A stretch of DNA of 64,000 nt from an uncultured virus (IMG/VR IMGVR_UViG_3300011906_000001) (Duplodnaviria > Heunggongvirae > Uroviricota > Caudoviricetes), in the IMG/VR virus record IMGVR_UViG_3300011906_000001, positions 1-64,000 of that record, one strand, 5' to 3'. This document shows positions 1 to 64,000 of the stretch, in pieces. A program made the translations under genes and the position numbers. The notes under the pieces are model-generated. The model was not told the origin of the DNA and searched no databases. It saw nothing but the letters and a program-made list of their open reading frames with translations. How positions within the stretch are numbered: the first letter of the stretch is position 1; each line of letters starts with the position of its first letter.

Positions 1-543
1 CCCACCCGCCTCTATGGTTCTACTGAGCGTGCTCATCTTGTATCCACCAGGTTGTTTCGTGGCGCCCCCACGCTTCAAGCCATTGGTTACACCGGGATTG
101 ATCGAATGGCCTATCCCATCGATGGCCCGACCGATGTGGATTCGCAGTATGACCGGGAAGATGTCAATACCCCAGTTGGTATTACGTATCGAGAAGGCAG
201 ACCGCGTCGTCAGGTCGGTCCTGTGATGACCCAGGCTGAGCGACATCTGCCTTGGTTCCAAGCGGTTCCTCAAGATGTCGAGGATGTGCAATCCTGGTTA
301 AAGCCTGCTGATATCCATCCTGTGATTATCGATGATTATTACGTCTTCTCAGAAGCGTTTTATCGAAATCGAGAACACGGTCAATCCAAACTTGAATTGC
401 TAACCCGTCAATTGATTGAAGGCGATCAATTAAACCTTAAAGCCATGGATTATATCCTACAGTCTGTGTACGACTGGGATAATTTGGAACGGTTTTATTA
501 CCACCCCATTATCCTTGGGCTATTAAGGCACGTGATGCGCTAA
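1..543 (+). CDS. C-terminal part of a probable virion structural protein (5' end outside window)
   Basis: Frame 1 is open from base 1 (PTRLYGSTERAH...) to TAA at 543; first gene of a tightly packed cluster ending at the 2490 hairpin. Confidence 0.65.
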   Translation, partial: PTRLYGSTERAHLVSTRLFRGAPTLQAIGYTGIDRMAYPIDGPTDVDSQYDREDVNTPVGITYREGRPRRQVGPVMTQAERHLPWFQAVPQDVEDVQSWLKPADIHPVIIDDYYVFSEAFYRNREHGQSKLELLTRQLIEGDQLNLKAMDYILQSVYDWDNLERFYYHPIILGLLRHVMR

Positions 544-554
544 GGAACTTTAAC

Positions 555-1130
555 ATGTACGTCCCTGTTGATAAACGCACAGCTGCCTGGAGACTCTTTC
601 ATCTAAGGTATCAGGTGCGGATTCCTGAAATCTTGATGTATGGTCCAAACTACCTGAAGAAGATTGGGTATAACCTCACAGGCGATAAGCGAGTCGATGC
701 AGGGGTTTCCTCACGCATGACCACTCAAAATCAAACCGCAGCAGGGATTGCCTTGCTGCATGCCCAAGGTGCTCCGCTTGATTTTGTTAATCGTACCGAT
801 ATCGCCAAGGTGTATAACGACATTCAAGAACATTTGAATGATTGGTATAAAGTGGCCTATCAGGGCATTCATCCTGACTTAACGCCTCCTTTAGAGGATT
901 TCAGGATGTTTGAAGCGGTGGCGATGGAGCTTTATAGAGCGGCTAAAATCACCCAACCGGTTGAGCCTGACATTGATACGATTAAAGACCGCATCATGCA
1001 GCTGACACGGTCAAGAAACCCTGTGTTTGCCTCCATGCAGGCCAGGAAGAAACACATGGATGGCGAGGGGAATCTTAAGCCCTATGAATCTATTGTGGAT
1101 AAAATTGAAGAGTTAATACTGGAGGGTTAA
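555..1130 (+). CDS. conserved hypothetical jumbo-phage protein
   Basis: 191 aa ORF, AAGGA SD upstream, coupled to neighbours. Confidence 0.7.
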   Translation: MYVPVDKRTAAWRLFHLRYQVRIPEILMYGPNYLKKIGYNLTGDKRVDAGVSSRMTTQNQTAAGIALLHAQGAPLDFVNRTDIAKVYNDIQEHLNDWYKVAYQGIHPDLTPPLEDFRMFEAVAMELYRAAKITQPVEPDIDTIKDRIMQLTRSRNPVFASMQARKKHMDGEGNLKPYESIVDKIEELILEG

Positions 1131-1135
1131 GTCCC

Positions 1136-2488
1136 ATGGCTGTTGATGCCACCTTAATGTTTCGTGAAGTGGATTTGGTGAGCCAATCAGGGATGAGCAA
1201 CAGCCACTTTCGAATCGATTGTCAGTTATTGGTCAATGGTAAATGGCTCACTCCTCACCGGCTTGATTTGTACACCCAAGAACGAAACTATGAAGCCAGT
1301 TGGGGAGAGGAGCTGTTAATCAATATCACCTTAGGCTTGGGGACGTACACCTATCAAGTGCTTCAGTTCAGAGACAACCTGGTGGCTGAACTGAAGTTTG
1401 TCCCCCTCACTGAAAACTCCGATGAACAACGCTCTGATATCAATACCCAAGTGGTGAGGTATCGTGCGATTCTGATTGATCAGGATAACCAAGCCTTAAC
1501 GGGTAAACATTCTCAAGCCACCACGGAAGAGGCATTAAACCAAGCGGGGCTTAAAGAAATTCAGCTTCAGCTTCTGACTGAAACCAATTATCGCATGAAC
1601 ATGATTCCGACCGGGCGATTGTTCAGGCAGGTTAAACCGATGGATGCGGTGGTCTCGCTCTTAACGGAAAGCATTGCTAAAGTTAAAGGCAATGGCGATC
1701 AGCAGATCCTGGGGATTAACGTCACAGAGGGTCATAATCCAGAGCCTCGTAAAGTGATTAACTTGGCGCATGGCATTAAGATGACCCAGGTGGTCAGTCA
1801 TGTCCAAGATCAGGAAGGGGGTCTTTACCCAACAGGCTGTGGATGTTTTATCCAAGATCAGTATTGGTGGGTGTACCCGCTATACGACACCGATCGTGTT
1901 AATAAACAACTCAAGACCCTTACCGTATACAACGTCCCTTCAGACCGCTTAGATGGCGCAGAGCGCACCTACCGTGAGACCAGTAACCAGGTGATTGTAT
2001 TGGCCACAGGCGATGCCAGTGCCTTAGACCCATCGCTCTTTGAAAAGCTTAATCAAGGCAATGGATTGCGCTTTACCGATGCCAGAAAGCTGATTGGAGG
2101 CTTTGCTGCCCTTAAAGACAACCGCATGTTGTTTGATCGGGCCAGTAATGTGTTTGAGGTGGCGGCCTCTAAGCTTAAAACTGAATTTAATAACATTGCG
2201 TGGACAGAAGACCGTTCAACGGCCAACCCCTTTAAGCATTATTCGGAGATGGCTAAACGCAATGGCCGTTACGTCACGATGACCTGGCGTCATGGGGATT
2301 GCGATCTACTAAAGCCTGGCATGCCGGTTAAATTCTCAACAGTCCATGAAAATCAAATGAGAACCTATAACGGTGTACTCTTAGGGGTTCAGGAACAACG
2401 GATACCAGCTGAAGCAGGGGCGGTATCTAGACGCCATCCTTCAAGTGTCATTCTACGGTTATTTATCAATCCTGAAGAGATCGCTTAA
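1136..2488 (+). CDS. virion structural protein, putative baseplate hub-like (phiKZ gp101-like)
   Basis: 450 aa, GGAGG SD; C-terminal W..GD..LLKPGMPVKF pattern resembles contractile-tail hub proteins; function inferred. Confidence 0.55.
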   Translation: MAVDATLMFREVDLVSQSGMSNSHFRIDCQLLVNGKWLTPHRLDLYTQERNYEASWGEELLINITLGLGTYTYQVLQFRDNLVAELKFVPLTENSDEQRSDINTQVVRYRAILIDQDNQALTGKHSQATTEEALNQAGLKEIQLQLLTETNYRMNMIPTGRLFRQVKPMDAVVSLLTESIAKVKGNGDQQILGINVTEGHNPEPRKVINLAHGIKMTQVVSHVQDQEGGLYPTGCGCFIQDQYWWVYPLYDTDRVNKQLKTLTVYNVPSDRLDGAERTYRETSNQVIVLATGDASALDPSLFEKLNQGNGLRFTDARKLIGGFAALKDNRMLFDRASNVFEVAASKLKTEFNNIAWTEDRSTANPFKHYSEMAKRNGRYVTMTWRHGDCDLLKPGMPVKFSTVHENQMRTYNGVLLGVQEQRIPAEAGAVSRRHPSSVILRLFINPEEIA

Positions 2489-2489
2489 C

Positions 2490-2528
2490 GGCATAAGCCC
2501 TCCCCTTGATTGGGGAGGGATTCTTTTC
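2490..2528. terminator. hairpin terminator (CATAA family)
   Basis: GGCATAAG-CCCTCCCC-TTGATT-GGGGAGGG-ATTCTTTT directly after stop. Confidence 0.75.
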
Positions 2529-2549
2529 GTGTGGGGTACTGAGTGTAAC

Positions 2550-2930
2550 ATGTCACAATCGACCAATACCTACATTGCAGTGAATCCTTTATGGTCTTAT
2601 AACTTTGTTGGAGGCCTTAAAGAATATGTTGAGCTGGACATGGGTCTTTTAGACAACGCTTACCAACTGGTTTCAACGTATTTGATTTACCGGGCTAATT
2701 TTCACAAGAATCATTTAAAAGACCAGTATAACCTAACCATCGCCAATCTGTATAACCAGGCCGATGCACTTGGGATACCTGTGTCTTATTTTCAGTTTTA
2801 CTGTGATTGTCTATTTAGAGACCTGTTGATTTGTTTTAATCAAATCCCTGGGTTTTTAAAAACCATCACGCCCATCTCCAATAATCAAGGCGATATCATA
2901 GGCTTTGTCATTGAACATCAATACCACTGA
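2550..2930 (+). CDS. hypothetical protein
   Basis: ORF 2445..2930 trimmed to ATG 2550 because the upstream part runs through the terminator. Confidence 0.55.
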   Translation: MSQSTNTYIAVNPLWSYNFVGGLKEYVELDMGLLDNAYQLVSTYLIYRANFHKNHLKDQYNLTIANLYNQADALGIPVSYFQFYCDCLFRDLLICFNQIPGFLKTITPISNNQGDIIGFVIEHQYH

Positions 2931-2939
2931 ATAAACATT

Positions 2940-2978
2940 CGATTGAATAAAAAATAAAACCTATATCACCGAGGTGAG
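2940..2978 (+). promoter_or_regulatory. putative early (virion RNAP) promoter
   Basis: A-rich upstream, CTATAT at 2961, N8, TGAG; same geometry as other copies in the window. Confidence 0.55.
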
Positions 2979-3003
2979 TCTAGCGCTATGGAATGGATAG
3001 TTT

Positions 3004-3150
3004 ATGATGCCTAAATTTGATCCGGTATTGGAAGAGAAAACCTACAGTGTTAAAGCAAAAAACGCACCCCCCACTCAAGTACACCCAATTGTACTTACAA
3101 TCATCTTTTTCGTAATGCTTGGCATTACCCTGTTCTTTAATGGAGCCTAG
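3004..3150 (+). CDS. small tail-anchored membrane protein (48 aa, not in ORF track)
   Basis: MMPKFDPVLEEKTYSVKAKNAPPTQVHPIVLTIIFFVMLGITLFFNGA; C-terminal hydrophobic helix; follows the early promoter. Confidence 0.55.
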   Translation: MMPKFDPVLEEKTYSVKAKNAPPTQVHPIVLTIIFFVMLGITLFFNGA

Positions 3151-3168
3151 AAGGCCATAGGAGGCGAT

Positions 3169-3534
3169 ATGAAAGCCGTTATCTTCAGTATCATGGTAAT
3201 CCCTATATTAGCGATTGCGCTCTGTGTGGTGGCGTTTTACGCCCTTAAGGAGAAGTTCTATAAACGCTTCTCTAAAAAGGAGGATAAAGAGAAATTAGAG
3301 TTTCTCCATCAACTCCTAGAAGAAAAAGGGTTTTTCAATAAAAACGATTATGATGGACGCCTTAAATACATTAACAACAAAGTCATTACCAGGCTTTGTA
3401 CGCGACTGTTTAAAACAGGGGATCTGATTAGTTATGCTGAGCAACAACACTTAAGCATCAGTACCAATATCAGTGAGGATATTCCTTACGATTGGATTCT
3501 GTGTTCAAGGAATCACTGCGTTGGATTCAATTAG
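3169..3534 (+). CDS. hypothetical membrane-anchored protein
   Basis: Strong AGGAGG SD; N-terminal hydrophobic helix followed by basic residues. Confidence 0.7.
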   Translation: MKAVIFSIMVIPILAIALCVVAFYALKEKFYKRFSKKEDKEKLEFLHQLLEEKGFFNKNDYDGRLKYINNKVITRLCTRLFKTGDLISYAEQQHLSISTNISEDIPYDWILCSRNHCVGFN

Positions 3535-3561
3535 CCTCCCCGTGTGGGAGGCCTTTATGTC
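3534..3561 (+). terminator. hairpin terminator with TTTATG tail
   Basis: GCCTCCC-CGTGT-GGGAGGC-CTTTATGTC. Confidence 0.7.
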
Positions 3562-3569
3562 GTCTTTAT

Positions 3570-3620
3570 GTTGATTCCAACTAATTTGAAACCTATATAG
3601 CCTTTGTGAATCTACAGCAA
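3570..3620 (+). promoter_or_regulatory. early promoter, TTGATTCCAA class
   Basis: TTGATTCCAA(3571)...CTATAT(3593)-N8-TGAA; near-identical to 62414-62464. Confidence 0.75.
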
Positions 3621-3657
3621 TCAGATTCACTCATAAACCTTTTAGGATGGACTTATT

Positions 3658-3840
3658 ATGACTACGCACACTCAAAACACTCAAGAATCAACCAGCACCT
3701 TCGACAAGTTCAAACAAGGCGTCGGTGAAGTGGGTAATTCGTTGGTAGCCGGTGCTGTCATGGGGGTAACGATTGGCGTTATCCTGCTCCCCCTCACCTT
3801 CACTGCGCGTCTGATCACCAACGCGCTCGACAACGAATAA
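3658..3840 (+). CDS. small early membrane protein (60 aa)
   Basis: AGGA SD; Gly-rich hydrophobic helix LVAGAVMGVTIGVILLPL. Confidence 0.7.
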   Translation: MTTHTQNTQESTSTFDKFKQGVGEVGNSLVAGAVMGVTIGVILLPLTFTARLITNALDNE

Positions 3841-3868
3841 TATTCATTAAATTTAGGAGAACATGATC

Positions 3869-4033
3869 ATGACTTACGAACACGAAGCTACTACCCAGAA
3901 CGAAACCGAAACCCAATCCTCGGGTACTGTTGTAAAAGTGCTGTCTTTCACGGCGCTGGTTTTCGGTGTTGCAGCGGCCAGCATTGCAGTGCGCGCTGTT
4001 GGTAATGCATTGGCTGATGCCATTAACGGCTGA
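3869..4033 (+). CDS. small early membrane protein (54 aa, not in ORF track)
   Basis: AGGAG SD; MTYEHEATTQNETETQSSGTVVKVLSFTALVFGVAAASIAVRAVGNALADAING; same architecture as 3658..3840. Confidence 0.7.
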   Translation: MTYEHEATTQNETETQSSGTVVKVLSFTALVFGVAAASIAVRAVGNALADAING

Positions 4034-4054
4034 GTCTACTTAACAGACTAATCT

Positions 4055-4088
4055 AATAAGGAGATGATCATTCATCTCCTTATTTTTT
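4055..4088 (+). terminator. intrinsic terminator
   Basis: AATAAGGAGATGA-TCAT-TCATCTCCTTATT followed by T run. Confidence 0.75.
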
Positions 4089-4114
4089 AATGAACAGTAA
4101 AAGGACTATACGCT

Positions 4115-4348
4115 ATGGCGGCTCTTAGTAAATTCGACATTGAATTTACCCGCAAGCAAGGCCCAGTGGTTAAAGCTCGGACAGTTGTGTATGCAACCAA
4201 TTTAACAGAAGCGCTTCATCTGCTTAAGATGAAATGTACCGATTTCTGGGCGTTAATCAATCTGGTTGAAACCCCTGATAAAGGCTGGCTCACCCAAGGG
4301 CGTAAATACAACGCTAAAGCACGGGTTGAATCGGTAACAATGGTTTAA
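4115..4348 (+). CDS. hypothetical protein
   Basis: 77 aa, AAGGA SD. Confidence 0.65.
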   Translation: MAALSKFDIEFTRKQGPVVKARTVVYATNLTEALHLLKMKCTDFWALINLVETPDKGWLTQGRKYNAKARVESVTMV

Positions 4349-4355
4349 TAACAAT

Positions 4356-4402
4356 CCCCAGGGCATTGGCTCTGGGGTATTGATTTCTTTTTTTCTTTTT
4401 TT
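4356..4402 (+). terminator. intrinsic terminator
   Basis: CCCCAGGGC-ATTG-GCTCTGGGG followed by a long T-rich tract. Confidence 0.6.
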
Positions 4403-4415
4403 AATTGAGGCAAGC

Positions 4416-4901
4416 ATGATCATATTTGAAGAAGGTGATGATATCTTCAAGGTTGATGCCAATATCTATGTCATTACAGTTAACTGCATTGGCGTGATGG
4501 GTAAAGGACTTGCCAAATCCTTTCGTGTAAAATACCCTGAGCTGTATGAACGGTATAAACGAGATTGCAGAAAAGGAACTATCGGCATTGGTCGTCCTGT
4601 GATCTATGAACATGAAAGTCAAAAACGATTTATGATGTTCCCCACTAAACTTAATTGGCGCAATCCTTCACGCTATGATTATATCTCATCGTCCCTTCAA
4701 TGGATTAAAAATGCCATTGGGACTGAGATAAGTCCCACTGACTCCATTGTGATGCCGCCGTTAGGGTGTCATAATGGAGGGCTGTCATTTGAGATGGTCT
4801 CGTTAACCATCGCTGAAGTGCTTCAATCCCTTGATAACCTGGTGATCGTTGTGTATCCCTGGCATGAACATCCTCATCATTCACTCATGGCAAAAGGATA
4901 G
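4416..4901 (+). CDS. macrodomain ADP-ribosyl hydrolase, DarG/TARG1-like
   Basis: VNCIGVMGKGLAKSF, FPTK..W, MPPLGCHNGGL motifs; GAGG SD before ATG 4416. Confidence 0.85.
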   Translation: MIIFEEGDDIFKVDANIYVITVNCIGVMGKGLAKSFRVKYPELYERYKRDCRKGTIGIGRPVIYEHESQKRFMMFPTKLNWRNPSRYDYISSSLQWIKNAIGTEISPTDSIVMPPLGCHNGGLSFEMVSLTIAEVLQSLDNLVIVVYPWHEHPHHSLMAKG

Positions 4902-4909
4902 TGTGCGTC

Positions 4910-5335
4910 ATGAAACTGGTTACCTTTCTTCCTTATATGGCAACTATTTACCTTCCTGCAACTACGACCGTAATTGCAATTGGGAGCCAAAACAGCCTTT
5001 ATTCATACGAACATGAGTTCACGCATAAACTCGATCTTGAGTTCAATGATGGGTACTTTATTAAAGGGGTTTCTTTTAATGAAGAGATGGCCAATCAGCT
5101 TCTAGATTTTCTAGACGATGCACCTGACGATCAACTGGTTGTGGTTCATTGTGGTCAAGGGGTTATTCGTTCACCTGCGGTTGCTGTCTTTATGGCAGAC
5201 TTTTTAGATTATAAACTGGAGTTGGATTTTGAAGGGTGCCTTCAACACACCCACTTCATGAACGATAAAATCTACCAGGTGTTATCCAAGGCGTATTACA
5301 ATCGCCTTGAACGAAAAGAAGCCGTCAATGGTTGA
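4910..5335 (+). CDS. protein-tyrosine/dual-specificity phosphatase-like protein
   Basis: VVVHCGQGVIRSPAVA matches the HCxxGxxRS catalytic loop; alternative GTG start at 4901. Confidence 0.8.
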   Translation: MKLVTFLPYMATIYLPATTTVIAIGSQNSLYSYEHEFTHKLDLEFNDGYFIKGVSFNEEMANQLLDFLDDAPDDQLVVVHCGQGVIRSPAVAVFMADFLDYKLELDFEGCLQHTHFMNDKIYQVLSKAYYNRLERKEAVNG

Positions 5336-5371
5336 TTCCAATTAATTTGACGTCTATATAGCTATCATGAA
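5331..5371 (+). promoter_or_regulatory. early promoter, TTGATTCCAA class
   Basis: TTGATTCCAA(5332)...CTATAT(5354)-N8-TGAA; overlaps the stop codon of the upstream gene. Confidence 0.7.
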
Positions 5372-5374
5372 TAG

Positions 5375-5408
5375 AAGCCCTTCTCGTCATTGAGAAGGGC
5401 TTTATACC
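5375..5408 (+). terminator. hairpin (terminator or 5' stem-loop)
   Basis: AAGCCCTTCTC-GTCATT-GAGAAGGGCTT-TATACC. Confidence 0.55.
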
Positions 5409-5432
5409 GCCATAAACAAAAGGAATGTGTCC

Positions 5433-6098
5433 ATGTCCCGCCTTAATCAACCCCTGGACTCTCATGAACGTGTTATCGTGAATGTCGAAGTTCTGAAAAA
5501 CATTCCACCTGAGGCTAACCCTTTTCATCACGATGCTTTTAACATGGGGACGGATCTTGCTCGGGGTTGGATGGCCATGCATGCGGGCTTTGATAACAAA
5601 GAAAGCCCCTTTGCAATGGAGTACATCATTTTAGTGAATACCCGCACAGGACAGCGTTTTCGCATTAACCTATTACCTGAGGTGCCTAAACGTAAGAAAG
5701 TGGTCTACATCGTAACGGGCGAAGATGTAGACGATACCCTGGGTGCGTTGCTCTTGATTCGTGAACACGGGAATGAAGTATTTTCATTAAACTTTAACAA
5801 GATCATTGCAAACCCTGAAGAGTTGTATGTTCGTGTAAATGAAGGGGTTATCCAACTGACCGAATGCTTAACACTCGATACAGCCAAAGCAGCTTGGGAA
5901 GATCAACTATGCGCCGATTTCTCAGAAACTGAATGGCGTAAGGTATTTCCAAAACTTGTGGACACCTTAATCGAAAATATCGAGCGGAACAGACTGAAAC
6001 ATCCTCAATATGATCCACTTAACAAGTATGGCATGGATTATGAAACCCTTAAAACCATCGCCTCTGAATTTAAAAAGGATTCTGAACATGACTGCTAA
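5433..6098 (+). CDS. hypothetical protein
   Basis: About 221 aa, AAGGA SD before ATG 5433. Confidence 0.7.
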   Translation: MSRLNQPLDSHERVIVNVEVLKNIPPEANPFHHDAFNMGTDLARGWMAMHAGFDNKESPFAMEYIILVNTRTGQRFRINLLPEVPKRKKVVYIVTGEDVDDTLGALLLIREHGNEVFSLNFNKIIANPEELYVRVNEGVIQLTECLTLDTAKAAWEDQLCADFSETEWRKVFPKLVDTLIENIERNRLKHPQYDPLNKYGMDYETLKTIASEFKKDSEHDC

Positions 6099-6255
6099 AA
6101 TCAATATATTGCTTCTGGTTGTAGGGATTACATTGGGTGCTTGCTTTACCACCCTGGCGATGATGGACCCACCCACCCGCAATCAAGACGAACGCGTCAT
6201 CTTAGGCCACCGTGTAGGCCCTGATGGTAATGTTCATTTGGTCTATGCTGACTGA
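6088..6255 (+). CDS. small membrane protein (55 aa)
   Basis: MTAKINILLLVVGITLGACFTTLAMM...; AAGGA SD; overlaps upstream stop. Confidence 0.55.
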   Translation: MTAKINILLLVVGITLGACFTTLAMMDPPTRNQDERVILGHRVGPDGNVHLVYAD

Positions 6256-6302
6256 CATAACGCCCTCCCCATGATGGGGAGGGTTTATACCCTTTATTTT
6301 TT
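6254..6302. terminator. hairpin terminator (CATAA family)
   Basis: GACATAACG-CCCTCCCCA-TGA-TGGGGAGGG-TTTATACC then T run. Confidence 0.75.
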
Positions 6303-6397
6303 GTATAACGTTTGAATGCAATCGTTATTCTATAGCCTTCCGGTTAAAAGGAGGTTAACCCTTCATGATCTATCAATTTTAAATAAGGTTTTAGTCC

Positions 6398-7531
6398 ATG
6401 TCCAGGCTTGAGAAATACCTGACCATCTCCCAAGAAGAATTCGAAGAAGAACACGTTCCCCAAGAAGAATGGGTTGAACTCCCTGAAACTCAAATGGATG
6501 ATATCCAAGAAGGGATTGAAACCAAAGAAGCCCTCGATAGCCTGGCTGAGAAAGTTGAAGAAGCGCCTGAAGAAGCGTCTCTGGAAGCTTATGACTGGTC
6601 CTATCGCACCATCACTCAACTGATGGGCATTGCCCCGTCGGTGTACCCATCGCTGGAAAGCTTCGAAGAGCCTGCGCTTAAGAAGAGCGAGCTGTCCAAA
6701 TCCATTCGGGCCTTCTCCAATCGTCTGGATCTGGCCATCACTGCCTCTATCGAAGATTACACCGAATCATTCGGCAACTCCTTGAAAGAGATCGTCACCA
6801 GCATCACTACCTCGGCTGCCAAGCTCAAAAGTGAAGCCAACAGCGTGGAAGGCGTTCCAAGCAAGATGGTTGAAATCGACCATCGTCGTATTTGGAACAT
6901 GGTTCATGTGGCAGGTAAAAAGCCTAAGCATTTGGCCGATCTCTCCCGCGCTGAAAGCGATTCGTTGAAAAAGCTTCTTCAAATCGCCAGAGATGCGGCC
7001 AGCTCGCTTAAGAATAACCAAGACAGCAAATCGGCATTGAACAACGCCGATGGCCAAAGCGTTTCGCTGATGTTCAACACCACCGTCACAATTAGCGGTG
7101 GTAAGGCTATATTCGATAAATCGAATGTGCCCACGCCTAAGGCCGTTAAAACCGGTTCTGATAAGAATCGGGGTATGTTGATTGGTTTTGCGATTGGCCT
7201 GTTCATTCCGATTCCCTTCTCCTCAATTGCTGGCGCTTACATCGGACGTAAGAACGCCAGCGCAACCGGTAGCGAAGCCGTCTCCAAGCGTGATGTGGAT
7301 GATGCCCTGAGCTTCCTTAAGGCGGTTGCTGATTACAGCCAGCTGACCCGCGATATCGAAAGCATCGCTGAAACGCTGAGTCAGTCCGTTGAAGAGGCGG
7401 GTGAAGATAAAACTGCCGCTAAGCGTGCAGCAGCGCCTGTCATGGAATTGCTGGGCGGTATCGGTCGTCATATTGCCGATGTCATGTACGGTGGTTCCAT
7501 CTTGGCTGAAGCGCTCGCAGACGCTAAATGA
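6398..7531 (+). CDS. internal head (inner body/ejection family) protein
   Basis: Acidic propeptide with S-x-E motifs (ISQE, ASLE, PSLE, ASIE) typical of phiKZ-type head protease substrates; high-expression codon usage. Confidence 0.7.
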   Translation: MSRLEKYLTISQEEFEEEHVPQEEWVELPETQMDDIQEGIETKEALDSLAEKVEEAPEEASLEAYDWSYRTITQLMGIAPSVYPSLESFEEPALKKSELSKSIRAFSNRLDLAITASIEDYTESFGNSLKEIVTSITTSAAKLKSEANSVEGVPSKMVEIDHRRIWNMVHVAGKKPKHLADLSRAESDSLKKLLQIARDAASSLKNNQDSKSALNNADGQSVSLMFNTTVTISGGKAIFDKSNVPTPKAVKTGSDKNRGMLIGFAIGLFIPIPFSSIAGAYIGRKNASATGSEAVSKRDVDDALSFLKAVADYSQLTRDIESIAETLSQSVEEAGEDKTAAKRAAAPVMELLGGIGRHIADVMYGGSILAEALADAK

Positions 7532-7568
7532 CATAATGCCCCTCCCTTAATTGGGAGGGGCTTATGCC
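7530..7568. terminator. bidirectional hairpin between convergent genes
   Basis: GACATAAT-GCCCCTCCC-TTAATT-GGGAGGGGC-TTATGCC. Confidence 0.8.
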
Positions 7569-7582
7569 GGTTCTTTATTTAA

Positions 7583-9118
7583 TTAAAATGCCCACATCTC
7601 TTCATCATCGTCGTCAAGAGAACCTGCCCCTGGTTGTTTAACTGCAATATCGTAATCTTTATCCACATCCCACGGAATGGTACCGATATCCTGGAAGGGG
7701 AGACACATGTATTGATCAGCTTGAGGGGTTACTGTATTACGATGCTTGCCTCGTGCTGACGTTAGGAATGTTTTCCCATTAACTTTGACCAGATGAATCA
7801 TCACTTCAAGATCAGGCTCTTGTCCTAGACGACGACAGCCATCATAGTAGCCTTTGTTAGCAATCGCCCGAACCAGATCATTGACATTGTCACGAGTCAT
7901 TTGAAGGGCATCTGCCGACAGCTGATGTGGAGTAATGCATGCGATTCCGCGCGGGGCTGTGTAGTTGCGCACCTTACGGAACAGAAGACGAATGTCATCA
8001 CCGGCTACTTTCGCTTCAAGCCCTGATTTGCTGAGCATGTTCAGATAGTCAATCATGAGCATCTGAATCTCATAGCCTTCAGCCATAAGGCCATCTAAAA
8101 AGGCAGTGAAGCCTGATGCCGTAAAGTCAGTGGGATCGAAGCGTTCCATCTTCACTTCAAAGCCTGTCTCTTTAAGCCTCATGGCCACATACTGAGAGGC
8201 TTCATCAGGATCAATCTCTGAATCTAGGACTGCTTCCCCTGTTTCATTCTCCTTAAGGTATTTATAAATCCAAAGCAGGTTATCGCCAATCTCGTTTTCA
8301 AAACTGATAAAGAGAATAAGGGGCTTGCGAGCTTTATCTCGTAGAAAGGGTTTGTTAAACAAACAGAAATGAACAAAGAGCGATAACATAAACCCTGATT
8401 TGAAGTTATGCTGCAATCCCCCAACCAGTGCAAATTCACCCCGTTTAATGGCCGCGACTTTACCCAACATGCGGTTAAACGCTTTCCAGCCTGATTTGAA
8501 TGCCCCTTCTGTGGACAGGACATTCTTAACATCTGTGAAGAGTTCAGCCACTCCTTCTAAATCAGACAGGTCCATACTGCCCATCATTGCTGGATGACGT
8601 TGACGAGCTTTGGCTGTGACCAGAGGATCGAGCTTACTCCCCATCTCGGTGACAAACCCTACAACGTCTGTCACCATGCCCCGTTTGAAAGCAAGTTTGT
8701 GATGATATTCTTTTAGAATATTGAGAATCTGTTCATCGTTCAAATACCCCTGCATGTTCTTTCGATACGAATGGATCTTTTTAATCAGATCCTGGATCGA
8801 GGCGACGGGTTCAAACAGCAGGTTGGCAACTGCTTCGTACAGATAGGTCTCTTCACGGGCAATGACCTGAAGTTGTTGCAAGACTTCAGATTCGGAAGGG
8901 AAGTCATCTTCAGGGGTGTTGTTTAAGGTATTAACAAACTTTCTAAGCTCTAAGAATGTCTGCCTTCCATGATCCACATCAATGGTACCATCCCCAATCG
9001 GTAACGAGTCAACAATGGCTTTAATCAACTCAGTTGAAGGACTGGTGGCAACCCCTGGTCGGTGCTCAAGACACAATAATGAAATGCAGCTCACTAAAAG
9101 CTGTTTAGGCGATGACAT
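7583..9118 (-). CDS. dnaB: DnaB-like replicative helicase (phiKZ gp118-like)
   Basis: Variant Walker A GGLQHNFKS, ISFEN, MIDYL, TPHQLS, RGKHR SF4 motifs; divergent from the capsid genes as in phiKZ. Confidence 0.9.
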   Translation of the reverse strand: MSSPKQLLVSCISLLCLEHRPGVATSPSTELIKAIVDSLPIGDGTIDVDHGRQTFLELRKFVNTLNNTPEDDFPSESEVLQQLQVIAREETYLYEAVANLLFEPVASIQDLIKKIHSYRKNMQGYLNDEQILNILKEYHHKLAFKRGMVTDVVGFVTEMGSKLDPLVTAKARQRHPAMMGSMDLSDLEGVAELFTDVKNVLSTEGAFKSGWKAFNRMLGKVAAIKRGEFALVGGLQHNFKSGFMLSLFVHFCLFNKPFLRDKARKPLILFISFENEIGDNLLWIYKYLKENETGEAVLDSEIDPDEASQYVAMRLKETGFEVKMERFDPTDFTASGFTAFLDGLMAEGYEIQMLMIDYLNMLSKSGLEAKVAGDDIRLLFRKVRNYTAPRGIACITPHQLSADALQMTRDNVNDLVRAIANKGYYDGCRRLGQEPDLEVMIHLVKVNGKTFLTSARGKHRNTVTPQADQYMCLPFQDIGTIPWDVDKDYDIAVKQPGAGSLDDDDEEMWAF

Positions 9119-9263
9119 TAAAGCAATCCTTTTTAACGATAAGGATGGATTAAAAATTGACGTGTATGATGAACCCGATCAGTATAATTTACAATGCCTT
9201 TAACCTAATCTGTATGAATTCCATTGTTTTCTACTAAGGTTTACGCCACAAGAGATATTTATC

Positions 9264-9800
9264 ATGCCAGCTTTATTGGTTATCCCAGAGGACACCTTTG
9301 TTGTGATGCGTGAAGCCTCTCTTAATCTAGCAGGGCTTTGTGACATCAACTATATGTCAAAACATTTATCAGCCAGTGATTTGGCGGATATCCATATAGC
9401 CCTTCACGAATTTCCATTTGTATTCTCAAGTGAGCTTGGCTTTGAAAAGGCTAAATCACCCCTGGATCAACTGGCTCAAATCATGAATGAGGAGTCGAAA
9501 GATTCCATTAAGCTTCAAGATTTGTATAATCGTGTGAATGGACGTATTGATAGTTACATGCTTAATAAGTCCTTAAATGCGGACAATAGTGTGTATCAAT
9601 ACTCTTTGCAGGTTATTAACGAGAATCTTTGGGTTGCTGTGCAGCAGAGGCTGCGCGATAAGCCGAGCGATCCTAGCAGACTCTTGCTCCGAGCCAACGC
9701 ATCTTTTTTTGATGATATGATGGCTCAAGCACTGCACTCGATTCCTTTTAATCGGGTGTGTTCTACCAATTTATTCACTTATTATTTAGGCTCACTATAG
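9264..9800 (+). CDS. virion head protein (phiKZ gp119-like by position)
   Basis: 178 aa ORF between the helicase and the major capsid gene. Confidence 0.6.
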   Translation: MPALLVIPEDTFVVMREASLNLAGLCDINYMSKHLSASDLADIHIALHEFPFVFSSELGFEKAKSPLDQLAQIMNEESKDSIKLQDLYNRVNGRIDSYMLNKSLNADNSVYQYSLQVINENLWVAVQQRLRDKPSDPSRLLLRANASFFDDMMAQALHSIPFNRVCSTNLFTYYLGSL

Positions 9801-9869
9801 TTTCGGCTATAGAAAGTTTAAGTAACCCTTGCAGCTGCTGCACGAAATCCCATCGATAGGATCACATCA

Positions 9870-12080
9870 ATGTCTACTCTTAAGTCTCTTTTTCAACAGC
9901 GTCAGAATCATGCCGGTCATGACTACAGCGTAACCGAATTCGTTCGACTGCATTCGGCTGATGCCGGCATGGCGTCGAGCCTGGCTAACTCTGCTACTTC
10001 CGTATCGGTCGAGAGCTTCGGTGAGCTGACCCAAGACGACCTGCAAGCGTGCGGCGACCTGTACAGCTCGATCGAAAGCGAACTGAACAACCTGGGCTTT
10101 GAACATTACCTGGCCGATCGTCAGGGTGATGCCGGTCGTATCAAAGGCAACATGATCACCGCCGCTACTATGGGCCTGGTCGGTGCTCAAGACGAAGCCC
10201 GTTACAAGAAGCAACTGCTTGCTCTGCGTAACCCGGCAGCTCGTCAAGGTGAAGTCATCGGTACCGTCAACCTGGCCGGTCCCCATGGCGCTGTTCCGAC
10301 TCTGGGCAACGAAATCAGCCTTGAGAACTACAACGAGAAATCCCAGCGTGATTTCCGTGTGATCACCGCAGGTTACAACCTGGAATCGGCTCGTCAGGAC
10401 GTGTTCGGTGAAACCCTGTACCCGACGACTGTTGTGAACGCCGCTGAAGGTGGTATCGTACAGGTTCTGCCGTACATCGCCATCATGAAAGACGTGTTCC
10501 ACAAGGTCACCGGTCAGCGCTTCGATACTCAAGAAGTGAACCTGGTCGACGCTTACCGCGATCCGTCGATCCTGGAAGACGTCTCCACCACCCTGTTCCC
10601 AGTTGTGGATGCCGACGGCGCCAACGCTGATGTCTTCGTTGACCCGGCCCTGGTTCCTCCGGTTTCGATCATGACTGAGCAAGGCGACGCCCTGCTGACC
10701 GCTCCGCTGAAGATCGGCAAGAAGTTCGACATCATCGGTGTTTCCAACCGTAACCAGCTGATCGCTGGCAACATCATGGACATCACCGACACCATCGATC
10801 CGGCTGCTCGTCTGAAGGCTGTCTACGTTCGCGTGGGTGCGGCTGCTGATGCCAAGGTGGTTCGCTTCCTGGTTGAACGCATGCCGACTGCCACCTTCCA
10901 GCCTAAGCTGATTGGTGATACCCGCAATGCAAGCCTGGACTTCGAAACTGAAGACCTGAGCCTGACTGGCGACACCGTTGCGATTGACCAGTCGCGTCTG
11001 GCCATCTCCGATGAACTGCGTGGTCGTAACTGGGCTATCCGCCTGAACGTCAAAGTCAACGGTACTGTTTCCCTGTCCAAGGGTGACACCTGGATCACTG
11101 CGGCTCCTGTGTCTGTTGATCGTCTGTACGACATCGCCTCTGGCGACCGTCTGGACCCAACCGCAGGCGATGCTGCTGCACTGATGGCAACCCTGGGCGA
11201 AATGGAAGTGATCGGTTACGAGCTCGATGCTCGCTTCACCAACACTAACCGTCGTCAGCGTGGTCACCTGATCCAGACTCGTGCACTGCAATTCCGCTTC
11301 CCGATCCCGATGCATGCGCCGGTTACCCTGCCGCTGTCCACCATGGACGAGCAAGGTCCTGGCGAAGTGGTCAAGGCTCTGACTGTTGTCACCAACATCC
11401 GCAACAGCGCTAACGCTGTCACTCGTCTGCTGAACTACGTCGCTCAGCTGAAGGAAGTTGTGGGTGCCGGTTACGATCGTCCGAAGTTCGGTGCAGTGGA
11501 AGGCGTTCTGTCGGCCATGATGCGTCCGGTTTATCGTTACGCTCGTCTGGATCTGCCGCTGGCAGTTGATACCATCCGTTCGGGTGACCGTTGGACTGAC
11601 GTAACCAGCGCGATCATGAACACCGTTCGTGCCCTGCTGTTCCCGGCCTACCGTGATTCCAACATCCAGGCTGTGTTCCAAACCATCACCGGTAACGTCG
11701 ATGAGCGTCCTAAGTTCATCTTCGCAACCGATATGGAAATTGCGAACTACCTGATGGTCACCGGTGACAACCGTACCCTGGGTGCTTACCTGAAGTACGA
11801 TATCGTTGCAACCAACAACGAGCGGTTCGATGGCAAGCTCATCATCGTACCGACCCGTGAAAACCCGGTTGAAAACGACATCCTGAACTTCGGTCAGTTC
11901 TACTACGTATCCACCCTGGTTGCGGATCTTCCGATCAGCCGCAATGGTCAGATCTCCCGTGAGATTGCTGCCGTGCCGTTCAACCTGCACGTCAACAACA
12001 TTCCGTTCGCGATCGAGATCGACATCATTGGTCTGCGTGAAGTGATGACCAAGTCGCTGTACAACAGCGTACTGGCATAA
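9870..12080 (+). CDS. major capsid protein precursor (phiKZ gp120-like)
   Basis: 736 aa; ISLE/NY maturation-type site; ARQDVFGETLYPT motif; strongest codon bias in the window; synteny. Confidence 0.92.
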   Translation: MSTLKSLFQQRQNHAGHDYSVTEFVRLHSADAGMASSLANSATSVSVESFGELTQDDLQACGDLYSSIESELNNLGFEHYLADRQGDAGRIKGNMITAATMGLVGAQDEARYKKQLLALRNPAARQGEVIGTVNLAGPHGAVPTLGNEISLENYNEKSQRDFRVITAGYNLESARQDVFGETLYPTTVVNAAEGGIVQVLPYIAIMKDVFHKVTGQRFDTQEVNLVDAYRDPSILEDVSTTLFPVVDADGANADVFVDPALVPPVSIMTEQGDALLTAPLKIGKKFDIIGVSNRNQLIAGNIMDITDTIDPAARLKAVYVRVGAAADAKVVRFLVERMPTATFQPKLIGDTRNASLDFETEDLSLTGDTVAIDQSRLAISDELRGRNWAIRLNVKVNGTVSLSKGDTWITAAPVSVDRLYDIASGDRLDPTAGDAAALMATLGEMEVIGYELDARFTNTNRRQRGHLIQTRALQFRFPIPMHAPVTLPLSTMDEQGPGEVVKALTVVTNIRNSANAVTRLLNYVAQLKEVVGAGYDRPKFGAVEGVLSAMMRPVYRYARLDLPLAVDTIRSGDRWTDVTSAIMNTVRALLFPAYRDSNIQAVFQTITGNVDERPKFIFATDMEIANYLMVTGDNRTLGAYLKYDIVATNNERFDGKLIIVPTRENPVENDILNFGQFYYVSTLVADLPISRNGQISREIAAVPFNLHVNNIPFAIEIDIIGLREVMTKSLYNSVLA

Positions 12081-12100
12081 TCGTTTAGCGAAAGCTAAGT

Positions 12101-12137
12101 GACTATAAAGCCCTCCCTTCGGGGAGGGCTTTATGCC
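12101..12137 (+). terminator. hairpin terminator after the capsid gene
   Basis: CTATAA-AGCCCTCCC-TTCG-GGGAGGGCT-TTATGCC. Confidence 0.8.
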
Positions 12138-12146
12138 GTTAATGAA

Positions 12147-12186
12147 TTTATTCAAACTGAAATAAAAACTATATTATCCAGATGAA
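12147..12186 (+). promoter_or_regulatory. putative early promoter for the nvRNAP-subunit operon
   Basis: A-rich upstream, CTATAT(12169)-N8-TGAA. Confidence 0.65.
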
Positions 12187-12234
12187 CCTATTCTAACAAA
12201 GTCAAAAGACTTTTAATTCATCAGGAGATAAACC

Positions 12235-12774
12235 ATGAATAACTATTTCTATCAATTGGGTCAAGTGTTTCTGTCTGAACAATGCAGTGATGATGCACTT
12301 AATGCCGTAGGGTGTGGTCCTGTTGAAGATAAGGTTCAAGAAGAACCACAATCTGAAGAATACGATGAAGGTGGTGAGGAAGAAGAACCTCGCGATACAG
12401 ACTGTGATGATGCTGAAGAACCTGAAGTGATTTACACCAAAGGCTTTCAGAAACCTACAACCAAACCCATGGGGTCGATGGGAGTGGTCAATGGAGTTCA
12501 TCCACCTGGGGAATTGGGTGGACGAAAAAGAACCTCGTTTGACTGGCTAGCAGGTTTAATGGCGGCTAAGCAACAGAGGATCGATTTCGAAAAATCCCAC
12601 TTGCGAGTCACCGCCAACTGCCGCCCCGGTGGCTCGCAAGAAAAAGAAGAAAACCTTAAGGGTCGGCAATCAAAGTTTTACCGTTCACCCCAGCCGAAAA
12701 AGAACGTTAACCTCCCCTTCATTCCAGAAGTAAACCTCACTGTCTTTTCGGTTGAGGTACACACAGGACCTTAA
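12235..12774 (+). CDS. hypothetical acidic/basic low-complexity protein
   Basis: 179 aa, AGGAG SD. Confidence 0.7.
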   Translation: MNNYFYQLGQVFLSEQCSDDALNAVGCGPVEDKVQEEPQSEEYDEGGEEEEPRDTDCDDAEEPEVIYTKGFQKPTTKPMGSMGVVNGVHPPGELGGRKRTSFDWLAGLMAAKQQRIDFEKSHLRVTANCRPGGSQEKEENLKGRQSKFYRSPQPKKNVNLPFIPEVNLTVFSVEVHTGP

Positions 12775-12776
12775 CC

Positions 12777-14006
12777 ATGAGTCGAGACCTTGAGCATGCG
12801 TTTGCGTCATTGATCGCAGAACCGGTTGCGGATACCAAGATAACAAGCCATGTCACAAAATCCAGCGTCCGTTATGAAGTGGTCAGTACCATTCGCAAAC
12901 AGGTCTTCTGGCGAAATGGGATTGGCTTAACGGCAACCGAAGCTCCCACCCCATCTGGAGTGGGGAGCGTTGAAGGATTCTTTGTTACGGTTGAATATGA
13001 ATTTCACGGTGGGATCAATATTGATCTAAGGGAATTCGTTGATGAACTGAATATGCCTGACAACAGTCCGGTTCGTAAAGAAATACTTCAAAAGCTTCAG
13101 AATCTAAATACCCATAGAAGTTTCATCGGAGCCCACACCCGGAACTTTAAATATACCGTTGGGATTACCCGTGAGCAGTTGGACCATGCAGGAGGCGTGG
13201 TTTATCTAAGGGATCTGGATCTGGTTGTTGGGTATGAAGAGTTCAGGGAACAAGCTTTACATCCGTACAGTCAACCTGCGCTTCGGGAGCAAATGAGAAA
13301 CCAGGTTGATTTTAATGAAGTCGGAAATCACCACAGGCTCATCTGGATAGATAATACTCACCAACATGATTCAATGTGGTATAATAACGGATTTGGCGTA
13401 TTCGAAATAAAACCTATGGCCTCTCCTCATTTAGAGGATGGATTTTACCTGCACACGCAAACAGGTAAAAATACAAAAGAAGAGGTTAAGTTTACAAGCG
13501 TTGATGAAGCCATCAAGACCTATCTGTTGTATGCCACTAAAGCCGATGCTCAGGTTCATGGAAAACCTGACAAGGCCTTTAATGCGACCATCACCCAGAT
13601 GGAGCATGATCTGTCTATTAAGAAAGCGGAACTTAATGAACAGAAGCTTACCATGGACCGAGAAAAGCAACGGCTTTTGATTGAACGTGAAAAACATGAG
13701 CAAGCGGTTAAAGATGCCGAAGCCATGCGAAAACGCGATCAAGAGGAAGTCGAGCAACTGATGCGTAAGCAAAAAGAAGATTGGGAACGGCAGCGGGATT
13801 TGCTTAAGATGGAACGTGAGCGCCAGGATTGGGAACGAAGCGCTTATTCAGAACGCATGAAGTTTGAATATGACATGCATGGGCGGGACAGGAAGGATCA
13901 ATCCGAAAACACCAAGCATATACTCGATATGGCTAAGCTTGCGTTAAGTTTGCTCAGCGTGGGCTTAAGTATTTATGCGATGGCACAGAAATCAAAGAAA
14001 GACTAA
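12777..14006 (+). CDS. coiled-coil protein with C-terminal membrane anchor (phiKZ gp122-like by position)
   Basis: E/K/R-rich coiled coil followed by LALSLLSVGLSIYAMA-QKSKKD. Confidence 0.7.
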   Translation: MSRDLEHAFASLIAEPVADTKITSHVTKSSVRYEVVSTIRKQVFWRNGIGLTATEAPTPSGVGSVEGFFVTVEYEFHGGINIDLREFVDELNMPDNSPVRKEILQKLQNLNTHRSFIGAHTRNFKYTVGITREQLDHAGGVVYLRDLDLVVGYEEFREQALHPYSQPALREQMRNQVDFNEVGNHHRLIWIDNTHQHDSMWYNNGFGVFEIKPMASPHLEDGFYLHTQTGKNTKEEVKFTSVDEAIKTYLLYATKADAQVHGKPDKAFNATITQMEHDLSIKKAELNEQKLTMDREKQRLLIEREKHEQAVKDAEAMRKRDQEEVEQLMRKQKEDWERQRDLLKMERERQDWERSAYSERMKFEYDMHGRDRKDQSENTKHILDMAKLALSLLSVGLSIYAMAQKSKKD

Positions 14007-14019
14007 AGGGCGTTAAACG

Positions 14020-15684
14020 ATGGATGATGAGCTTTTAAAACGCATTAAAAGAGAACTCCCCCCTTTTAATGAGTCCATAGCCAATGGGCTTGCCGTTGAG
14101 CACATGATGACCGTTAACCCAGAGACGGGGGTTAACAACACATTGGCGCATATTGACCGATTGATTAAAGCCAGCTCTGCTTTGTTTCCTAAGGAGCTGA
14201 GCTATGAAGGCAGTCGGGTCTGTACACCAACGCGTCATTTTGAAGAGATCACCCGCGAGTATGGTTCCAAGCGGATTGCTAACATCGCCAAGCATGACGT
14301 CTATCTCGCTGAGCTTCAGTTTAGCTATAACGAAGTCGATGAGATGGGTCGGAAGATTACAACGCCACTCTATCCACGCTTTGTGTTATTGCCCTATGTG
14401 CGTAAAGGTGGATTGATCCACCTTAATGGCGCGCTTTACAACATCTCGCCTGTGGTGCGTGATGTGGGGTATTCTGTGACGAAGGGCAGTGTCTTCATTC
14501 CCTTTAACAGAGCCAAGCTTACCTTCAATAAAACCGATCATCATTTCTGGCGAAATGGAGTTCGTGATATTGGGCTCGTGATTTGGAGTCAGATCCATAA
14601 CGAGATGAGCAACCGCACCAAATGGGATTTGGATAATCGCAAACGCATCGAAAGCAGCGTGGCGCATTATTTCTTCTGTCAATATGGCGTACTCAAAACA
14701 TTCAAGGATTGGGCCAAGGCTGATATCCAAATTGGTTATCGGAAGGATTTCACTGAAAAGCTGTTCCCTAAAAGCGAATATGTGATCTATGAATCCTGTA
14801 GCCTGAAAGGGATTCATCCAGCCGGTGATATTTGCTTGGTGCTTCCGATCGATCAGGAAACTGAGTTCGTTAAGAAGTTGGTGGCAGGGTTCTTCTATGT
14901 CATGGACACCTTTGCCAGTCGGTTTACCCGTGTTGAGTATATTGACGATCCAGCCTTGTGGCAGGTGATCCTAGGTCACATGGTCTGCGGTGACTTTGAG
15001 CATCAAGGTAAAGTCATGGAAAACATGGAAACACATTTCCATGGGTTTAACAATTCCCTCGATGACATGACCATCGAAGACCTTGCAGCGGTAGGTGTAA
15101 GTGTCTCTAACATCTGGGAATTGCTGTATGAAATCATGACCAGTCTGTCTCATCATTTCTATCAGACCGATATTGAAGAAACCTCGATGTATAACAAGCG
15201 CCTGACTGTGCTTCGTTATGTCCTCGATGAACTGAACCAAGCCATCAGTATGTTTGCCTATGGGTTCAGTTCAAGGCGCGATAAAGATTGGACGGTTGAG
15301 GAGTTAAACGAGGTGCTAAAGCGCACCTTTAAACTCAATACCGCCACTCGCAAATTAACAGGGGAACATGGAGAGCTTGAAACTGTTAACTTTGCAGGCG
15401 ACAATATGATGTTCCGATTGACCTCCATGATGGTGCCTCAAGACCGGGCTAAGACCAATAAGGCTCACAGTAAGAGTTTGATTGGCGATAGCAGCCGTTT
15501 GATTCATGCCTCCATTGCAGAGGTGGGGCAATATCGGAATCATCCGAAGAACAATCCAGATGGCAGAGCCAGGGCAAATCCTTGGATGAGGCTCAGCCAT
15601 GATGGAACCATTCTTAGACGGGACGATGTCAAAGAGCTGATTGATGCGACTCAAAAGCGCTTTATCAGAAGACCTGGTCGTTAA
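14020..15684 (+). CDS. rpoB: non-virion RNA polymerase beta subunit, N-terminal part (phiKZ gp123-like)
   Basis: LLPYVRKGGLIHLNG, YNKRL, IHASIAEVG...PKNNP-G resemble beta conserved regions; position three genes after the capsid gene. Confidence 0.85.
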   Translation: MDDELLKRIKRELPPFNESIANGLAVEHMMTVNPETGVNNTLAHIDRLIKASSALFPKELSYEGSRVCTPTRHFEEITREYGSKRIANIAKHDVYLAELQFSYNEVDEMGRKITTPLYPRFVLLPYVRKGGLIHLNGALYNISPVVRDVGYSVTKGSVFIPFNRAKLTFNKTDHHFWRNGVRDIGLVIWSQIHNEMSNRTKWDLDNRKRIESSVAHYFFCQYGVLKTFKDWAKADIQIGYRKDFTEKLFPKSEYVIYESCSLKGIHPAGDICLVLPIDQETEFVKKLVAGFFYVMDTFASRFTRVEYIDDPALWQVILGHMVCGDFEHQGKVMENMETHFHGFNNSLDDMTIEDLAAVGVSVSNIWELLYEIMTSLSHHFYQTDIEETSMYNKRLTVLRYVLDELNQAISMFAYGFSSRRDKDWTVEELNEVLKRTFKLNTATRKLTGEHGELETVNFAGDNMMFRLTSMMVPQDRAKTNKAHSKSLIGDSSRLIHASIAEVGQYRNHPKNNPDGRARANPWMRLSHDGTILRRDDVKELIDATQKRFIRRPGR

Positions 15685-15723
15685 TCTGCGAAACTGAAAC
15701 ACTTAAACCCAAGAGGTTGTATC

Positions 15724-17760
15724 ATGTACCATAATCAACAACTGCCTGTTAGCACGACTCAAGTAGATGGCAGTACCTTTAACCACTCGTTGCCTCAAGG
15801 TAATGACGTATGGCCTCCCATCCAACTGCCGCAAGGGATTGATGTTCAAATTGTCAATGCCGTGGTGTCCAACTTCAGGATGTTTGCGCAGAGTCGCCAT
15901 AACAAAAGCCCCTTGCATTGCTTTGTGTATAACCTGCTGTCGAGCAACCGTTTCAATAATCAACTGATTATTGAGTGGTGTCAGCGGGCGGTAGACTTCT
16001 GTGAATTTCTGATGGTGGTTCAACGCAACACCCCTCAGGATGCCATTACCAAAGCGGCTGGGAAGATCTACATGTCGCTTCTGGCAGTGACTGCCAGTCA
16101 GTATCCGCAGGTGGCTCAACAGCTTCCTCAGGACATGATTAATCAGCTCACCCAAGTTGGGGCTGAGTTTAACGATATCCAACGTGATATTCATGGCTTT
16201 AAGAGTACCCGTGCCATGCCGCAGGGTAATATGGGTTATGCTCAAGGCCAGGTTCAAGGCAATGGGATGCTTCCACCCATTAACCCAAACCAGCAGTATC
16301 ATAACCAGCCTATGCAAGGGGGCGTTCAGCAGATTCTGAATACCTATGCACCTACCGCATCGGCCCATGTTCAAAACCAACAACATCCAACGGGTCAAAC
16401 CCAAACAGGTAGGAGTTCTGGTATGCTGCTTGATGTCGCCTCCACGCCCATCCAATCTCAAAGCTGGGATGCAAGCGCTGCAACTCAATCTCACCCCCAA
16501 TCGACTGCTCAAGTCCATCAACCCATCAATGAGACCAATCTACCGGTTCCTCAGAATGTGGACGAATTGGTAATCGATCCACGTTATTATACGCCTAAAG
16601 GGTTTGTGATTGACACCAGTAGGCCTTTTGATTGGATTCATAATCCAGGTGGGATTGAAATCCGCCCTGCTCATCATGCAAGTTGGACTCGTACCGAAGG
16701 GGATGATCAACCTTATCGGACAGCGTATGATGCTGAGCAATTCATTCGGTTTATGGCCAAATGGCCTGATGGTAATGTTAAGGAGGTCTTTGTGGCAGTC
16801 AAGCCTGAGATGGAATATCTCTTGCATGAGATTCGTGATGAGCTTCGCATGAAGGCCATTCAGCCTAAAGGGGTTGTGGTGGCTAACATGACCGGTATCA
16901 TCGATGCCGATAAAGATGCCAAGCCAATTGCCGTCGTCCGAAATGAAAAGGACGAGCATCTGGACGATGAATTTGAAATGAGTCCGGTGGTGCTCGATAC
17001 CTGTCTGTACAGCGGCTCTGAACTCGACGATGAAAAAGAAGCCAAGCTTATTGTGCGTAAGATGCTGGATATTGCTGACACCGATCCAGTGCCTGCTCAT
17101 GAGTATCGCTCTTATCGGCTGCATCCTTTGGATGTTGATGAGTTGTGCCAAGAAGCGTTGATGAATCTTAAGGAATATAAGAGCTTTGAAGCCGCAGCGG
17201 TTAAGCTTCAAAGTCTTCTGGATGAGAACTATCTGCCGATTCGTTATTTCAGATTCCTGGATAAGCGTCTAACAGGGGCTGTTAATCAGTACCTCAAAGA
17301 CAGCATGGGTGTGAAGGCCATTGCGATTGAAAGCTTTGTGACCGACATTAAGGACTTGGGTCCTTATCTGGCGAATAAGAAAGGCACTTCGTATCAAAAG
17401 ATCCTCGATGGTTCAGTCGCCACCATCTTGAACAAAGCGTTGACCTTCGGCACCAATGACGAAGAAGACGATCAAGGTGAATCGGTGTCTGTCTTTGGCG
17501 TTCTGGATCAGTTCATTAACTTCCAGGTCGGTTGGACTGAACAGGACCTTGAGAACCTTGAGATTTCCGATGAGGCCATCCTGTTGTCAGGCTATACTCA
17601 TCCTAAGGTGCTCAATGTCGTCAAAGGCATGATCAGTCGGGCTAATGCCGATGGTTATCTGCAATCGTCCAAGCTTCGCATTATTTCAGCCGATGGGATT
17701 TACTACGAAATCATTCGGGGTAAACTCATTGAAAATGCGGTATTGCTGAAAAAGCTGTAA
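15724..17760 (+). CDS. conserved hypothetical protein with Q/N/P-rich linker
   Basis: 678 aa, GAGG SD, co-transcribed with the nvRNAP subunit. Confidence 0.75.
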   Translation: MYHNQQLPVSTTQVDGSTFNHSLPQGNDVWPPIQLPQGIDVQIVNAVVSNFRMFAQSRHNKSPLHCFVYNLLSSNRFNNQLIIEWCQRAVDFCEFLMVVQRNTPQDAITKAAGKIYMSLLAVTASQYPQVAQQLPQDMINQLTQVGAEFNDIQRDIHGFKSTRAMPQGNMGYAQGQVQGNGMLPPINPNQQYHNQPMQGGVQQILNTYAPTASAHVQNQQHPTGQTQTGRSSGMLLDVASTPIQSQSWDASAATQSHPQSTAQVHQPINETNLPVPQNVDELVIDPRYYTPKGFVIDTSRPFDWIHNPGGIEIRPAHHASWTRTEGDDQPYRTAYDAEQFIRFMAKWPDGNVKEVFVAVKPEMEYLLHEIRDELRMKAIQPKGVVVANMTGIIDADKDAKPIAVVRNEKDEHLDDEFEMSPVVLDTCLYSGSELDDEKEAKLIVRKMLDIADTDPVPAHEYRSYRLHPLDVDELCQEALMNLKEYKSFEAAAVKLQSLLDENYLPIRYFRFLDKRLTGAVNQYLKDSMGVKAIAIESFVTDIKDLGPYLANKKGTSYQKILDGSVATILNKALTFGTNDEEDDQGESVSVFGVLDQFINFQVGWTEQDLENLEISDEAILLSGYTHPKVLNVVKGMISRANADGYLQSSKLRIISADGIYYEIIRGKLIENAVLLKKL

Positions 17761-17762
17761 AC

Positions 17763-17800
17763 GCTATAATAGCCCTCCCTTAGTTGGGAGGGCTATATGC
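17763..17800 (+). terminator. hairpin terminator
   Basis: ATAGCCCTCCC-TTAGTT-GGGAGGGCTAT-ATGC. Confidence 0.75.
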
Positions 17801-17830
17801 TACACTTCATAAACTTCAAAGGCGATATAA

Positions 17831-18124
17831 ATGGACACTCCACAGCGTGATCTGTTAGTCAGACTCATTCAAACCTTACGCGATGATATTCAAGCCCATA
17901 AGCGGACGGCAAAACCCTTTAGCGATCAAGGGGGATTTGATCAGTATGTCAAGACCACCCATATAAACTTAGGGCCACTGCTCTATGCGATGAATAATAG
18001 CAATGAAGCGGCCATGTTTGAGGTGGTGGAAAAACTGGATGGTTATCTGTGGCGGATGGATAATCAGCTGCATCTGAAGATTGACGATTTCGTGGTCAGT
18101 TACCCACTCGCTAAAAAGGATTGA
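17831..18124 (+). CDS. hypothetical protein
   Basis: 97 aa ORF with AAGG SD. Confidence 0.65.
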   Translation: MDTPQRDLLVRLIQTLRDDIQAHKRTAKPFSDQGGFDQYVKTTHINLGPLLYAMNNSNEAAMFEVVEKLDGYLWRMDNQLHLKIDDFVVSYPLAKKD

Positions 18125-18130
18125 TTTACA

Positions 18131-18550
18131 ATGTCCACTAAAAGCCCTTTGATCGGTTTTATGATACTCGGCGATATTGCAGGGGGTAATATCGACGTGT
18201 TAGCGGGTCTGTTAATGGATAAATACGACGATGAGTTACTCTACTCGTTTTATTACGAAGAACACAATAAGTACCCCGAAGGCGATGAATACCTCTCCTC
18301 TGAAAAGGGGCGTGAGAAGCTTAATCAAATTAAAACGATTTATCGCAATGCCATTGCCGATAGCATGAACAAGACAGCTGAAGCCGAACGTATGCAATCG
18401 CTCAAAGAAGCGCTTGATGGCTTCAAGGCGATGCACAAACCAGCCCCTGAAGGGACGGTTAAAGAATTGGCTGTAAAATATGGGAAATCCTTAAGTGAAA
18501 TCAGAACACTTAAGCGAGAAGGCAGGCTTTCTGAATTAACTCATGGTTAA
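18131..18550 (+). CDS. hypothetical protein with possible C-terminal HTH
   Basis: TVKELAVKYGKSLSEIRTLKREGRL resembles a MerR/excisionase-type HTH. Confidence 0.6.
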   Translation: MSTKSPLIGFMILGDIAGGNIDVLAGLLMDKYDDELLYSFYYEEHNKYPEGDEYLSSEKGREKLNQIKTIYRNAIADSMNKTAEAERMQSLKEALDGFKAMHKPAPEGTVKELAVKYGKSLSEIRTLKREGRLSELTHG

Positions 18551-18571
18551 TTCGGACATCGGTTAATTGAC

Positions 18572-18621
18572 GGCATAAGAGAGAGGCGAACGCCTCTCTC
18601 TTATGCCTTTTTCTTTTTTTT
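18572..18621. terminator. bidirectional terminator between convergent genes
   Basis: GGCATAAGAGAGAGGCG-AA-CGCCTCTCTCTTATGCC perfect inverted repeat plus T tract. Confidence 0.85.
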
Positions 18622-18652
18622 ATTTATAGAGTTTTTAACATAGCTTCTACTC

Positions 18653-19522
18653 TTAAGTATAATGTAGCCTAACAGCTCCTGCAAGGCTCGTACAGAGGTT
18701 TTCGTTAATATCCAGTACAATCACCCTCGGAAGATCTGTTCGGGCCGTGTAGCGCTCTATAGAGGGTCCATGATAGACTACTTTATAGTAAGGTTGATCA
18801 TCAATGACTTCATACGCAATGTTCCTTGGATGAGGCTCTTTTGAACACACCCATTCCTGCCCTGAAAGCTTGGTGATGATCGCCGCCAGCTTCTCCCCAT
18901 CGAGGGTATGTTCATAAAACCCTAACGGGATTAACTCTTGCCTGTATTCTGAAAAGTCAAACGGGTTTAAATAAAAATATCCTTGTGCTTTTGTGGGATC
19001 GTTATTGGGATACGCTAAGGCTTCAGGGACTTCCGTGTTATTGAGTACAAACAAATCCTTCTTTAAGGTGTTCTCCACCATCACTTTAAAGGAGCCTTCC
19101 CACCGAAGGCTCTTTGGATTGGCTGTAATCACCACAGGTTCAGTTGGATAATCGGCATAATCCTCATGAATAACATCATCAAGATCAAAGGCAATATCCT
19201 TCAGTTCTCCGATCTTTAACATCAGGTCGTAGGTACTGAACGGTAACGGAATGTCCGTTAGTGTGATGAATTCAAAATACTTATCCAGTATAAGCCTTGT
19301 GTACCAAAAGGTTTGCGGCTCCAATGGCAACAAGATGTTTTGGTTGGAGGTTGAACGATTGGCATCCACCACCACCTTAACGATTTGATTACCCAGCGCC
19401 TCAAAGCTTACCAGTTTGGTTTGATAAGGCTCTAGTTGTAAATAGGCCTCATCGTTGATGATCTTAATCAGCGCCACCCAAGGCTCAAGCCTTAGGTATT
19501 CAGCGGTATCGAAAAGTGCCAT
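18653..19522 (-). CDS. virion structural protein (Y-x-R-L...S-x-x-W-x-G paralog family)
   Basis: FWYTRLIL...PKSLRWEG shared with 26902, 30194 and 57354 products. Confidence 0.65.
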   Translation of the reverse strand: MALFDTAEYLRLEPWVALIKIINDEAYLQLEPYQTKLVSFEALGNQIVKVVVDANRSTSNQNILLPLEPQTFWYTRLILDKYFEFITLTDIPLPFSTYDLMLKIGELKDIAFDLDDVIHEDYADYPTEPVVITANPKSLRWEGSFKVMVENTLKKDLFVLNNTEVPEALAYPNNDPTKAQGYFYLNPFDFSEYRQELIPLGFYEHTLDGEKLAAIITKLSGQEWVCSKEPHPRNIAYEVIDDQPYYKVVYHGPSIERYTARTDLPRVIVLDINENLCTSLAGAVRLHYT

Positions 19523-19537
19523 AGTGCACCTGTTTAA

Positions 19538-21685
19538 TCAAGTTAACGGGTCATACTGCATCAGCATGCCGTCTGTAGTGGGGTCTTGTTGTGTGGTGAA
19601 GGAAATCCCACGAATGCCTACATCCAAGGCATTGAGCCTATAATGCGCAAAGGCATTGTACTGCTCCTTAAGCGCAACGGTCGGATCAATAGCTAGGTGA
19701 CTGGCAGTCGCCATCGAGAGCGCCGTCTGGGGGGTGGTCTTATCGGCATTAACCGTTAAGGTTTCAAACCCCTTTCCTTTGTAGTTAATGGCATCAAAGG
19801 ACACAATGTTAGCGCGGTCCATGCTCTGCGTCTGAACATGAATATCCCCCGCTCGAATAGCAGGCACCCCCATCTGCCTGTAATCGGTTGACGAGAGGTT
19901 TCTCAAATACTGAAGTGGATAGGATGAAAGCGTTCCCATCAACTGAAGCAATTGAGCTTGGATTTCCCCAAGGGTGATCACCGTCACCAAGTTCGCCCCG
20001 GTGGCGGTATTAACCACTTCAACTAACAGTGAATCCATTTCACTGTCGCTTAAACCCACCACGTTAATCCCAAGTTCATCAAAATACTGTTCAAAACTTA
20101 AGGGTTCATCCACCAGCTTCACTTGAATGTTCATGAAATGGCGTTTAACCAATTGCTCACAATACACCCGCGTCATGTAATGCTCTTGGAAGGAGTACAG
20201 CTCCCACAGCTTTAAGTATTCCTGATGAAGAACTGAAGCATCGGTATAGAACTTCTCCGTTGAGATGTATTCCGTCATCGGGGTGATGCGGTCCATGATG
20301 GCTTGGATCATGCCATCAGGTACATACTTAGGATCAACAATAGAGGCTAGCTCGTTAAAGCTCGGCAACGGGCTTCTAAGCACTTCATAGGCCACTAGGG
20401 TGGGTATCCTATCGGTTTCAAGCCCACGCGTCTTCCCGTAGGCATACAGGCTCAGGATGAGGGCATCTTTAACCGTCAGAGACAGGTAATCGCCTGTAGC
20501 GGGATTAACAACATTGATATACGCCCGATAACGGTTAGTAGCCGCCAAATGAATCCACTGGTTAAACAGAACCTGCTCTAAGGTTTTGATGTTACTGTTA
20601 CCCCGATCCACCACTTCTGAATCAAGCACTTTCGTCGGCAGGGTTGAGAACTGATCGGATTTAACTTTATCGACCAGCGTCTGTTCAGTGTCATACTGCA
20701 CGCTGGGGTTATCCCGCGCCAGGGTATACTCACGGGTTAGGAGTTGATCGACCGTGATTTTATCATACCCAGGTTGTACAATACTGCTGTTGATATCGTG
20801 CTTAACCAATTCCACTTCAGGGTAGAGTTCCTCAGGCATCTTCTCAAGGTTCTGCTCTAAGGTGTAACCCATCAATGGGATACCGCGTTTAGTTAACAGG
20901 CGATTAACCAAGCGTTCCCAGATATACTGTTTACCAACATTGCGTTTAATGAACTCAATGTTACGATACAGATAAAGCTGTTGTTCCTTATTAAGGTAAG
21001 GAATATAGGCATCGAGCCGGTTATGACTGGCCAGGTATTGCCTAATGTGGAAACTGTGCACCTTATTGGTTTTACAGTTTCGAAGCCTGATGATTTCAAT
21101 GGCATTGGGGATATTCAAATACAGCAGGCCAATGAAGGTTGGAAGATAAAGATCATCAAGCAGCAAGAACTGTTCGTTAAACCAACGAATGTTAAAACTC
21201 TTGACCCAGTCTTCTAAATCTTCCTTGAAAGTGTCTTCATTGGACTCAACATACTGCGCATCAAAATACAGAATATCTCCATCTTGTGCATCTATTGCCG
21301 TTTGCAGTGGCACAGGCGAAATAATACCATTGATCAAATCCGCTTGCGTGGGGTAGCGAGATACCAGGTTGTTGTAATAGACACTACCGGGTTTGTACTC
21401 ACGCGCTGTGGCTCGATGAAGCCTTAAGTTCTCTTTGGTAAAATCGATAATCTCACGGGTGTCCATGGACCGCACCGTCATTAAGGTGTCGCTCTTATGG
21501 TACTGCCCGTTTAAGTTTAAATAATATTTCCACGTGGTGGGGTCTTCGTCGAAGACTTGGTAGTTGATGGCTTTTAAACTTGCGTTGATGGCCTCAGCTA
21601 CATAGTTGTTCTTGATGACCAATGAGCGTGTTAAGGCCAAGACCTCATCACGGTAAATTTCATAATACGCCTGCGTTTGACTCAT
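19538..21685 (-). CDS. virion structural protein, putative baseplate wedge (phiKZ gp128-like)
   Basis: 715 aa; TWKYYLNLNGQYH and LYLYRNIEFIKRNVGKQ motifs; divergent from the portal gene. Confidence 0.7.
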   Translation of the reverse strand: MSQTQAYYEIYRDEVLALTRSLVIKNNYVAEAINASLKAINYQVFDEDPTTWKYYLNLNGQYHKSDTLMTVRSMDTREIIDFTKENLRLHRATAREYKPGSVYYNNLVSRYPTQADLINGIISPVPLQTAIDAQDGDILYFDAQYVESNEDTFKEDLEDWVKSFNIRWFNEQFLLLDDLYLPTFIGLLYLNIPNAIEIIRLRNCKTNKVHSFHIRQYLASHNRLDAYIPYLNKEQQLYLYRNIEFIKRNVGKQYIWERLVNRLLTKRGIPLMGYTLEQNLEKMPEELYPEVELVKHDINSSIVQPGYDKITVDQLLTREYTLARDNPSVQYDTEQTLVDKVKSDQFSTLPTKVLDSEVVDRGNSNIKTLEQVLFNQWIHLAATNRYRAYINVVNPATGDYLSLTVKDALILSLYAYGKTRGLETDRIPTLVAYEVLRSPLPSFNELASIVDPKYVPDGMIQAIMDRITPMTEYISTEKFYTDASVLHQEYLKLWELYSFQEHYMTRVYCEQLVKRHFMNIQVKLVDEPLSFEQYFDELGINVVGLSDSEMDSLLVEVVNTATGANLVTVITLGEIQAQLLQLMGTLSSYPLQYLRNLSSTDYRQMGVPAIRAGDIHVQTQSMDRANIVSFDAINYKGKGFETLTVNADKTTPQTALSMATASHLAIDPTVALKEQYNAFAHYRLNALDVGIRGISFTTQQDPTTDGMLMQYDPLT

Positions 21686-21732
21686 GGCACTACACTCATC
21701 TTAAGATTAAAAAGACTGTTAAGAGGTTGATA

Positions 21733-24384
21733 ATGGATAACACCCCTTTTCCAAAGCTTGCAGCGGTTCGCAATGCGCCACCTTCAACGCAAGCCTTGCT
21801 GAGAAAACTGGTTCATGATCCGTTAAGCGCGGTGCGTTCTTCTGGGCAAACTAAATCGATTAACTTAAATCGATTCACCCTGGAGAAGATCTCTAACCAA
21901 ACCGCACAGGATACCATTGATTCTGATTCGATCATGCAGGTATTGCCTGATCTTGAATTGGTTGAGCAAATCCTGGTCGGATCGATCCTATCGCCTAAGG
22001 ACATGTCAAGTGCTGATATCAATATCAGCGTGGCTGAAAATCAATTTAACGGAGCCATAGCAGGGCTTCTGTTGGAAGTCCCGACCCGTCATTTTAAGCA
22101 TGACTATAAAATTGACGAACGCCTGGATATTCAACTTGAGAATATCCTCACCAAACATGGTTCACACATTCTGGTGGTCTTGCCTGAGAACAATGTGGAT
22201 GCGATCATCAATGGTCGACCTCAAGTGTCCATGGAAGATTACAAGCAAGCCTATACTAGAATGCAATCAGGTAAAGCATTAGGCTTTCTAGGTCATCCCA
22301 GTTCCGATCAAGTCTCGCTTGAAAACTTTGATGGCAGCTTAGAGGACATCAGTAAGGTGCGTGATAAGGGAGGTAAAACCATTTCCCATATCACGGTCAC
22401 GGATAACTTTAACGTCCTTAAAACCCCTGACATCAAAAAGCGGATGCGCTCGCTTCAGATCAGCAAGCGAATCAGCCAACTGGACGTATCGATGGAGGAC
22501 GGTTCTTTTAACCTGACCTCTGAACAGATCGATGCCCTGTATCAAAACCGAGGAATGAGCTCTAAAGCGGTTGAGGTGGTGGCTCCTCAGGCGTATATGG
22601 ATAAACCCTCTGTAGGCCATCCACTGACCCTTGAGATGCCAGCAGAAGCGGTAGTCCCCGTCTTTGTTCCGGGTAAGCCTGATGAACATGTGGGTTATTT
22701 CATCTTGTTGGACATTTTTGGCCGCCCTGTGAGCAAGAATTCACAGCGTGACTATTACAACGAGATGCGATCATCCTTTAAGGCCAATCAGAAAGATAAC
22801 TCCTCTGAACTGCTTAGGCTCACTCGTGAAGCCATGGGGACAACTGATAACACCAGCGTTTATGAAGTTGAGCAGATTCAACAGACCTATGCCACCATTC
22901 TGGAAAACGATATCCAGAACCGGTTGCGCAATGGTCTTTACGATGAAGAGTTTGAGATTGGCTTCTCTGAAGAAGTCTCTCGCTTGATGCTGTACCGTAA
23001 GTTCAAGCAACAAAACACTCAACTGTTGTATATCCCGGTTGAATTGGTCAGCTACATTGCTTTTAACTACAATGCTGATGGTATTGGTCAAACGTTATTG
23101 GCTAAATCCAAGATCCTGTCTAACATGCGTTCGGTGTTGCTCTTTGCTGAAATCATGGGAGGGGTGCGTAATGCCGTGGGTCGTAAGAAGGTGAACGTCA
23201 CCCTCGACCCTGATGACCCTGATAAAACCGATACCGTGGCTAAGGTTCAGGAACTGATCATGGAAACCTCCAGGCTTGGGTTTCCGATTGGTGCCCCTGA
23301 TCCGGCTCAATCGCTGGACTACCTGACTCGTGCAGGGTATGACTTTGCGATCAATGCTGACAGTGAAGATTACGGACAGACCAAGGTTGAATATGATGAT
23401 TACACCACCAATATTCAAGCGGGCAATCCTGACCTTCAAGATCGGCTAAGGCGCATGCAAGTATCGGGCCTTGGGGTTCCGCCTGAGAAGGTTGACCCAA
23501 CCGCATCTCCTGACTTTGCCGTAGGGGTCGTACAGAATGACCTAATCATGACACGACGCGTGAAGCGTTATCAGAAGATCTTCTGTCACGGACAAACCAA
23601 GTTTGTCAGAACTTACACGCGTAACTCCTCAAAGCTTATTGATGAGATGGTCAAGTTGATTGAAGGCAATAAGGACCTGCTTACCGATGAGCAGAAAACC
23701 CAAGAGCCTGGGGAGATCGTAAGACAATTCATTGATGCCTTAACCGTCAAGCTTCCTGAACCAGATACCACCCGGATTGATTTGATGAATCAGGCTTTCG
23801 ATCAATATAACGATCTGCTTGAGAAGGCATTGGACGCCTACATCACCCCTGACCTGTTCCCGGATGAATCCTTTGAAGGGGCTTCTTCTGCGGCAGATCG
23901 GTTTAAGAATATCATCTCCGCCTTCTTCCGTCGTCAATACATGGCTCAGAATAACGTACTACCTGAGCTTAACGTGTTACATGAGATGAATGGAGAGAAA
24001 CCAGCCTTCAGTATTCTGGATGTTCAGAATGGGTATATGGCAGCGATGGGAACGGCTTTCCATGAGTTCCTTAAAACGGAAACTGAGAAGCGGGATGAAT
24101 GGAAGGAGAAATACCCCCCGGCTGAAGAACCTGGTTTTGGTGGAGAGGAGACACCGTTTGGAGATGGTGAGCTAGAAGATGGTTCTACATCCGAGGAGGA
24201 TACCGGTGAATTGAGTCTGGATGATGACTTTGCACCACCGCCTGATCTGGACGAACCTGTAAGTGAGGAAGAAGAACCTTCTACGGATGAAACGCCTGAA
24301 GGAGAGACAGAGGAGGAAGAGGAAATCCCTACTGAAGAAGAGTCTGCACCACCCGCTCCTGATGAGGACGAAGAACCTAAGTAA
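21733..24384 (+). CDS. portal protein (phiKZ gp129-like)
   Basis: About 883 aa from ATG 21733 (GAGG SD); VSME/VSLE sites in N-terminal region; GYFILLD, GIGQTLL, GLGVPPE motifs; acidic tail; synteny. Confidence 0.8.
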   Translation: MDNTPFPKLAAVRNAPPSTQALLRKLVHDPLSAVRSSGQTKSINLNRFTLEKISNQTAQDTIDSDSIMQVLPDLELVEQILVGSILSPKDMSSADINISVAENQFNGAIAGLLLEVPTRHFKHDYKIDERLDIQLENILTKHGSHILVVLPENNVDAIINGRPQVSMEDYKQAYTRMQSGKALGFLGHPSSDQVSLENFDGSLEDISKVRDKGGKTISHITVTDNFNVLKTPDIKKRMRSLQISKRISQLDVSMEDGSFNLTSEQIDALYQNRGMSSKAVEVVAPQAYMDKPSVGHPLTLEMPAEAVVPVFVPGKPDEHVGYFILLDIFGRPVSKNSQRDYYNEMRSSFKANQKDNSSELLRLTREAMGTTDNTSVYEVEQIQQTYATILENDIQNRLRNGLYDEEFEIGFSEEVSRLMLYRKFKQQNTQLLYIPVELVSYIAFNYNADGIGQTLLAKSKILSNMRSVLLFAEIMGGVRNAVGRKKVNVTLDPDDPDKTDTVAKVQELIMETSRLGFPIGAPDPAQSLDYLTRAGYDFAINADSEDYGQTKVEYDDYTTNIQAGNPDLQDRLRRMQVSGLGVPPEKVDPTASPDFAVGVVQNDLIMTRRVKRYQKIFCHGQTKFVRTYTRNSSKLIDEMVKLIEGNKDLLTDEQKTQEPGEIVRQFIDALTVKLPEPDTTRIDLMNQAFDQYNDLLEKALDAYITPDLFPDESFEGASSAADRFKNIISAFFRRQYMAQNNVLPELNVLHEMNGEKPAFSILDVQNGYMAAMGTAFHEFLKTETEKRDEWKEKYPPAEEPGFGGEETPFGDGELEDGSTSEEDTGELSLDDDFAPPPDLDEPVSEEEEPSTDETPEGETEEEEEIPTEEESAPPAPDEDEEPK

Positions 24385-24390
24385 CTAAGG

Positions 24391-24429
24391 GACATAATCC
24401 CTCCCCTTGATTGGGGAGGGATTTATGCC
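24391..24429. terminator. bidirectional hairpin between convergent genes
   Basis: GACATAA-TCCCTCCCC-TTGATT-GGGGAGGGA-TTTATGCC. Confidence 0.8.
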
Positions 24430-24442
24430 GTTCTAGGTCAGC

Positions 24443-25135
24443 TTAAGCAACCGGAACGAGGCCTTCGTCGAGGACCCAGTCCCCAGTTTCAGCTTCAAAC
24501 CGAATACCCAATTGATCTGCCATAAAACTTTCCAATCCTTGGGGGGTTACTGGCTTATCATTGACGGTGGTCTGAGGCGCCATGTCGCGCTCAGGATCAG
24601 CCATTTCAAGCTTCTGCCATGTACCGTCGCCTTTACGCAGGAAACGCGCGTCAGCGTCATCAGAAGGAGCCTGATTGACCTTCTGTTCCCAAATCTCGGT
24701 CATCTGTGCCGACATGCTACCGTAGGCATAGGTGTACCGAAGTTTCTGACCTTCGAAATTCAGATTGCCAATGTCAAGCACATCGACTGTGACGACAGGA
24801 ATGGCATCCCCTAGGGAGAGGCCTGTTTCTGAATCGATGATCAATGCAGACCAAACCTTCTGGTCTTTAACCGGATGATCCGCTTTTACCTGACCGCCAT
24901 TGATCACTTTCTCTTCAGTGGCAAATTTCAGATCAGGCTTTCGGTCGCTCCAAATAGGAACCCATCGTTTACCGAGGGCTTCCCACTGGTATTGAACCAC
25001 TCCACCGCCAAACTCAGGATCGCCGGTGGCATCGTTAACAGTGACTTCCATCCCAGGAAAACGTTTAGCAATTGCATTGCGCTCACTAATCGTGTTAACG
25101 ACCCGGCTACCATCGTTAGCAATAAGAATACTCAT
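24443..25135 (-). CDS. fibre/decoration protein with C-terminal WVLDEG motif
   Basis: N-terminal VNTISERNAI domain related to 25205 product; ends GDWVLDEGLVPVA. Confidence 0.65.
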   Translation of the reverse strand: MSILIANDGSRVVNTISERNAIAKRFPGMEVTVNDATGDPEFGGGVVQYQWEALGKRWVPIWSDRKPDLKFATEEKVINGGQVKADHPVKDQKVWSALIIDSETGLSLGDAIPVVTVDVLDIGNLNFEGQKLRYTYAYGSMSAQMTEIWEQKVNQAPSDDADARFLRKGDGTWQKLEMADPERDMAPQTTVNDKPVTPQGLESFMADQLGIRFEAETGDWVLDEGLVPVA

Positions 25136-25156
25136 AATTCGTACTCCTCTTTTAAC

Positions 25157-25194
25157 GACATAAACAGCGCGGCGCTATGACCGCGCTGTTTATA
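25157..25194 (-). terminator. hairpin terminator
   Basis: GACATAAACAGCGCGG-CGCTATGA-CCGCGCTGTTTAT. Confidence 0.7.
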
Positions 25195-25204
25195 ACCGTG
25201 TTAC

Positions 25205-26194
25205 TTAGCCGGCAACGCGCAGGTACTGAACCTGTACGGTGTTACCATCCCACTGATTAGCGGAGTCAGTGGAGACAGTGAAGACACGCGGATCAGCAGT
25301 GGCAACAACAGGTGCGTCGTAAGCAACGCCGTCTTCGCTGATGAAGCGAACAGTGGCGAAGTTCATAACGCCTGCAACGCCTGCTTTCGGCGCGCTGGCC
25401 AGGGTGATGGTACCGTCGGTGACCACAACGCTTTCCAGAGTCGGAACAGCACCACCTTCGATCGCAGCACGATCAGCGTAGGCTTTAACAGCAGCAGCCG
25501 AAGGAGCATTGGCTTCAGGAGCAGCAGCAGCCAGATCCTGTTCCAGCGACGCTTTGAAGACAGCGTCATCCAGATCAACAGGTGCGGTAACCGACAGGTT
25601 AGCCACTTTGGCCTGAGCTTCGTCGGTGAAGCTGTTGGTGTCTTCGTTGGATTCGTAGCTGGCCTTGATACCGGCAGCGCTGATGCTGTTTTCCAGAGCA
25701 TCTTGGTCGGAGAGCTTGACCCATTCGGTGACAACACCGTCTTCACCGACAACAGCCGGCTTGTACATCGCCCAGCGAGTGTCGCCATCGTCACGTACGA
25801 AGACGCGATCGTTTTCATCCAGACCAGTCAGTGCATCACGTTCGGTCAGGTCAGCAACAGTGAAGTTGGAACCCAGGGCCAGACGCGCAGCATCGATCTG
25901 CTCACTGACTTCACCAGCGGTCAGAACGTCGAGGACTGCACGAGCAGCATCCAGATCGGTCAGATCCGACAGGTTGGAGGCTTTTTGCAGGGCAGTGCTG
26001 GCAGAGTCAGTGACGTTGCCGGCCAGTTCGTTGATTGCAACAACCAGGTTTTCTTTGTTGGTCGTGACCAATGCAGCCAGATCACCGTCAGAGGCGATGC
26101 GGGCTTCTTGTTCGGTCTGAACCGACTGTCGGATGCTGGTCAGGTCATCAACAAGACCGGCGATGGAACTTTTGTGACGCTTCAAAATAGCCAT
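25205..26194 (-). CDS. abundant fibre/decoration protein
   Basis: TTNKENLVVAINEL and KASNLSDLTDLDAARAVL fibre-type segments; capsid-like codon bias. Confidence 0.7.
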   Translation of the reverse strand: MAILKRHKSSIAGLVDDLTSIRQSVQTEQEARIASDGDLAALVTTNKENLVVAINELAGNVTDSASTALQKASNLSDLTDLDAARAVLDVLTAGEVSEQIDAARLALGSNFTVADLTERDALTGLDENDRVFVRDDGDTRWAMYKPAVVGEDGVVTEWVKLSDQDALENSISAAGIKASYESNEDTNSFTDEAQAKVANLSVTAPVDLDDAVFKASLEQDLAAAAPEANAPSAAAVKAYADRAAIEGGAVPTLESVVVTDGTITLASAPKAGVAGVMNFATVRFISEDGVAYDAPVVATADPRVFTVSTDSANQWDGNTVQVQYLRVAG

Positions 26195-26304
26195 AGTAAA
26201 CTCCGAAGATTAACTGATTAAAACCGCTATGGATTAATATTCCATTGGGAAAAAGGAAAGTATCGCGTCCACATACCATAGCGAACTTTTACTGAATAGC
26301 CTAT

Positions 26305-26712
26305 TTAGATTAAATCACCTAAATAGGAAACGCGAATGCTTGAAATATCATCTTTCAATACTTCAAGATCGTCCTTAGGAATCAACGCATAAGGTTTCTC
26401 ATTAATGACGACAACCTTAACGCCAATCACCTCAAGAAAGCTTCCGTCCTTTAAGTAGACGTGCGCCATATCCATAAACAAACTCCCATAGGGTATGGAT
26501 GGCAGAAGGGCTAAACCTTCGTGATCTACAGTCAAAAGATCGGTGGTCTTTAAACCCACGCCCAAATCTTTGAATGACTTCTTAAGAAGCATTTCAGGAT
26601 GAAATCGTCGATGGGTCCAGGGTACTCCATCTCCTGGCCTATGGATGACTTCAATCCATAGCTCCCCTGATAAATCTTCTAAGGGAGCAAAGTCTGATAT
26701 TCGGTTATTCAT
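26305..26712 (-). CDS. fibre adaptor-like protein
   Basis: N-terminal RISDFAPL; C-terminal beta domain resembling that of the 25205 product. Confidence 0.55.
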   Translation of the reverse strand: MNNRISDFAPLEDLSGELWIEVIHRPGDGVPWTHRRFHPEMLLKKSFKDLGVGLKTTDLLTVDHEGLALLPSIPYGSLFMDMAHVYLKDGSFLEVIGVKVVVINEKPYALIPKDDLEVLKDDISSIRVSYLGDLI

Positions 26713-26901
26713 GATGAGGTCGCCACCTGGTCACCTGTTACCTGGACACCTAATAGGCGTGGGTTTAAAAAGATTCATAACAATGAGGGAAGACACCCCC
26801 CTTTCTTCCATCACTGACGCTTATGAAATATCAGGTGTGTACCCTACATCATTAACCCACTGACTCAACCTTTAAGTTTTAAGAGTTTAAAAGAATTTAA
26901 A

Positions 26902-27435
26902 TCAAAACGATTCTAAGAATCGGAAGTCTCCATTCTCCACCAATCGAGCACCCCCATTTTCCAACATGCGAGCCCCATCAGGAAAGCTTAAAGACACGAC
27001 TTGAATTGAAAGACCTCCATACCACACATAGCTTTCTGGCAACGCTTTCATGCGGTAGGTAAACGAATAGCCTTTAGGTGCCAACAGGACATCGTCCATA
27101 ATGACATCCGTTGCGTTCAGATAAAGGCCAGCGACTAGATTTAACGCCTCAACAATTCGCTTAGGCGAGATCAATCCCTCTAAACTGATAGTGGTGTGAT
27201 CACGCAATACAATGCCAAGGTTCAAACGGCGATACACATACCACTCTTTCTGACGTGTGATGGTATCGACCATCTCCACAAAGGTTCGACCAGGCTCCTC
27301 GGGAGTCGGGTCGCTGTACATATCGCCAAATTCAAGATGCTGAGCATTAATCTTGCGTTCAGGGTATGAACGTTTGATCAGTTCAATTAAAGCATCTCTT
27401 GAAGGAAGATTATAGGCGATTCCTATGCGTTCCAT
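26902..27435 (-). CDS. virion structural protein, paralog of 30194..30727
   Basis: FGDMYSDPTPEEPGRTFVEM...WYVYRRL; C-terminal MLENG/LVENG repeats. Confidence 0.75.
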   Translation of the reverse strand: MERIGIAYNLPSRDALIELIKRSYPERKINAQHLEFGDMYSDPTPEEPGRTFVEMVDTITRQKEWYVYRRLNLGIVLRDHTTISLEGLISPKRIVEALNLVAGLYLNATDVIMDDVLLAPKGYSFTYRMKALPESYVWYGGLSIQVVSLSFPDGARMLENGGARLVENGDFRFLESF

Positions 27436-27484
27436 AATACAGGTTCCTTTTCAGTAAAAGGACTTTAAAGCAGGGAAGTGTGAA

Positions 27485-27498
27485 TACATAGAATAACC
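27485..27498 (-). promoter_or_regulatory. putative late promoter GGTTATTCTATGTA
   Basis: Identical 14-mer at 30776-30789, both about 50 nt upstream of paralogous genes; contains the phiKZ late TATG core. Confidence 0.55.
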
Positions 27499-27509
27499 CC
27501 CCGTGCCTT

Positions 27510-27543
27510 CATAAGACCCCTCCCGTTATGGGAGGGGCTTATA
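27510..27543 (-). terminator. hairpin terminator (CATAA family)
   Basis: CATAAGA-CCCCTCCC-GTTAT-GGGAGGGG-CTTATA. Confidence 0.75.
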
Positions 27544-27547
27544 ACCT

Positions 27548-28195
27548 TTAACTGAAGTTAAAGAGCTTGGCAGGAATAGTCGGAAAACCATTCAGGGTCG
27601 TAGCATTCCTGACTAGATCCTTAAGATCCCAGATCACCTTAGCGGTCTCTTCACACTGGACCAACGCCGTCTCAGCAATATCGATCATCTCTTTGGCCGT
27701 TACTTCGAGCGTAACATTCTCGTAAGGCCGGAAGATCATCGGTGTTTCGTCGTTAGCCGCTTCAGCACGGTACGCCCGGTCTTTAACGGTCAACAGATTA
27801 ACGCGATCTTCAGGACGCAGTTGAATATGATAGGTGGTACCTTTGTATTCATAAGGTGCCCCAACTGCAAGCTCAGCTGTCGCCTTCTTGTCAATCTCTT
27901 GGATCAATTGATCGCTTTTTTGTTTGAGTTTCTGCGTCGTTTCAGTCTCGTTGAAACCGCGCGCTTCCCACTGTTGAATCCACTTGCCGTTATGTTCAAC
28001 AGGCGCTTTCTCAGTGACGACATCCCCGGTGGGTTGGTCGGCCTGGAACACCTTAGCATAACCTAACGACAGCAGATCTTTTTCGCTGATGTCAGAACCA
28101 AAACTCACTTGAGGATTGGATTGACGGATGCCCTCTAAGGTCAAGGGATATTGCTTGGTGCTCAGTTCAATCAACCGATCTTGACGGGTAATCAT
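27548..28195 (-). CDS. tail fibre assembly chaperone-like protein (DUF4376-like)
   Basis: YPLT..IRQSNPQVSF, KWIQQW and C-terminal pattern typical of fibre assembly proteins; AAGGAG SD. Confidence 0.65.
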   Translation of the reverse strand: MITRQDRLIELSTKQYPLTLEGIRQSNPQVSFGSDISEKDLLSLGYAKVFQADQPTGDVVTEKAPVEHNGKWIQQWEARGFNETETTQKLKQKSDQLIQEIDKKATAELAVGAPYEYKGTTYHIQLRPEDRVNLLTVKDRAYRAEAANDETPMIFRPYENVTLEVTAKEMIDIAETALVQCEETAKVIWDLKDLVRNATTLNGFPTIPAKLFNFS

Positions 28196-28206
28196 TATCA
28201 TCTCCT

Positions 28207-28653
28207 TTAGTAGCTTGCGCCAATGGAACCAGTCCAACCATTACCTGTCCACAGGAGGGTAATGACGGTTTGAGTAGTACCCAGTGTAGGGACTACACCC
28301 CCGCTCCATTTAACGTTAGCCGGCCAGTTAATGATACCAGTCGAGCCATTGATGATCAGAACCGCTACCATGGAACGGTTAGCCGGAGGCTGATTGTTAA
28401 ACGTCAGCGTCCGGGTGGCCGTCTGAGCGATTTGAAACACTTGAGCAGTTGCAAAATCAAGCACCGTCGTGGTGGTCGACAGCTTCAGGTCATAGCGATC
28501 TTGTGCAAACTGAATGGGTTGTCCACCCAGTGTGGCACCATCCCCTACGCGCAGGGTTTTATCGGATGTGTTAAAAACGAGCTCACCGGCTCCTGGAACT
28601 ACCTTGTTGATTGCAGTTGCAATCCCTCGGCGAATTTTCAAACGAAAGGCCAT
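28207..28653 (-). CDS. fibre tip protein with Mtd_N-like N-terminal domain
   Basis: MAFRLKIRRG...GELVFNTSDKTLRVGDGATLGG; C-terminal INWPANVKWSGGVVP beta domain. Confidence 0.7.
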   Translation of the reverse strand: MAFRLKIRRGIATAINKVVPGAGELVFNTSDKTLRVGDGATLGGQPIQFAQDRYDLKLSTTTTVLDFATAQVFQIAQTATRTLTFNNQPPANRSMVAVLIINGSTGIINWPANVKWSGGVVPTLGTTQTVITLLWTGNGWTGSIGASY

Positions 28654-28721
28654 TATTAAATCCTTGATTGATCGAATGGATGATATTAAGGTAATGATCA
28701 ATTCATAAGATGACAAACCAA

Positions 28722-28757
28722 GGCATAAAGCCTCAGGCCGAAACCTGAGGCTTTATG
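28722..28757 (-). terminator. hairpin terminator (CATAA family)
   Basis: GGCATAAAGCCTCAGG-CCGAAA-CCTGAGGCTTTATG. Confidence 0.8.
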
Positions 28758-28788
28758 GGATCATCACTCAGGTATTAATCACCAGGGG

Positions 28789-29469
28789 TTAGACGCCGCC
28801 CAGTTCACCTTCGTCGAGTACCCAGTCGTCACCGACCTGAGTAAAGCCGAGCATGGCAATGACCTCACCCAGACGAGCAGGAGAAACGGCCTTGTCGGCG
28901 TTTTCCAGCGCTTGCGCTTCTTCGGTGCTGGCCAGGGCCAGGATCTCAGGGCTGGCCAGGTCAACGTAGACAGTACCACCCCAACGGAAGATGGCGCCGG
29001 TGTCGATGGCCACGTAGATCTTACCCGCTTCACCTTCAGCCGGGAAGGCATCACGGGTATCGAATTCCAGAACGTCATCGACATAGGAAGGCAGGACGCT
29101 TTCTTTGATGATGCCGTTTTCGAACAGATCAGCGAGGCTGACTTTGCCTTCGAGGGCTTCAGTCACCGCTTGTTGATCGGCCTTACCGCCGAGGGTTTCT
29201 TGGATGGCGGTCAGGGCATCAGTGTCGACCTTACCAGCCAGTGCTTCAGTCAGGCCGCCGATGCTGTCAACAGTCAGAGCACCCAGACCATCGGTGAGCA
29301 TACCTTCAATCACTTCACGCGACAGACCGGCGGGATGACCACCTGGAGTCACGCCATCGTGAACCGACAGCTCGAACGTGTCAGTGTTAAGAACCAGCTG
29401 ACCGATAGCGCCTACATAGGTGCTAACAGTAGCTTCTGAACCGCGCAGAATTTGAAAACGAAATGCCAT
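28789..29469 (-). CDS. abundant fibre segment protein: Mtd_N-like N-terminus and C-terminal WVLDEG motif
   Basis: MAFRFQILRG...GQLVLNTDTFELSVHDGVTPGG; GL..AL.GK.D repeats; LPSYVDDV...GKIYVAIDTG; capsid-like codon bias. Confidence 0.75.
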   Translation of the reverse strand: MAFRFQILRGSEATVSTYVGAIGQLVLNTDTFELSVHDGVTPGGHPAGLSREVIEGMLTDGLGALTVDSIGGLTEALAGKVDTDALTAIQETLGGKADQQAVTEALEGKVSLADLFENGIIKESVLPSYVDDVLEFDTRDAFPAEGEAGKIYVAIDTGAIFRWGGTVYVDLASPEILALASTEEAQALENADKAVSPARLGEVIAMLGFTQVGDDWVLDEGELGGV

Positions 29470-29573
29470 GTGAATGTCCCCTTAAAGGAAATTGAGAGTA
29501 GGAGGTTTAAACAATACAAGAGCACAATTACAATCGTTTAAAAGCCTTCCTATAAGATACTTAAGTTTTTGGA

Positions 29574-30164
29574 TTAAACAGACGTTTGGATAACGCCTTC
29601 ATCCAATACAATAACGCCGTCAGCATCGACCACAAAGCCCATACGATTCAAGGCATCGTTGATATGATCACCCACGGCTTCAACATCGAGCTTCAAACCC
29701 AAGGCTTTGGCCACAGCGTCGGAAATAGGCTTTTCAAGGTCAGAGGTATTATCAACCCGACCCAACCCCAATAGCCGTTTGTCCAACCCTTCCCACGCAG
29801 CCCCGCCAGAACGGGCAATTAAAACCATGCCATCTACAGATTCATTGACGGTATAAAGGGCTTGAAGGGCTCTGACCCACGCTTGTTCGGTGCCTTTAAA
29901 TTGCCCCTGATCCACGGCGATCTGATACGCCGATCGTCCTTCTAGCGATTTGAGCCAGGAGTATTGATCCCCATCATAGCCCAACTCAACCGCCAAGTCA
30001 TACGCTGACTTGCCTGTAACGGCCATGTATTCCCTAAGCGTTTCAATATTAAGCTTAAAGTCTTGATTAAGGCCATTACTGGCTTGCGTGATAATTGCAA
30101 ACCATACATCAGGGGTAATGTTTGATAGAGCACTTCTTGAACTGACTTTACCAGATACCGACAT
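29574..30164 (-). CDS. fibre segment protein
   Basis: Two G(K/R)SAY..AV..G repeats; GLGRVDNTSDLEKPIS; ends IVLDEGVIQTSV; AAGGAG SD. Confidence 0.7.
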   Translation of the reverse strand: MSVSGKVSSRSALSNITPDVWFAIITQASNGLNQDFKLNIETLREYMAVTGKSAYDLAVELGYDGDQYSWLKSLEGRSAYQIAVDQGQFKGTEQAWVRALQALYTVNESVDGMVLIARSGGAAWEGLDKRLLGLGRVDNTSDLEKPISDAVAKALGLKLDVEAVGDHINDALNRMGFVVDADGVIVLDEGVIQTSV

Positions 30165-30193
30165 AACAACTCTCCTTACTTCAACTTAAAATG

Positions 30194-30727
30194 TTAAGCC
30201 GATTCAAGCAGCACATAAAACCCATCTTCTTGCTGCATAAAACTACCATCCTCATTAAGGACATTGGCATCAACAAGTGCAGTCGGAGAGATGTTAATCA
30301 CCTTCGTGCCATAATACACATAACTCTCAGGATCAATGACTAAGGTGTAGGTTTGATTGGCTGTTTGAATGGGTGTTTTCTTAGTTGAGACACTTGTATC
30401 TTTTTCGCTTAAAGCCAAGCCAAAGGTTTGGTTAATGGTTTTGATAATCGATGCAGGGCTGATAGGTGGTTCAACATGAAGAGGTGTGTCATCTTTTATC
30501 ACCTCTTTAATATCAAGCCGTCTGTAGACATACCAATCCTTTTCACCGATTTCAAGATCGGTCATCTCAACAAAAGTACGACCCGGCTCTTGTTCTGTTG
30601 GATCGCTGTATAAATCCCCAAACACTACAAAACGAGGGTTGATCTCACGATGCGGGTAAGTCTTTTTAATCAAGCACACTAAAGCACTTTTAGAATCTAA
30701 TCCAAAAGGAAATTTCTGGTCAGCCAT
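30194..30727 (-). CDS. virion structural protein, paralog of 26902..27435
   Basis: FGDLYSDPTEQEPGRTFVEM...WYVYRRL; C-terminal LNEDG/QQEDG repeats; AAGGAG SD. Confidence 0.75.
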   Translation of the reverse strand: MADQKFPFGLDSKSALVCLIKKTYPHREINPRFVVFGDLYSDPTEQEPGRTFVEMTDLEIGEKDWYVYRRLDIKEVIKDDTPLHVEPPISPASIIKTINQTFGLALSEKDTSVSTKKTPIQTANQTYTLVIDPESYVYYGTKVINISPTALVDANVLNEDGSFMQQEDGFYVLLESA

Positions 30728-30775
30728 ACATACACTCCTTTTTTATAACAGAAAAAGGACAGGCGCAAGCGAAGA

Positions 30776-30789
30776 TACATAGAATAACC
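30776..30789 (-). promoter_or_regulatory. putative late promoter GGTTATTCTATGTA
   Basis: Identical to 27485-27498. Confidence 0.55.
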
Positions 30790-30803
30790 TCAATGCCTAA
30801 TAT

Positions 30804-30838
30804 GGCATAAAGCCCTTCCTCTTAAGAGGAAGGGCTTT
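30804..30838 (-). terminator. hairpin terminator overlapping the stop of 30822..31241
   Basis: GGCATAAAGCCCTTCCTC-TTAA-GAGGAAGGGCTTT. Confidence 0.75.
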
Positions 30839-31241
30839 GACCGTTTTGACCCAATAACATTTTAATAAGATCAAACACACCGTTGATGATCGTTTCAAGC
30901 AGACCACTGCTGTGTTCAGCTTGTTCAGGATCACCGAGCAACATGGCAAGGGTTAAGGTCATGGCAATCACGGCAATGAATGCAGACATGGCCAATACGG
31001 CGGTTCGATAAGAATCTTTATTCCTAACGCCCCCCAAAGGCTTGTCTAGAATCTGACCCCGAAGCACTGAGTTAGGCAACTGATACATTTGCGTTAATAC
31101 CGCAGCCCCGGTTTGATTTAAGTTCACTGCAATAGCAGGGTCGTTAAGCGAGGCATTGATAACCGCTTTAATGGCTTTAGAGTAAGGACTCTTAACCAGG
31201 GGTTTGTCCCCTACATCAATTAAGGCTTCTTCTAATGTCAT
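30822..31241 (-). CDS. membrane protein, putative holin
   Basis: One clear TM helix plus C-terminal amphipathic helix; coupled to the spanin genes. Confidence 0.5.
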   Translation of the reverse strand: MTLEEALIDVGDKPLVKSPYSKAIKAVINASLNDPAIAVNLNQTGAAVLTQMYQLPNSVLRGQILDKPLGGVRNKDSYRTAVLAMSAFIAVIAMTLTLAMLLGDPEQAEHSSGLLETIINGVFDLIKMLLGQNGQSPSS

Positions 31242-31807
31242 GGTAGGCCTCCAGGTAGGCCAGTTTGCTTAGCCTTAGTGTTCCACTCGCGAATCGATTT
31301 AAGACGATCGTTGCACAGTCCTAAGTAATCGGTTTGAGCGATGTATTTATCACTCATCATCAAAAAACGGGCTTCCCATTCACGGGATTCAGCGAAGCGT
31401 TCACGAATCAGTTCAGCAGCTTCTTTATCTTCCATGGCATCAAGCCACAGATTCCATTGACGATCCTGTTCTTGGTAAGCGGCATCTAATGGATAATGTC
31501 GCCGTGCCTCAATCAACTCTTTAGAAGAAGGCGGGCGTTCACCTTTGCAACTAAGAGTTAGGGCTTGTGGCGTTGTGACAACTTGTGTCACTGTCAACGG
31601 CCTGGCAGAATCGGTCGAACATCCGCTCAGAAAGCCTAGAAAGGCGAAGGCCAGGATCAGGGGTAGGGACAGGCCTTTTAACTGAACGCGACTCCTGTGG
31701 GCTCTGTGGAACCTCAGAGGGATATGTTTGAGTAGGGGGTTGATCAGGTTGAGCAGTATCAGGAGATTGTGGCTCAGGCGTTGCGTTAATTTGATCCAAG
31801 TATTCAT
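31238..31807 (-). CDS. o-spanin-like outer-membrane lipoprotein
   Basis: Lipobox LSGC after a hydrophobic stretch; overlaps the 3' half of the i-spanin gene in another frame; GAGG SD before ATG 31807. Confidence 0.7.
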   Translation of the reverse strand: MNTWIKLTQRLSHNLLILLNLINPLLKHIPLRFHRAHRSRVQLKGLSLPLILAFAFLGFLSGCSTDSARPLTVTQVVTTPQALTLSCKGERPPSSKELIEARRHYPLDAAYQEQDRQWNLWLDAMEDKEAAELIRERFAESREWEARFLMMSDKYIAQTDYLGLCNDRLKSIREWNTKAKQTGLPGGLP

Positions 31808-32078
31808 GAACAACCTCTTTACGTGTTTCAATAAGGTTTGTTTCTTTAGTGGTTTGCGATTGAATACTCTCACTCACCACCCGATCCGCTAGTTCAGCCA
31901 ACTCAGTTTGAGTGGTCACCTCTTGCTTGGCTTGCTCCAGCGTTTGTTCAGTACGTGTGTTCGTATCTCGCAATTCTAAATACTTACCGCCTACGACATA
32001 GGCGGCTATCCCACTGATGAGAACGGCACCTAACAGCGCCCATTCCCAAGGTTTTATCCCTGTAAAAAAACTGAACAT
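31551..32078 (-). CDS. i-spanin-like inner-membrane protein
   Basis: N-terminal TM helix, coiled coil, Pro-rich linker, C-terminal Cys pair. Confidence 0.75.
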   Translation of the reverse strand: MFSFFTGIKPWEWALLGAVLISGIAAYVVGGKYLELRDTNTRTEQTLEQAKQEVTTQTELAELADRVVSESIQSQTTKETNLIETRKEVVHEYLDQINATPEPQSPDTAQPDQPPTQTYPSEVPQSPQESRSVKRPVPTPDPGLRLSRLSERMFDRFCQAVDSDTSCHNATSPNS

Positions 32079-32089
32079 GGGCGGTGCCC

Positions 32090-32668
32090 TCAATTGATCG
32101 CTAACAGACGCTTCATAAAATACAAGGCAATCGCCGTGGCATCGACACTGTGTTCATCCATCGCGTTGATATCCACTTGCCAAATCAGATCATCGCGCGC
32201 CCTTAATGCTTCAAGCACGGCGGTTTTCTTATCATCACCTTTGATCTTTCCTTTAACCCCAGCCAGTTTTTTAACCGTGGAAGGGTCAACGGTGTAAAGC
32301 GGCATGGTCGAGTCGTATTGATACAGGGTGTTCCTGACCATACAAACGCTTTCAACCAAGGCCCTGAAGGCTTCTACAGAGGCCCTTAGGTAGTTGTTTT
32401 CCACCACCACTGCATGAGGCTTGTATTCAGTGATGACATTCAAGAGTTGATCGGACAGGTTCATTAACCGTCCAGTGCGTGAACCGTGGTAATAGGCAAT
32501 GGTACTGTAGGTTGGATCGTTGTCTTTAGCAATCGCTGTAAAGGCTTGAGCGACTGTGAGCTTATCGCTCTCACAGTCAGACTCAAGGCATCCAATCCCC
32601 ATGGTTGCCGTACCAGGGTCAATACCCATTACCCTTAACGGCTCGTTCCGTTTAGGGAGGATTAACAT
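32090..32668 (-). CDS. ruvC: RuvC-like Holliday junction resolvase
   Basis: MGIDPG, VVVEN, PSTVKK, EHSVDATAIA catalytic motifs. Confidence 0.9.
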   Translation of the reverse strand: MLILPKRNEPLRVMGIDPGTATMGIGCLESDCESDKLTVAQAFTAIAKDNDPTYSTIAYYHGSRTGRLMNLSDQLLNVITEYKPHAVVVENNYLRASVEAFRALVESVCMVRNTLYQYDSTMPLYTVDPSTVKKLAGVKGKIKGDDKKTAVLEALRARDDLIWQVDINAMDEHSVDATAIALYFMKRLLAIN

Positions 32669-32669
32669 A

Positions 32670-33563
32670 TCAACTCAGAAACGTTGCACTGTTAAGGGTA
32701 TCTTCACCCAACATCGGTTCAACACCACCCACATCAATATTCAGTTGCGCGCCATCACTGGTGTAACCAACAGGGTGGTTAGTGGCGATATGGATATTGA
32801 CTTGACAGGCAATGACTTCGTTGTACTGAAAACTTCCAGCTGTACCGGAATCACCTGCTACCATCTTATCTACGCCTGTGCACAAAGTCAGTTCCGAAAT
32901 CACAGGGGAGCGAGGCGAACCTGTTCGAACCCGATGGGCATTGATGATTTCAGCAATGTCTTCAGCGGTCAGGTTAATTGTGATAATGGCAGAAGCACTA
33001 ACCGAGGAATCAGAGCCCAGCACGGTGCCATTGCTACCAATCGCCGGAGGGGTTGGGTTCAAATCGTCCGTGGTCGGTACATAAGGGGTTACGGTAATCA
33101 CCCCATCGACCTTCTCAACTTTCTGAAGCTGAACCGAGACTGTGGACAGATCAATCCGCCGGGCGTAGTAGGCGTAATAGTTTCGCCCGTTATGGGTTTC
33201 CTTACGACGCAAGGCATATTTACTGCGCTGGTTCGCCGGAAGATCATCGGTGATCTCGCGGAGCACAAAGGGGATCATGCCGTAAAGGCCTGCATCATTG
33301 GCCCGATGAGGACGCGGGACAGAGGCCCAACTACCATCATCTTCTTTAATGGCTTCATGACCCAAGTTACCAATGCACAGGTACTTAAGGCTGGGCATCT
33401 CGCCAGCCGATGGCAGAACGCCTGGTTGGATGGCCAGCTTTTCGTTTAGTGTGGTATTGGGAATCAGGGTAAAGGGGAGGCCCAAATATTTCATGGTCTG
33501 CAATGCCACCCCATATGCGGTTCGGGTGACAGAGATAATTTGTTGATCAAGGGACGACATCAT
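32670..33563 (-). CDS. virion structural protein (phiKZ gp139-like)
   Basis: [28 protein letters not shown] motifs; adjacent to RuvC. Confidence 0.7.
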
Positions 33564-33598
33564 AACCTCGCGAGATTAAAGTAAAGGCACTTAAAAGA

Positions 33599-34090
33599 TT
33601 AAGGCATGTAACGATCAGGTGAATCCAATACCATTACACAGGCCCAGAGTTGCCCTTCTTGACTGCGTTTGATTTCATGGATATTGCGCAGGCTAAAGCC
33701 AATCCCTTCCCCCTTCTTAACCATGACTGGTTCATCATTGATCAAGATGGACTGATTGGTCCGAAGTGCATAGGCAATGATGGTACCTGATTGGACTTCA
33801 TTGACCCAGGTGGTCATGCGATCCAAAAACCCTTCTTTAGCCGGGAAATCGAGAAACCAACCCACGACTGCCTTTTCCCATTGTTTTTTGGGAAGAGCGT
33901 CTTTAAAGCGTTGGCGTTGATCGCGGTTCCAGCTGAACCACCGCGTGTTTTTATACACGCTGAGATTATGACAGCTGTTCTCACCCATACGTCTTGAATT
34001 GCTTCTTACATTGGGCAGTTCAAATTCAGAACGAAGCTCAACCAAGGCCTTGACATTCTGTTCATCAAGGGCGGGGTAAATAACATGCAT
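33599..34090 (-). CDS. degenerate 2OG-Fe(II) oxygenase/cupin-like protein
   Basis: GEGIGF...IHEIK aligns with the neighbour's GNGVIF...PHSVP; no HxD. Confidence 0.5.
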   Translation of the reverse strand: MHVIYPALDEQNVKALVELRSEFELPNVRSNSRRMGENSCHNLSVYKNTRWFSWNRDQRQRFKDALPKKQWEKAVVGWFLDFPAKEGFLDRMTTWVNEVQSGTIIAYALRTNQSILINDEPVMVKKGEGIGFSLRNIHEIKRSQEGQLWACVMVLDSPDRYMP

Positions 34091-34103
34091 GGAAAGACCC
34101 TTT

Positions 34104-34586
34104 TTATTCGTACAGGAAAATCACTACATAACGACGATGCTTAACCGGTGGAACCGAATGCGGTTCGCTTCGGGCAGGGAAGATCACTCCATTACCTGCA
34201 TCGTCTTCATGAAAGGTTTCTCCGCAATAAAGCCCATCGCCGTTATCACACAAGGGAATGACCATGTTAAACCGGTATTGCGCATGGTCTATATGTTCCG
34301 GCATGTGACCCCCGACGTCGTATCGGTTAATCACCGCTTCCCCAAGCCAGGTGCCTTTGATTTTAGGCGCGAGGCTTCTTAGGTATTCGTTAAAGGCTTT
34401 AGGTTGTTGGCGATCCCCACAAAAGTAATAATCGGTTATGTTTGAACCTTTGGTGGGGATGCTATTGATTTTATCGCGATGAAACCAACGAGGTGCTTCA
34501 AAGGCTTCGATCTCTTGGATCAGGTAAGCGCATTCCTCTTTAGAAAACGCTTCCACCTTTGTCAGGCTGGGGTCCATAGAGTTCAT
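34104..34586 (-). CDS. 2OG-Fe(II) oxygenase, prolyl-hydroxylase-like
   Basis: FSKEEC; INRY..GGHMPEHID (HxD); PHSVPPV..RR.V (distal His and 2OG Arg); start uncertain (34577/34586/34649). Confidence 0.85.
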   Translation of the reverse strand: MNSMDPSLTKVEAFSKEECAYLIQEIEAFEAPRWFHRDKINSIPTKGSNITDYYFCGDRQQPKAFNEYLRSLAPKIKGTWLGEAVINRYDVGGHMPEHIDHAQYRFNMVIPLCDNGDGLYCGETFHEDDAGNGVIFPARSEPHSVPPVKHRRYVVIFLYE

Positions 34587-35106
34587 GGATACCGCCTTCA
34601 AGTTGGTCGGCCTCAAGGGCTTGTTGAGCTTCGTTTGAGATGTATTCATAATCACTGCTCTGTTGATAAAACTCTTTACGAATACCATTGGCTTCTTTAA
34701 CTTCGTTGATATAGTCGATCATATCAACCAGTTCAGTTTGTTCAACGCCAAGCTTTTCCGAAAGCTTCATGATCGCTCTTGACAATACGTTGACTTGCTG
34801 AATCACGGGATAGCGTGCCGTAATTTTATCGCGAGCAGCGGCGTCCATAGCGCTTTCGTAAATGGTTCTTGGAAGTTCAGCTTTAGCTTTGATTTGATGG
34901 TTGGGATAATTACCCACCACCGCATCGTTTTCGAAATCAAATTCTGCCCGAGCGTAGGTAAACAGTTCAGGATGGCCTAAGGTTTCGATGTCGATATCAT
35001 TGTCATGAATGACGGAAATCAATGCCCCCGTAATTTTGTTAAACTGCAAAATTACTGGTGATTTACCTTCAGGAAGGGTATACGCCTGTGCTGCTGTTGC
35101 ATCCAT
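34540..35106 (-). CDS. hypothetical protein, possible fibre chaperone
   Basis: 188 aa, GAGGA SD, directly downstream of the fibre genes. Confidence 0.6.
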   Translation of the reverse strand: MDATAAQAYTLPEGKSPVILQFNKITGALISVIHDNDIDIETLGHPELFTYARAEFDFENDAVVGNYPNHQIKAKAELPRTIYESAMDAAARDKITARYPVIQQVNVLSRAIMKLSEKLGVEQTELVDMIDYINEVKEANGIRKEFYQQSSDYEYISNEAQQALEADQLEGGIHELYGPQPDKGGSVF

Positions 35107-35124
35107 GGGGATGGTCCTCTTTAA

Positions 35125-36447
35125 TTAACGACCCGATTGTCCAATCCAACCACCTGCTGTTCTAAGCCAATAGTTGGTCTCATAATAAGCGTACTTACGA
35201 GGTTGGACGGTAATGCGGGCAAAAGCATAAGTGCCTATAGGAAAGGATGCCAAGTTAGAATAACTGGTATTAAGGGTTTGAATGGCGGCGGCTCCCGATG
35301 AGAATGATCCCACGAAAATAGCCGACCCCCCGCCTTTCTCGTATTGTTTAAACCAATGGTCAATGGCGACAAAGGTGGAATTACCCATCAGAAGGGTATC
35401 ACGACTCCCAGTATTAGTCCCTAGTCGATTGATGTTAAACTTGCCCGTGGTAATGTTCCGAGTAGGGATGTCCTTTCGGGCATTCAGGTACAAGGTGTTG
35501 TAATCCACCCCACCAAGCAAGGCACTGTTGTACGCCATCGCTTCACGATCAAGCAAATTCAAAAGCTTTGAGTAGGTCTGAGCTTTGGTGTATGCCTTGA
35601 TCTGAGCAGCGGTAACCTCGTGGGGATTATCGACATCACTGAGGTGTTTATCCAGATCAGGGATGAATCCTGCGGCGAGGATCTTGTACGCATTACCCGG
35701 CGTCAAATACAATGCATTCTGTTTGGGATTAATCGCTTGGGCATCGGTTGCCATAGGCCAATTATTGAGTTCAGAAAGCCCGACTTGCGTTTGGGTGACC
35801 TGATGAGGATTTTCAAAGTCACTGTAATGAAGGGCGGCGGCTTTTGCAAAATCACTGACGACCTTAGTGCATTCAGCAACCAATGCTGTGGCATACCGAC
35901 TCGCCTCTGCAATGATGGCATCGTCGCCAATCCCAATCGTGCCTTCTAGCCGCTTTAGTTCATCAACCATGGCATCCATGCCAATGACCTGCCACCATTC
36001 ATGGGTGTGGTCTTCAGGAATATACGTCGTGGGTCTTCCAACGATATCGGAAAACTTAACGGTTTGATTCTCATCGCGGATGGCATTCATCAAGGCTTTG
36101 ACTTCCTTGACTGATAGCCCAAAAGAGCCTCCAACGGCTCTGTAGTCCACTTTAACCACTGAAGACACATTGGGATTGATAATCACAATCATCCCATAGA
36201 CTGCAAGACCTGTCAGTTCAGTTAAGTGATCGTACAGATAGGTCGGAAGATAATCCACCCCTTTGGTCAGTGACACCCCATGGTTGTCGTAGACTTTAAG
36301 GTTGTCTTCATAAAACCCCCCTCGATCAAGCATCACCACGCGGTGGCGACTGGCCTTAACCACTAACAGGGTGTGAGCCTCACCTAAAATACGATTGGAC
36401 AGTGCTTTGGCTGTTAAATCAAGTGGAAGGAGCGTTAGCGCACCCAT
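35125..36447 (-). CDS. tail fibre paralog
   Basis: LPLDLT N-terminus; NPH.VT..Q repeats; shared C-terminal (F/Y)P.GT...RTAGGW domain. Confidence 0.8.
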   Translation of the reverse strand: MGALTLLPLDLTAKALSNRILGEAHTLLVVKASRHRVVMLDRGGFYEDNLKVYDNHGVSLTKGVDYLPTYLYDHLTELTGLAVYGMIVIINPNVSSVVKVDYRAVGGSFGLSVKEVKALMNAIRDENQTVKFSDIVGRPTTYIPEDHTHEWWQVIGMDAMVDELKRLEGTIGIGDDAIIAEASRYATALVAECTKVVSDFAKAAALHYSDFENPHQVTQTQVGLSELNNWPMATDAQAINPKQNALYLTPGNAYKILAAGFIPDLDKHLSDVDNPHEVTAAQIKAYTKAQTYSKLLNLLDREAMAYNSALLGGVDYNTLYLNARKDIPTRNITTGKFNINRLGTNTGSRDTLLMGNSTFVAIDHWFKQYEKGGGSAIFVGSFSSGAAAIQTLNTSYSNLASFPIGTYAFARITVQPRKYAYYETNYWLRTAGGWIGQSGR

Positions 36448-36460
36448 AACAAACCTCGTC

Positions 36461-37813
36461 TTAATAGATCCAACCACTGGCGGTTTTGGCTGCTGTATAC
36501 AGACTGATAGCCGTGTTGGTTGTGGTCCCGTTGTGACCTGTGCCAACTTCCCGTGATTGGTTTACGGTAAAGACCACCAACGTTCCAACAGGATAGACTG
36601 AGTTATTGGCAAAAGCAGATTGAATCGCAGAAATAGCCTGCGCGGCTGAACTATAAGTACCCAGCAAATAATGAATCGCCGATACCGGCTTTGCATAGGT
36701 ACTGAAAATTTCAGTTAAACTTCGGTAGGTTCCATTACCAGTCAATACCGTCCCAGCATTCGCTGTTCCTGATCCAATCCGATCGCCATCGATCAAGCCT
36801 TGCTTCTGAATCATGTCAGCGGTGAGATTCTTTCGAATGTTAGCGTAGATCGATTCATACAGCTGGCCATTTAACCGATTGGTTGAAACCGCCGTTTCAT
36901 TGATTCCTAACTTCTTACTCAGTTGATTATTCATCGCTTGAATGGAATGAACATCAACTTGAGCAGGGCTGACTTTGTGAGGATTGTTAAAATCCTTAAC
37001 GTGGTTATTAAGTCTATCCCCGAAGTTAGACTTAATCAGCAAAGCACCCCCCAAAGGAGTCATGTACTTGGTCTGAAGTGTGGTGGCTTTTGCTCGTGCT
37101 TCAGTGTCTGTAACCACCCCAAAGTTTTTAACTTTCTCCAACTTGACCTGCTTGGCCGTCACGCGGTGGGGATTAGCTTTATTACGAATGTGGGCTTGAA
37201 GCTTTTGATTTTCTAGATCTGCTTCAGCCTTCACCCGCGTCATGCCAACATCAAAGTCTTCTTTAAGCGTCTGATAACGAGCATCGGCTTTTCTAACAAT
37301 CGCTGAACTGACCCGCTGGGCACTACCGATAAACCCTTCAAAGCCATAAAGCTGCCAGAGCGGATGAAGATGACCACTGGCAGGGTAGGCGTCGGGTTTG
37401 TCGTCAATGTTCGTCCAGTGAACACTGCGGTTGGTATTTAAGACTGTATTGGCGGTGTGTACAATGGTGTCACTGACATCTCCTTCAACACCTCCCACCA
37501 TTTGTGCGGTCACATACAAAATACCTGGGATTTGAGGGTTCGTGATAACCACCACCGAACAAATCGTTTGTCCAGTCTTGAGCATCAGATCACGGTTGGT
37601 TCCAATGAGCTGATAGTCCTCATCTTCGTTAAGTTCACGCCCAGCCGCTGTTGTGATGATCAACGAGTCTTTATAAAAATACCCATGATCTAACACAAAG
37701 CAGCGATAGGGCTGTTTAACCAGATGGTTTACATCATGCAGTTCCCCATTGACGAGATTGTTAACAGATGATCCTGTCAGGTCAAGGGGTAATGAGTGAA
37801 GACGTGGGTTCAT
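36461..37813 (-). CDS. tail fibre paralog
   Basis: LPLDLTG N-terminus; NPH.V...QV repeats; C-terminal YPVGT...KTASGW. Confidence 0.8.
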   Translation of the reverse strand: MNPRLHSLPLDLTGSSVNNLVNGELHDVNHLVKQPYRCFVLDHGYFYKDSLIITTAAGRELNEDEDYQLIGTNRDLMLKTGQTICSVVVITNPQIPGILYVTAQMVGGVEGDVSDTIVHTANTVLNTNRSVHWTNIDDKPDAYPASGHLHPLWQLYGFEGFIGSAQRVSSAIVRKADARYQTLKEDFDVGMTRVKAEADLENQKLQAHIRNKANPHRVTAKQVKLEKVKNFGVVTDTEARAKATTLQTKYMTPLGGALLIKSNFGDRLNNHVKDFNNPHKVSPAQVDVHSIQAMNNQLSKKLGINETAVSTNRLNGQLYESIYANIRKNLTADMIQKQGLIDGDRIGSGTANAGTVLTGNGTYRSLTEIFSTYAKPVSAIHYLLGTYSSAAQAISAIQSAFANNSVYPVGTLVVFTVNQSREVGTGHNGTTTNTAISLYTAAKTASGWIY

Positions 37814-37837
37814 GGTAACCCCTTAAGAAAATATGCA

Positions 37838-39874
37838 TTAAGCCAAATGTTGCCAGCCTGCGGTGGTTCGGATAATTCCACGAGTGGGGTTGATACCGAC
37901 CTTTACAGCTCCATTAGACCCCCCTTCATACATGTAAGTAGACAGTCGCCAAATCACGAGTGTGCCGACAGGATAGGCATTGACGTTCGCGTAGGTTGAC
38001 CTGACGTTAGACAAGACAGTATTGCCATCGCTGTACTGACCCACATAGATGACATTAGCACCACCTGCCTGCTGATACTGATCAAAGATTGAACCAATAT
38101 CTACCCATTGCTGATCGCCCCTAAAGACTTTTGTAGCAGAAGGACTTCCTAGAGCCAGGCGCGCAGCAGGAACAATCCCTGAAACAAAGGCTTCGGCTGA
38201 GATATTAGCTCTAACGTCATTGAACACCCGTGTATAGTTTTTCACATCAGGAGGGCGTCTGATCACTTTCCACGTAGAGTTGGCTTGAGAAGAAGCCATA
38301 TACCCAAACGCTTGGGCCCCTCTGAAGACTTCAAGTTCAGGATCAGCGCTTAGATCGATTACGGTTTTGGCTGAGGCTAAATAAGCCGTTTCACCCATCT
38401 GACTGGTTTCAACCGTGATGATGTCGTCCTTACGGGTGATCTTTAAACGGCAACCGTTAGGGAATTTGTTCCAACCCTCTCCAATATTGCCAGGCCGGTG
38501 GGCTGTAGCAATGGTTCCATCGGCCCATTTAAGTCCACCGTATACAGCCTTCGTCCATGATCGATTGACGTGGCTGTCTTTCTCAATCATGAGTGGGGCT
38601 GTACCGTTCAATACCCGAAGCGCTGTCAGTGTGTGACTTTTACCGGCAGAATCAACAGCGTAAGCAATACACAGTCCAATACTGTCATCATCAGAACTTG
38701 TTGATGACAACTCCACTTCAAGTACAAAATCATTGAACTTTTCAGGGGAGATCATCCCAATTAACGACGAGGAATTGGTGGTATTACGCAATGCATTATT
38801 AGGCGCATCCAATGACCAGGTATTAAGCTCCGCCGCAATCGCTTTGTCGCTGTAGATATCCCCTGTTTCATTATCAGTCGAAGACGTTCGACTGATTCGC
38901 TTCCACCGGTTAAAGACCGATTCGAAGGTTTCGGTGTAACTGACAAGTCCTGACGCATTAACAACCGTACCATTCACAGGCAGCTTCTGTGCAGTCAAAG
39001 CATCGAGCTGTGCTTGGGTGTGTACACCCACCTGAGCGGCAGTGACTTTGTGTGGATTCTGTTTGTTGGCCGTGTGTTGATCAAGCGGGGCTTTAGCCTG
39101 AACATCAGCCGCTTCATAGAACCGCTGAGGGGTTAGGTAACTTTCCCGGTGAGTCCCTGCTACCGCTTGTGCTAGGGTGCTAACTGGGAAGTTCTCAACT
39201 AAGTGCAAACCCAATTGAGCCTTAACAACGTCATGTGGGTCGTTTTTGTCATTAAGGTGTGAAGTTAAGGTATTAACCCACGAGTCCATGAACCGCTTCC
39301 AATCGCTAAGGACATATTGCCTGAAGTTATCTTCCGCTTCAGGATTGCCCTCTTTCATGGCTTTGGTGATATTTTCTAATTCGAAAAGAAAAGGCTCCAT
39401 GCCTTTTAAGGCCCAGCGGTCTCGCCTGAGCTCACCGTCTTCCCATAGCAACTCTTCCCCAAGAAAGCCACTCCAAATAGGTTTAGTGGTACCCAAACTC
39501 TTAAGGTAGCTTAAGGTGTCTTCTTTGGCGGTGGTTGAATACGCCAGATCACTACCCACCATTTGAGCGGTGACGTGAACTGACAGGGAAATACTGGGGT
39601 TTAAAAACACCAACGCACTGCAAATCTCAAGGCCGGTGTAGTTGCTAGCATCGGCATGCTTGTAGGTGGCGATGTAATCGACATGGGGGGTTAAGGGCTG
39701 GTATTCTTCATCCAGTACCTCAAGACCCTGGGTATAAAACCCGCCATTGTTCAACACCACAACAGGGTAGTTCACCCCTTCATTTTGAATCAACAGATGT
39801 TCTTCATTGGTGACAAGGTTACTGGGGTTTTTCCCTGTCAAGTCCAATGGAAGGTATGGAATCAGGTTTGACAT
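37838..39874 (-). CDS. tail fibre paralog with inserted lectin-like domain
   Basis: Same scaffold as its neighbours plus an insertion of about 230 aa containing DDDSIGLCIAY. Confidence 0.8.
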   Translation of the reverse strand: MSNLIPYLPLDLTGKNPSNLVTNEEHLLIQNEGVNYPVVVLNNGGFYTQGLEVLDEEYQPLTPHVDYIATYKHADASNYTGLEICSALVFLNPSISLSVHVTAQMVGSDLAYSTTAKEDTLSYLKSLGTTKPIWSGFLGEELLWEDGELRRDRWALKGMEPFLFELENITKAMKEGNPEAEDNFRQYVLSDWKRFMDSWVNTLTSHLNDKNDPHDVVKAQLGLHLVENFPVSTLAQAVAGTHRESYLTPQRFYEAADVQAKAPLDQHTANKQNPHKVTAAQVGVHTQAQLDALTAQKLPVNGTVVNASGLVSYTETFESVFNRWKRISRTSSTDNETGDIYSDKAIAAELNTWSLDAPNNALRNTTNSSSLIGMISPEKFNDFVLEVELSSTSSDDDSIGLCIAYAVDSAGKSHTLTALRVLNGTAPLMIEKDSHVNRSWTKAVYGGLKWADGTIATAHRPGNIGEGWNKFPNGCRLKITRKDDIITVETSQMGETAYLASAKTVIDLSADPELEVFRGAQAFGYMASSQANSTWKVIRRPPDVKNYTRVFNDVRANISAEAFVSGIVPAARLALGSPSATKVFRGDQQWVDIGSIFDQYQQAGGANVIYVGQYSDGNTVLSNVRSTYANVNAYPVGTLVIWRLSTYMYEGGSNGAVKVGINPTRGIIRTTAGWQHLA

Positions 39875-39937
39875 AATCGCTCCACATAACAAAGGAACAG
39901 TCATGAGCATCCATACCCATGACTGTTCCTATGTGTT

Positions 39938-40258
39938 TTATTGGTCAAGCTTTACAATGGCGGCATCTAAAATGTCAGTTAACGGCTTATACACGTTATG
40001 GTCCATGTATTGATCCGTGCGAAGCGGTGTCATGTTAGATTGATTACTGACCCCATCCATCGCTTCTTGTTTAGTCGAAGGCGGATAGTTCATGACTTCA
40101 CTTAACCCCAACTGGGTTTTAGTGACCTCATGGGGGTTGTCATTATCCAACACATGGGCATTGAGCCTGTCAACGGATGCTTTGATTTTACGCGTCAACG
40201 AAGAGAAGAAACTCTCCATGAGCGTTTTCAACGCCAAGAGAAGCGCTGTTAAATTCAT
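39938..40258 (-). CDS. short fibre-repeat protein
   Basis: Single NPHEVTKTQLGLSEVMNY...MTPLR repeat. Confidence 0.7.
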   Translation of the reverse strand: MNLTALLLALKTLMESFFSSLTRKIKASVDRLNAHVLDNDNPHEVTKTQLGLSEVMNYPPSTKQEAMDGVSNQSNMTPLRTDQYMDHNVYKPLTDILDAAIVKLDQ

Positions 40259-40273
40259 AAGGCCTCTCCTTCA

Positions 40274-42349
40274 TTACGCCGTTTTATACAAAAGCGCATT
40301 GGTCTCAGTTTCTCCAAAGAACATGACATGATCATTCTGATCAATCACAACCGTAAAGCCGTTCCCACACGCGACGTCTTTCAATGGGAATCCACGCAGC
40401 TGACATTGACCGTAGTCGTTATTGCCATGCAGCGTGCAATCCCCATCTTCACCCAAGATTGCATAATGCTTGAACGCACCATGCACTTTAGTCGGCGTGA
40501 CAGGTAACGCTGGGGTGGGTATCCGGTTAATACTGATACCACCAGAACGAATGATACTGTACACTTGAACACTGGCGTTATCAAGCAATAGCACCAGATG
40601 ATCATCGCCGATGGCCACATCTGCAATGGGAGAGGTGATTGTTGGAAGGATGGCATTCATCTGACTGACCCATTGACTATTGCCGTAGGGGGTCATGGTG
40701 CCATCTTCGTGTTCAATCAGAATCATTTCCCCGGCATTGAAATGCTCACTGTTGACATAAACCCCTGCAATGCCTGATGGATACAAAACCGTTGCAGCAG
40801 CATTGAGGAAACGTACCAAGGAGCCTTCAGTGGTCAGGGCATAAAGGGCGGTGGCGGTGCTGTAAAGATCCGTGACAGGATCAGCAGACGCCATGGCTCC
40901 ACCGGGTTTATATTCAGCTGGGATAGCACCGGCATTGGCTGTTTCAGTGACAATCCCGTCGTTTTCAATCCAATAGTACCGCTCGTTCTGCTGAGCAAAG
41001 ACATCGCCCGACAAAGGCAGTTCAGCTGGAGTATCTGCATAAGGATCAATAAGCGCAGTATTTCCACCCACATTAACCACCGCATAAGAACAAGTCCAGG
41101 CATCCAATGAAGCCGGTACCTTATCCAACTTGGCCTGCTTCATTGCCTGGGTAATGGGGTCGTCCGTATCTACAACGGCGATCGCCACTTCTCCATTTTG
41201 AAAATTAGCCCCGATCTCATCTAAGATGGTCGTGAGATTCTCAAATGAAGGCAGTGTTTGACGCCACTGCTCAGGGTCCATCCCGGCAAATAGCGGAGTG
41301 TCTTGAGCAGAGACGTTCGCCAGACGCTGGTCGATCTCGTCACGGGTATACGCCCCAAGCTGTGCAGCCGTCACCCCATGAGGGTTTTCTTTGTTGTTAA
41401 TGTGGCCCGTGATCAGTTCTTGAAGCGCGGCATACTGTGCTTCACCGCTTTGAGCTTGCAGCAAAAGCGACGCGGTGTACGGCGTCAAGTAACGGTTATT
41501 GACGGTCGGGTCAATGGCTTCGTCACGGCTAGCGGGTGGGTAGTTCGCCACATCCCCAAGGCCCACATCATCAGCATTAACCCCATGAGGGTTATTGGTG
41601 TTGTTGATGTGATCATTAAGAGGCGCCAAGGCAATGGCTTCAATAGCCCGCTTGGTCAGATAGGGATTCATGAACCCCGTATTAGCCACCCCTTGAATGG
41701 CATGCTGCTCAGTGGCGGTGGCCCAGTTAGGGACATTGCTCAACCCTACTTGGGTTTTAGTGACCTTGTGAGGATTGTTAAAATCTTGAAGGTGAGAGGC
41801 ATTGGTCCCAGAAGCAGTCGCTTCCAATACGTCAGCAATCGAATTAATGGCCTCTTCAAGCTCCTCAGACCCCACAATCGAATCAATGGACTGATCGTGA
41901 TCAACCACTGGGAACGAGGCCGGGAGTTCAGCAATCATTCCCCAGGAGCGTCTCAAGGGGTTTAACTGCTTATTAGACAGCTCTGCAAGAATCGCATTGC
42001 TGTTAAAACCCCACTGACCACCGAGCGTGTGGTATTCAAGCCTAACAATGCCTGAAATCGAATGGTTTAGAAAACGAATAGATCCTGCAACGGGTTTATC
42101 AATCGATTGCATGGCCTCAACGAAATAATGGCCAGGTAAATAATCAACGCCTTCCTTATACAAGGCGCCGGTGGTGTCGTTATACACCTTAAGACTTGAA
42201 ACATAATAAGGGGCAGCCCTTGGGATGATAAAGAAATAATCATCCCGTCCTGGGGTTTGAAGGGTATGCCTTTCATTAACAATTCGGTTTTTTACATTTT
42301 TCATGTACGGGTCAAAATCATACAACCCCGTCTCGACGACTGTTGCCAT
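40274..42349 (-). CDS. tail fibre paralog with C-terminal RCC1/BLIP-II-like propeller
   Basis: Three NPH.V repeats; DVAIGDDHLVLL, HGNNDYGQC, DVACGNGFTVVI RCC1-like repeats; GGAGGAG SD. Confidence 0.8.
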   Translation of the reverse strand: MATVVETGLYDFDPYMKNVKNRIVNERHTLQTPGRDDYFFIIPRAAPYYVSSLKVYNDTTGALYKEGVDYLPGHYFVEAMQSIDKPVAGSIRFLNHSISGIVRLEYHTLGGQWGFNSNAILAELSNKQLNPLRRSWGMIAELPASFPVVDHDQSIDSIVGSEELEEAINSIADVLEATASGTNASHLQDFNNPHKVTKTQVGLSNVPNWATATEQHAIQGVANTGFMNPYLTKRAIEAIALAPLNDHINNTNNPHGVNADDVGLGDVANYPPASRDEAIDPTVNNRYLTPYTASLLLQAQSGEAQYAALQELITGHINNKENPHGVTAAQLGAYTRDEIDQRLANVSAQDTPLFAGMDPEQWRQTLPSFENLTTILDEIGANFQNGEVAIAVVDTDDPITQAMKQAKLDKVPASLDAWTCSYAVVNVGGNTALIDPYADTPAELPLSGDVFAQQNERYYWIENDGIVTETANAGAIPAEYKPGGAMASADPVTDLYSTATALYALTTEGSLVRFLNAAATVLYPSGIAGVYVNSEHFNAGEMILIEHEDGTMTPYGNSQWVSQMNAILPTITSPIADVAIGDDHLVLLLDNASVQVYSIIRSGGISINRIPTPALPVTPTKVHGAFKHYAILGEDGDCTLHGNNDYGQCQLRGFPLKDVACGNGFTVVIDQNDHVMFFGETETNALLYKTA

Positions 42350-42447
42350 GTCACTCCTCCTTTAAAAGGCACACAACACCGCTATGCGTGACTAATGGTG
42401 TGTAGTTATTCATAAGATACCCATGGCTTTCACAGGAGTTCCCGGCT

Positions 42448-43692
42448 ATGTATCAACTGGTTTCAGCCCGCTACAAAGTAGATCGTAGATCGGGGCGATG
42501 GGTTGAGGCTGATCTGTCAACAGCCCCCATTACTGGCCTTACGGCCTATTATGCCGATGTGTGGTTATTTGTTACCTACCCCTCGTTAACGGTGCCTAAA
42601 GCGTTAAGGTTAAGTGATTTTAGCAATCTCTTAAATGGCATTTCAAGCACCATGACCGTTCAAGAGTGGCTGGCCCACATGGGTAACACCACATTGCCTT
42701 GGAATGAGAACCCTCCTTCGTTTGAAGAACGTTTAGTTGAGTATGCTCAAGCCTGGCATGCAGGCTATGAGATTCAAGCACAAGGTCGGTCTGGTGTGGT
42801 GGACGATGAGTTGGCTAAATCCCACAGACAAGATCTCGTGTTAACGCACCCTTCTTATGATTCGCTTTACATTAACCAACACTGTTTGTTTACAGTCAAT
42901 GGGTATTTCCATCTGTCTGATGCAGATGAGAATAGTGTTCGAATCATTGACGGCAACACCACGGTTCGAAAAACCAATGACAATCAAATTGGCATTTATT
43001 CATTTGAACAGATAGGTCCCATTAAGACGTGTCCGATTAAAGCGGACATGGTCACCGCAATGAATGATCAATCCCCGCTGTGGGATGGGGCTTATGTGAC
43101 CCTTCCTGCTGACATTAACCTTGATGAGAAAACAGTTCTGTTAGTCGTAGGCGGCTTCCTTCAGGTGCTGGGTAAAACCTACAAACGCGTAGGCGATCGC
43201 ACATGGAAAGTTGAATTAGGGAACATCATCTTTCTCGATCGATTTATTCAAAGTTTAAAAGACATGGATCTGTCGAGCTTAAACATCGAAGCCCCGGATA
43301 ACAATCCAACCTTTGCCTTGACGGCTAAGCTTAAGAGTGATGAAGCGGTTAGGGCTTATATGACCTTAAGCCAATCATTCATGGTGATTGTGGATTCCCC
43401 CTCACTGTTTCAAGAATACATCCCCTTGGAATCCTCAGGCTTATCGCATCGTTACCTAAGTCCTGTTAATGAACAGTTGCCTGTGGTGGGCGCCTATGGT
43501 CGGATGCTTGACTATCACCTGATTGAAGAAGACGGCACTTATGTATACTGTTGCTCTTCTAACTGGCGCCATAATTACGATGCAGGCCATCGCAAATGGG
43601 CGACGATGAATGCGGTTGATGGAGGACGTTATCCGTCACATCCTTACAAAGAAGCCACAGCCTTCATTAGACGCCTAGGCAGTGAATATTGA
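42448..43692 (+). CDS. probable virion structural protein
   Basis: 414 aa, AGGAG SD; CLFTVNGYFH and LLVVGGFL motifs; divergent from the fibre operon. Confidence 0.65.
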   Translation: MYQLVSARYKVDRRSGRWVEADLSTAPITGLTAYYADVWLFVTYPSLTVPKALRLSDFSNLLNGISSTMTVQEWLAHMGNTTLPWNENPPSFEERLVEYAQAWHAGYEIQAQGRSGVVDDELAKSHRQDLVLTHPSYDSLYINQHCLFTVNGYFHLSDADENSVRIIDGNTTVRKTNDNQIGIYSFEQIGPIKTCPIKADMVTAMNDQSPLWDGAYVTLPADINLDEKTVLLVVGGFLQVLGKTYKRVGDRTWKVELGNIIFLDRFIQSLKDMDLSSLNIEAPDNNPTFALTAKLKSDEAVRAYMTLSQSFMVIVDSPSLFQEYIPLESSGLSHRYLSPVNEQLPVVGAYGRMLDYHLIEEDGTYVYCCSSNWRHNYDAGHRKWATMNAVDGGRYPSHPYKEATAFIRRLGSEY

Positions 43693-43709
43693 AATAGTTT
43701 ATATCAGAC

Positions 43710-43747
43710 GGCATAAATCCCCCTCCCATTATGGGAGGGGGACTATG
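43710..43747. terminator. bidirectional hairpin between convergent genes
   Basis: GGCATAAA-TCCCCCTCCCAT-T-ATGGGAGGGGGA-CTATG. Confidence 0.8.
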
Positions 43748-43758
43748 TTTTCGTTTAG

Positions 43759-44340
43759 TTAAAAACGGCCCGTGCTACCAAACCCACCCGCATTGCGTTC
43801 AGTATTCTTACTGAACTCATCCACGAAACTCATACCGAGCTCATGACGATTAAGCACCAGATACTGCGCCACGCGTTCACCGGGTTCAATGGGGATCGAT
43901 CGATAGGAGTTCAGGTCATTACGATTCCACAGGGTAAGTATGAGTTCGCCTGTGTAGTCGGCATCAATGATCCCAATCAGGTTGCCAAGCACAATGCCTT
44001 GAGAACCCAGACCACTACGCGGGGTAATGATCCCTACAAGAGAAGGATTGTTCAAATGAATGGCCAGTCCTGTATGGATCTTGACGCACTGACCTGGTCT
44101 GATCAGAAGACTTTCTTTCCCTACATAACGAAGGTCAAGCCCTGCACTAAAGGCTGTCGATGGTCCATAGCCATACCCTTCCTTGATGTTGGTAGTCAAT
44201 TCCTCATCAAGGCCTTTAAAGCTTTCTTCAATGAATTTAGCTTCAACTGGAATATAGGGTCTGATCTCTGACTGGATTGACTGAATGTTCACAGGACCTG
44301 CTTCAGTTGAGAGGACTTGCGGGTGAGTTTCTAGCGTCAT
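43759..44340 (-). CDS. dut: trimeric dUTPase
   Basis: All five motifs: AGLDL, PRSGLG, GIIDADYTGEL, GERVAQ, RNAGGFGSTG. Confidence 0.95.
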   Translation of the reverse strand: MTLETHPQVLSTEAGPVNIQSIQSEIRPYIPVEAKFIEESFKGLDEELTTNIKEGYGYGPSTAFSAGLDLRYVGKESLLIRPGQCVKIHTGLAIHLNNPSLVGIITPRSGLGSQGIVLGNLIGIIDADYTGELILTLWNRNDLNSYRSIPIEPGERVAQYLVLNRHELGMSFVDEFSKNTERNAGGFGSTGRF

Positions 44341-44351
44341 GTCAAAGCTCC

Positions 44352-46844
44352 TTAGTGAATGATTGCATGTTCATTATAGATGGTGGGCACTGTAATGTTA
44401 GTGGGGTCCACTACAAAGAATTCAGCCTGATTAAAGGCCCCATGGGTGGTGGCATAATGACTGATGAAAAATACCTGATTAAACTGATTCAATTCAATCA
44501 ACTGTAGCAAGAAGGGAACCAGATTGAAGCGATGTTTTTCATCAAAGGTTGATCCGAACTCATCCAGATACAAGGGATACTGTTCAAACTTTAGGAACTT
44601 CATGGCCAAGAGTTTAAACGCAAAATCCACAATGTCCTTTTGACCCGCGCTCGCCCTTGAAATATCGGGGGCGATCAATGCACCGTCATTGACATTCAAG
44701 GGGAAGGTGTAGGTCAGTTCATCAGAATCGACTTTAGACGGAAGAATCTCTAGCGGATGCGACCAGACCTCTTTGATGATGGCATTCATAAGTCCCACCA
44801 TCGACTGCATAAACCCCATCAGGTATTTCCCAATCAACCCATCGGTTGGACTCATGGCCTTAACGAGCATCCCATAATCGGATTGTTGTTCAACGGCATG
44901 GTTATGCTGAACTTCCAATTCCTTTAGGGTATGCTCTTTAATCTCCATTTGACTCAATACCGACCGCGCTTGTGCCATTTGAAGCTGAAGGCTTTTGATT
45001 TCAGACTCAATACCTTGTTGAATCAAATACTCTATCTGTTGGTTTAGGTTTGTGTAAAACCCCATGAAAGATTCAATCAGTTGTTTAATCTCATCCTCAA
45101 ACGATTCGATCGAATCCCCCGACGCTTTATACAAACGGTGGGTTTTCTTAGCCTCATGATTAAGGTGGGTTCTTTCATCAATGGAGGCTTCTAACTGTTT
45201 TCGTTTAGTGGCCATAAAGCCAACGGCATCTTGGTCGTATGCTTTGGCTTGATCGAGTTTGTTAACCTGACGCTTTAAATTGGCTTTATGCCCCTCACTG
45301 TTAATCCACGCCTGCATGGCATTGAACCACTTAACCGCATCGGTCGTATACCGCTTAGGCGAGATGAACATCACGCGGTGTTCAGCACAATAATCCCACA
45401 GGGGTTTAAACTCAGCATAATCGGAGACAAGGCCTCTGAACTGAAACACAAAACCTGAATAATGCTGAAAGGCTTCCATGTAGTGTTCGAGTTCAACAAT
45501 GGTTTTATCTAAGGATTCAATGAGGGTACCATGGCGTGAAACCTCTTGAGTCAAATGATCTAATTCAGCTTGATCCACGCCTGGCTGGAAGTTGTGGGTG
45601 CAATTAGGACACACCACATACTGACACCCCTTTATCGAAGCAATGCGCTTAGAGACCTTAATCTGTTCGGCTTCATGAAACAGACGCTTGGCTTTGTGTT
45701 CTTTAAGCTGTTGACTGCATTCACGCGCTTTCTGTGAATTAAACTGATCATCACTATTATCAGGAAAGGTTTGGATCAATACACTGAACCGTTCAAACAG
45801 CGCATTGAGCTTAGCCTCAGGATCACCTTGAACATCAAAGCGTACCAAAGGAAAGCACCCTTGATAGCTGGTTACCGTATCCTCTAACGTTTTAATCTTA
45901 ACGGTCAGTTCAGCAATTGAGGCTTCAAGGGCCATCATCTGTTCTTTGGTTAAGAGTTGTTCTTGATTAGGCTCGTGTTGCTCCACCTCATGCAATTCAT
46001 GCATGAAATGATCAAGCATCTGCTCATGAGAGGTAATCGTTTGAGCCAACTCATTTAAGTTGAGCAGATAATCATCCCGGCAGGTACTGGTGTTATCACC
46101 TACCAATGTCGGATATTTAACCAAGACCTGCTTGCCTTTCTCAATCAACCCAAAGAGTTGTTTAACAGCCGACTCATTGGAATAAAAAGCCTGTTTAATT
46201 TGGGGCTTTTTATTTTGAAATAATTGATTGAGTTGTTGGGTTAGCGTTTCAATGTTTTGCCGTTGTTCAGCCAATTGGGCATCATCAGGCAAATCGACAT
46301 TCTCAAGCGTCATGCGTTTGGTAATGTGCTTAATAACCGCCTTCTGATCCCTGTGCAGTTCATTCACCTTTCGGTATAACCCAAAGGCATAGTTCATGTC
46401 CACTGGCGTGAGCTTGGTGAGCCATTGCTGTCTTTCGCGGGTGCTCATACTGGTGAAACGTTTAATCCCCACCAGAAGCTCATGAGTGTCCTTATCAAGC
46501 TTAAAATGCTCTTCCACCAATTGCTTTTGGACAGCTCCAGTGCCTCCTGGGTTTAAGTCTTCTTCTCCAACGAAAAAAGAATGCCGACCTGTTCCGCTTT
46601 CATACCGGCTGATCAGTACATAGTCTTTTTCTTCAAATCGGATATGAATCTCTTTAAGCCCACCCTTGGCGAAGTTACTGTGATGGGAAGGGATGGGGGA
46701 GAGTTCTTCTAAGATGCTACTTTTACCCGAACCATTTGAACCCAACATAATCATCAAATGACTCTGTGGAGTCCATTCGACATGTCGAACGTTCGACATC
46801 ATCAAACGTTTATAAAGGGTTAATACCAATTTTTTGATATACAT
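44352..46844 (-). CDS. sbcC: SbcC/Rad50-like SMC ATPase
   Basis: Walker A GSNGSGKS, central CPNC zinc hook within coiled coils, ASAGQ signature, LYLDEF Walker B, ISH. Confidence 0.92.
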   Translation of the reverse strand: MYIKKLVLTLYKRLMMSNVRHVEWTPQSHLMIMLGSNGSGKSSILEELSPIPSHHSNFAKGGLKEIHIRFEEKDYVLISRYESGTGRHSFFVGEEDLNPGGTGAVQKQLVEEHFKLDKDTHELLVGIKRFTSMSTRERQQWLTKLTPVDMNYAFGLYRKVNELHRDQKAVIKHITKRMTLENVDLPDDAQLAEQRQNIETLTQQLNQLFQNKKPQIKQAFYSNESAVKQLFGLIEKGKQVLVKYPTLVGDNTSTCRDDYLLNLNELAQTITSHEQMLDHFMHELHEVEQHEPNQEQLLTKEQMMALEASIAELTVKIKTLEDTVTSYQGCFPLVRFDVQGDPEAKLNALFERFSVLIQTFPDNSDDQFNSQKARECSQQLKEHKAKRLFHEAEQIKVSKRIASIKGCQYVVCPNCTHNFQPGVDQAELDHLTQEVSRHGTLIESLDKTIVELEHYMEAFQHYSGFVFQFRGLVSDYAEFKPLWDYCAEHRVMFISPKRYTTDAVKWFNAMQAWINSEGHKANLKRQVNKLDQAKAYDQDAVGFMATKRKQLEASIDERTHLNHEAKKTHRLYKASGDSIESFEDEIKQLIESFMGFYTNLNQQIEYLIQQGIESEIKSLQLQMAQARSVLSQMEIKEHTLKELEVQHNHAVEQQSDYGMLVKAMSPTDGLIGKYLMGFMQSMVGLMNAIIKEVWSHPLEILPSKVDSDELTYTFPLNVNDGALIAPDISRASAGQKDIVDFAFKLLAMKFLKFEQYPLYLDEFGSTFDEKHRFNLVPFLLQLIELNQFNQVFFISHYATTHGAFNQAEFFVVDPTNITVPTIYNEHAIIH

Positions 46845-46913
46845 AACAAACAACTTAAGACAGTTACTGTATAGTGTTGATCCTGTGAGTGTTTCTTATA
46901 CCTGGAGTTTATA

Positions 46914-47660
46914 ATGGCCTCTGTTTTTCATTTTTATAGCCTTGGGATTGTGGTTGAAAATAAACCCCGTTCAGACAACCATGTTAACGTAGCCCCTATT
47001 GAGACTAACCCGGCCTATGATGGGGAAGTCACGCTTAACCCCATGCAGGAGATCAGTGAGGGAATAGATGCTTACGGAAAAGCCTACTCAGTTAAAACAA
47101 CCTCGGATGTAAGCCTACCCTGTATCTGGTTGCCGTGTGGCGCTAATCGGGTTACCGCCCCTGACGTTCGTCGAGGGATGCAGGTTGAGATTTGGCGATT
47201 AGGCGATACCGATGATTACTATTGGCGTTTCATGGGCCTTGACAGTCACCTGATGACCTTAGAGACGGTCATCTACGCCTGGAGTGCCACCCCGAATGCA
47301 GGTGGGGGTGCCATTGATGTGTCCAACTGTTACTTCTTTGAAATCTCAACCCATGAAGGACTGGTGACGTTCCAGAACTCTAAAGCCAATGGAGAGCCTT
47401 TTCAATACACGATGCAACTTAACACTAAACGAGGCGAACTGACCATTACCGATGACATTGGTAATGCATTGGAGTTTGACTCAAAAGAAAACATGATTAA
47501 AGCCAGTAACCCAGATGGCTCAAGCGTTGAGCTTAGTAAAAAGGTGGTCAGTTTAATTGGACCTGAGAAAGTGCGCTTTCAAAGCGGTGGTACCACCTTT
47601 GAAATGAGTCCATCGGGAGCGGCGTTGGTGACCCCAGCCTTTGACATCAAACAAGGATAA
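46914..47660 (+). CDS. baseplate central spike (phiKZ gp164-like)
   Basis: OB-fold-like N-terminus (CIWLP...APDVRRGMQV) and beta-repeat C-terminus; followed by a PAAR gene. Confidence 0.75.
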   Translation: MASVFHFYSLGIVVENKPRSDNHVNVAPIETNPAYDGEVTLNPMQEISEGIDAYGKAYSVKTTSDVSLPCIWLPCGANRVTAPDVRRGMQVEIWRLGDTDDYYWRFMGLDSHLMTLETVIYAWSATPNAGGGAIDVSNCYFFEISTHEGLVTFQNSKANGEPFQYTMQLNTKRGELTITDDIGNALEFDSKENMIKASNPDGSSVELSKKVVSLIGPEKVRFQSGGTTFEMSPSGAALVTPAFDIKQG

Positions 47661-47664
47661 ATCA

Positions 47665-47931
47665 ATGCCTAATATCACGGTCACTCAAGTGGATTCAGCA
47701 GGTGGGACAATTCAAGGAGGCGGGCAGTCATTTGTCCGCTTTAATGGAAATCCCATCGCGGTACTAGGAGATGCGGTTGCAGGTCATGGTAAAAGCCCTC
47801 ACAGTGGCCCTACAATGGCGCAGGGATCGAGTTTCTTTAAGATCAATGGCATACCTGTCTGTTTCCAAGGAAACGTTGCTACCTGCGGTCATAGCGCTTC
47901 AGGGCAGGCGGGGATGAACATCTCCAATTAA
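47665..47931 (+). CDS. PAAR-like spike tip protein
   Basis: NGNPIAVLGD..GHGKSPH, INGIPVCFQG..ATCGH. Confidence 0.85.
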   Translation: MPNITVTQVDSAGGTIQGGGQSFVRFNGNPIAVLGDAVAGHGKSPHSGPTMAQGSSFFKINGIPVCFQGNVATCGHSASGQAGMNISN

Positions 47932-47941
47932 TAATAAACTC

Positions 47942-47980
47942 GGCATAAGCCCTCCCCTTGATTGGGGAGGGTTTTATGTC
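47942..47980. terminator. bidirectional hairpin between convergent genes
   Basis: GGCATAAG-CCCTCCCC-TTGATT-GGGGAGGG-TTTTATGTC; same core as 2490 and 24391. Confidence 0.8.
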
Positions 47981-47982
47981 TG

Positions 47983-48678
47983 TTAAGGCCTGTAGCTTGA
48001 CATGTATTTAGCATCGACAAACTCAAAGTCCATAAACTCAAGATGAACCAATCTAAACCGCGTCATTTCTTTTTGTTTTTCTTCAATCGTTAACGACCTG
48101 GGATCATGTTCAAAGAGTTTAGGCCCCACCATCACAAACCGATTGGCTTTGTGTTGATAGAGTGCCTTAACATGAAGTTTAATCCATTCATGAAACTCAA
48201 AGAGAATAGCCAGGCTGTATCGTTCGGTAATAAAGCTTGGTGTTAACTCCTCTAACGGAATGCTTGTAAACAAGATCACCAGTTCATTACCCAGCAATCG
48301 TTTTAGATGTTCCTCAATCCCTAAGGCTTCATCTTCTTCAAGCACATAAGGCCAGATGTTTACCTCAAGTGTAATCTCTTGATCTTGGAGGCTTTCAAGC
48401 AAGGTCAAATCGTAATCGGTGAGCACCTTAAGAATAACAGGCCAAATACCTGTCATCACAGAACCCCACCTGACCTCATTATCCCGTTTAGCATAGGCCT
48501 GATCAAACTGCTCGTTACTGACCAACCCATCGGTTAGCGTTGACCAGTCAGTGTGTTCACGCAACCAGTAATCTGGCTTTTGAACCAACACACTTCGAGC
48601 AACAGGGTTGATCAATTCAAGGCAGGCCAGGCGGGTATCAAACAGGGTATCAAGGCTTGTTAGAATACGTTTGTTCAT
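47983..48678 (-). CDS. conserved hypothetical protein
   Basis: 231 aa; N-terminal SLDTLFDTRL is HAD-like in pattern but function is unproven. Confidence 0.65.
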   Translation of the reverse strand: MNKRILTSLDTLFDTRLACLELINPVARSVLVQKPDYWLREHTDWSTLTDGLVSNEQFDQAYAKRDNEVRWGSVMTGIWPVILKVLTDYDLTLLESLQDQEITLEVNIWPYVLEEDEALGIEEHLKRLLGNELVILFTSIPLEELTPSFITERYSLAILFEFHEWIKLHVKALYQHKANRFVMVGPKLFEHDPRSLTIEEKQKEMTRFRLVHLEFMDFEFVDAKYMSSYRP

Positions 48679-48687
48679 ACAAAACCT

Positions 48688-49152
48688 TTAGGACGATTTG
48701 GCAAGAATCATCAAGACTGTTTTCATATCCGTCAAGCAATACAGCGTGAATGTCAGCCAGCCTGGATAATACTCAAAGCCATCGGTGGTGTAATGGGTCT
48801 TCTGAGCAAAATCCTCATCCATGAACACTCCCTTTTGATCTTTCACTGACATCAGCATGGCTTTAATGGAATGATTAAAGCTCTCTTCCAAATCATACTC
48901 ATGTATTTTAAAGTGGAAGGTCATGCTAAGGCGCATCAGATAATCCAATGCTTCTTCTTTCAATCGGAAGGGTTTCCAGATTTTACTGGCAATGATTTCT
49001 TCGCTTAAGAAATAAATCCTAACGTTGTCTTTGATTTCAGTTATTACTTCTAAAAACGCTTGCTCAGATTCGGTTCCGAATGATTCGGCTTTAAGGGTTT
49101 CAATCAAAATGGATCGAAAGGTTACAGGGAGTACAGAGGTGGGAGTTGCCAT
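48688..49152 (-). CDS. hypothetical protein
   Basis: 154 aa ORF in operon. Confidence 0.65.
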   Translation of the reverse strand: MATPTSVLPVTFRSILIETLKAESFGTESEQAFLEVITEIKDNVRIYFLSEEIIASKIWKPFRLKEEALDYLMRLSMTFHFKIHEYDLEESFNHSIKAMLMSVKDQKGVFMDEDFAQKTHYTTDGFEYYPGWLTFTLYCLTDMKTVLMILAKSS

Positions 49153-49168
49153 GACAGAATATACCTAC

Positions 49169-49852
49169 TTACAGGTTGGTATTTAAATGCGCGGATTTGA
49201 ACATCACAGAAAGCGTTTGAGTGGCTTTAACCTTAGAGGGTAGCATCGAGGAGATGGTATCCATCGAAACACCTCCCGTTTCCATGATCGCACGATTCAT
49301 GGCGTTATAGGCCTTCTCATCCCCACCCCGGAACTTAAGCATCTCAATGATACTTTTGTTAAGGCCTTTAGCCGCGTTAACTTGAAGCTCAGGATAAGAC
49401 ACACGAGCGCCTTTAGACTCACCTGTGGCCTGGCCTGTCCGCTCATCGACGGTGTCATCATCTTCAGGGATAGACATCTTTTTATACAGCATCTGTACCT
49501 GACGACGAAGCGGAAGCCTTAGCACCAAATGAGGAACATTGGTTCGCACCACCTGGCCTGTGATTGGGTCGGTTAAATCCAGATGTTGAAACAACTTGTA
49601 ATTGAGCTCATCGGCCACGCTATACAAGTTCAGAATGTCGAGTTTATGGGGTGAGTTGTTGGCGGCAAACAAGGCCAGGGTTTCCTTCCCGCTGGCCAGG
49701 TTATTCATGTAGTCATCAAACTCTTCATCACTCCATTGATTCAATCGTTTTTCATAAATGGCTTTGTTATCAGAGCCTGGGATGAAACGATCAATGAAGT
49801 ACAGTAACTCGCGGGTAGCGGCTTCTCTGTTCACACAAGCATCCTTAAACAA
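49169..49852 (-). CDS. rpoB: virion RNA polymerase beta subunit, C-terminal part (phiKZ gp149-like)
   Basis: LTDPITG, TGQATGESKGARVSYPELQV, EMLKFRGGD align with the beta C-terminal GQRFGEME...EMLT.KSDD region. Confidence 0.85.
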   Translation of the reverse strand: MFKDACVNREAATRELLYFIDRFIPGSDNKAIYEKRLNQWSDEEFDDYMNNLASGKETLALFAANNSPHKLDILNLYSVADELNYKLFQHLDLTDPITGQVVRTNVPHLVLRLPLRRQVQMLYKKMSIPEDDDTVDERTGQATGESKGARVSYPELQVNAAKGLNKSIIEMLKFRGGDEKAYNAMNRAIMETGGVSMDTISSMLPSKVKATQTLSVMFKSAHLNTNL

Positions 49853-49866
49853 TGGCTAAAGACAGG

Positions 49867-50211
49867 TCATACGATAGACAGCAGTTTATCGCTCGTGTGA
49901 CTGTCCGTATGGCCGTCGTATACCGACGCCGTGTTTAACTGCGTAAAGGGCGGGAAGCGCCAGCTCATAAGCGACGGCAACACCTCTTTAATAAACAGAT
50001 GACTCCATTGCTCGAACCGGTCACAATCAACCAACCCCATCCTCACCTGCTGGGTATTGAAGGCGTATTGACTCATTTGAAGGTGAAAGAAATGATTCAA
50101 GGCTTCGATGGAATTTACTTCAGGGCATCGTCTTAGGAAGTCTTCAGCCAACTCAACATCATGAAACCGAATCAGGTAGAATACACGGGCTTGTAAAGAA
50201 AGGTTCGACAT
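49867..50211 (-). CDS. hypothetical protein
   Basis: 114 aa, GAGGA SD. Confidence 0.65.
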   Translation of the reverse strand: MSNLSLQARVFYLIRFHDVELAEDFLRRCPEVNSIEALNHFFHLQMSQYAFNTQQVRMGLVDCDRFEQWSHLFIKEVLPSLMSWRFPPFTQLNTASVYDGHTDSHTSDKLLSIV

Positions 50212-50310
50212 GGCATAAATCCTCGTCGTTTAATTTTAAAATTAGATGTAAAGTTGAATGTGAAGACGAATGAAAGAAAAAATGACATGAAAGCGTGTTC
50301 CTAAAACCAA

Positions 50311-50658
50311 TTAGGAGAGTTCCCCTAAATAGTTCACATCAGTGATTGTGGACAAATGCTTTACAAGAAGGTGCCGGTGGCAAAAGGTATTAGGGGGGCA
50401 ATAACACCCTAACGCCACAGGGCTTTGGGTGATCAACGATTCAAAGAACAACGGATCATTGTAATACCAATAGTCGATGATGTTTTTATAGGCTTGACTA
50501 TAGGTATCTTGATCGATTGAACCGGCTTTAATCCCTAACACCATCTCCCACGTAGGGGCAAGCTGGTAGGCTCCACTTTTAACCGTGGTGTCAAGAAGAA
50601 CAATTCCTCTATCCTTAAAGCGTCGCCATTGGCTTATCTGGTAGGTGTACAGATCCAT
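50311..50658 (-). CDS. DUF488/DUF4326-like protein
   Basis: LAPTW and VALGCYC...CHRHLL motifs. Confidence 0.6.
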   Translation of the reverse strand: MDLYTYQISQWRRFKDRGIVLLDTTVKSGAYQLAPTWEMVLGIKAGSIDQDTYSQAYKNIIDYWYYNDPLFFESLITQSPVALGCYCPPNTFCHRHLLVKHLSTITDVNYLGELS

Positions 50659-50727
50659 GGGCTATGATCCGTTATAACCAAGGGCTTTGTTTATCAAAGC
50701 CCTTATTAGATTAGCTTAAAAGAAGCC

Positions 50728-52173
50728 TTATTTGACTTCAGCTTCTTTGAGGTGGCGCTTGGCCAGGTTTTCTTTTATCTTCTTCTGTTCGTCTTTTGAC
50801 ATCCAAAACGGAATATAGAGCCCCTTTCTCATGCGAAGCAAATCCATGGTCGACAGGAACGGAAGAGGGTGGTCTTTCTCTTCTTCTTTAAACACCCAAT
50901 AACCACGGGTATTAAAGAGCACATCCCAATCATAACCCAACGCCTTAATGTCTTCATAGAGCGTTTTAGGATCAGTGAAGACATTATCATGATCGATTCG
51001 GTGAAACTGAATCAACTGGAGCATTTCAGCTTGGATTTCCAATGCTCGACGCAATTTGGCGTTGTCTGCAATCTTCTTACGAACCGTGGTGCGCGACAAG
51101 GTGATATCCGGCATCAACTCAATGAAATAGTTGAGGTTATTGCCTCCCATGCCAAATCCATTTTCCTTGACATAATGGAACTCACTCAAGGAGGGCTGAT
51201 ACCCTTCGGTTTGTGACATGATCAGTTCAATGGGAAGGCCTGTAATCCCATTCTTACCGCGCCAGTTTTCAACCGATAGAATCCGAAGATCTGTATCGCC
51301 CTCCATCGCTGTCTTATTGTCAAGAGGATACTGAGGCATCCGTTCTTTGTTGAGCAGGTGTTTGTTGGAGGTAATGGCCCAGACGTTATTAGGAATCGAA
51401 TACATCCCAGAAGCGCCCCCAATGACCGTGCCTTGCTTCATGGAGACAAGGTTACGTTTATCGGTCGGGTACATCTCCATTTCAATCTTATCTTTAACGT
51501 GAGCCGTTAGTACCAAATAGGTGCCTGTGCGGGCACACATTTGAGGCAACTGATTAAAGAGCTCGTTCTTAGCCCGACCGGTGTTCATCTCACCTGTGGT
51601 GTTCTTAGAATCACCAATCTTGTTTTTATCGTACTGCTGAAGCACCTGGGTGACTTGAAGCTTACTGAAGCTATCGACAATCGCTGAAGTGGGATACAAG
51701 GCTTTCTTAGGTGCGCCTTTAATGTCCAAGAAGGGAGTGGTCTTAAGCCACTTCTTATGGTCATGCTTATCTTTAAGCTTGTCCATCAGCGCTTTAAAGA
51801 ATTCATCACCTGCCAGGCGTGAAATATCGGTAAAGAAGAAGTGTTCGTCGTTTTCCCAGTCAATGGTTTGAATATAATCATAACCGGCGCACGCTGTGGT
51901 GTATCGACCAACAGGGTAGAAGGTACCCTCACTGTCGTATACGACGTTATCGCTGTTGCGACATGCCCTGCGTACCATTGCCGAAATAAAGACGGCCAGC
52001 GCTGTTTTAAAGTTGTTAGGTCGAGAGACAAAACCTGTCATGGAGGCAATGCCTCCATTCATAATCGATTCGCCGTGTTCACCCAATTCATACTTGCCGG
52101 TGGGGATATCAAGAAGCCCACCCACGTTAATGGCTGGACGAAACAAGGGTCGTTCAAATACATCACTAAACAC
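50728..52173 (-). CDS. uvsX: UvsX/RecA-like recombinase (phiKZ gp152-like)
   Basis: Variant Walker A SRPNNFKT, YDSEG, IVDSFS, LVLTAH; synteny with vRNAP subunit and RNase H. Confidence 0.8.
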   Translation of the reverse strand: MFSDVFERPLFRPAINVGGLLDIPTGKYELGEHGESIMNGGIASMTGFVSRPNNFKTALAVFISAMVRRACRNSDNVVYDSEGTFYPVGRYTTACAGYDYIQTIDWENDEHFFFTDISRLAGDEFFKALMDKLKDKHDHKKWLKTTPFLDIKGAPKKALYPTSAIVDSFSKLQVTQVLQQYDKNKIGDSKNTTGEMNTGRAKNELFNQLPQMCARTGTYLVLTAHVKDKIEMEMYPTDKRNLVSMKQGTVIGGASGMYSIPNNVWAITSNKHLLNKERMPQYPLDNKTAMEGDTDLRILSVENWRGKNGITGLPIELIMSQTEGYQPSLSEFHYVKENGFGMGGNNLNYFIELMPDITLSRTTVRKKIADNAKLRRALEIQAEMLQLIQFHRIDHDNVFTDPKTLYEDIKALGYDWDVLFNTRGYWVFKEEEKDHPLPFLSTMDLLRMRKGLYIPFWMSKDEQKKIKENLAKRHLKEAEVK

Positions 52174-52271
52174 GAGAGAGATCCTTATTAAATTAAGTGG
52201 TTAGCCCTACTTGATTGGGCCAATACGTAATTTTATGTTTAATCACATTGATTGTCGATCAGGATGCGATC

Positions 52272-53141
52272 ATGAGTTTTCTAAATAAGTACGATGTTCA
52301 AGTTCAAGCGGCGTCCATTGAAGTGTCATCCATGGACGCCTTTATGGAACTGTGTGACGATGTGTCGCTGGAAGCCTTCTCCACAGGAGATCTTGGGAAC
52401 TACCTTAACAAAAAAGCCGCGATCATTGGTCATGGCTTTAAAGAGGCGTTCAACAGCCTGACGACCTTTAACCATAAGCGTCCCGAGGTATTGAACACCT
52501 CCTCGCTCCAACGGATGCTTTCTACCGTTGATTATACCGACTTGATGGAATTGACCTTCCATAAGCCGGTAGGTATGATCGGGCAATACGAGGACTATAT
52601 TAAACTCCTCTCTAATCATTCCTATCCGGCATTGACTGGGATCATCACTCAGGTGTTGATTCCTGCTCAAAAACGGTTTGGCTATTACCTGAACAATCCG
52701 GGGGATATCAACCAGCGCCATAAGTTTGAATATGGTAGCCGTTATACCCTAAATGGATTGGCTGATTTGCTGTCCGTGGAAGCCTCCAGTATTGAGATGG
52801 GTAATCACACCGGGACGGCAACCTTTGGCAATCTGTTTGAATCAAAGATGGCCTTTGTCAATACCGCAACCATGCTGAACCAAATGAACCTTGAGCGGTT
52901 CAGGTTGGTATCGCCTGATAAGGTTAAGGTTGAAGTCGACAAACTGGCCAAGCTGGCCGATACCCTGCTTAATCAATTGTCCAGCAATGGCCAGCAGGCT
53001 TCAGCACCGTTTGTAACCATGATCACGGAAGAACTTAAAACTGTGGCCAAGTGGATCGAATGGTACGCCACCATCATCGTCAGGCTTCTGGATGCCACCA
53101 CGGCCATGAAGCTTAATGAAGCGATCGTCATGAAGCTGTAA
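52272..53141 (+). CDS. virion head protein (phiKZ gp153-like)
   Basis: N-terminal ASIE and VSLE/AF cleavage-type motifs; AGGA SD before ATG 52272. Confidence 0.65.
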   Translation: MSFLNKYDVQVQAASIEVSSMDAFMELCDDVSLEAFSTGDLGNYLNKKAAIIGHGFKEAFNSLTTFNHKRPEVLNTSSLQRMLSTVDYTDLMELTFHKPVGMIGQYEDYIKLLSNHSYPALTGIITQVLIPAQKRFGYYLNNPGDINQRHKFEYGSRYTLNGLADLLSVEASSIEMGNHTGTATFGNLFESKMAFVNTATMLNQMNLERFRLVSPDKVKVEVDKLAKLADTLLNQLSSNGQQASAPFVTMITEELKTVAKWIEWYATIIVRLLDATTAMKLNEAIVMKL

Positions 53142-53145
53142 CGCA

Positions 53146-53181
53146 GCATATTGCCCTCCCCTTGTAAGGGAGGGCTTTATG
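53146..53181. terminator. bidirectional hairpin between convergent genes
   Basis: GCATATT-GCCCTCCC-CTTGTAA-GGGAGGGC-TTTATG. Confidence 0.75.
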
Positions 53182-53191
53182 ACGAGTTGAA

Positions 53192-53605
53192 TCATGCGTT
53201 TTGGGCATTCATCATGTTTTGTTTAGCGGCTACAAAGTCAAGCATGTGCCTTACATCGCGTTCAATTTCTTCAGGGTTACCATATTGAAGCCATGCCGGA
53301 ATCTTTTTAAGCCACAGCCAGACATCATCCGTTGGGGTGTCCTTAGTGTCCTCGATGTGATTCCATATCAGCGGCGCCACCAGGGTTGGGAACCTTAAGA
53401 CCTTTACATGACGGGCTAACTTAAATTCTTCATTAACCTCATTGAGTTTACCCAAATCATCTTCACTACATTTAACTAAACTTGCATGGATTGACGTTAA
53501 GACAAACATGCGCCTGAACCTGCATTGCGTACGACTCATCAATCGTTTCCACAATGAGGTAAAGGGTTGTTTTGATTTAAACCATGCGATAAGTTTCATG
53601 AACAT
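53192..53605 (-). CDS. hypothetical protein
   Basis: 137 aa, GGTGGT SD. Confidence 0.65.
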   Translation of the reverse strand: MFMKLIAWFKSKQPFTSLWKRLMSRTQCRFRRMFVLTSIHASLVKCSEDDLGKLNEVNEEFKLARHVKVLRFPTLVAPLIWNHIEDTKDTPTDDVWLWLKKIPAWLQYGNPEEIERDVRHMLDFVAAKQNMMNAQNA

Positions 53606-53614
53606 GACACCACC

Positions 53615-55066
53615 TTAAAGTTTTAAAACAAACTGCGTGTAAGGCGCTTGGTAGATCGCCGAACCTTCAGTTGTTTCAAAGACAGTGGAAAATGAATAGG
53701 ACACAGGACCATCGGCTACAATCAACAACGTGACCTTTGGGTCTTGCATTGCTAATTTGGCTAACGCATTGCGAGAAGGGAGATCAATCCCTACCACCAG
53801 TTTAAGGTCAACAGGTGTCTCTCTGACGATGGCTTTAACCTCAATCGCCTGCGTAGCACTGGTGATCGTTCTGTGTAGTTTAAGCACCTCCTTTTTCCCT
53901 GAGGTGACCTTCTCGTAAAAAAGGTCCGTCAGGTCAAGTGTTCTGACGCCATCCCCTATGCGATTTTCCAAGACATCATCGAGCCTTCTTCTAAGCAGGT
54001 TAAACTGCTCAACGGCTCGCAATGCCATCCGTGGAGGATCAAGGGTAATGGTGACGACTTCATCTTGAGCGGTGACTAAGGCTTTAACTGGCTCAAGGTT
54101 AACTAAGGCTTTCTCTCCATGGGTTCTAATAGCATCTTGAGTGGACGCTTTATACGCCACGTCGAGTCTGATAATCCCAAGATCCACCACATCCCGTTCA
54201 TGGGCATTGATGTGGTATTGCTTAAGCGTCTCAATGTACTCAATGGGTTCATTTGCCTTAAAAACACTGTAGCATGCTTCAGAATTTCTGCGACCTAGAA
54301 TAAGATCAGTTTTACGAATCTTATCCATCGCAGAATCATCTTGTTTATGACCGTAGGTATGCAGTCTACCCAGATGGTAGGTGTAGTAATACCCATCATA
54401 CTGAGCATCCTTTGACCCTAACGTAAACAAGGTTCTTGACTTCATCATCAATGGATTGAGTTCTAAGGGTTTTATCCGTTCAATAGCGGGAGCTTTCACC
54501 TGAGCATGTTCAATGGGTTTTCCACCCGAGGCGAGCAATGCATTCGCATCGGCCTTGTCATTACCCAGATTCCCACTGTGACCTTTGACCCATTGAAACT
54601 CAACACTGCGACCTGACGATTCCCAACTGAGTTTGGCAGTATGAAGCGCCGACCAATAGCCTTTATTGGCATAAGGGGAACCATCGGGTTTGGTCCAATT
54701 GTTTTTTATCCATTTAGGGACATTATTAATTCCCTTACGTACATATTCGCTGTCCATCAACATCAGGACAGAAGACGTGTCAAACTGGGTGGCGATATCA
54801 AATGCTGAGATTACCGCTTGTAGCTCAGCACTGTTATTTGTCGGGTTCTGAGTGACAGGTCCATACGCATCGATAAACTGAACCGGCTTAACCGTTTTAT
54901 TCAATTCAACGACTTGATACCCTTTTGAGGTGGGGAGTTGCTTCTCCCCTACCGCTTTATCCAACGGTGTATTTTCATAGGCGTAGCCATGAACACCCCA
55001 GCCCGCTTGGTTTCGTCGGAAACTGCCATCGGTGTACAACACCAGACCATCACATGAAATATTCAC
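53615..55066 (-). CDS. rnhA: ribonuclease HI with C-terminal extension (phiKZ gp155-like)
   Basis: YTDGS, TNNSAELQAV, MDSEYV, WVKGHSGNLGNDKAD catalytic motifs. Confidence 0.9.
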   Translation of the reverse strand: MNISCDGLVLYTDGSFRRNQAGWGVHGYAYENTPLDKAVGEKQLPTSKGYQVVELNKTVKPVQFIDAYGPVTQNPTNNSAELQAVISAFDIATQFDTSSVLMLMDSEYVRKGINNVPKWIKNNWTKPDGSPYANKGYWSALHTAKLSWESSGRSVEFQWVKGHSGNLGNDKADANALLASGGKPIEHAQVKAPAIERIKPLELNPLMMKSRTLFTLGSKDAQYDGYYYTYHLGRLHTYGHKQDDSAMDKIRKTDLILGRRNSEACYSVFKANEPIEYIETLKQYHINAHERDVVDLGIIRLDVAYKASTQDAIRTHGEKALVNLEPVKALVTAQDEVVTITLDPPRMALRAVEQFNLLRRRLDDVLENRIGDGVRTLDLTDLFYEKVTSGKKEVLKLHRTITSATQAIEVKAIVRETPVDLKLVVGIDLPSRNALAKLAMQDPKVTLLIVADGPVSYSFSTVFETTEGSAIYQAPYTQFVLKL

Positions 55067-55117
55067 ACATCCATCCTAAGCTTTTATCTAGACCATTGAC
55101 CTTAGGGGTATTTTTCA

Positions 55118-55528
55118 TCAGGCGCACTCATCAAGCCAAGCTTGATAAGCGTTCTCTAAGGCCAGTCGTTCTGTCTCAATGTGGTCTATCAAGGCTTTGA
55201 TGTATTCAGCCAATAGCGCATCAATCGCCTGATCCTTAATGGATGGATCGGCTAAATTGGGTGCAAGAGGTTGAGCCCGTGCCATCGGCAATACAAAAGG
55301 ACGGCAACCTTTATTAAGCGCAGGAGCGGGTAAGGGTTCAGGGGATGTCTTCACAATAACCGATGGCGGATCAGTGGGTCGCGTCTCCGAGTGAGAATAC
55401 TGGGATGCATCAGTCATACTCGACTCAACCCGGTACATGGCGTGACTAAATGTCTGATCGACATAATACTGACTGTGCACAACACACCCGCTAACCAGTA
55501 GTGCGCAGATTAAAAACAGGTTTTTCAT
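55118..55528 (-). CDS. lipoprotein, o-spanin-like
   Basis: MKNLFLICALLVSGC lipobox; Pro-rich middle; helical C-terminus ending in Cys-Ala. Confidence 0.7.
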   Translation of the reverse strand: MKNLFLICALLVSGCVVHSQYYVDQTFSHAMYRVESSMTDASQYSHSETRPTDPPSVIVKTSPEPLPAPALNKGCRPFVLPMARAQPLAPNLADPSIKDQAIDALLAEYIKALIDHIETERLALENAYQAWLDECA

Positions 55529-55553
55529 AACAGATGCATCCTAATGGATTACA

Positions 55554-55844
55554 TTATTTAAGCAGGTCCATAAGCCTGCGTTTACGTTCTTCAACAGCTT
55601 GAGGACTTAAACACACCGGCTGGGCTTCAATGAGGGCTTCAAGCTTGGCCATCTTATCCCTGGCTTCTAATGCCGCTGTGGTGGTATAAAACATAAAAAG
55701 CACTAACGATACAATCAACACAAACATGACATTGATATGCCAATTCTCACGGATGACTTCAGATACCGTGCGATCTTTAAAAATAGCATCACGCAAAAAA
55801 GGCCAGATGACCAACAGTGCTTTAAATACAATGCGAATAGTCAT
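55554..55844 (-). CDS. membrane protein, i-spanin-like or holin-like
   Basis: TM helix VMFVLIVSLVLFMFY followed by a short coiled coil with Cys; directly upstream of the lipoprotein gene. Confidence 0.55.
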   Translation of the reverse strand: MTIRIVFKALLVIWPFLRDAIFKDRTVSEVIRENWHINVMFVLIVSLVLFMFYTTTAALEARDKMAKLEALIEAQPVCLSPQAVEERKRRLMDLLK

Positions 55845-55904
55845 TGTTGATTCACCTACATTTTATATTTAAATAATGACTCGATTGAATAAACCCTCCT
55901 TAGA

Positions 55905-55929
55905 GTAAACTATATATTACTCACATGCA
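55905..55929 (+). promoter_or_regulatory. possible early-type promoter
   Basis: TATATTAC at 55913 (phiKZ early consensus) with TG at the same N8 offset as the other copies. Confidence 0.4.
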
Positions 55930-55990
55930 AGCCCATGGTTGATTTTATAGATGAACTTAACCTTTAAAGCCACAACAAGGATTGATTAAC

Positions 55991-57301
55991 ATGTATACGC
56001 TAAAAGGCTTTTTTGCTTATTTGCCTTTGGTTAACAACAGTGCCGATCAAGTGGCACTGTTTGGGGAACTCTCAGCCGATAGCATGACCTACGGCAAAGA
56101 CAAGGCCATTTACACCAGTGATGTATCGCCACAAACGACCTTGGTGGCCTTTCATAGTATCAACGACGAGCGCGCGGTTGAGGTCCCTTCAACGATTGTG
56201 ACCAACGCCCTTAAGATTGGCCAGTTCCTCTACAGTCGAGCGATTGCCAATAACATCCCAGACAGCCCCATTACACTGAATCAGCAAGTCAATGCTGAAT
56301 TTAACACCAGTCTTCAGGATTTTACCTGTGGGGTGATTTCAAGTGATGGTCGGGTTAAACTACCCGAATGGATTAGCTACACCGACACCACTGTTGCACG
56401 GCAAACCTCGGCCGTGACTCTATGGTTATCGGATGCTAGTTTTAGAAGTCAATACCCCGAATATGAGATCGAGGTGATTCCTCCGTTCGCTAATCTGGAT
56501 GACTTTTTCCAAGACCCTCTTAAGGTTAAAGCCAAGCTGGATCAATATAACCTTGTCACTAAAATGGATGAGGTTCAGGCTAAACGAGGACAATACCCCT
56601 ATACCCTGCTTCGGGGTCAGGAGTATGATTATCAAGACCCTCGCAATCCTTCCACGAAATACCCCACCTTTTGGCTGCCCCTGATCTACGGACAAGCAGG
56701 TAATAACCCTGACATCATTCGTCAGGCCATTGTGGATTTCGTGCTTGAGAACTCCACACACTCTCAAGACGAGTGGGTGGAGGTACTGCCTGATCTGTTT
56801 AAGACCACCGAATTTATCATCACCCCTTTTTGGATGAACTATTCGGTTCCTAACAAGGATTATCAAGCCGGGATCTACAGTCCAACCCTACGGCCTGCTA
56901 AAGCCCTTGAGTTACTGAAGAAGACCACGAAGGGGGGTAAGTTCACGGAACAATGGATCGCCAAGCAATATGAAACCAGTGCTTTCATGTACAAGTCATT
57001 GGCCTTGGGTATTGTAGGTAACCCAGATAACCGTGGCGGTATCACTCAGTTCTCGGAACAGTTTAACGACTTCATGCTGGTCACCAACAACAGTGATGAT
57101 TTTAACCGCATGAGTGTTGCCACTCAGGAATTTGTGGTCCTACTCACCAATCTGATTAAAGTGGCTGAGACCTTCACTCAGTACACCTCAGTACCGGTTG
57201 GAATGGCACGCGTGATTCGAGAAGGCGTGGTATACATCAGTGCCTACTACGATAATGTCAATTACTTGGTAGCGGCCAAACCGTCGATTGAAACCCTTTA
57301 A
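55991..57301 (+). CDS. virion structural protein (phiKZ gp157-like)
   Basis: MYTLKGF...FGELS, LWLSD..F..QY, PDLFKTTEF; synteny after RNase H. Confidence 0.7.
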   Translation: MYTLKGFFAYLPLVNNSADQVALFGELSADSMTYGKDKAIYTSDVSPQTTLVAFHSINDERAVEVPSTIVTNALKIGQFLYSRAIANNIPDSPITLNQQVNAEFNTSLQDFTCGVISSDGRVKLPEWISYTDTTVARQTSAVTLWLSDASFRSQYPEYEIEVIPPFANLDDFFQDPLKVKAKLDQYNLVTKMDEVQAKRGQYPYTLLRGQEYDYQDPRNPSTKYPTFWLPLIYGQAGNNPDIIRQAIVDFVLENSTHSQDEWVEVLPDLFKTTEFIITPFWMNYSVPNKDYQAGIYSPTLRPAKALELLKKTTKGGKFTEQWIAKQYETSAFMYKSLALGIVGNPDNRGGITQFSEQFNDFMLVTNNSDDFNRMSVATQEFVVLLTNLIKVAETFTQYTSVPVGMARVIREGVVYISAYYDNVNYLVAAKPSIETL

Positions 57302-57306
57302 TCAGG

Positions 57307-57342
57307 GCATAAGGGAGTGGGGATTCCCACTCCTTTTATTTT
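57307..57342 (+). terminator. hairpin terminator
   Basis: GGCATAAG-GGAGTGGG-GATT-CCCACTCC-TTTTATTTT. Confidence 0.75.
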
Positions 57343-57353
57343 AAGGATGTCTT

Positions 57354-57836
57354 ATGAGACCTTTGACCTTAAAGCTCAATGAAAATCCAAGGGGGTCAAA
57401 CCCTGTTGATGGACTGTATAAAGCCATCAAACGTCAATACCCAACCCTTGGACTGACCCGTAAAAATTCAGTGATTGGCAATATCCAAGCCTGGCCAACT
57501 CAGTATGAGCCTTATCGCACGTACATGAAGATTATTAAGAAAGGATCACCCAATCAGGCCGAGGAGTTCTTCTTTCACCGGTTTGATATTTCGCTATATA
57601 TCAACAACCCCATTTTTAGTAAAACTGAAGCCAAGGCCTTAGAACCTAAAACAGGCCATGAGGTATTAAATGCAGTGGCAGCTAAACTGAATTTAAACCT
57701 AACCCCTGATGACTTTTGGGTCGAGGCTTACCCGTTTACCTCCACGGGGGGTGAGGTGTCGCCTAACTTCAGATTACAAACGCGTTATAACTCCCCATAC
57801 TGGTGTGGATCAACAATTGTTTGGCTCCATCAATAA
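57354..57836 (+). CDS. virion protein of the Y-x-R-L...S-x-x-W-x-G paralog family
   Basis: FFFHRFDI...LNLNLTPDDF...NSPYWCGS. Confidence 0.6.
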   Translation: MRPLTLKLNENPRGSNPVDGLYKAIKRQYPTLGLTRKNSVIGNIQAWPTQYEPYRTYMKIIKKGSPNQAEEFFFHRFDISLYINNPIFSKTEAKALEPKTGHEVLNAVAAKLNLNLTPDDFWVEAYPFTSTGGEVSPNFRLQTRYNSPYWCGSTIVWLHQ

Positions 57837-57856
57837 TGGCTTTGTAGGATTGATTT

Positions 57857-58477
57857 ATGTCCAACCTGATCCCACCGATTGGAACCCGTGGGCTTTATTC
57901 ATTGGCCGCGCCCTTTGATACAGCCCTTGAACCCACTGAGCTTTATAAATGTGCAGGGATTCGTAGTTTTAAAGACATTGAGAATAACGAGAAAGATGTC
58001 TATGAAACCTATTACGCCCCTTACGGATTAACGCAGGCTGAAACTAAGCGCGACCGAAAAGATGACGTAGTCATCGTTACCCTGATTAGTGATACCTACG
58101 CCCCCATCTATGTCCCCAGTAGCTACATTAAAAGCTACCCTAATTTAGCCAATAAAAACTACCAACGCATCATTCTCTCGGCTGATTTGGGGCCGTTACC
58201 CGATTACTTGGATTTGACCTTTGTTAAGGATCAAGTTGCAACCGCTGTGTCTCAAAGCTTTGGGGTAGTCCCTACGGTTAATGTAGCAGTCGCCCCGATG
58301 GGCGGTGTGGTCACTTCAGAGGAAGCGGATGCGCGGGAAGCGGCCAGGCAGGCGGCAATTAAAAACAGCACCACCGATTATGCCAAGCTTTTAAAAGCCA
58401 ATCAAACCATTGAAGCGTTGCAATCTCGATTGGCTGTCCTTGAACAGATCGTTAGAGATCATAACCTGATAGGATAA
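57857..58477 (+). CDS. conserved hypothetical (probably virion) protein
   Basis: 206 aa, AGGA SD, C-terminal coiled coil. Confidence 0.65.
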   Translation: MSNLIPPIGTRGLYSLAAPFDTALEPTELYKCAGIRSFKDIENNEKDVYETYYAPYGLTQAETKRDRKDDVVIVTLISDTYAPIYVPSSYIKSYPNLANKNYQRIILSADLGPLPDYLDLTFVKDQVATAVSQSFGVVPTVNVAVAPMGGVVTSEEADAREAARQAAIKNSTTDYAKLLKANQTIEALQSRLAVLEQIVRDHNLIG

Positions 58478-58481
58478 AACC

Positions 58482-58682
58482 ATGAGTGAGAAGAGCGGTA
58501 ACTGGATCGACCAGGTCACAGGCTACACGCCTAAAACCACCCAAACCGATCATGTTACAGTGCAAACAGGTCATGACACCACCCGGCCTGATAACAGCAC
58601 CGACATCGGAAAACTCTTCAATCGAATGAACCCTCCAGGGGTTGCAGGCATTGCCACGACGTATACCGGTGGTAAGGGATAA
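58482..58682 (+). CDS. small hypothetical protein
   Basis: 66 aa, AGGA SD, coupled to the upstream gene. Confidence 0.6.
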   Translation: MSEKSGNWIDQVTGYTPKTTQTDHVTVQTGHDTTRPDNSTDIGKLFNRMNPPGVAGIATTYTGGKG

Positions 58683-58742
58683 CCCGTTTGTTCTGTTTAC
58701 TTTATGAGGCTAAGGCCCCTTTCACTTTAGGAGAATCAAACA

Positions 58743-60803
58743 ATGTCAAGCACTATGACTCGATGGCTTGAACAGGTCAGTAAAGAATCCGTTGATGATC
58801 AGGCCACTGCCGTGATCGGCGAACATGTTGAATCTGGGCAGGGTTCAATGAATGCCGTTAAAACCGATCTGGATGTAAACAAGCCTGAAGATTTGGGTGT
58901 CACCGATGTTCCCCATGAAGATGATGGTGAGAACAAGGTGAACGCAGATCCTGATGATCAGGTTAAGATCGATCCTGATAAAGCACCGGGCACTAAAACC
59001 CTGAGCGATACCTCCATCTCGACTGAATCCCATCCGAATGAACCGGTCATCGGTGGGAAGATGCCTGAAGAAAGCAAGATGGATGAAGATCCTCGCGGTG
59101 AAGTGACCCATAAAACCACGACCGATGAGTCGGTTAAGGTCACCGACAATGAAGTCTCGATGCCTGAGACGGATACGGAAGAAAGCCTTGAAGCCGATGA
59201 TGGCATCAAGAAGATCAATGGCGAAGCCCGCACTCACGAACCGCAACAAACCCGTGAAGCGCGTAAGCAACTGGAAGGCGATGTAGACGTGGCGAAAGTG
59301 GATAATGCCAATGTGTCGATTGAAGACGCAGAAGGCAATTTGGACAATGTGGATCTGAGCTCGCCAGAGGCACCTCTTAACGTCGATGGTACCGATGTGG
59401 AGGATGTGGTAAGGGATGAAGCGAACGAAGCTCCTGAGGGGGTTACAGGCGCTCCTGATACCCAGCTGGCCAGTGACATCGTTGACATTACGCAAGGCAA
59501 TGGTCAAGACCCAGTTCAGGAAGCGGCTGAGCACATGAATGAGGTCGCCGACGACCTTGAAGAAATGGAGCTGATGAGCCAATCGCTTGAACGCTACCAT
59601 GAGCTGCTGACTCAAGCAACTGCCAATGGCGGGTTGGTTGATCCGTTGTTGGCTAAAGCCGTTCAGATCGGCATGGAATCCTTTGGCGAGCCTTGGATGG
59701 TAGATGGAATGCCATCGCTTGAAAGTTATAGCGACCCAACCGATCGGTTCACCGTGTCCAACGAAGCCATGGACAACATCAAAGGTAAGCTGGCTGATTT
59801 GGCTAAGGCGACTCGCAATGCCATTGCCAAGCTGTGGGAATGGTTGCAGGATCTGTGGAACCGGATCAGTGCCGATGCCGACAAACTCAAAGCCAAAGCC
59901 GATGAATTGATTCAGAAAGCAGGCGGCATTGAAGAGCTTAACGAAGCGCCCATGCCTATTAAAGGCGCTGAGCGGTTGTATATCAGCAAAGTCTTTGCCG
60001 GCGATACCGTTCAACCGATTGTTGAGCTTAACAGGGCGGCTAACAGCTTCCTGGTGGCTTATCCGAAGATGACCCGTGAGATGCTGGAAGTCTTTGCCAA
60101 GACCATGAAGAAGCAGTATTCAATGAAGATTGAGGCTGAGCATGTGATTGCTGCTGCCATTCAGGCTTATGCAGATCACTTCAAGCCTGATCTGCTGAAA
60201 ATGTATCCGGTTAAAGGGGACGCCGTTCCAGGCAAGCTTCAGAAGTATGATGCTGTAGTCGCCACCAAACCTCTTCAAGGTAACATGGCGTTCTATGCAG
60301 CCTTTAAGCACAAAGATGAGATCAATGGTCAGAAATTTGGTGCTGAGACGTCAGGTGCTTACCATGGCAATGACGTCTTTAAGGTTGACTTTGCCCGTAT
60401 TCCAGGCAGTGAAGTGGCCAATTACGACGATCAAGTTCGGGCCCCTGACCAAGCTGAAATCGTTCGCATGCTCAAAGCCGTACAGAGTCTGTGTGATCTG
60501 ATGGATGACCTGGATGTCGAGCGTTCTGAGCTTAAAGCGGTACGTGAGACCATTGAAAGTAAAATCATCATGAGCAGCTACATGGGTTCAGATTTCATGG
60601 ACGTGTCCACGGCTCGGATGATGGCTCAGAAGCTGGCCTCTAATGCCATTACGCCAGTGGGTGCTTTCTCGGGTTATCTGTACAGTGTGGTGAAGGCATA
60701 TCTGGCGGTCATTGAGCGCTACATCCGTCATCACAACCCTAAGGCTGTTGAAGCCGAAGAAGGTGCTTTCCGTCACAGCCCCCGAGCCCTCCCAGCGGCT
60801 TAA
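58743..60803 (+). CDS. internal head protein (phiKZ gp162-like) with long acidic propeptide
   Basis: Many S/G-x-E sites (ISTE, ESLE, VSIE, QSLE, IGME, PSLE, VSNE); AGGAG SD. Confidence 0.75.
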   Translation: MSSTMTRWLEQVSKESVDDQATAVIGEHVESGQGSMNAVKTDLDVNKPEDLGVTDVPHEDDGENKVNADPDDQVKIDPDKAPGTKTLSDTSISTESHPNEPVIGGKMPEESKMDEDPRGEVTHKTTTDESVKVTDNEVSMPETDTEESLEADDGIKKINGEARTHEPQQTREARKQLEGDVDVAKVDNANVSIEDAEGNLDNVDLSSPEAPLNVDGTDVEDVVRDEANEAPEGVTGAPDTQLASDIVDITQGNGQDPVQEAAEHMNEVADDLEEMELMSQSLERYHELLTQATANGGLVDPLLAKAVQIGMESFGEPWMVDGMPSLESYSDPTDRFTVSNEAMDNIKGKLADLAKATRNAIAKLWEWLQDLWNRISADADKLKAKADELIQKAGGIEELNEAPMPIKGAERLYISKVFAGDTVQPIVELNRAANSFLVAYPKMTREMLEVFAKTMKKQYSMKIEAEHVIAAAIQAYADHFKPDLLKMYPVKGDAVPGKLQKYDAVVATKPLQGNMAFYAAFKHKDEINGQKFGAETSGAYHGNDVFKVDFARIPGSEVANYDDQVRAPDQAEIVRMLKAVQSLCDLMDDLDVERSELKAVRETIESKIIMSSYMGSDFMDVSTARMMAQKLASNAITPVGAFSGYLYSVVKAYLAVIERYIRHHNPKAVEAEEGAFRHSPRALPAA

Positions 60804-60815
60804 CTGGAGTTCATC

Positions 60816-62012
60816 ATGAGTCAAGCGAGGTTTGAACGAGTCAGTGATGACTTAGATCGCATGGCTCAGATGTCCTGTGCACTTGAGGCCTATGGAGAAA
60901 TCCTAAGGTCTCAAGCATTCGATCCTTCAAGTCCTGTGGGTAAAGCCATTGGAATTGGGCTTGAAGCGATCGATCCGAATATTGACATTAAAGAAGGCTC
61001 TAAGGTTACCTTAAGGGCCATTAAGGAAGGGCTGATCGCGTTGGCTAAAATGACGCGTAATGCCATTCGGATTCTTTTTGAAACGATTCAATCGTTTTAT
61101 GTCAAATTCACAGGGAGTCTGGGTGCGGTCAGATCCAAGCATAAACGGGTTGGCAAACAACTGGGTCGTTTGGGAAGTCGGGTCGCTTATACCAAGATGA
61201 CCATCACAGGGGTTAACCGATTGTCGGTTAATGGGGAGTTTATTGGGGATGATCCCGCGTCCTTGCAGGGGATCTTGCAAGTGACTGAGTTTATCCTTAA
61301 TACCTACCCACGCGCTGTGGCGAATGTCTCTCGGGACACCTCACGTCGGTTTGTGAATCTGGTAGAGGATGCTGAAGATAAAACGAATAAGGAAATAGCG
61401 AAAGAGGCCATTTCGTTGTTTGCTCAGTCGTTGCATTCAAAGCTTACGATTCCTGCAAGCTTTGTGTCGGCATCTCACAAGGAGTTACCTCCAGGCTTTA
61501 AGGACATGGGTACTCAACACCGGTCGCTCTTTATGCCAGGCAATTATGCCTTGGTGTTGAGCCACCCGTCAGAGATCCAGTCTCGGGCTGAGAAGACCCA
61601 AGCAACTAACTACGCCACAGTGATCAACAATGCCTTTACCTGTAAGTTTATTGAGCTTCCCCTCAATACAGCCGACAGAGGAGCACGGGAAGTTGAAGTC
61701 CCTTCCATTCAGGTTCTAAATCAACTCTATCAAGGGATTTCAAATATCCTTTCGGTAGCAGAACGAGGGGAGTCTGGGGTTGAGGATTTCAAAACGGTTA
61801 AGTCCATTGTCGATGATGCGATTCGGCAAGTGGCTGAACGTAGCCGTGATGTCAGTAATGCCAACAATGTGGTGATTCACATGCTGGGAGCGATGAGTCA
61901 GAAACTGGCTGAACCCATGGGATCATTTACCCATTGGCTGGCCATTACGCTCAACGTCTATCTGGCTTACATGGATCATTGCATCAAGCATTACCAGGAA
62001 GAAGGCGTGTAA
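60816..62012 (+). CDS. internal head protein (phiKZ gp163-like), paralog of the upstream gene
   Basis: ALEAY...KAIGIGLE parallels SLERY...KAVQIGME of 58743; similar C-terminal helix. Confidence 0.75.
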   Translation: MSQARFERVSDDLDRMAQMSCALEAYGEILRSQAFDPSSPVGKAIGIGLEAIDPNIDIKEGSKVTLRAIKEGLIALAKMTRNAIRILFETIQSFYVKFTGSLGAVRSKHKRVGKQLGRLGSRVAYTKMTITGVNRLSVNGEFIGDDPASLQGILQVTEFILNTYPRAVANVSRDTSRRFVNLVEDAEDKTNKEIAKEAISLFAQSLHSKLTIPASFVSASHKELPPGFKDMGTQHRSLFMPGNYALVLSHPSEIQSRAEKTQATNYATVINNAFTCKFIELPLNTADRGAREVEVPSIQVLNQLYQGISNILSVAERGESGVEDFKTVKSIVDDAIRQVAERSRDVSNANNVVIHMLGAMSQKLAEPMGSFTHWLAITLNVYLAYMDHCIKHYQEEGV

Positions 62013-62015
62013 CAA

Positions 62016-62048
62016 ACATAGGCCTCCCGTTATGGGAGGCTTTATGTC
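62016..62048 (+). terminator. hairpin terminator with TTTATG tail
   Basis: CATAG-GCCTCCC-GTTAT-GGGAGGC-TTTATGTC. Confidence 0.75.
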
Positions 62049-62057
62049 GTTTAAGAA

Positions 62058-62097
62058 TTGATTCCAATTAATTTAAGACCTATATGACAATTGGGAA
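62058..62097 (+). promoter_or_regulatory. early promoter, TTGATTCCAA class
   Basis: TTGATTCCAA(62058)...CTATAT(62080)-N8-GGAA. Confidence 0.7.
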
Positions 62098-62144
62098 CCT
62101 GCAACCAATAGGTTCCATAAACCATCGTTCTTAGGAGAACAACC

Positions 62145-62444
62145 ATGCTCGAACTTACCATCACTGGCCTCATGGTTAGCTGCTTTGTTGGATTCAATGT
62201 ATTCGTACTGGCTACATTGGGCACCAACGGCTGGCTCTATACCCACGCTTATAATTATCAAATGGTCGTTGATAATGCTAAAGCCTTTGCCGTGTATATT
62301 GCTACCAACATCATCATGATGGCAACTGCGTTGTATTTTGATTGGCTTATCTTCACAGCATGCCTCATTGCACTGATCGCAATTGAACACATTGTTCGAC
62401 TGGCGGCCTATAAGTTGATTCCAAATAATTTAAAGTCTATATAG
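62145..62444 (+). CDS. small polytopic membrane protein
   Basis: 99 aa, about three hydrophobic helices, AGGAG SD. Confidence 0.7.
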   Translation: MLELTITGLMVSCFVGFNVFVLATLGTNGWLYTHAYNYQMVVDNAKAFAVYIATNIIMMATALYFDWLIFTACLIALIAIEHIVRLAAYKLIPNNLKSI

Positions 62445-62464
62445 CCTTTGTGAATCTACAGCAA
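62414..62464 (+). promoter_or_regulatory. early promoter, TTGATTCCAA class
   Basis: Near-identical to 3570-3620; embedded in the 3' end of 62145..62444. Confidence 0.75.
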
Positions 62465-62503
62465 CTACGCTGTTATAAACCACGATCTTAGGAGATCAAA
62501 AAC

Positions 62504-62968
62504 ATGTTCGGTCTTAATCGCAAAAACAAAACTGCTAAAGCTCAAGAAGACGTGATGGGTCATGAAGCCCATCCCGATATGGTTAACAACGCAAATTTCA
62601 CTGAGGGTGCTGACATGGCTGACAATGTTCACGAGTTCAAGAAAACCGATACTGAAAACACCACCAACCAAACCCACGAGGAAAACACCATGAACAACGA
62701 AACCAATACGGCTGAAGATGTCAAGCTCGACGAAACCGCTGCTCCTGAAGCCACGACTTCCAAGAGCAAGAAGTTCATCAAAGGTGCTATGATCGGTGCA
62801 GGCGCTCTGGTGGGTGTCGGCATCGCATATGGCGTTTATGCCGTCCTGCGCAGCACCGGCGCCACTGAAGCGGCTGATGCTGCTGAAGGTATTGCTGAAG
62901 CCGCCAGCGATGCTGTTGCTGAAGCCGCTGGTGAAATCACTGAAGCGGTTGCAGCTGCCTTCCGTTAA
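62504..62968 (+). CDS. early single-pass membrane protein with Ala/Glu-rich tail
   Basis: AGGAG SD; KSKKF-IKGAMIGAGALVGVGIAYGVYAVL TM; AAE repeats; high-expression codons. Confidence 0.75.
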   Translation: MFGLNRKNKTAKAQEDVMGHEAHPDMVNNANFTEGADMADNVHEFKKTDTENTTNQTHEENTMNNETNTAEDVKLDETAAPEATTSKSKKFIKGAMIGAGALVGVGIAYGVYAVLRSTGATEAADAAEGIAEAASDAVAEAAGEITEAVAAAFR

Positions 62969-63001
62969 GGCATAAATGAGCCCCAGTTTCCTGGGGCTCA
63001 T
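62969..63001 (+). terminator. hairpin (CATAA family)
   Basis: GGCATAA-ATGAGCCCCAG-TTTC-CTGGGGCTCAT. Confidence 0.6.
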
Positions 63002-63037
63002 CAACTAACATTCTCTACGCTATTAAGGAACTTAAGC

Positions 63038-63154
63038 ATGAATCTCAATAACCAGAATGATCAATCCAAAGAAAAAGAAATCGATGAGCAACTGGCTCAG
63101 CTTGAAGCCTTGCTCAGAAAGCGTCGTCTGAAAAAGATGATAGGCATTGAGTAA
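63038..63154 (+). CDS. small charged helical protein (38 aa, not in ORF track)
   Basis: AAGGA SD; MNLNNQNDQSKEKEIDEQLAQLEALLRKRRLKKMIGIE. Confidence 0.5.
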   Translation: MNLNNQNDQSKEKEIDEQLAQLEALLRKRRLKKMIGIE

Positions 63155-63160
63155 GGATCA

Positions 63161-63207
63161 ATCTCACCGGGGCGCTATGCCCCGGAGATAATCCCCTTTA
63201 TTTTTTT
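63161..63207 (+). terminator. intrinsic terminator between convergent genes
   Basis: CCGGGGC-GCTAT-GCCCCGG with extended stem and downstream T tract. Confidence 0.6.
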
Positions 63208-63208
63208 G

Positions 63209-63664
63209 TTAGTCTTGCTCAGAACGGTCTTTCATACGACCAATGAACTCTTCAGAGGTTTCGGCAATTACTCCAATATCCGCCTCTCCTGGAACAGGTT
63301 CATAATCGCCAAGCTTGCTTTCATCCACTTTAGGAATTACCGGCGTCAGTTCGGTGACAGAACCATCTGGGTTTCGCATGAACGGGTTCTTATTGTTTTG
63401 CGTCCTAACAAACTGAGCCATGGCATCAGCGATGTCTTTAGAGCTATTAACCCCTTCCTGATCAATTCGGTTCTTTCTATCACCAATGGCTGTGTGATCC
63501 ATATCCTTCAGGCCTTTAAGCAAAAGATTAGCCGTTTCAGGATCGGTCGGAATCGAATGTTCACACAACTTATTGATGAACTTACGGCGGATGTTTTGAG
63601 TGTAGTTGAGCGTTTGCTCATAGCTCATGGGTTCAGCTTCAGGGGTCTCGATTAGCGTATCCAT
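63209..63664 (-). CDS. conserved hypothetical protein
   Basis: About 151 aa from ATG 63664 with AAGGA SD. Confidence 0.65.
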   Translation of the reverse strand: MDTLIETPEAEPMSYEQTLNYTQNIRRKFINKLCEHSIPTDPETANLLLKGLKDMDHTAIGDRKNRIDQEGVNSSKDIADAMAQFVRTQNNKNPFMRNPDGSVTELTPVIPKVDESKLGDYEPVPGEADIGVIAETSEEFIGRMKDRSEQD

Positions 63665-63714
63665 TGGGTAATCCTTGAATAATTTACAGCACACCTTTAC
63701 GATATGCTAAGAAT

Positions 63715-63748
63715 AGAAAAGAGTTTAGACCTATATCATTTTAATGTA
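63715..63748 (+). promoter_or_regulatory. putative early promoter
   Basis: CTATAT(63731)-N8-TGTA with A-rich upstream. Confidence 0.5.
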
Positions 63749-63798
63749 TAGAAACCCTGGATAACCCATTCCACTATGGATACGGCAAAACCCATGAC

Positions 63799-64000
63799 AT
63801 GATCACAAGACTGTTAAACCATTTTAAACGTAAAAACAAGATCAAGCGACTTGAGCGCTATCGATTACAATTGGCTTTAATTGGAGGGAGGATTTATAAC
63901 ACCAGACATGCCCCTAAACTGTTAAGTGATTTTTGGTGTGGGCTTAATGTTGACGATTTAACACGTTTTAATACAAGGCAACGTTTAAGCATTGAACTTG
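63799..64000 (+). CDS. hypothetical protein, N-terminal part (runs off window)
   Basis: MITRLLNHFKRKNKIKRLERY... open to the window end, downstream of the promoter motif. Confidence 0.5.
   Translation, partial: MITRLLNHFKRKNKIKRLERYRLQLALIGGRIYNTRHAPKLLSDFWCGLNVDDLTRFNTRQRLSIEL

Follow-up and report, generated by a model that had tools for sequence, protein, structure and literature searches.

Predicted plug-and-socket joints between fibre segments in a two-armed gp143-gp146 locus of a phiKZ-like jumbo phage

In the long tail fibre of phage T4, trimeric segments are joined end to end, and gp36-gp37 is one such physical joint, in which gp36 ends in DFGYY and the start of gp37 is Mtd_N-like (hhalign 92%). 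In BPP-1, whose Mtd founded the Pfam Mtd_N family, the product of the gene upstream of Mtd, Bbp9, ends in DLGGIA. Mtd_N is very common among phages, with 10,401 representatives at E values of 0.001 or below, and its solved sequence relatives comprise Mtd alone or with its host ligand, none of them with a fibre partner. Among chimalliviruses, Goslar bears filaments of DUF7941 modules joined head to tail, and phiKZ gp143 is named among these modules; of them, only Goslar gp22 is reported, and only phiKZ gp126-gp127 modelled, to polymerise head to tail or to attach to the baseplate (10.64898/2026.04.21.720040). The phiKZ neighbour gp142 is described as the holin in the available part of PMC12894885.

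Here, we analysed a window (the whole stretch of 64,000 nucleotides) of an uncultured phage genome of 233 kb, estimated to be 78% complete, with 254 ORFs ranked. By homology and gene order, the putative fibre locus in this window is the gp143-gp146 locus of a phiKZ-like jumbo phage, laid out in two arms. Eight ORFs picked out in an earlier note all lie where it had placed them, on the minus strand (ORF list), as do the other features of the window given with coordinates below. The terminal motifs on which it had built were recovered genome-wide: D-x-G at nine residues or fewer from the end marks five of the 254 ORFs, three of them the ones it had listed, and a double E[DN]G end marks two, both already on its list.

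These matching short tags at the extremities of neighbouring fibre proteins very probably clip the predicted segments together end to end. Broadly, the account we find rather likely is one of two virion fibre arms made of short, probably trimeric segments (their trimeric state and virion location are what we infer from the genes), connected at their ends by terminal joints of two kinds. In joint 2, the N-terminal KIS domain of a base protein (KIS being a name coined here for a general phage N-terminal domain) would hold the xxE[DN]G repeats that end the gp143-like DUF7941 proteins; in joint 1, a beta-hairpin at the C-terminus, with D-x-G at its end, would bind to the next segment's Mtd_N domain, as in T4 gp36-gp37 and BPP-1 Bbp9-Mtd. 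Arm 1 would run anchor, base, extender and tip, and arm 2 anchor, base, 25205..26194, 24443..25135, and then extender or tip, with the role of tip taken by a cap (28207..28653) or by one of six receptor-binding paralogues with Mtd_N, located at 115-121 kb of the genome.

Upstream of arm 1, spanin-like genes precede a putative gp142 homologue (30822..31241; holin in phiKZ, assigned here from gene order and phrog_14484). A 14-base promoter-like motif behind a hairpin (30775..30788, with a putative promoter function) has exactly two occurrences in the 233-kb genome, one before each gp143-like gene (second copy at 27484..27497), and sigma-70 promoter sites are as frequent as expected by chance (8 vs. 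9.0). The arm 1 anchor (30194..30727; Pfam, phrog_2935) is a homologue of phiKZ gp143 (35% to PHIKZ143 over 97% of its length), with a DUF7941 module and C-terminal xxEDG repeats forming the predicted plug of the second type. No endolysin gene lies between it and the base in the locus. The base (29574..30164; phrog_15433 over residues 4-101) combines a gp145-type KIS socket, GKSAY repeats and a C-terminal IVLDEG, its predicted plug of the first type (29577..29642), and has a low codon bias (rank 142-191 of 254). The extender (28789..29469) is composed of an Mtd_N socket (about 29329..29469), a helical stalk, a small beta domain and a WVLDEG plug (28792..28851), and the capsid-like codon bias previously attributed to it was found again, at rank 4 of 254 on three indices. 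A terminator had been placed near 28722, and a terminator-like hairpin with a 15-pair stem, resembling the hairpin that follows the major capsid gene, indeed separates extender and cap (28724..28757). The cap (28207..28653; Pfam, phrog_3904 over residues 51-147), an ATG start inside an ORF opening at TTG 28716, joins an Mtd_N socket to a gp146-like C-terminal tip domain and has no plug. The gene after it encodes a DUF4376 protein (27548..28201; Pfam), followed by a hairpin, and is a probable fibre assembly chaperone judging from its position and PHROG tail match.

Both proteins said by the earlier note to start with Mtd_N pass the PF18454 Pfam cut-off of 26.3 bits (extender 27.1, cap 32.4), and both folds resemble that of Mtd (extender vs. 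residues 1-50: Foldseek E 4e-4, rmsd 1.6, 44 columns; cap vs. residues 5-49: Z 6.6, rmsd 2.2, 45 aligned). PDB searches with the 29574..30164 and 28207..28653 proteins returned no match, and no close viral loci were found for the extender. Hits to Cake were repeat artefacts. In a single-chain model of the extender (pLDDT 76.5, pTM 0.37), residues 3-5 form a strand and residue 222 a bridge, both absent from the model of the plug-less cap; pairing partners are not given, and we give this difference no weight.

Joint 1, in which the D-x-G plug would bind the Mtd_N socket, appears highly likely to us. The corresponding gene order is met twice in the window (29574..30164 to 28789..29469, then 28789..29469 to 28207..28653). 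We surveyed at least 120 viral loci selected solely by an Mtd_N DNA pattern, with an Mtd_N match in 113. Among the matches listed for these phylogenetically non-independent and in many cases cyanophage-like loci, the upstream neighbour of the Mtd_N gene ended in D-x-G in 78/108 cases (60/89 dereplicated), compared to 24/247 for other genes of the same loci (15/220 dereplicated). The signal was specific to the upstream neighbour (67% vs. 7% background), with such an end on only 6/64 of the Mtd_N genes themselves among the matches listed. When loci were instead selected by the middle domain of the extender (n = 79), a plug gene was present in 4/5 with Mtd_N vs. 6/74 without. Cultured phages followed the same rule in six of eight cases, including BPP-1 and Minorna (plug, then socket plus plug, then cap); Phosso breaks it, and AH02 has N in place of D.

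Gene fusion and plug decay bear on the same pairing. Base and extender are fused in HPP-Temi, with FEEG immediately before Mtd_N, and the plug of the extender remains intact in D6, where the socket is free, but has decayed in HPP-Temi, whose socket is fused, and in PhiPA3, which has no Mtd_N; that the plug decays where a free socket was not found counts for plug-socket pairing. The fusion argument itself rests on one lineage, since D-x-G precedes only 7/44 internal Mtd_N copies among the matches listed (background 7%). Extenders are a minority, because only 4 of the best 126 N-terminal Mtd_N representatives among the matches listed carry a plug of their own. One could also read the motifs as trimer-capping or folding ends, or as scars of gene fission, and the adjacency as mere clustering of fibre genes: Mtd_N is similar to collagen XV/XVIII trimerisation domains (Z 5.8/5.7, rmsd about 5, 50-53 aligned), and some other genes of the survey loci do end in D-x-G (the 15/220 above, among the matches listed). 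However, this is highly improbable given the confinement of the enrichment to the upstream neighbour, the presence of the same pair at the physical joint of T4 gp36-gp37, and the decay of the plug following loss of the free socket. Overall, the pairing proposed in the earlier note finds good support in gene adjacency in unrelated phages at both joints, in the HPP-Temi fusion and in plug decay, while the binding itself stays a prediction from sequence. A literature search, with subscription journals mostly outside its reach, found no published D-x-G/Mtd_N or xxEDG/KIS joint.

Joint 2, in which gp143-type xxE[DN]G repeats would bind the N-terminal KIS domain, is also likely. An LLQEDG repeat was C-terminal in 106/118 loci, and the next gene matched the KIS profile in 54/103 (12/21 dereplicated; controls 0/427), this profile having been built independently from 59 sequences of at least 121 loci, with short, near-duplicate, QueE-like and 'IAEG' sequences dropped before training. 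A narrower KIS regex gave 12/82 (6/20 dereplicated; controls 2/389), and in the other direction the repeat was found upstream of KIS genes in only 7/118 among the matches listed. The two KIS domains of the window scored as non-matches on the general profile from unrelated phages (-1.0 and -2.5 bits). The two bases of the window take the top two places among 254 ORFs on a chimallivirus gp145-N profile (E 0.007 for 29574..30164 and 1e-10 for 26305..26712), and this profile matches general KIS at 96% profile-to-profile (0.3% for the control vs. Mtd_N), so that the window is linked to the general domain only via a profile containing close homologues of its own bases. At the sequence level, the predicted plug-socket pattern recurs in many unrelated phages.

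The xxEDG repeats also behave as a portable tag, because they occur in frame behind a capsid stop codon. Such repeats follow the major-capsid TGA in phiKZ, PhiPA3, D6 and HPP-Temi (4/4 phages read), which suggests an unannotated read-through anchor on the head, encoded in phiKZ by a frame of 26 residues after the stop of gp120; none are found in frame behind the capsid stop of this phage, and capsid read-through in that sense is absent from the phiKZ papers checked. In this genome, the DUF7941 module is present in both anchors (34.5 and 33.9 bits, cut-off 27) and in three other genes, and DUF7941 genes have a low codon bias (rank 112-227 of 254 by CAI).

Instead of anchors, gp143-like proteins could be lysis regulators with tails unrelated to fibres, leaving joint 1 alone real. 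In the available part of PMC12894885, phiKZ gp143 brings the holin trigger forward by about 10 min, and a model pairs it with the holin cytoplasmic domain; gp143 tolerates transposons in TnSeq, with gp145 and gp146 free of insertions (10.1101/2025.11.23.690004), and is not brought up in the main text on the intact phiKZ structure (PMC13250141). Yet the modelled holin contact, again in the available part of PMC12894885, lies in gp143's first globular domain and not in its tail, GenBank lists gp143 as structural, its dispensability could be accounted for by the repeat copy behind the capsid stop, and EDG-to-KIS adjacency is seen in unrelated phages. Moreover, the position behind the holin holds for 30194..30727 and not for 26902..27435, which does not adjoin the holin-like gene and sits before the second KIS gene, downstream of the duplicated motif. 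We thus consider a purely lytic role improbable, and lysis and fibre roles of gp143 can be compatible.

Arm 2 starts from this second gp143 homologue (26902..27435; DUF7941 Pfam, PHROG), a putative anchor with xxENG repeats that is 40% identical to 30194..30727. Its base (26305..26712) has a KIS socket, a C-terminal domain common to PhiPA3 gene 167 and Noxifer 300, and a very low codon bias (rank 246-250 of 254). Next is 25205..26194, a homologue of PhiPA3 168 (55%) and Noxifer 301 followed by a hairpin, whose codon bias (rank 2-3 of 254) equals or exceeds that of the extender; this predicted second high-expression segment is new here and a candidate second repeating unit. An Atlas search with it named no family; a C-terminal domain that it might have in common with 26305..26712 (hhalign 10%, E 0.003) would, if real, let it extend itself in the manner proposed for the extender. 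The end adaptor (24443..25135) combines a PhiPA3 169-like N-terminal part with a C-terminal WVLDEG plug (24446..24511), a position occupied by a fused tip domain in PhiPA3. The notion that arm 2 repeats the logic of arm 1 therefore holds at its two ends, and not at its inner joints, which are without D-x-G or Mtd_N. Also new are six more Mtd_N tip genes beyond the window, at 115-121 kb of the genome (one passes the PF18454 cut-off, five score below it at 13.5-22 bits). Genes scanned around either cluster included no reverse transcriptase accompanied by template and variable repeats.

Codon bias (a proxy, not copy number) suggests that the extender is made far above the base (rank 4 vs. 142-191 of 254), the simplest account being that copies of it would link up until the chain is closed by a tip; we see the case for this self-extension as evenly balanced. 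The extender is similarly biased in D6 (rank 3 of 26), and the 140-aa minimal extender of L458 is the most biased of 12 ORFs. The D and G are invariant across 22 aligned Mtd_N-start homologues (226-349 aa). D6 (307 kb) has one Mtd_N, on the extender itself, with an intact plug, although a remote socket could be missed.

The same joints could also yield a fixed-length chain, with the base plug fitting only the extender socket, the Trp plug of the extender only tip sockets, and the extender a one-copy spacer whose codon bias would stem from something else (numerous anchor sites or donor inheritance). Among the matches listed, a cap gene came next after 10/10 socket-plus-plug linkers, and linkers ended in DGG vs. 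D[YLF]G for the upstream gene in 7/9, with the same x residue in 0/9; linkers always before a cap, with a differing plug subtype, indicate fixed-length chains. Trp is present in the extender plug and absent from the base plug in both the window and D6, other bases may be missing from a 78% complete genome, and the available part of the D6 paper mentions no long fibres. Nevertheless, base and extender both carry VLDEG in this phage, the codon bias of base, cap and all six tips is far lower in rank than that of the extender, a high bias is seen again in D6 and L458, and D6 offers the intact plug no second Mtd_N, save for a remote one that could be missed. We thus regard the fixed chain as somewhat unlikely; homopolymerisation, as first put forward, has codon rank, D6 and L458 on its side and the linkers elsewhere against it. 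Control of fibre length by the terminator (28724..28757) is unlikely, and too narrow an idea, as six Mtd_N tips in another operon and the third plug on 24443..25135 would compete for the joints. It is tempting to speculate, although tentatively, that KIS bases clip xxEDG tags (on gp143 of DUF7941 filaments or, in phiKZ kin, on a capsid UGA read-through tail), and that a high-copy socket-plug self-polymer of variable length is ended randomly by one of seven Mtd_N tips, giving mixed receptor binders per virion.

If correct, Mtd_N would gain a predicted ligand, fibre assembly order would be readable from gene ends, and phiKZ gp143, gp145 and gp146, which the 2026 intact-virion paper leaves out of its main text (PMC13250141), would receive a predicted placement. 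A self-extending fibre with swappable tips would, if true, set reach and receptor range unlike the fixed T4 chain.

The kind of joint is known from T4 and BPP-1, and the one here would be a variant with predicted binding. The locus shares its gene order, gp143 homologue, gp145 N-terminal domain and gp146-like tip domain with phiKZ gp143-gp145-gp146 (also PhiPA3 162-169, D6 and HPP-Temi), but phiKZ has two long proteins and no Mtd_N, whereas here the arm is split into plug-and-socket parts and duplicated, without an endolysin gene. The Goslar filament cloud is likewise a self-polymerising virion filament with the DUF7941 module in a chimallivirus, its polymer unit being DUF7941 itself (10.64898/2026.04.21.720040); in this phage, the part of the predicted polymer unit would fall to an Mtd_N fibre segment attached to a DUF7941 protein. 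The branched tail spikes of phiKp24 also attach several receptor-binding proteins modularly, but through a T4 gp10-like dock, in which a domain on the parent meets the N-terminal part of the tip (PMC9700779), whereas here a C-terminal peptide of the parent would meet a domain of the tip. BPP-1 Bbp9-Mtd has the same Mtd_N sequence and fold and the upstream DLGGIA end, with its tip varied by a retroelement, while here variety would come from seven tip genes. Finally, the T4 long tail fibre shares D-x-G plus two residues on gp36 and the Mtd_N-like start of gp37, yet is a fixed chain with one such joint, whereas this phage has one protein with both halves, three plugs, eight sockets and a second joint type.

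The virus record spans 233,433 bases and is 78% complete, with the window covering its initial 64 kb, and the portal, baseplate, RuvC and spanin-like neighbours, together with their gene order, point to a resemblance to phiKZ-like jumbo phages. The fibre cluster, on the minus strand, is the counterpart of the phiKZ gp143-gp146 region. Its first arm comprises a gp143-like anchor (30194..30727; 35% identity to PHIKZ143), a base (29574..30164) whose N-terminal start is a gp145-family domain, an extender (28789..29469), a cap (28207..28653) and a DUF4376 probable chaperone (27548..28201); the second comprises another gp143-like anchor (26902..27435), a base (26305..26712), a segment (25205..26194) and an end adaptor (24443..25135). 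Gene order departs from phiKZ (window 19538..24443 and 32670 onward) in that the cluster adjoins the portal gene and there is no gp131-135 block between portal and RuvC. No endolysin gene stands behind the gp143 homologue (window 30164..30194), whereas phiKZ, PhiPA3, D6 and HPP-Temi have one; a gene judged lysozyme-like by eye lies at 112469..113086 of the whole record.

All ORFs and terminal motifs agree with their description in the earlier note, and Mtd_N (PF18454) scores above the Pfam cut-off in both extender and cap. Across the genome, 5 of 254 ORFs end in D-x-G, three of them inside the fibre cluster, and the only two with a terminal double E[DN]G also lie there. The capsid-like codon bias ascribed to the extender was recovered (rank 4 of 254, close to the major capsid gene); 25205..26194 ranks 2-3, alongside that gene, and the base, cap and anchors rank far below both. 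Strong hairpins lie directly behind the extender, where the terminator proposed to set fibre length is indeed matched by a terminator-like structure, and behind the chaperone, 25205..26194 and 24443..25135. Both gp143-like genes are preceded by a hairpin plus a 14-base motif, a pair absent elsewhere in the genome, so that the two arms have a duplicated start in common.

The first joint would pair a C-terminal D-x-G plug with an N-terminal Mtd_N socket, and the gene adjacency that this would entail across phages holds. Among at least 120 viral loci chosen solely by the Mtd_N pattern (40 with short flanks), the adjacent upstream gene ended in D-x-G in 78/108 cases (60/89 dereplicated) vs. 24/247 other genes of those loci (15/220 dereplicated); the odds ratio was 28, and the p-value of 1e-27 is overstated because the loci are not independent. 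A second, independent set, chosen by the extender middle domain, was consistent (plug gene in 4/5 loci with Mtd_N vs. 6/74 without) and included an unrelated base-extender-cap trio (L010). Among eight cultured phages of our own choosing, six obey the rule, one has N in place of D and one fails; BPP-1, the source phage of Mtd_N, obeys it, and Minorna has a trio of the base-extender-cap type. Base and extender are one fused protein in HPP-Temi, with FEEG immediately ahead of Mtd_N. The extender of D6 has an intact terminal plug, and the corresponding residues read LDP in HPP-Temi and IDSS in PhiPA3. This parallels the Mtd_N content of the three genomes: a single free domain in D6, a single fused one in HPP-Temi and none in PhiPA3. 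Only 7 of 44 internal Mtd_N copies are preceded by D-x-G, which counts against a general fusion rule. We also observed surveyed proteins of 840-2530 aa (P0121-P0126) with 3-5 internal Mtd_N-like copies each and no D-x-G ahead.

The second joint, a specific addition of the present analysis, would link C-terminal xxE[DN]G repeats to an N-terminal KIS domain, a binding predicted from sequence. Of 118 loci picked by the EDG repeat, 106 have it at a protein C-terminus, and the following gene matches a separately trained KIS profile in 54/103 (12/21 dereplicated; controls 0/427). In the reverse direction, the repeat is upstream of just 7 of the 118 KIS genes listed (controls 0/77 and 3/794), suggesting that many KIS domains use a distant or other partner. 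The KIS domains of the window are divergent, tied to the general profile solely via a chimallivirus profile. In ~20 loci (within L338-L455), a very short ORF ending in EDG repeats precedes a gene starting MG[IV]QLKNN, possibly a second socket family for the EDG plug.

The earlier note also proposed that the extender could polymerise on its own copies until capped. Among 120 listed of 702 extender homologues, 23 have a clear Mtd_N start (by eye), 22 of which end in D-x-G and one just short of the plug; a further four, whose start is only remotely Mtd-like, lack it. Codon bias suggests higher expression of the extender than of the base, an excess that a one-to-one spacer would not require. In favour of self-extension, D6 retains the plug and two profiles detected no further Mtd_N there. 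The D6 extender gene ranks third of 26 in its locus, and a 140-aa version in L458 has the highest bias among 12 ORFs. Against self-extension, socket-plus-plug linkers elsewhere precede a cap in 10/10 cases, mostly with a changed plug subtype, and a Trp distinguishes the extender plug from the base plug. We consider self-extension evenly balanced between true and false; the probable high-copy repeating segments are a specific addition of this work. In L458 (6-9508 and 15573-16340), a further chimallivirus, the minimal extender is accompanied by a plug-ended fibre of 1278 aa, two genes of the 25205 type and, at a distance, a gene with an Mtd_N start.

The gene order of the second arm is conserved in PhiPA3 167-169 and in Vibrio phage Va1, a non-phiKZ myophage (L456:4210-9399), whose base-like domain is the terminal part of a protein carrying the annotation “tail sheath completion protein”, a placement that suggests a neck anchor. 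Where 24443..25135 has its terminal plug, PhiPA3 169 carries a tip domain. Counterparts of 25205..26194, which has a conserved N-terminal motif, are top or near top in codon bias in the Noxifer, L458 and L459 loci, and this segment may carry a third type of joint and serve as a second repeating unit.

The whole genome has eight Mtd_N matches. Six tandem paralogues, 40-54% identical and of low codon bias, occupy genome positions 115,194-121,382, flanked on one side by a DUF7941 gene and on the other by a DUF4376-like gene (with these flanks, L009:1745-8798, or 114744-121797 of the record); none carries a plug. One paralogue was searched, and its C-terminal domain hit a chain of 382 aa in the baseplate structure of JBD30 (8RK3, E 7e-36); this chain is most likely the receptor-binding protein gp54, judging from PMC11445458. 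We regard the six as candidate alternative fibre tips.

Scanning five related phages for the repeat pattern found a second double repeat in four. In phiKZ (L469:413-490, AF399011.1 120512-120589), D6, HPP-Temi and PhiPA3 (equivalents in L470, L471 and L472), this repeat, of the gp143-type xxE[DN]G kind, follows a TGA immediately and in frame, in an open stretch of ~25-31 codons that stops ahead of a hairpin. The TGA-ended gene is annotated as the major capsid gene in phiKZ and D6, and shares its C-terminal sequence in HPP-Temi and PhiPA3. The peptide matches 63 records, 47 at 99% or more; almost all matches listed lack annotation, and some weak ones are gp143 tails. The window capsid gene ends in TAA, with no repeat stretch behind it. 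This conserved stretch is a candidate programmed read-through tail and, if real, would agree with the GenBank label “structural head protein” of gp145 and gp146. It would also account for a dispensable gp143 vs. insertion-free gp145/146, as reported in a TnSeq study (10.1101/2025.11.23.690004).

The tip array and the read-through candidate are likewise specific additions of this analysis, and our literature search found no description in print of the D-x-G/Mtd_N sequence rule. T4 gp36 and gp37 are joined end to end. Their termini agree with the first joint: the gp36 C-terminus is DFGYY, and hhalign aligns the start of gp37 with the Mtd_N profile at 92%, although HMMER gives it just 10 bits. 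We conclude that the fibre kit is real and modular, with predicted plug-socket binding, and is built on a known kind of joint.
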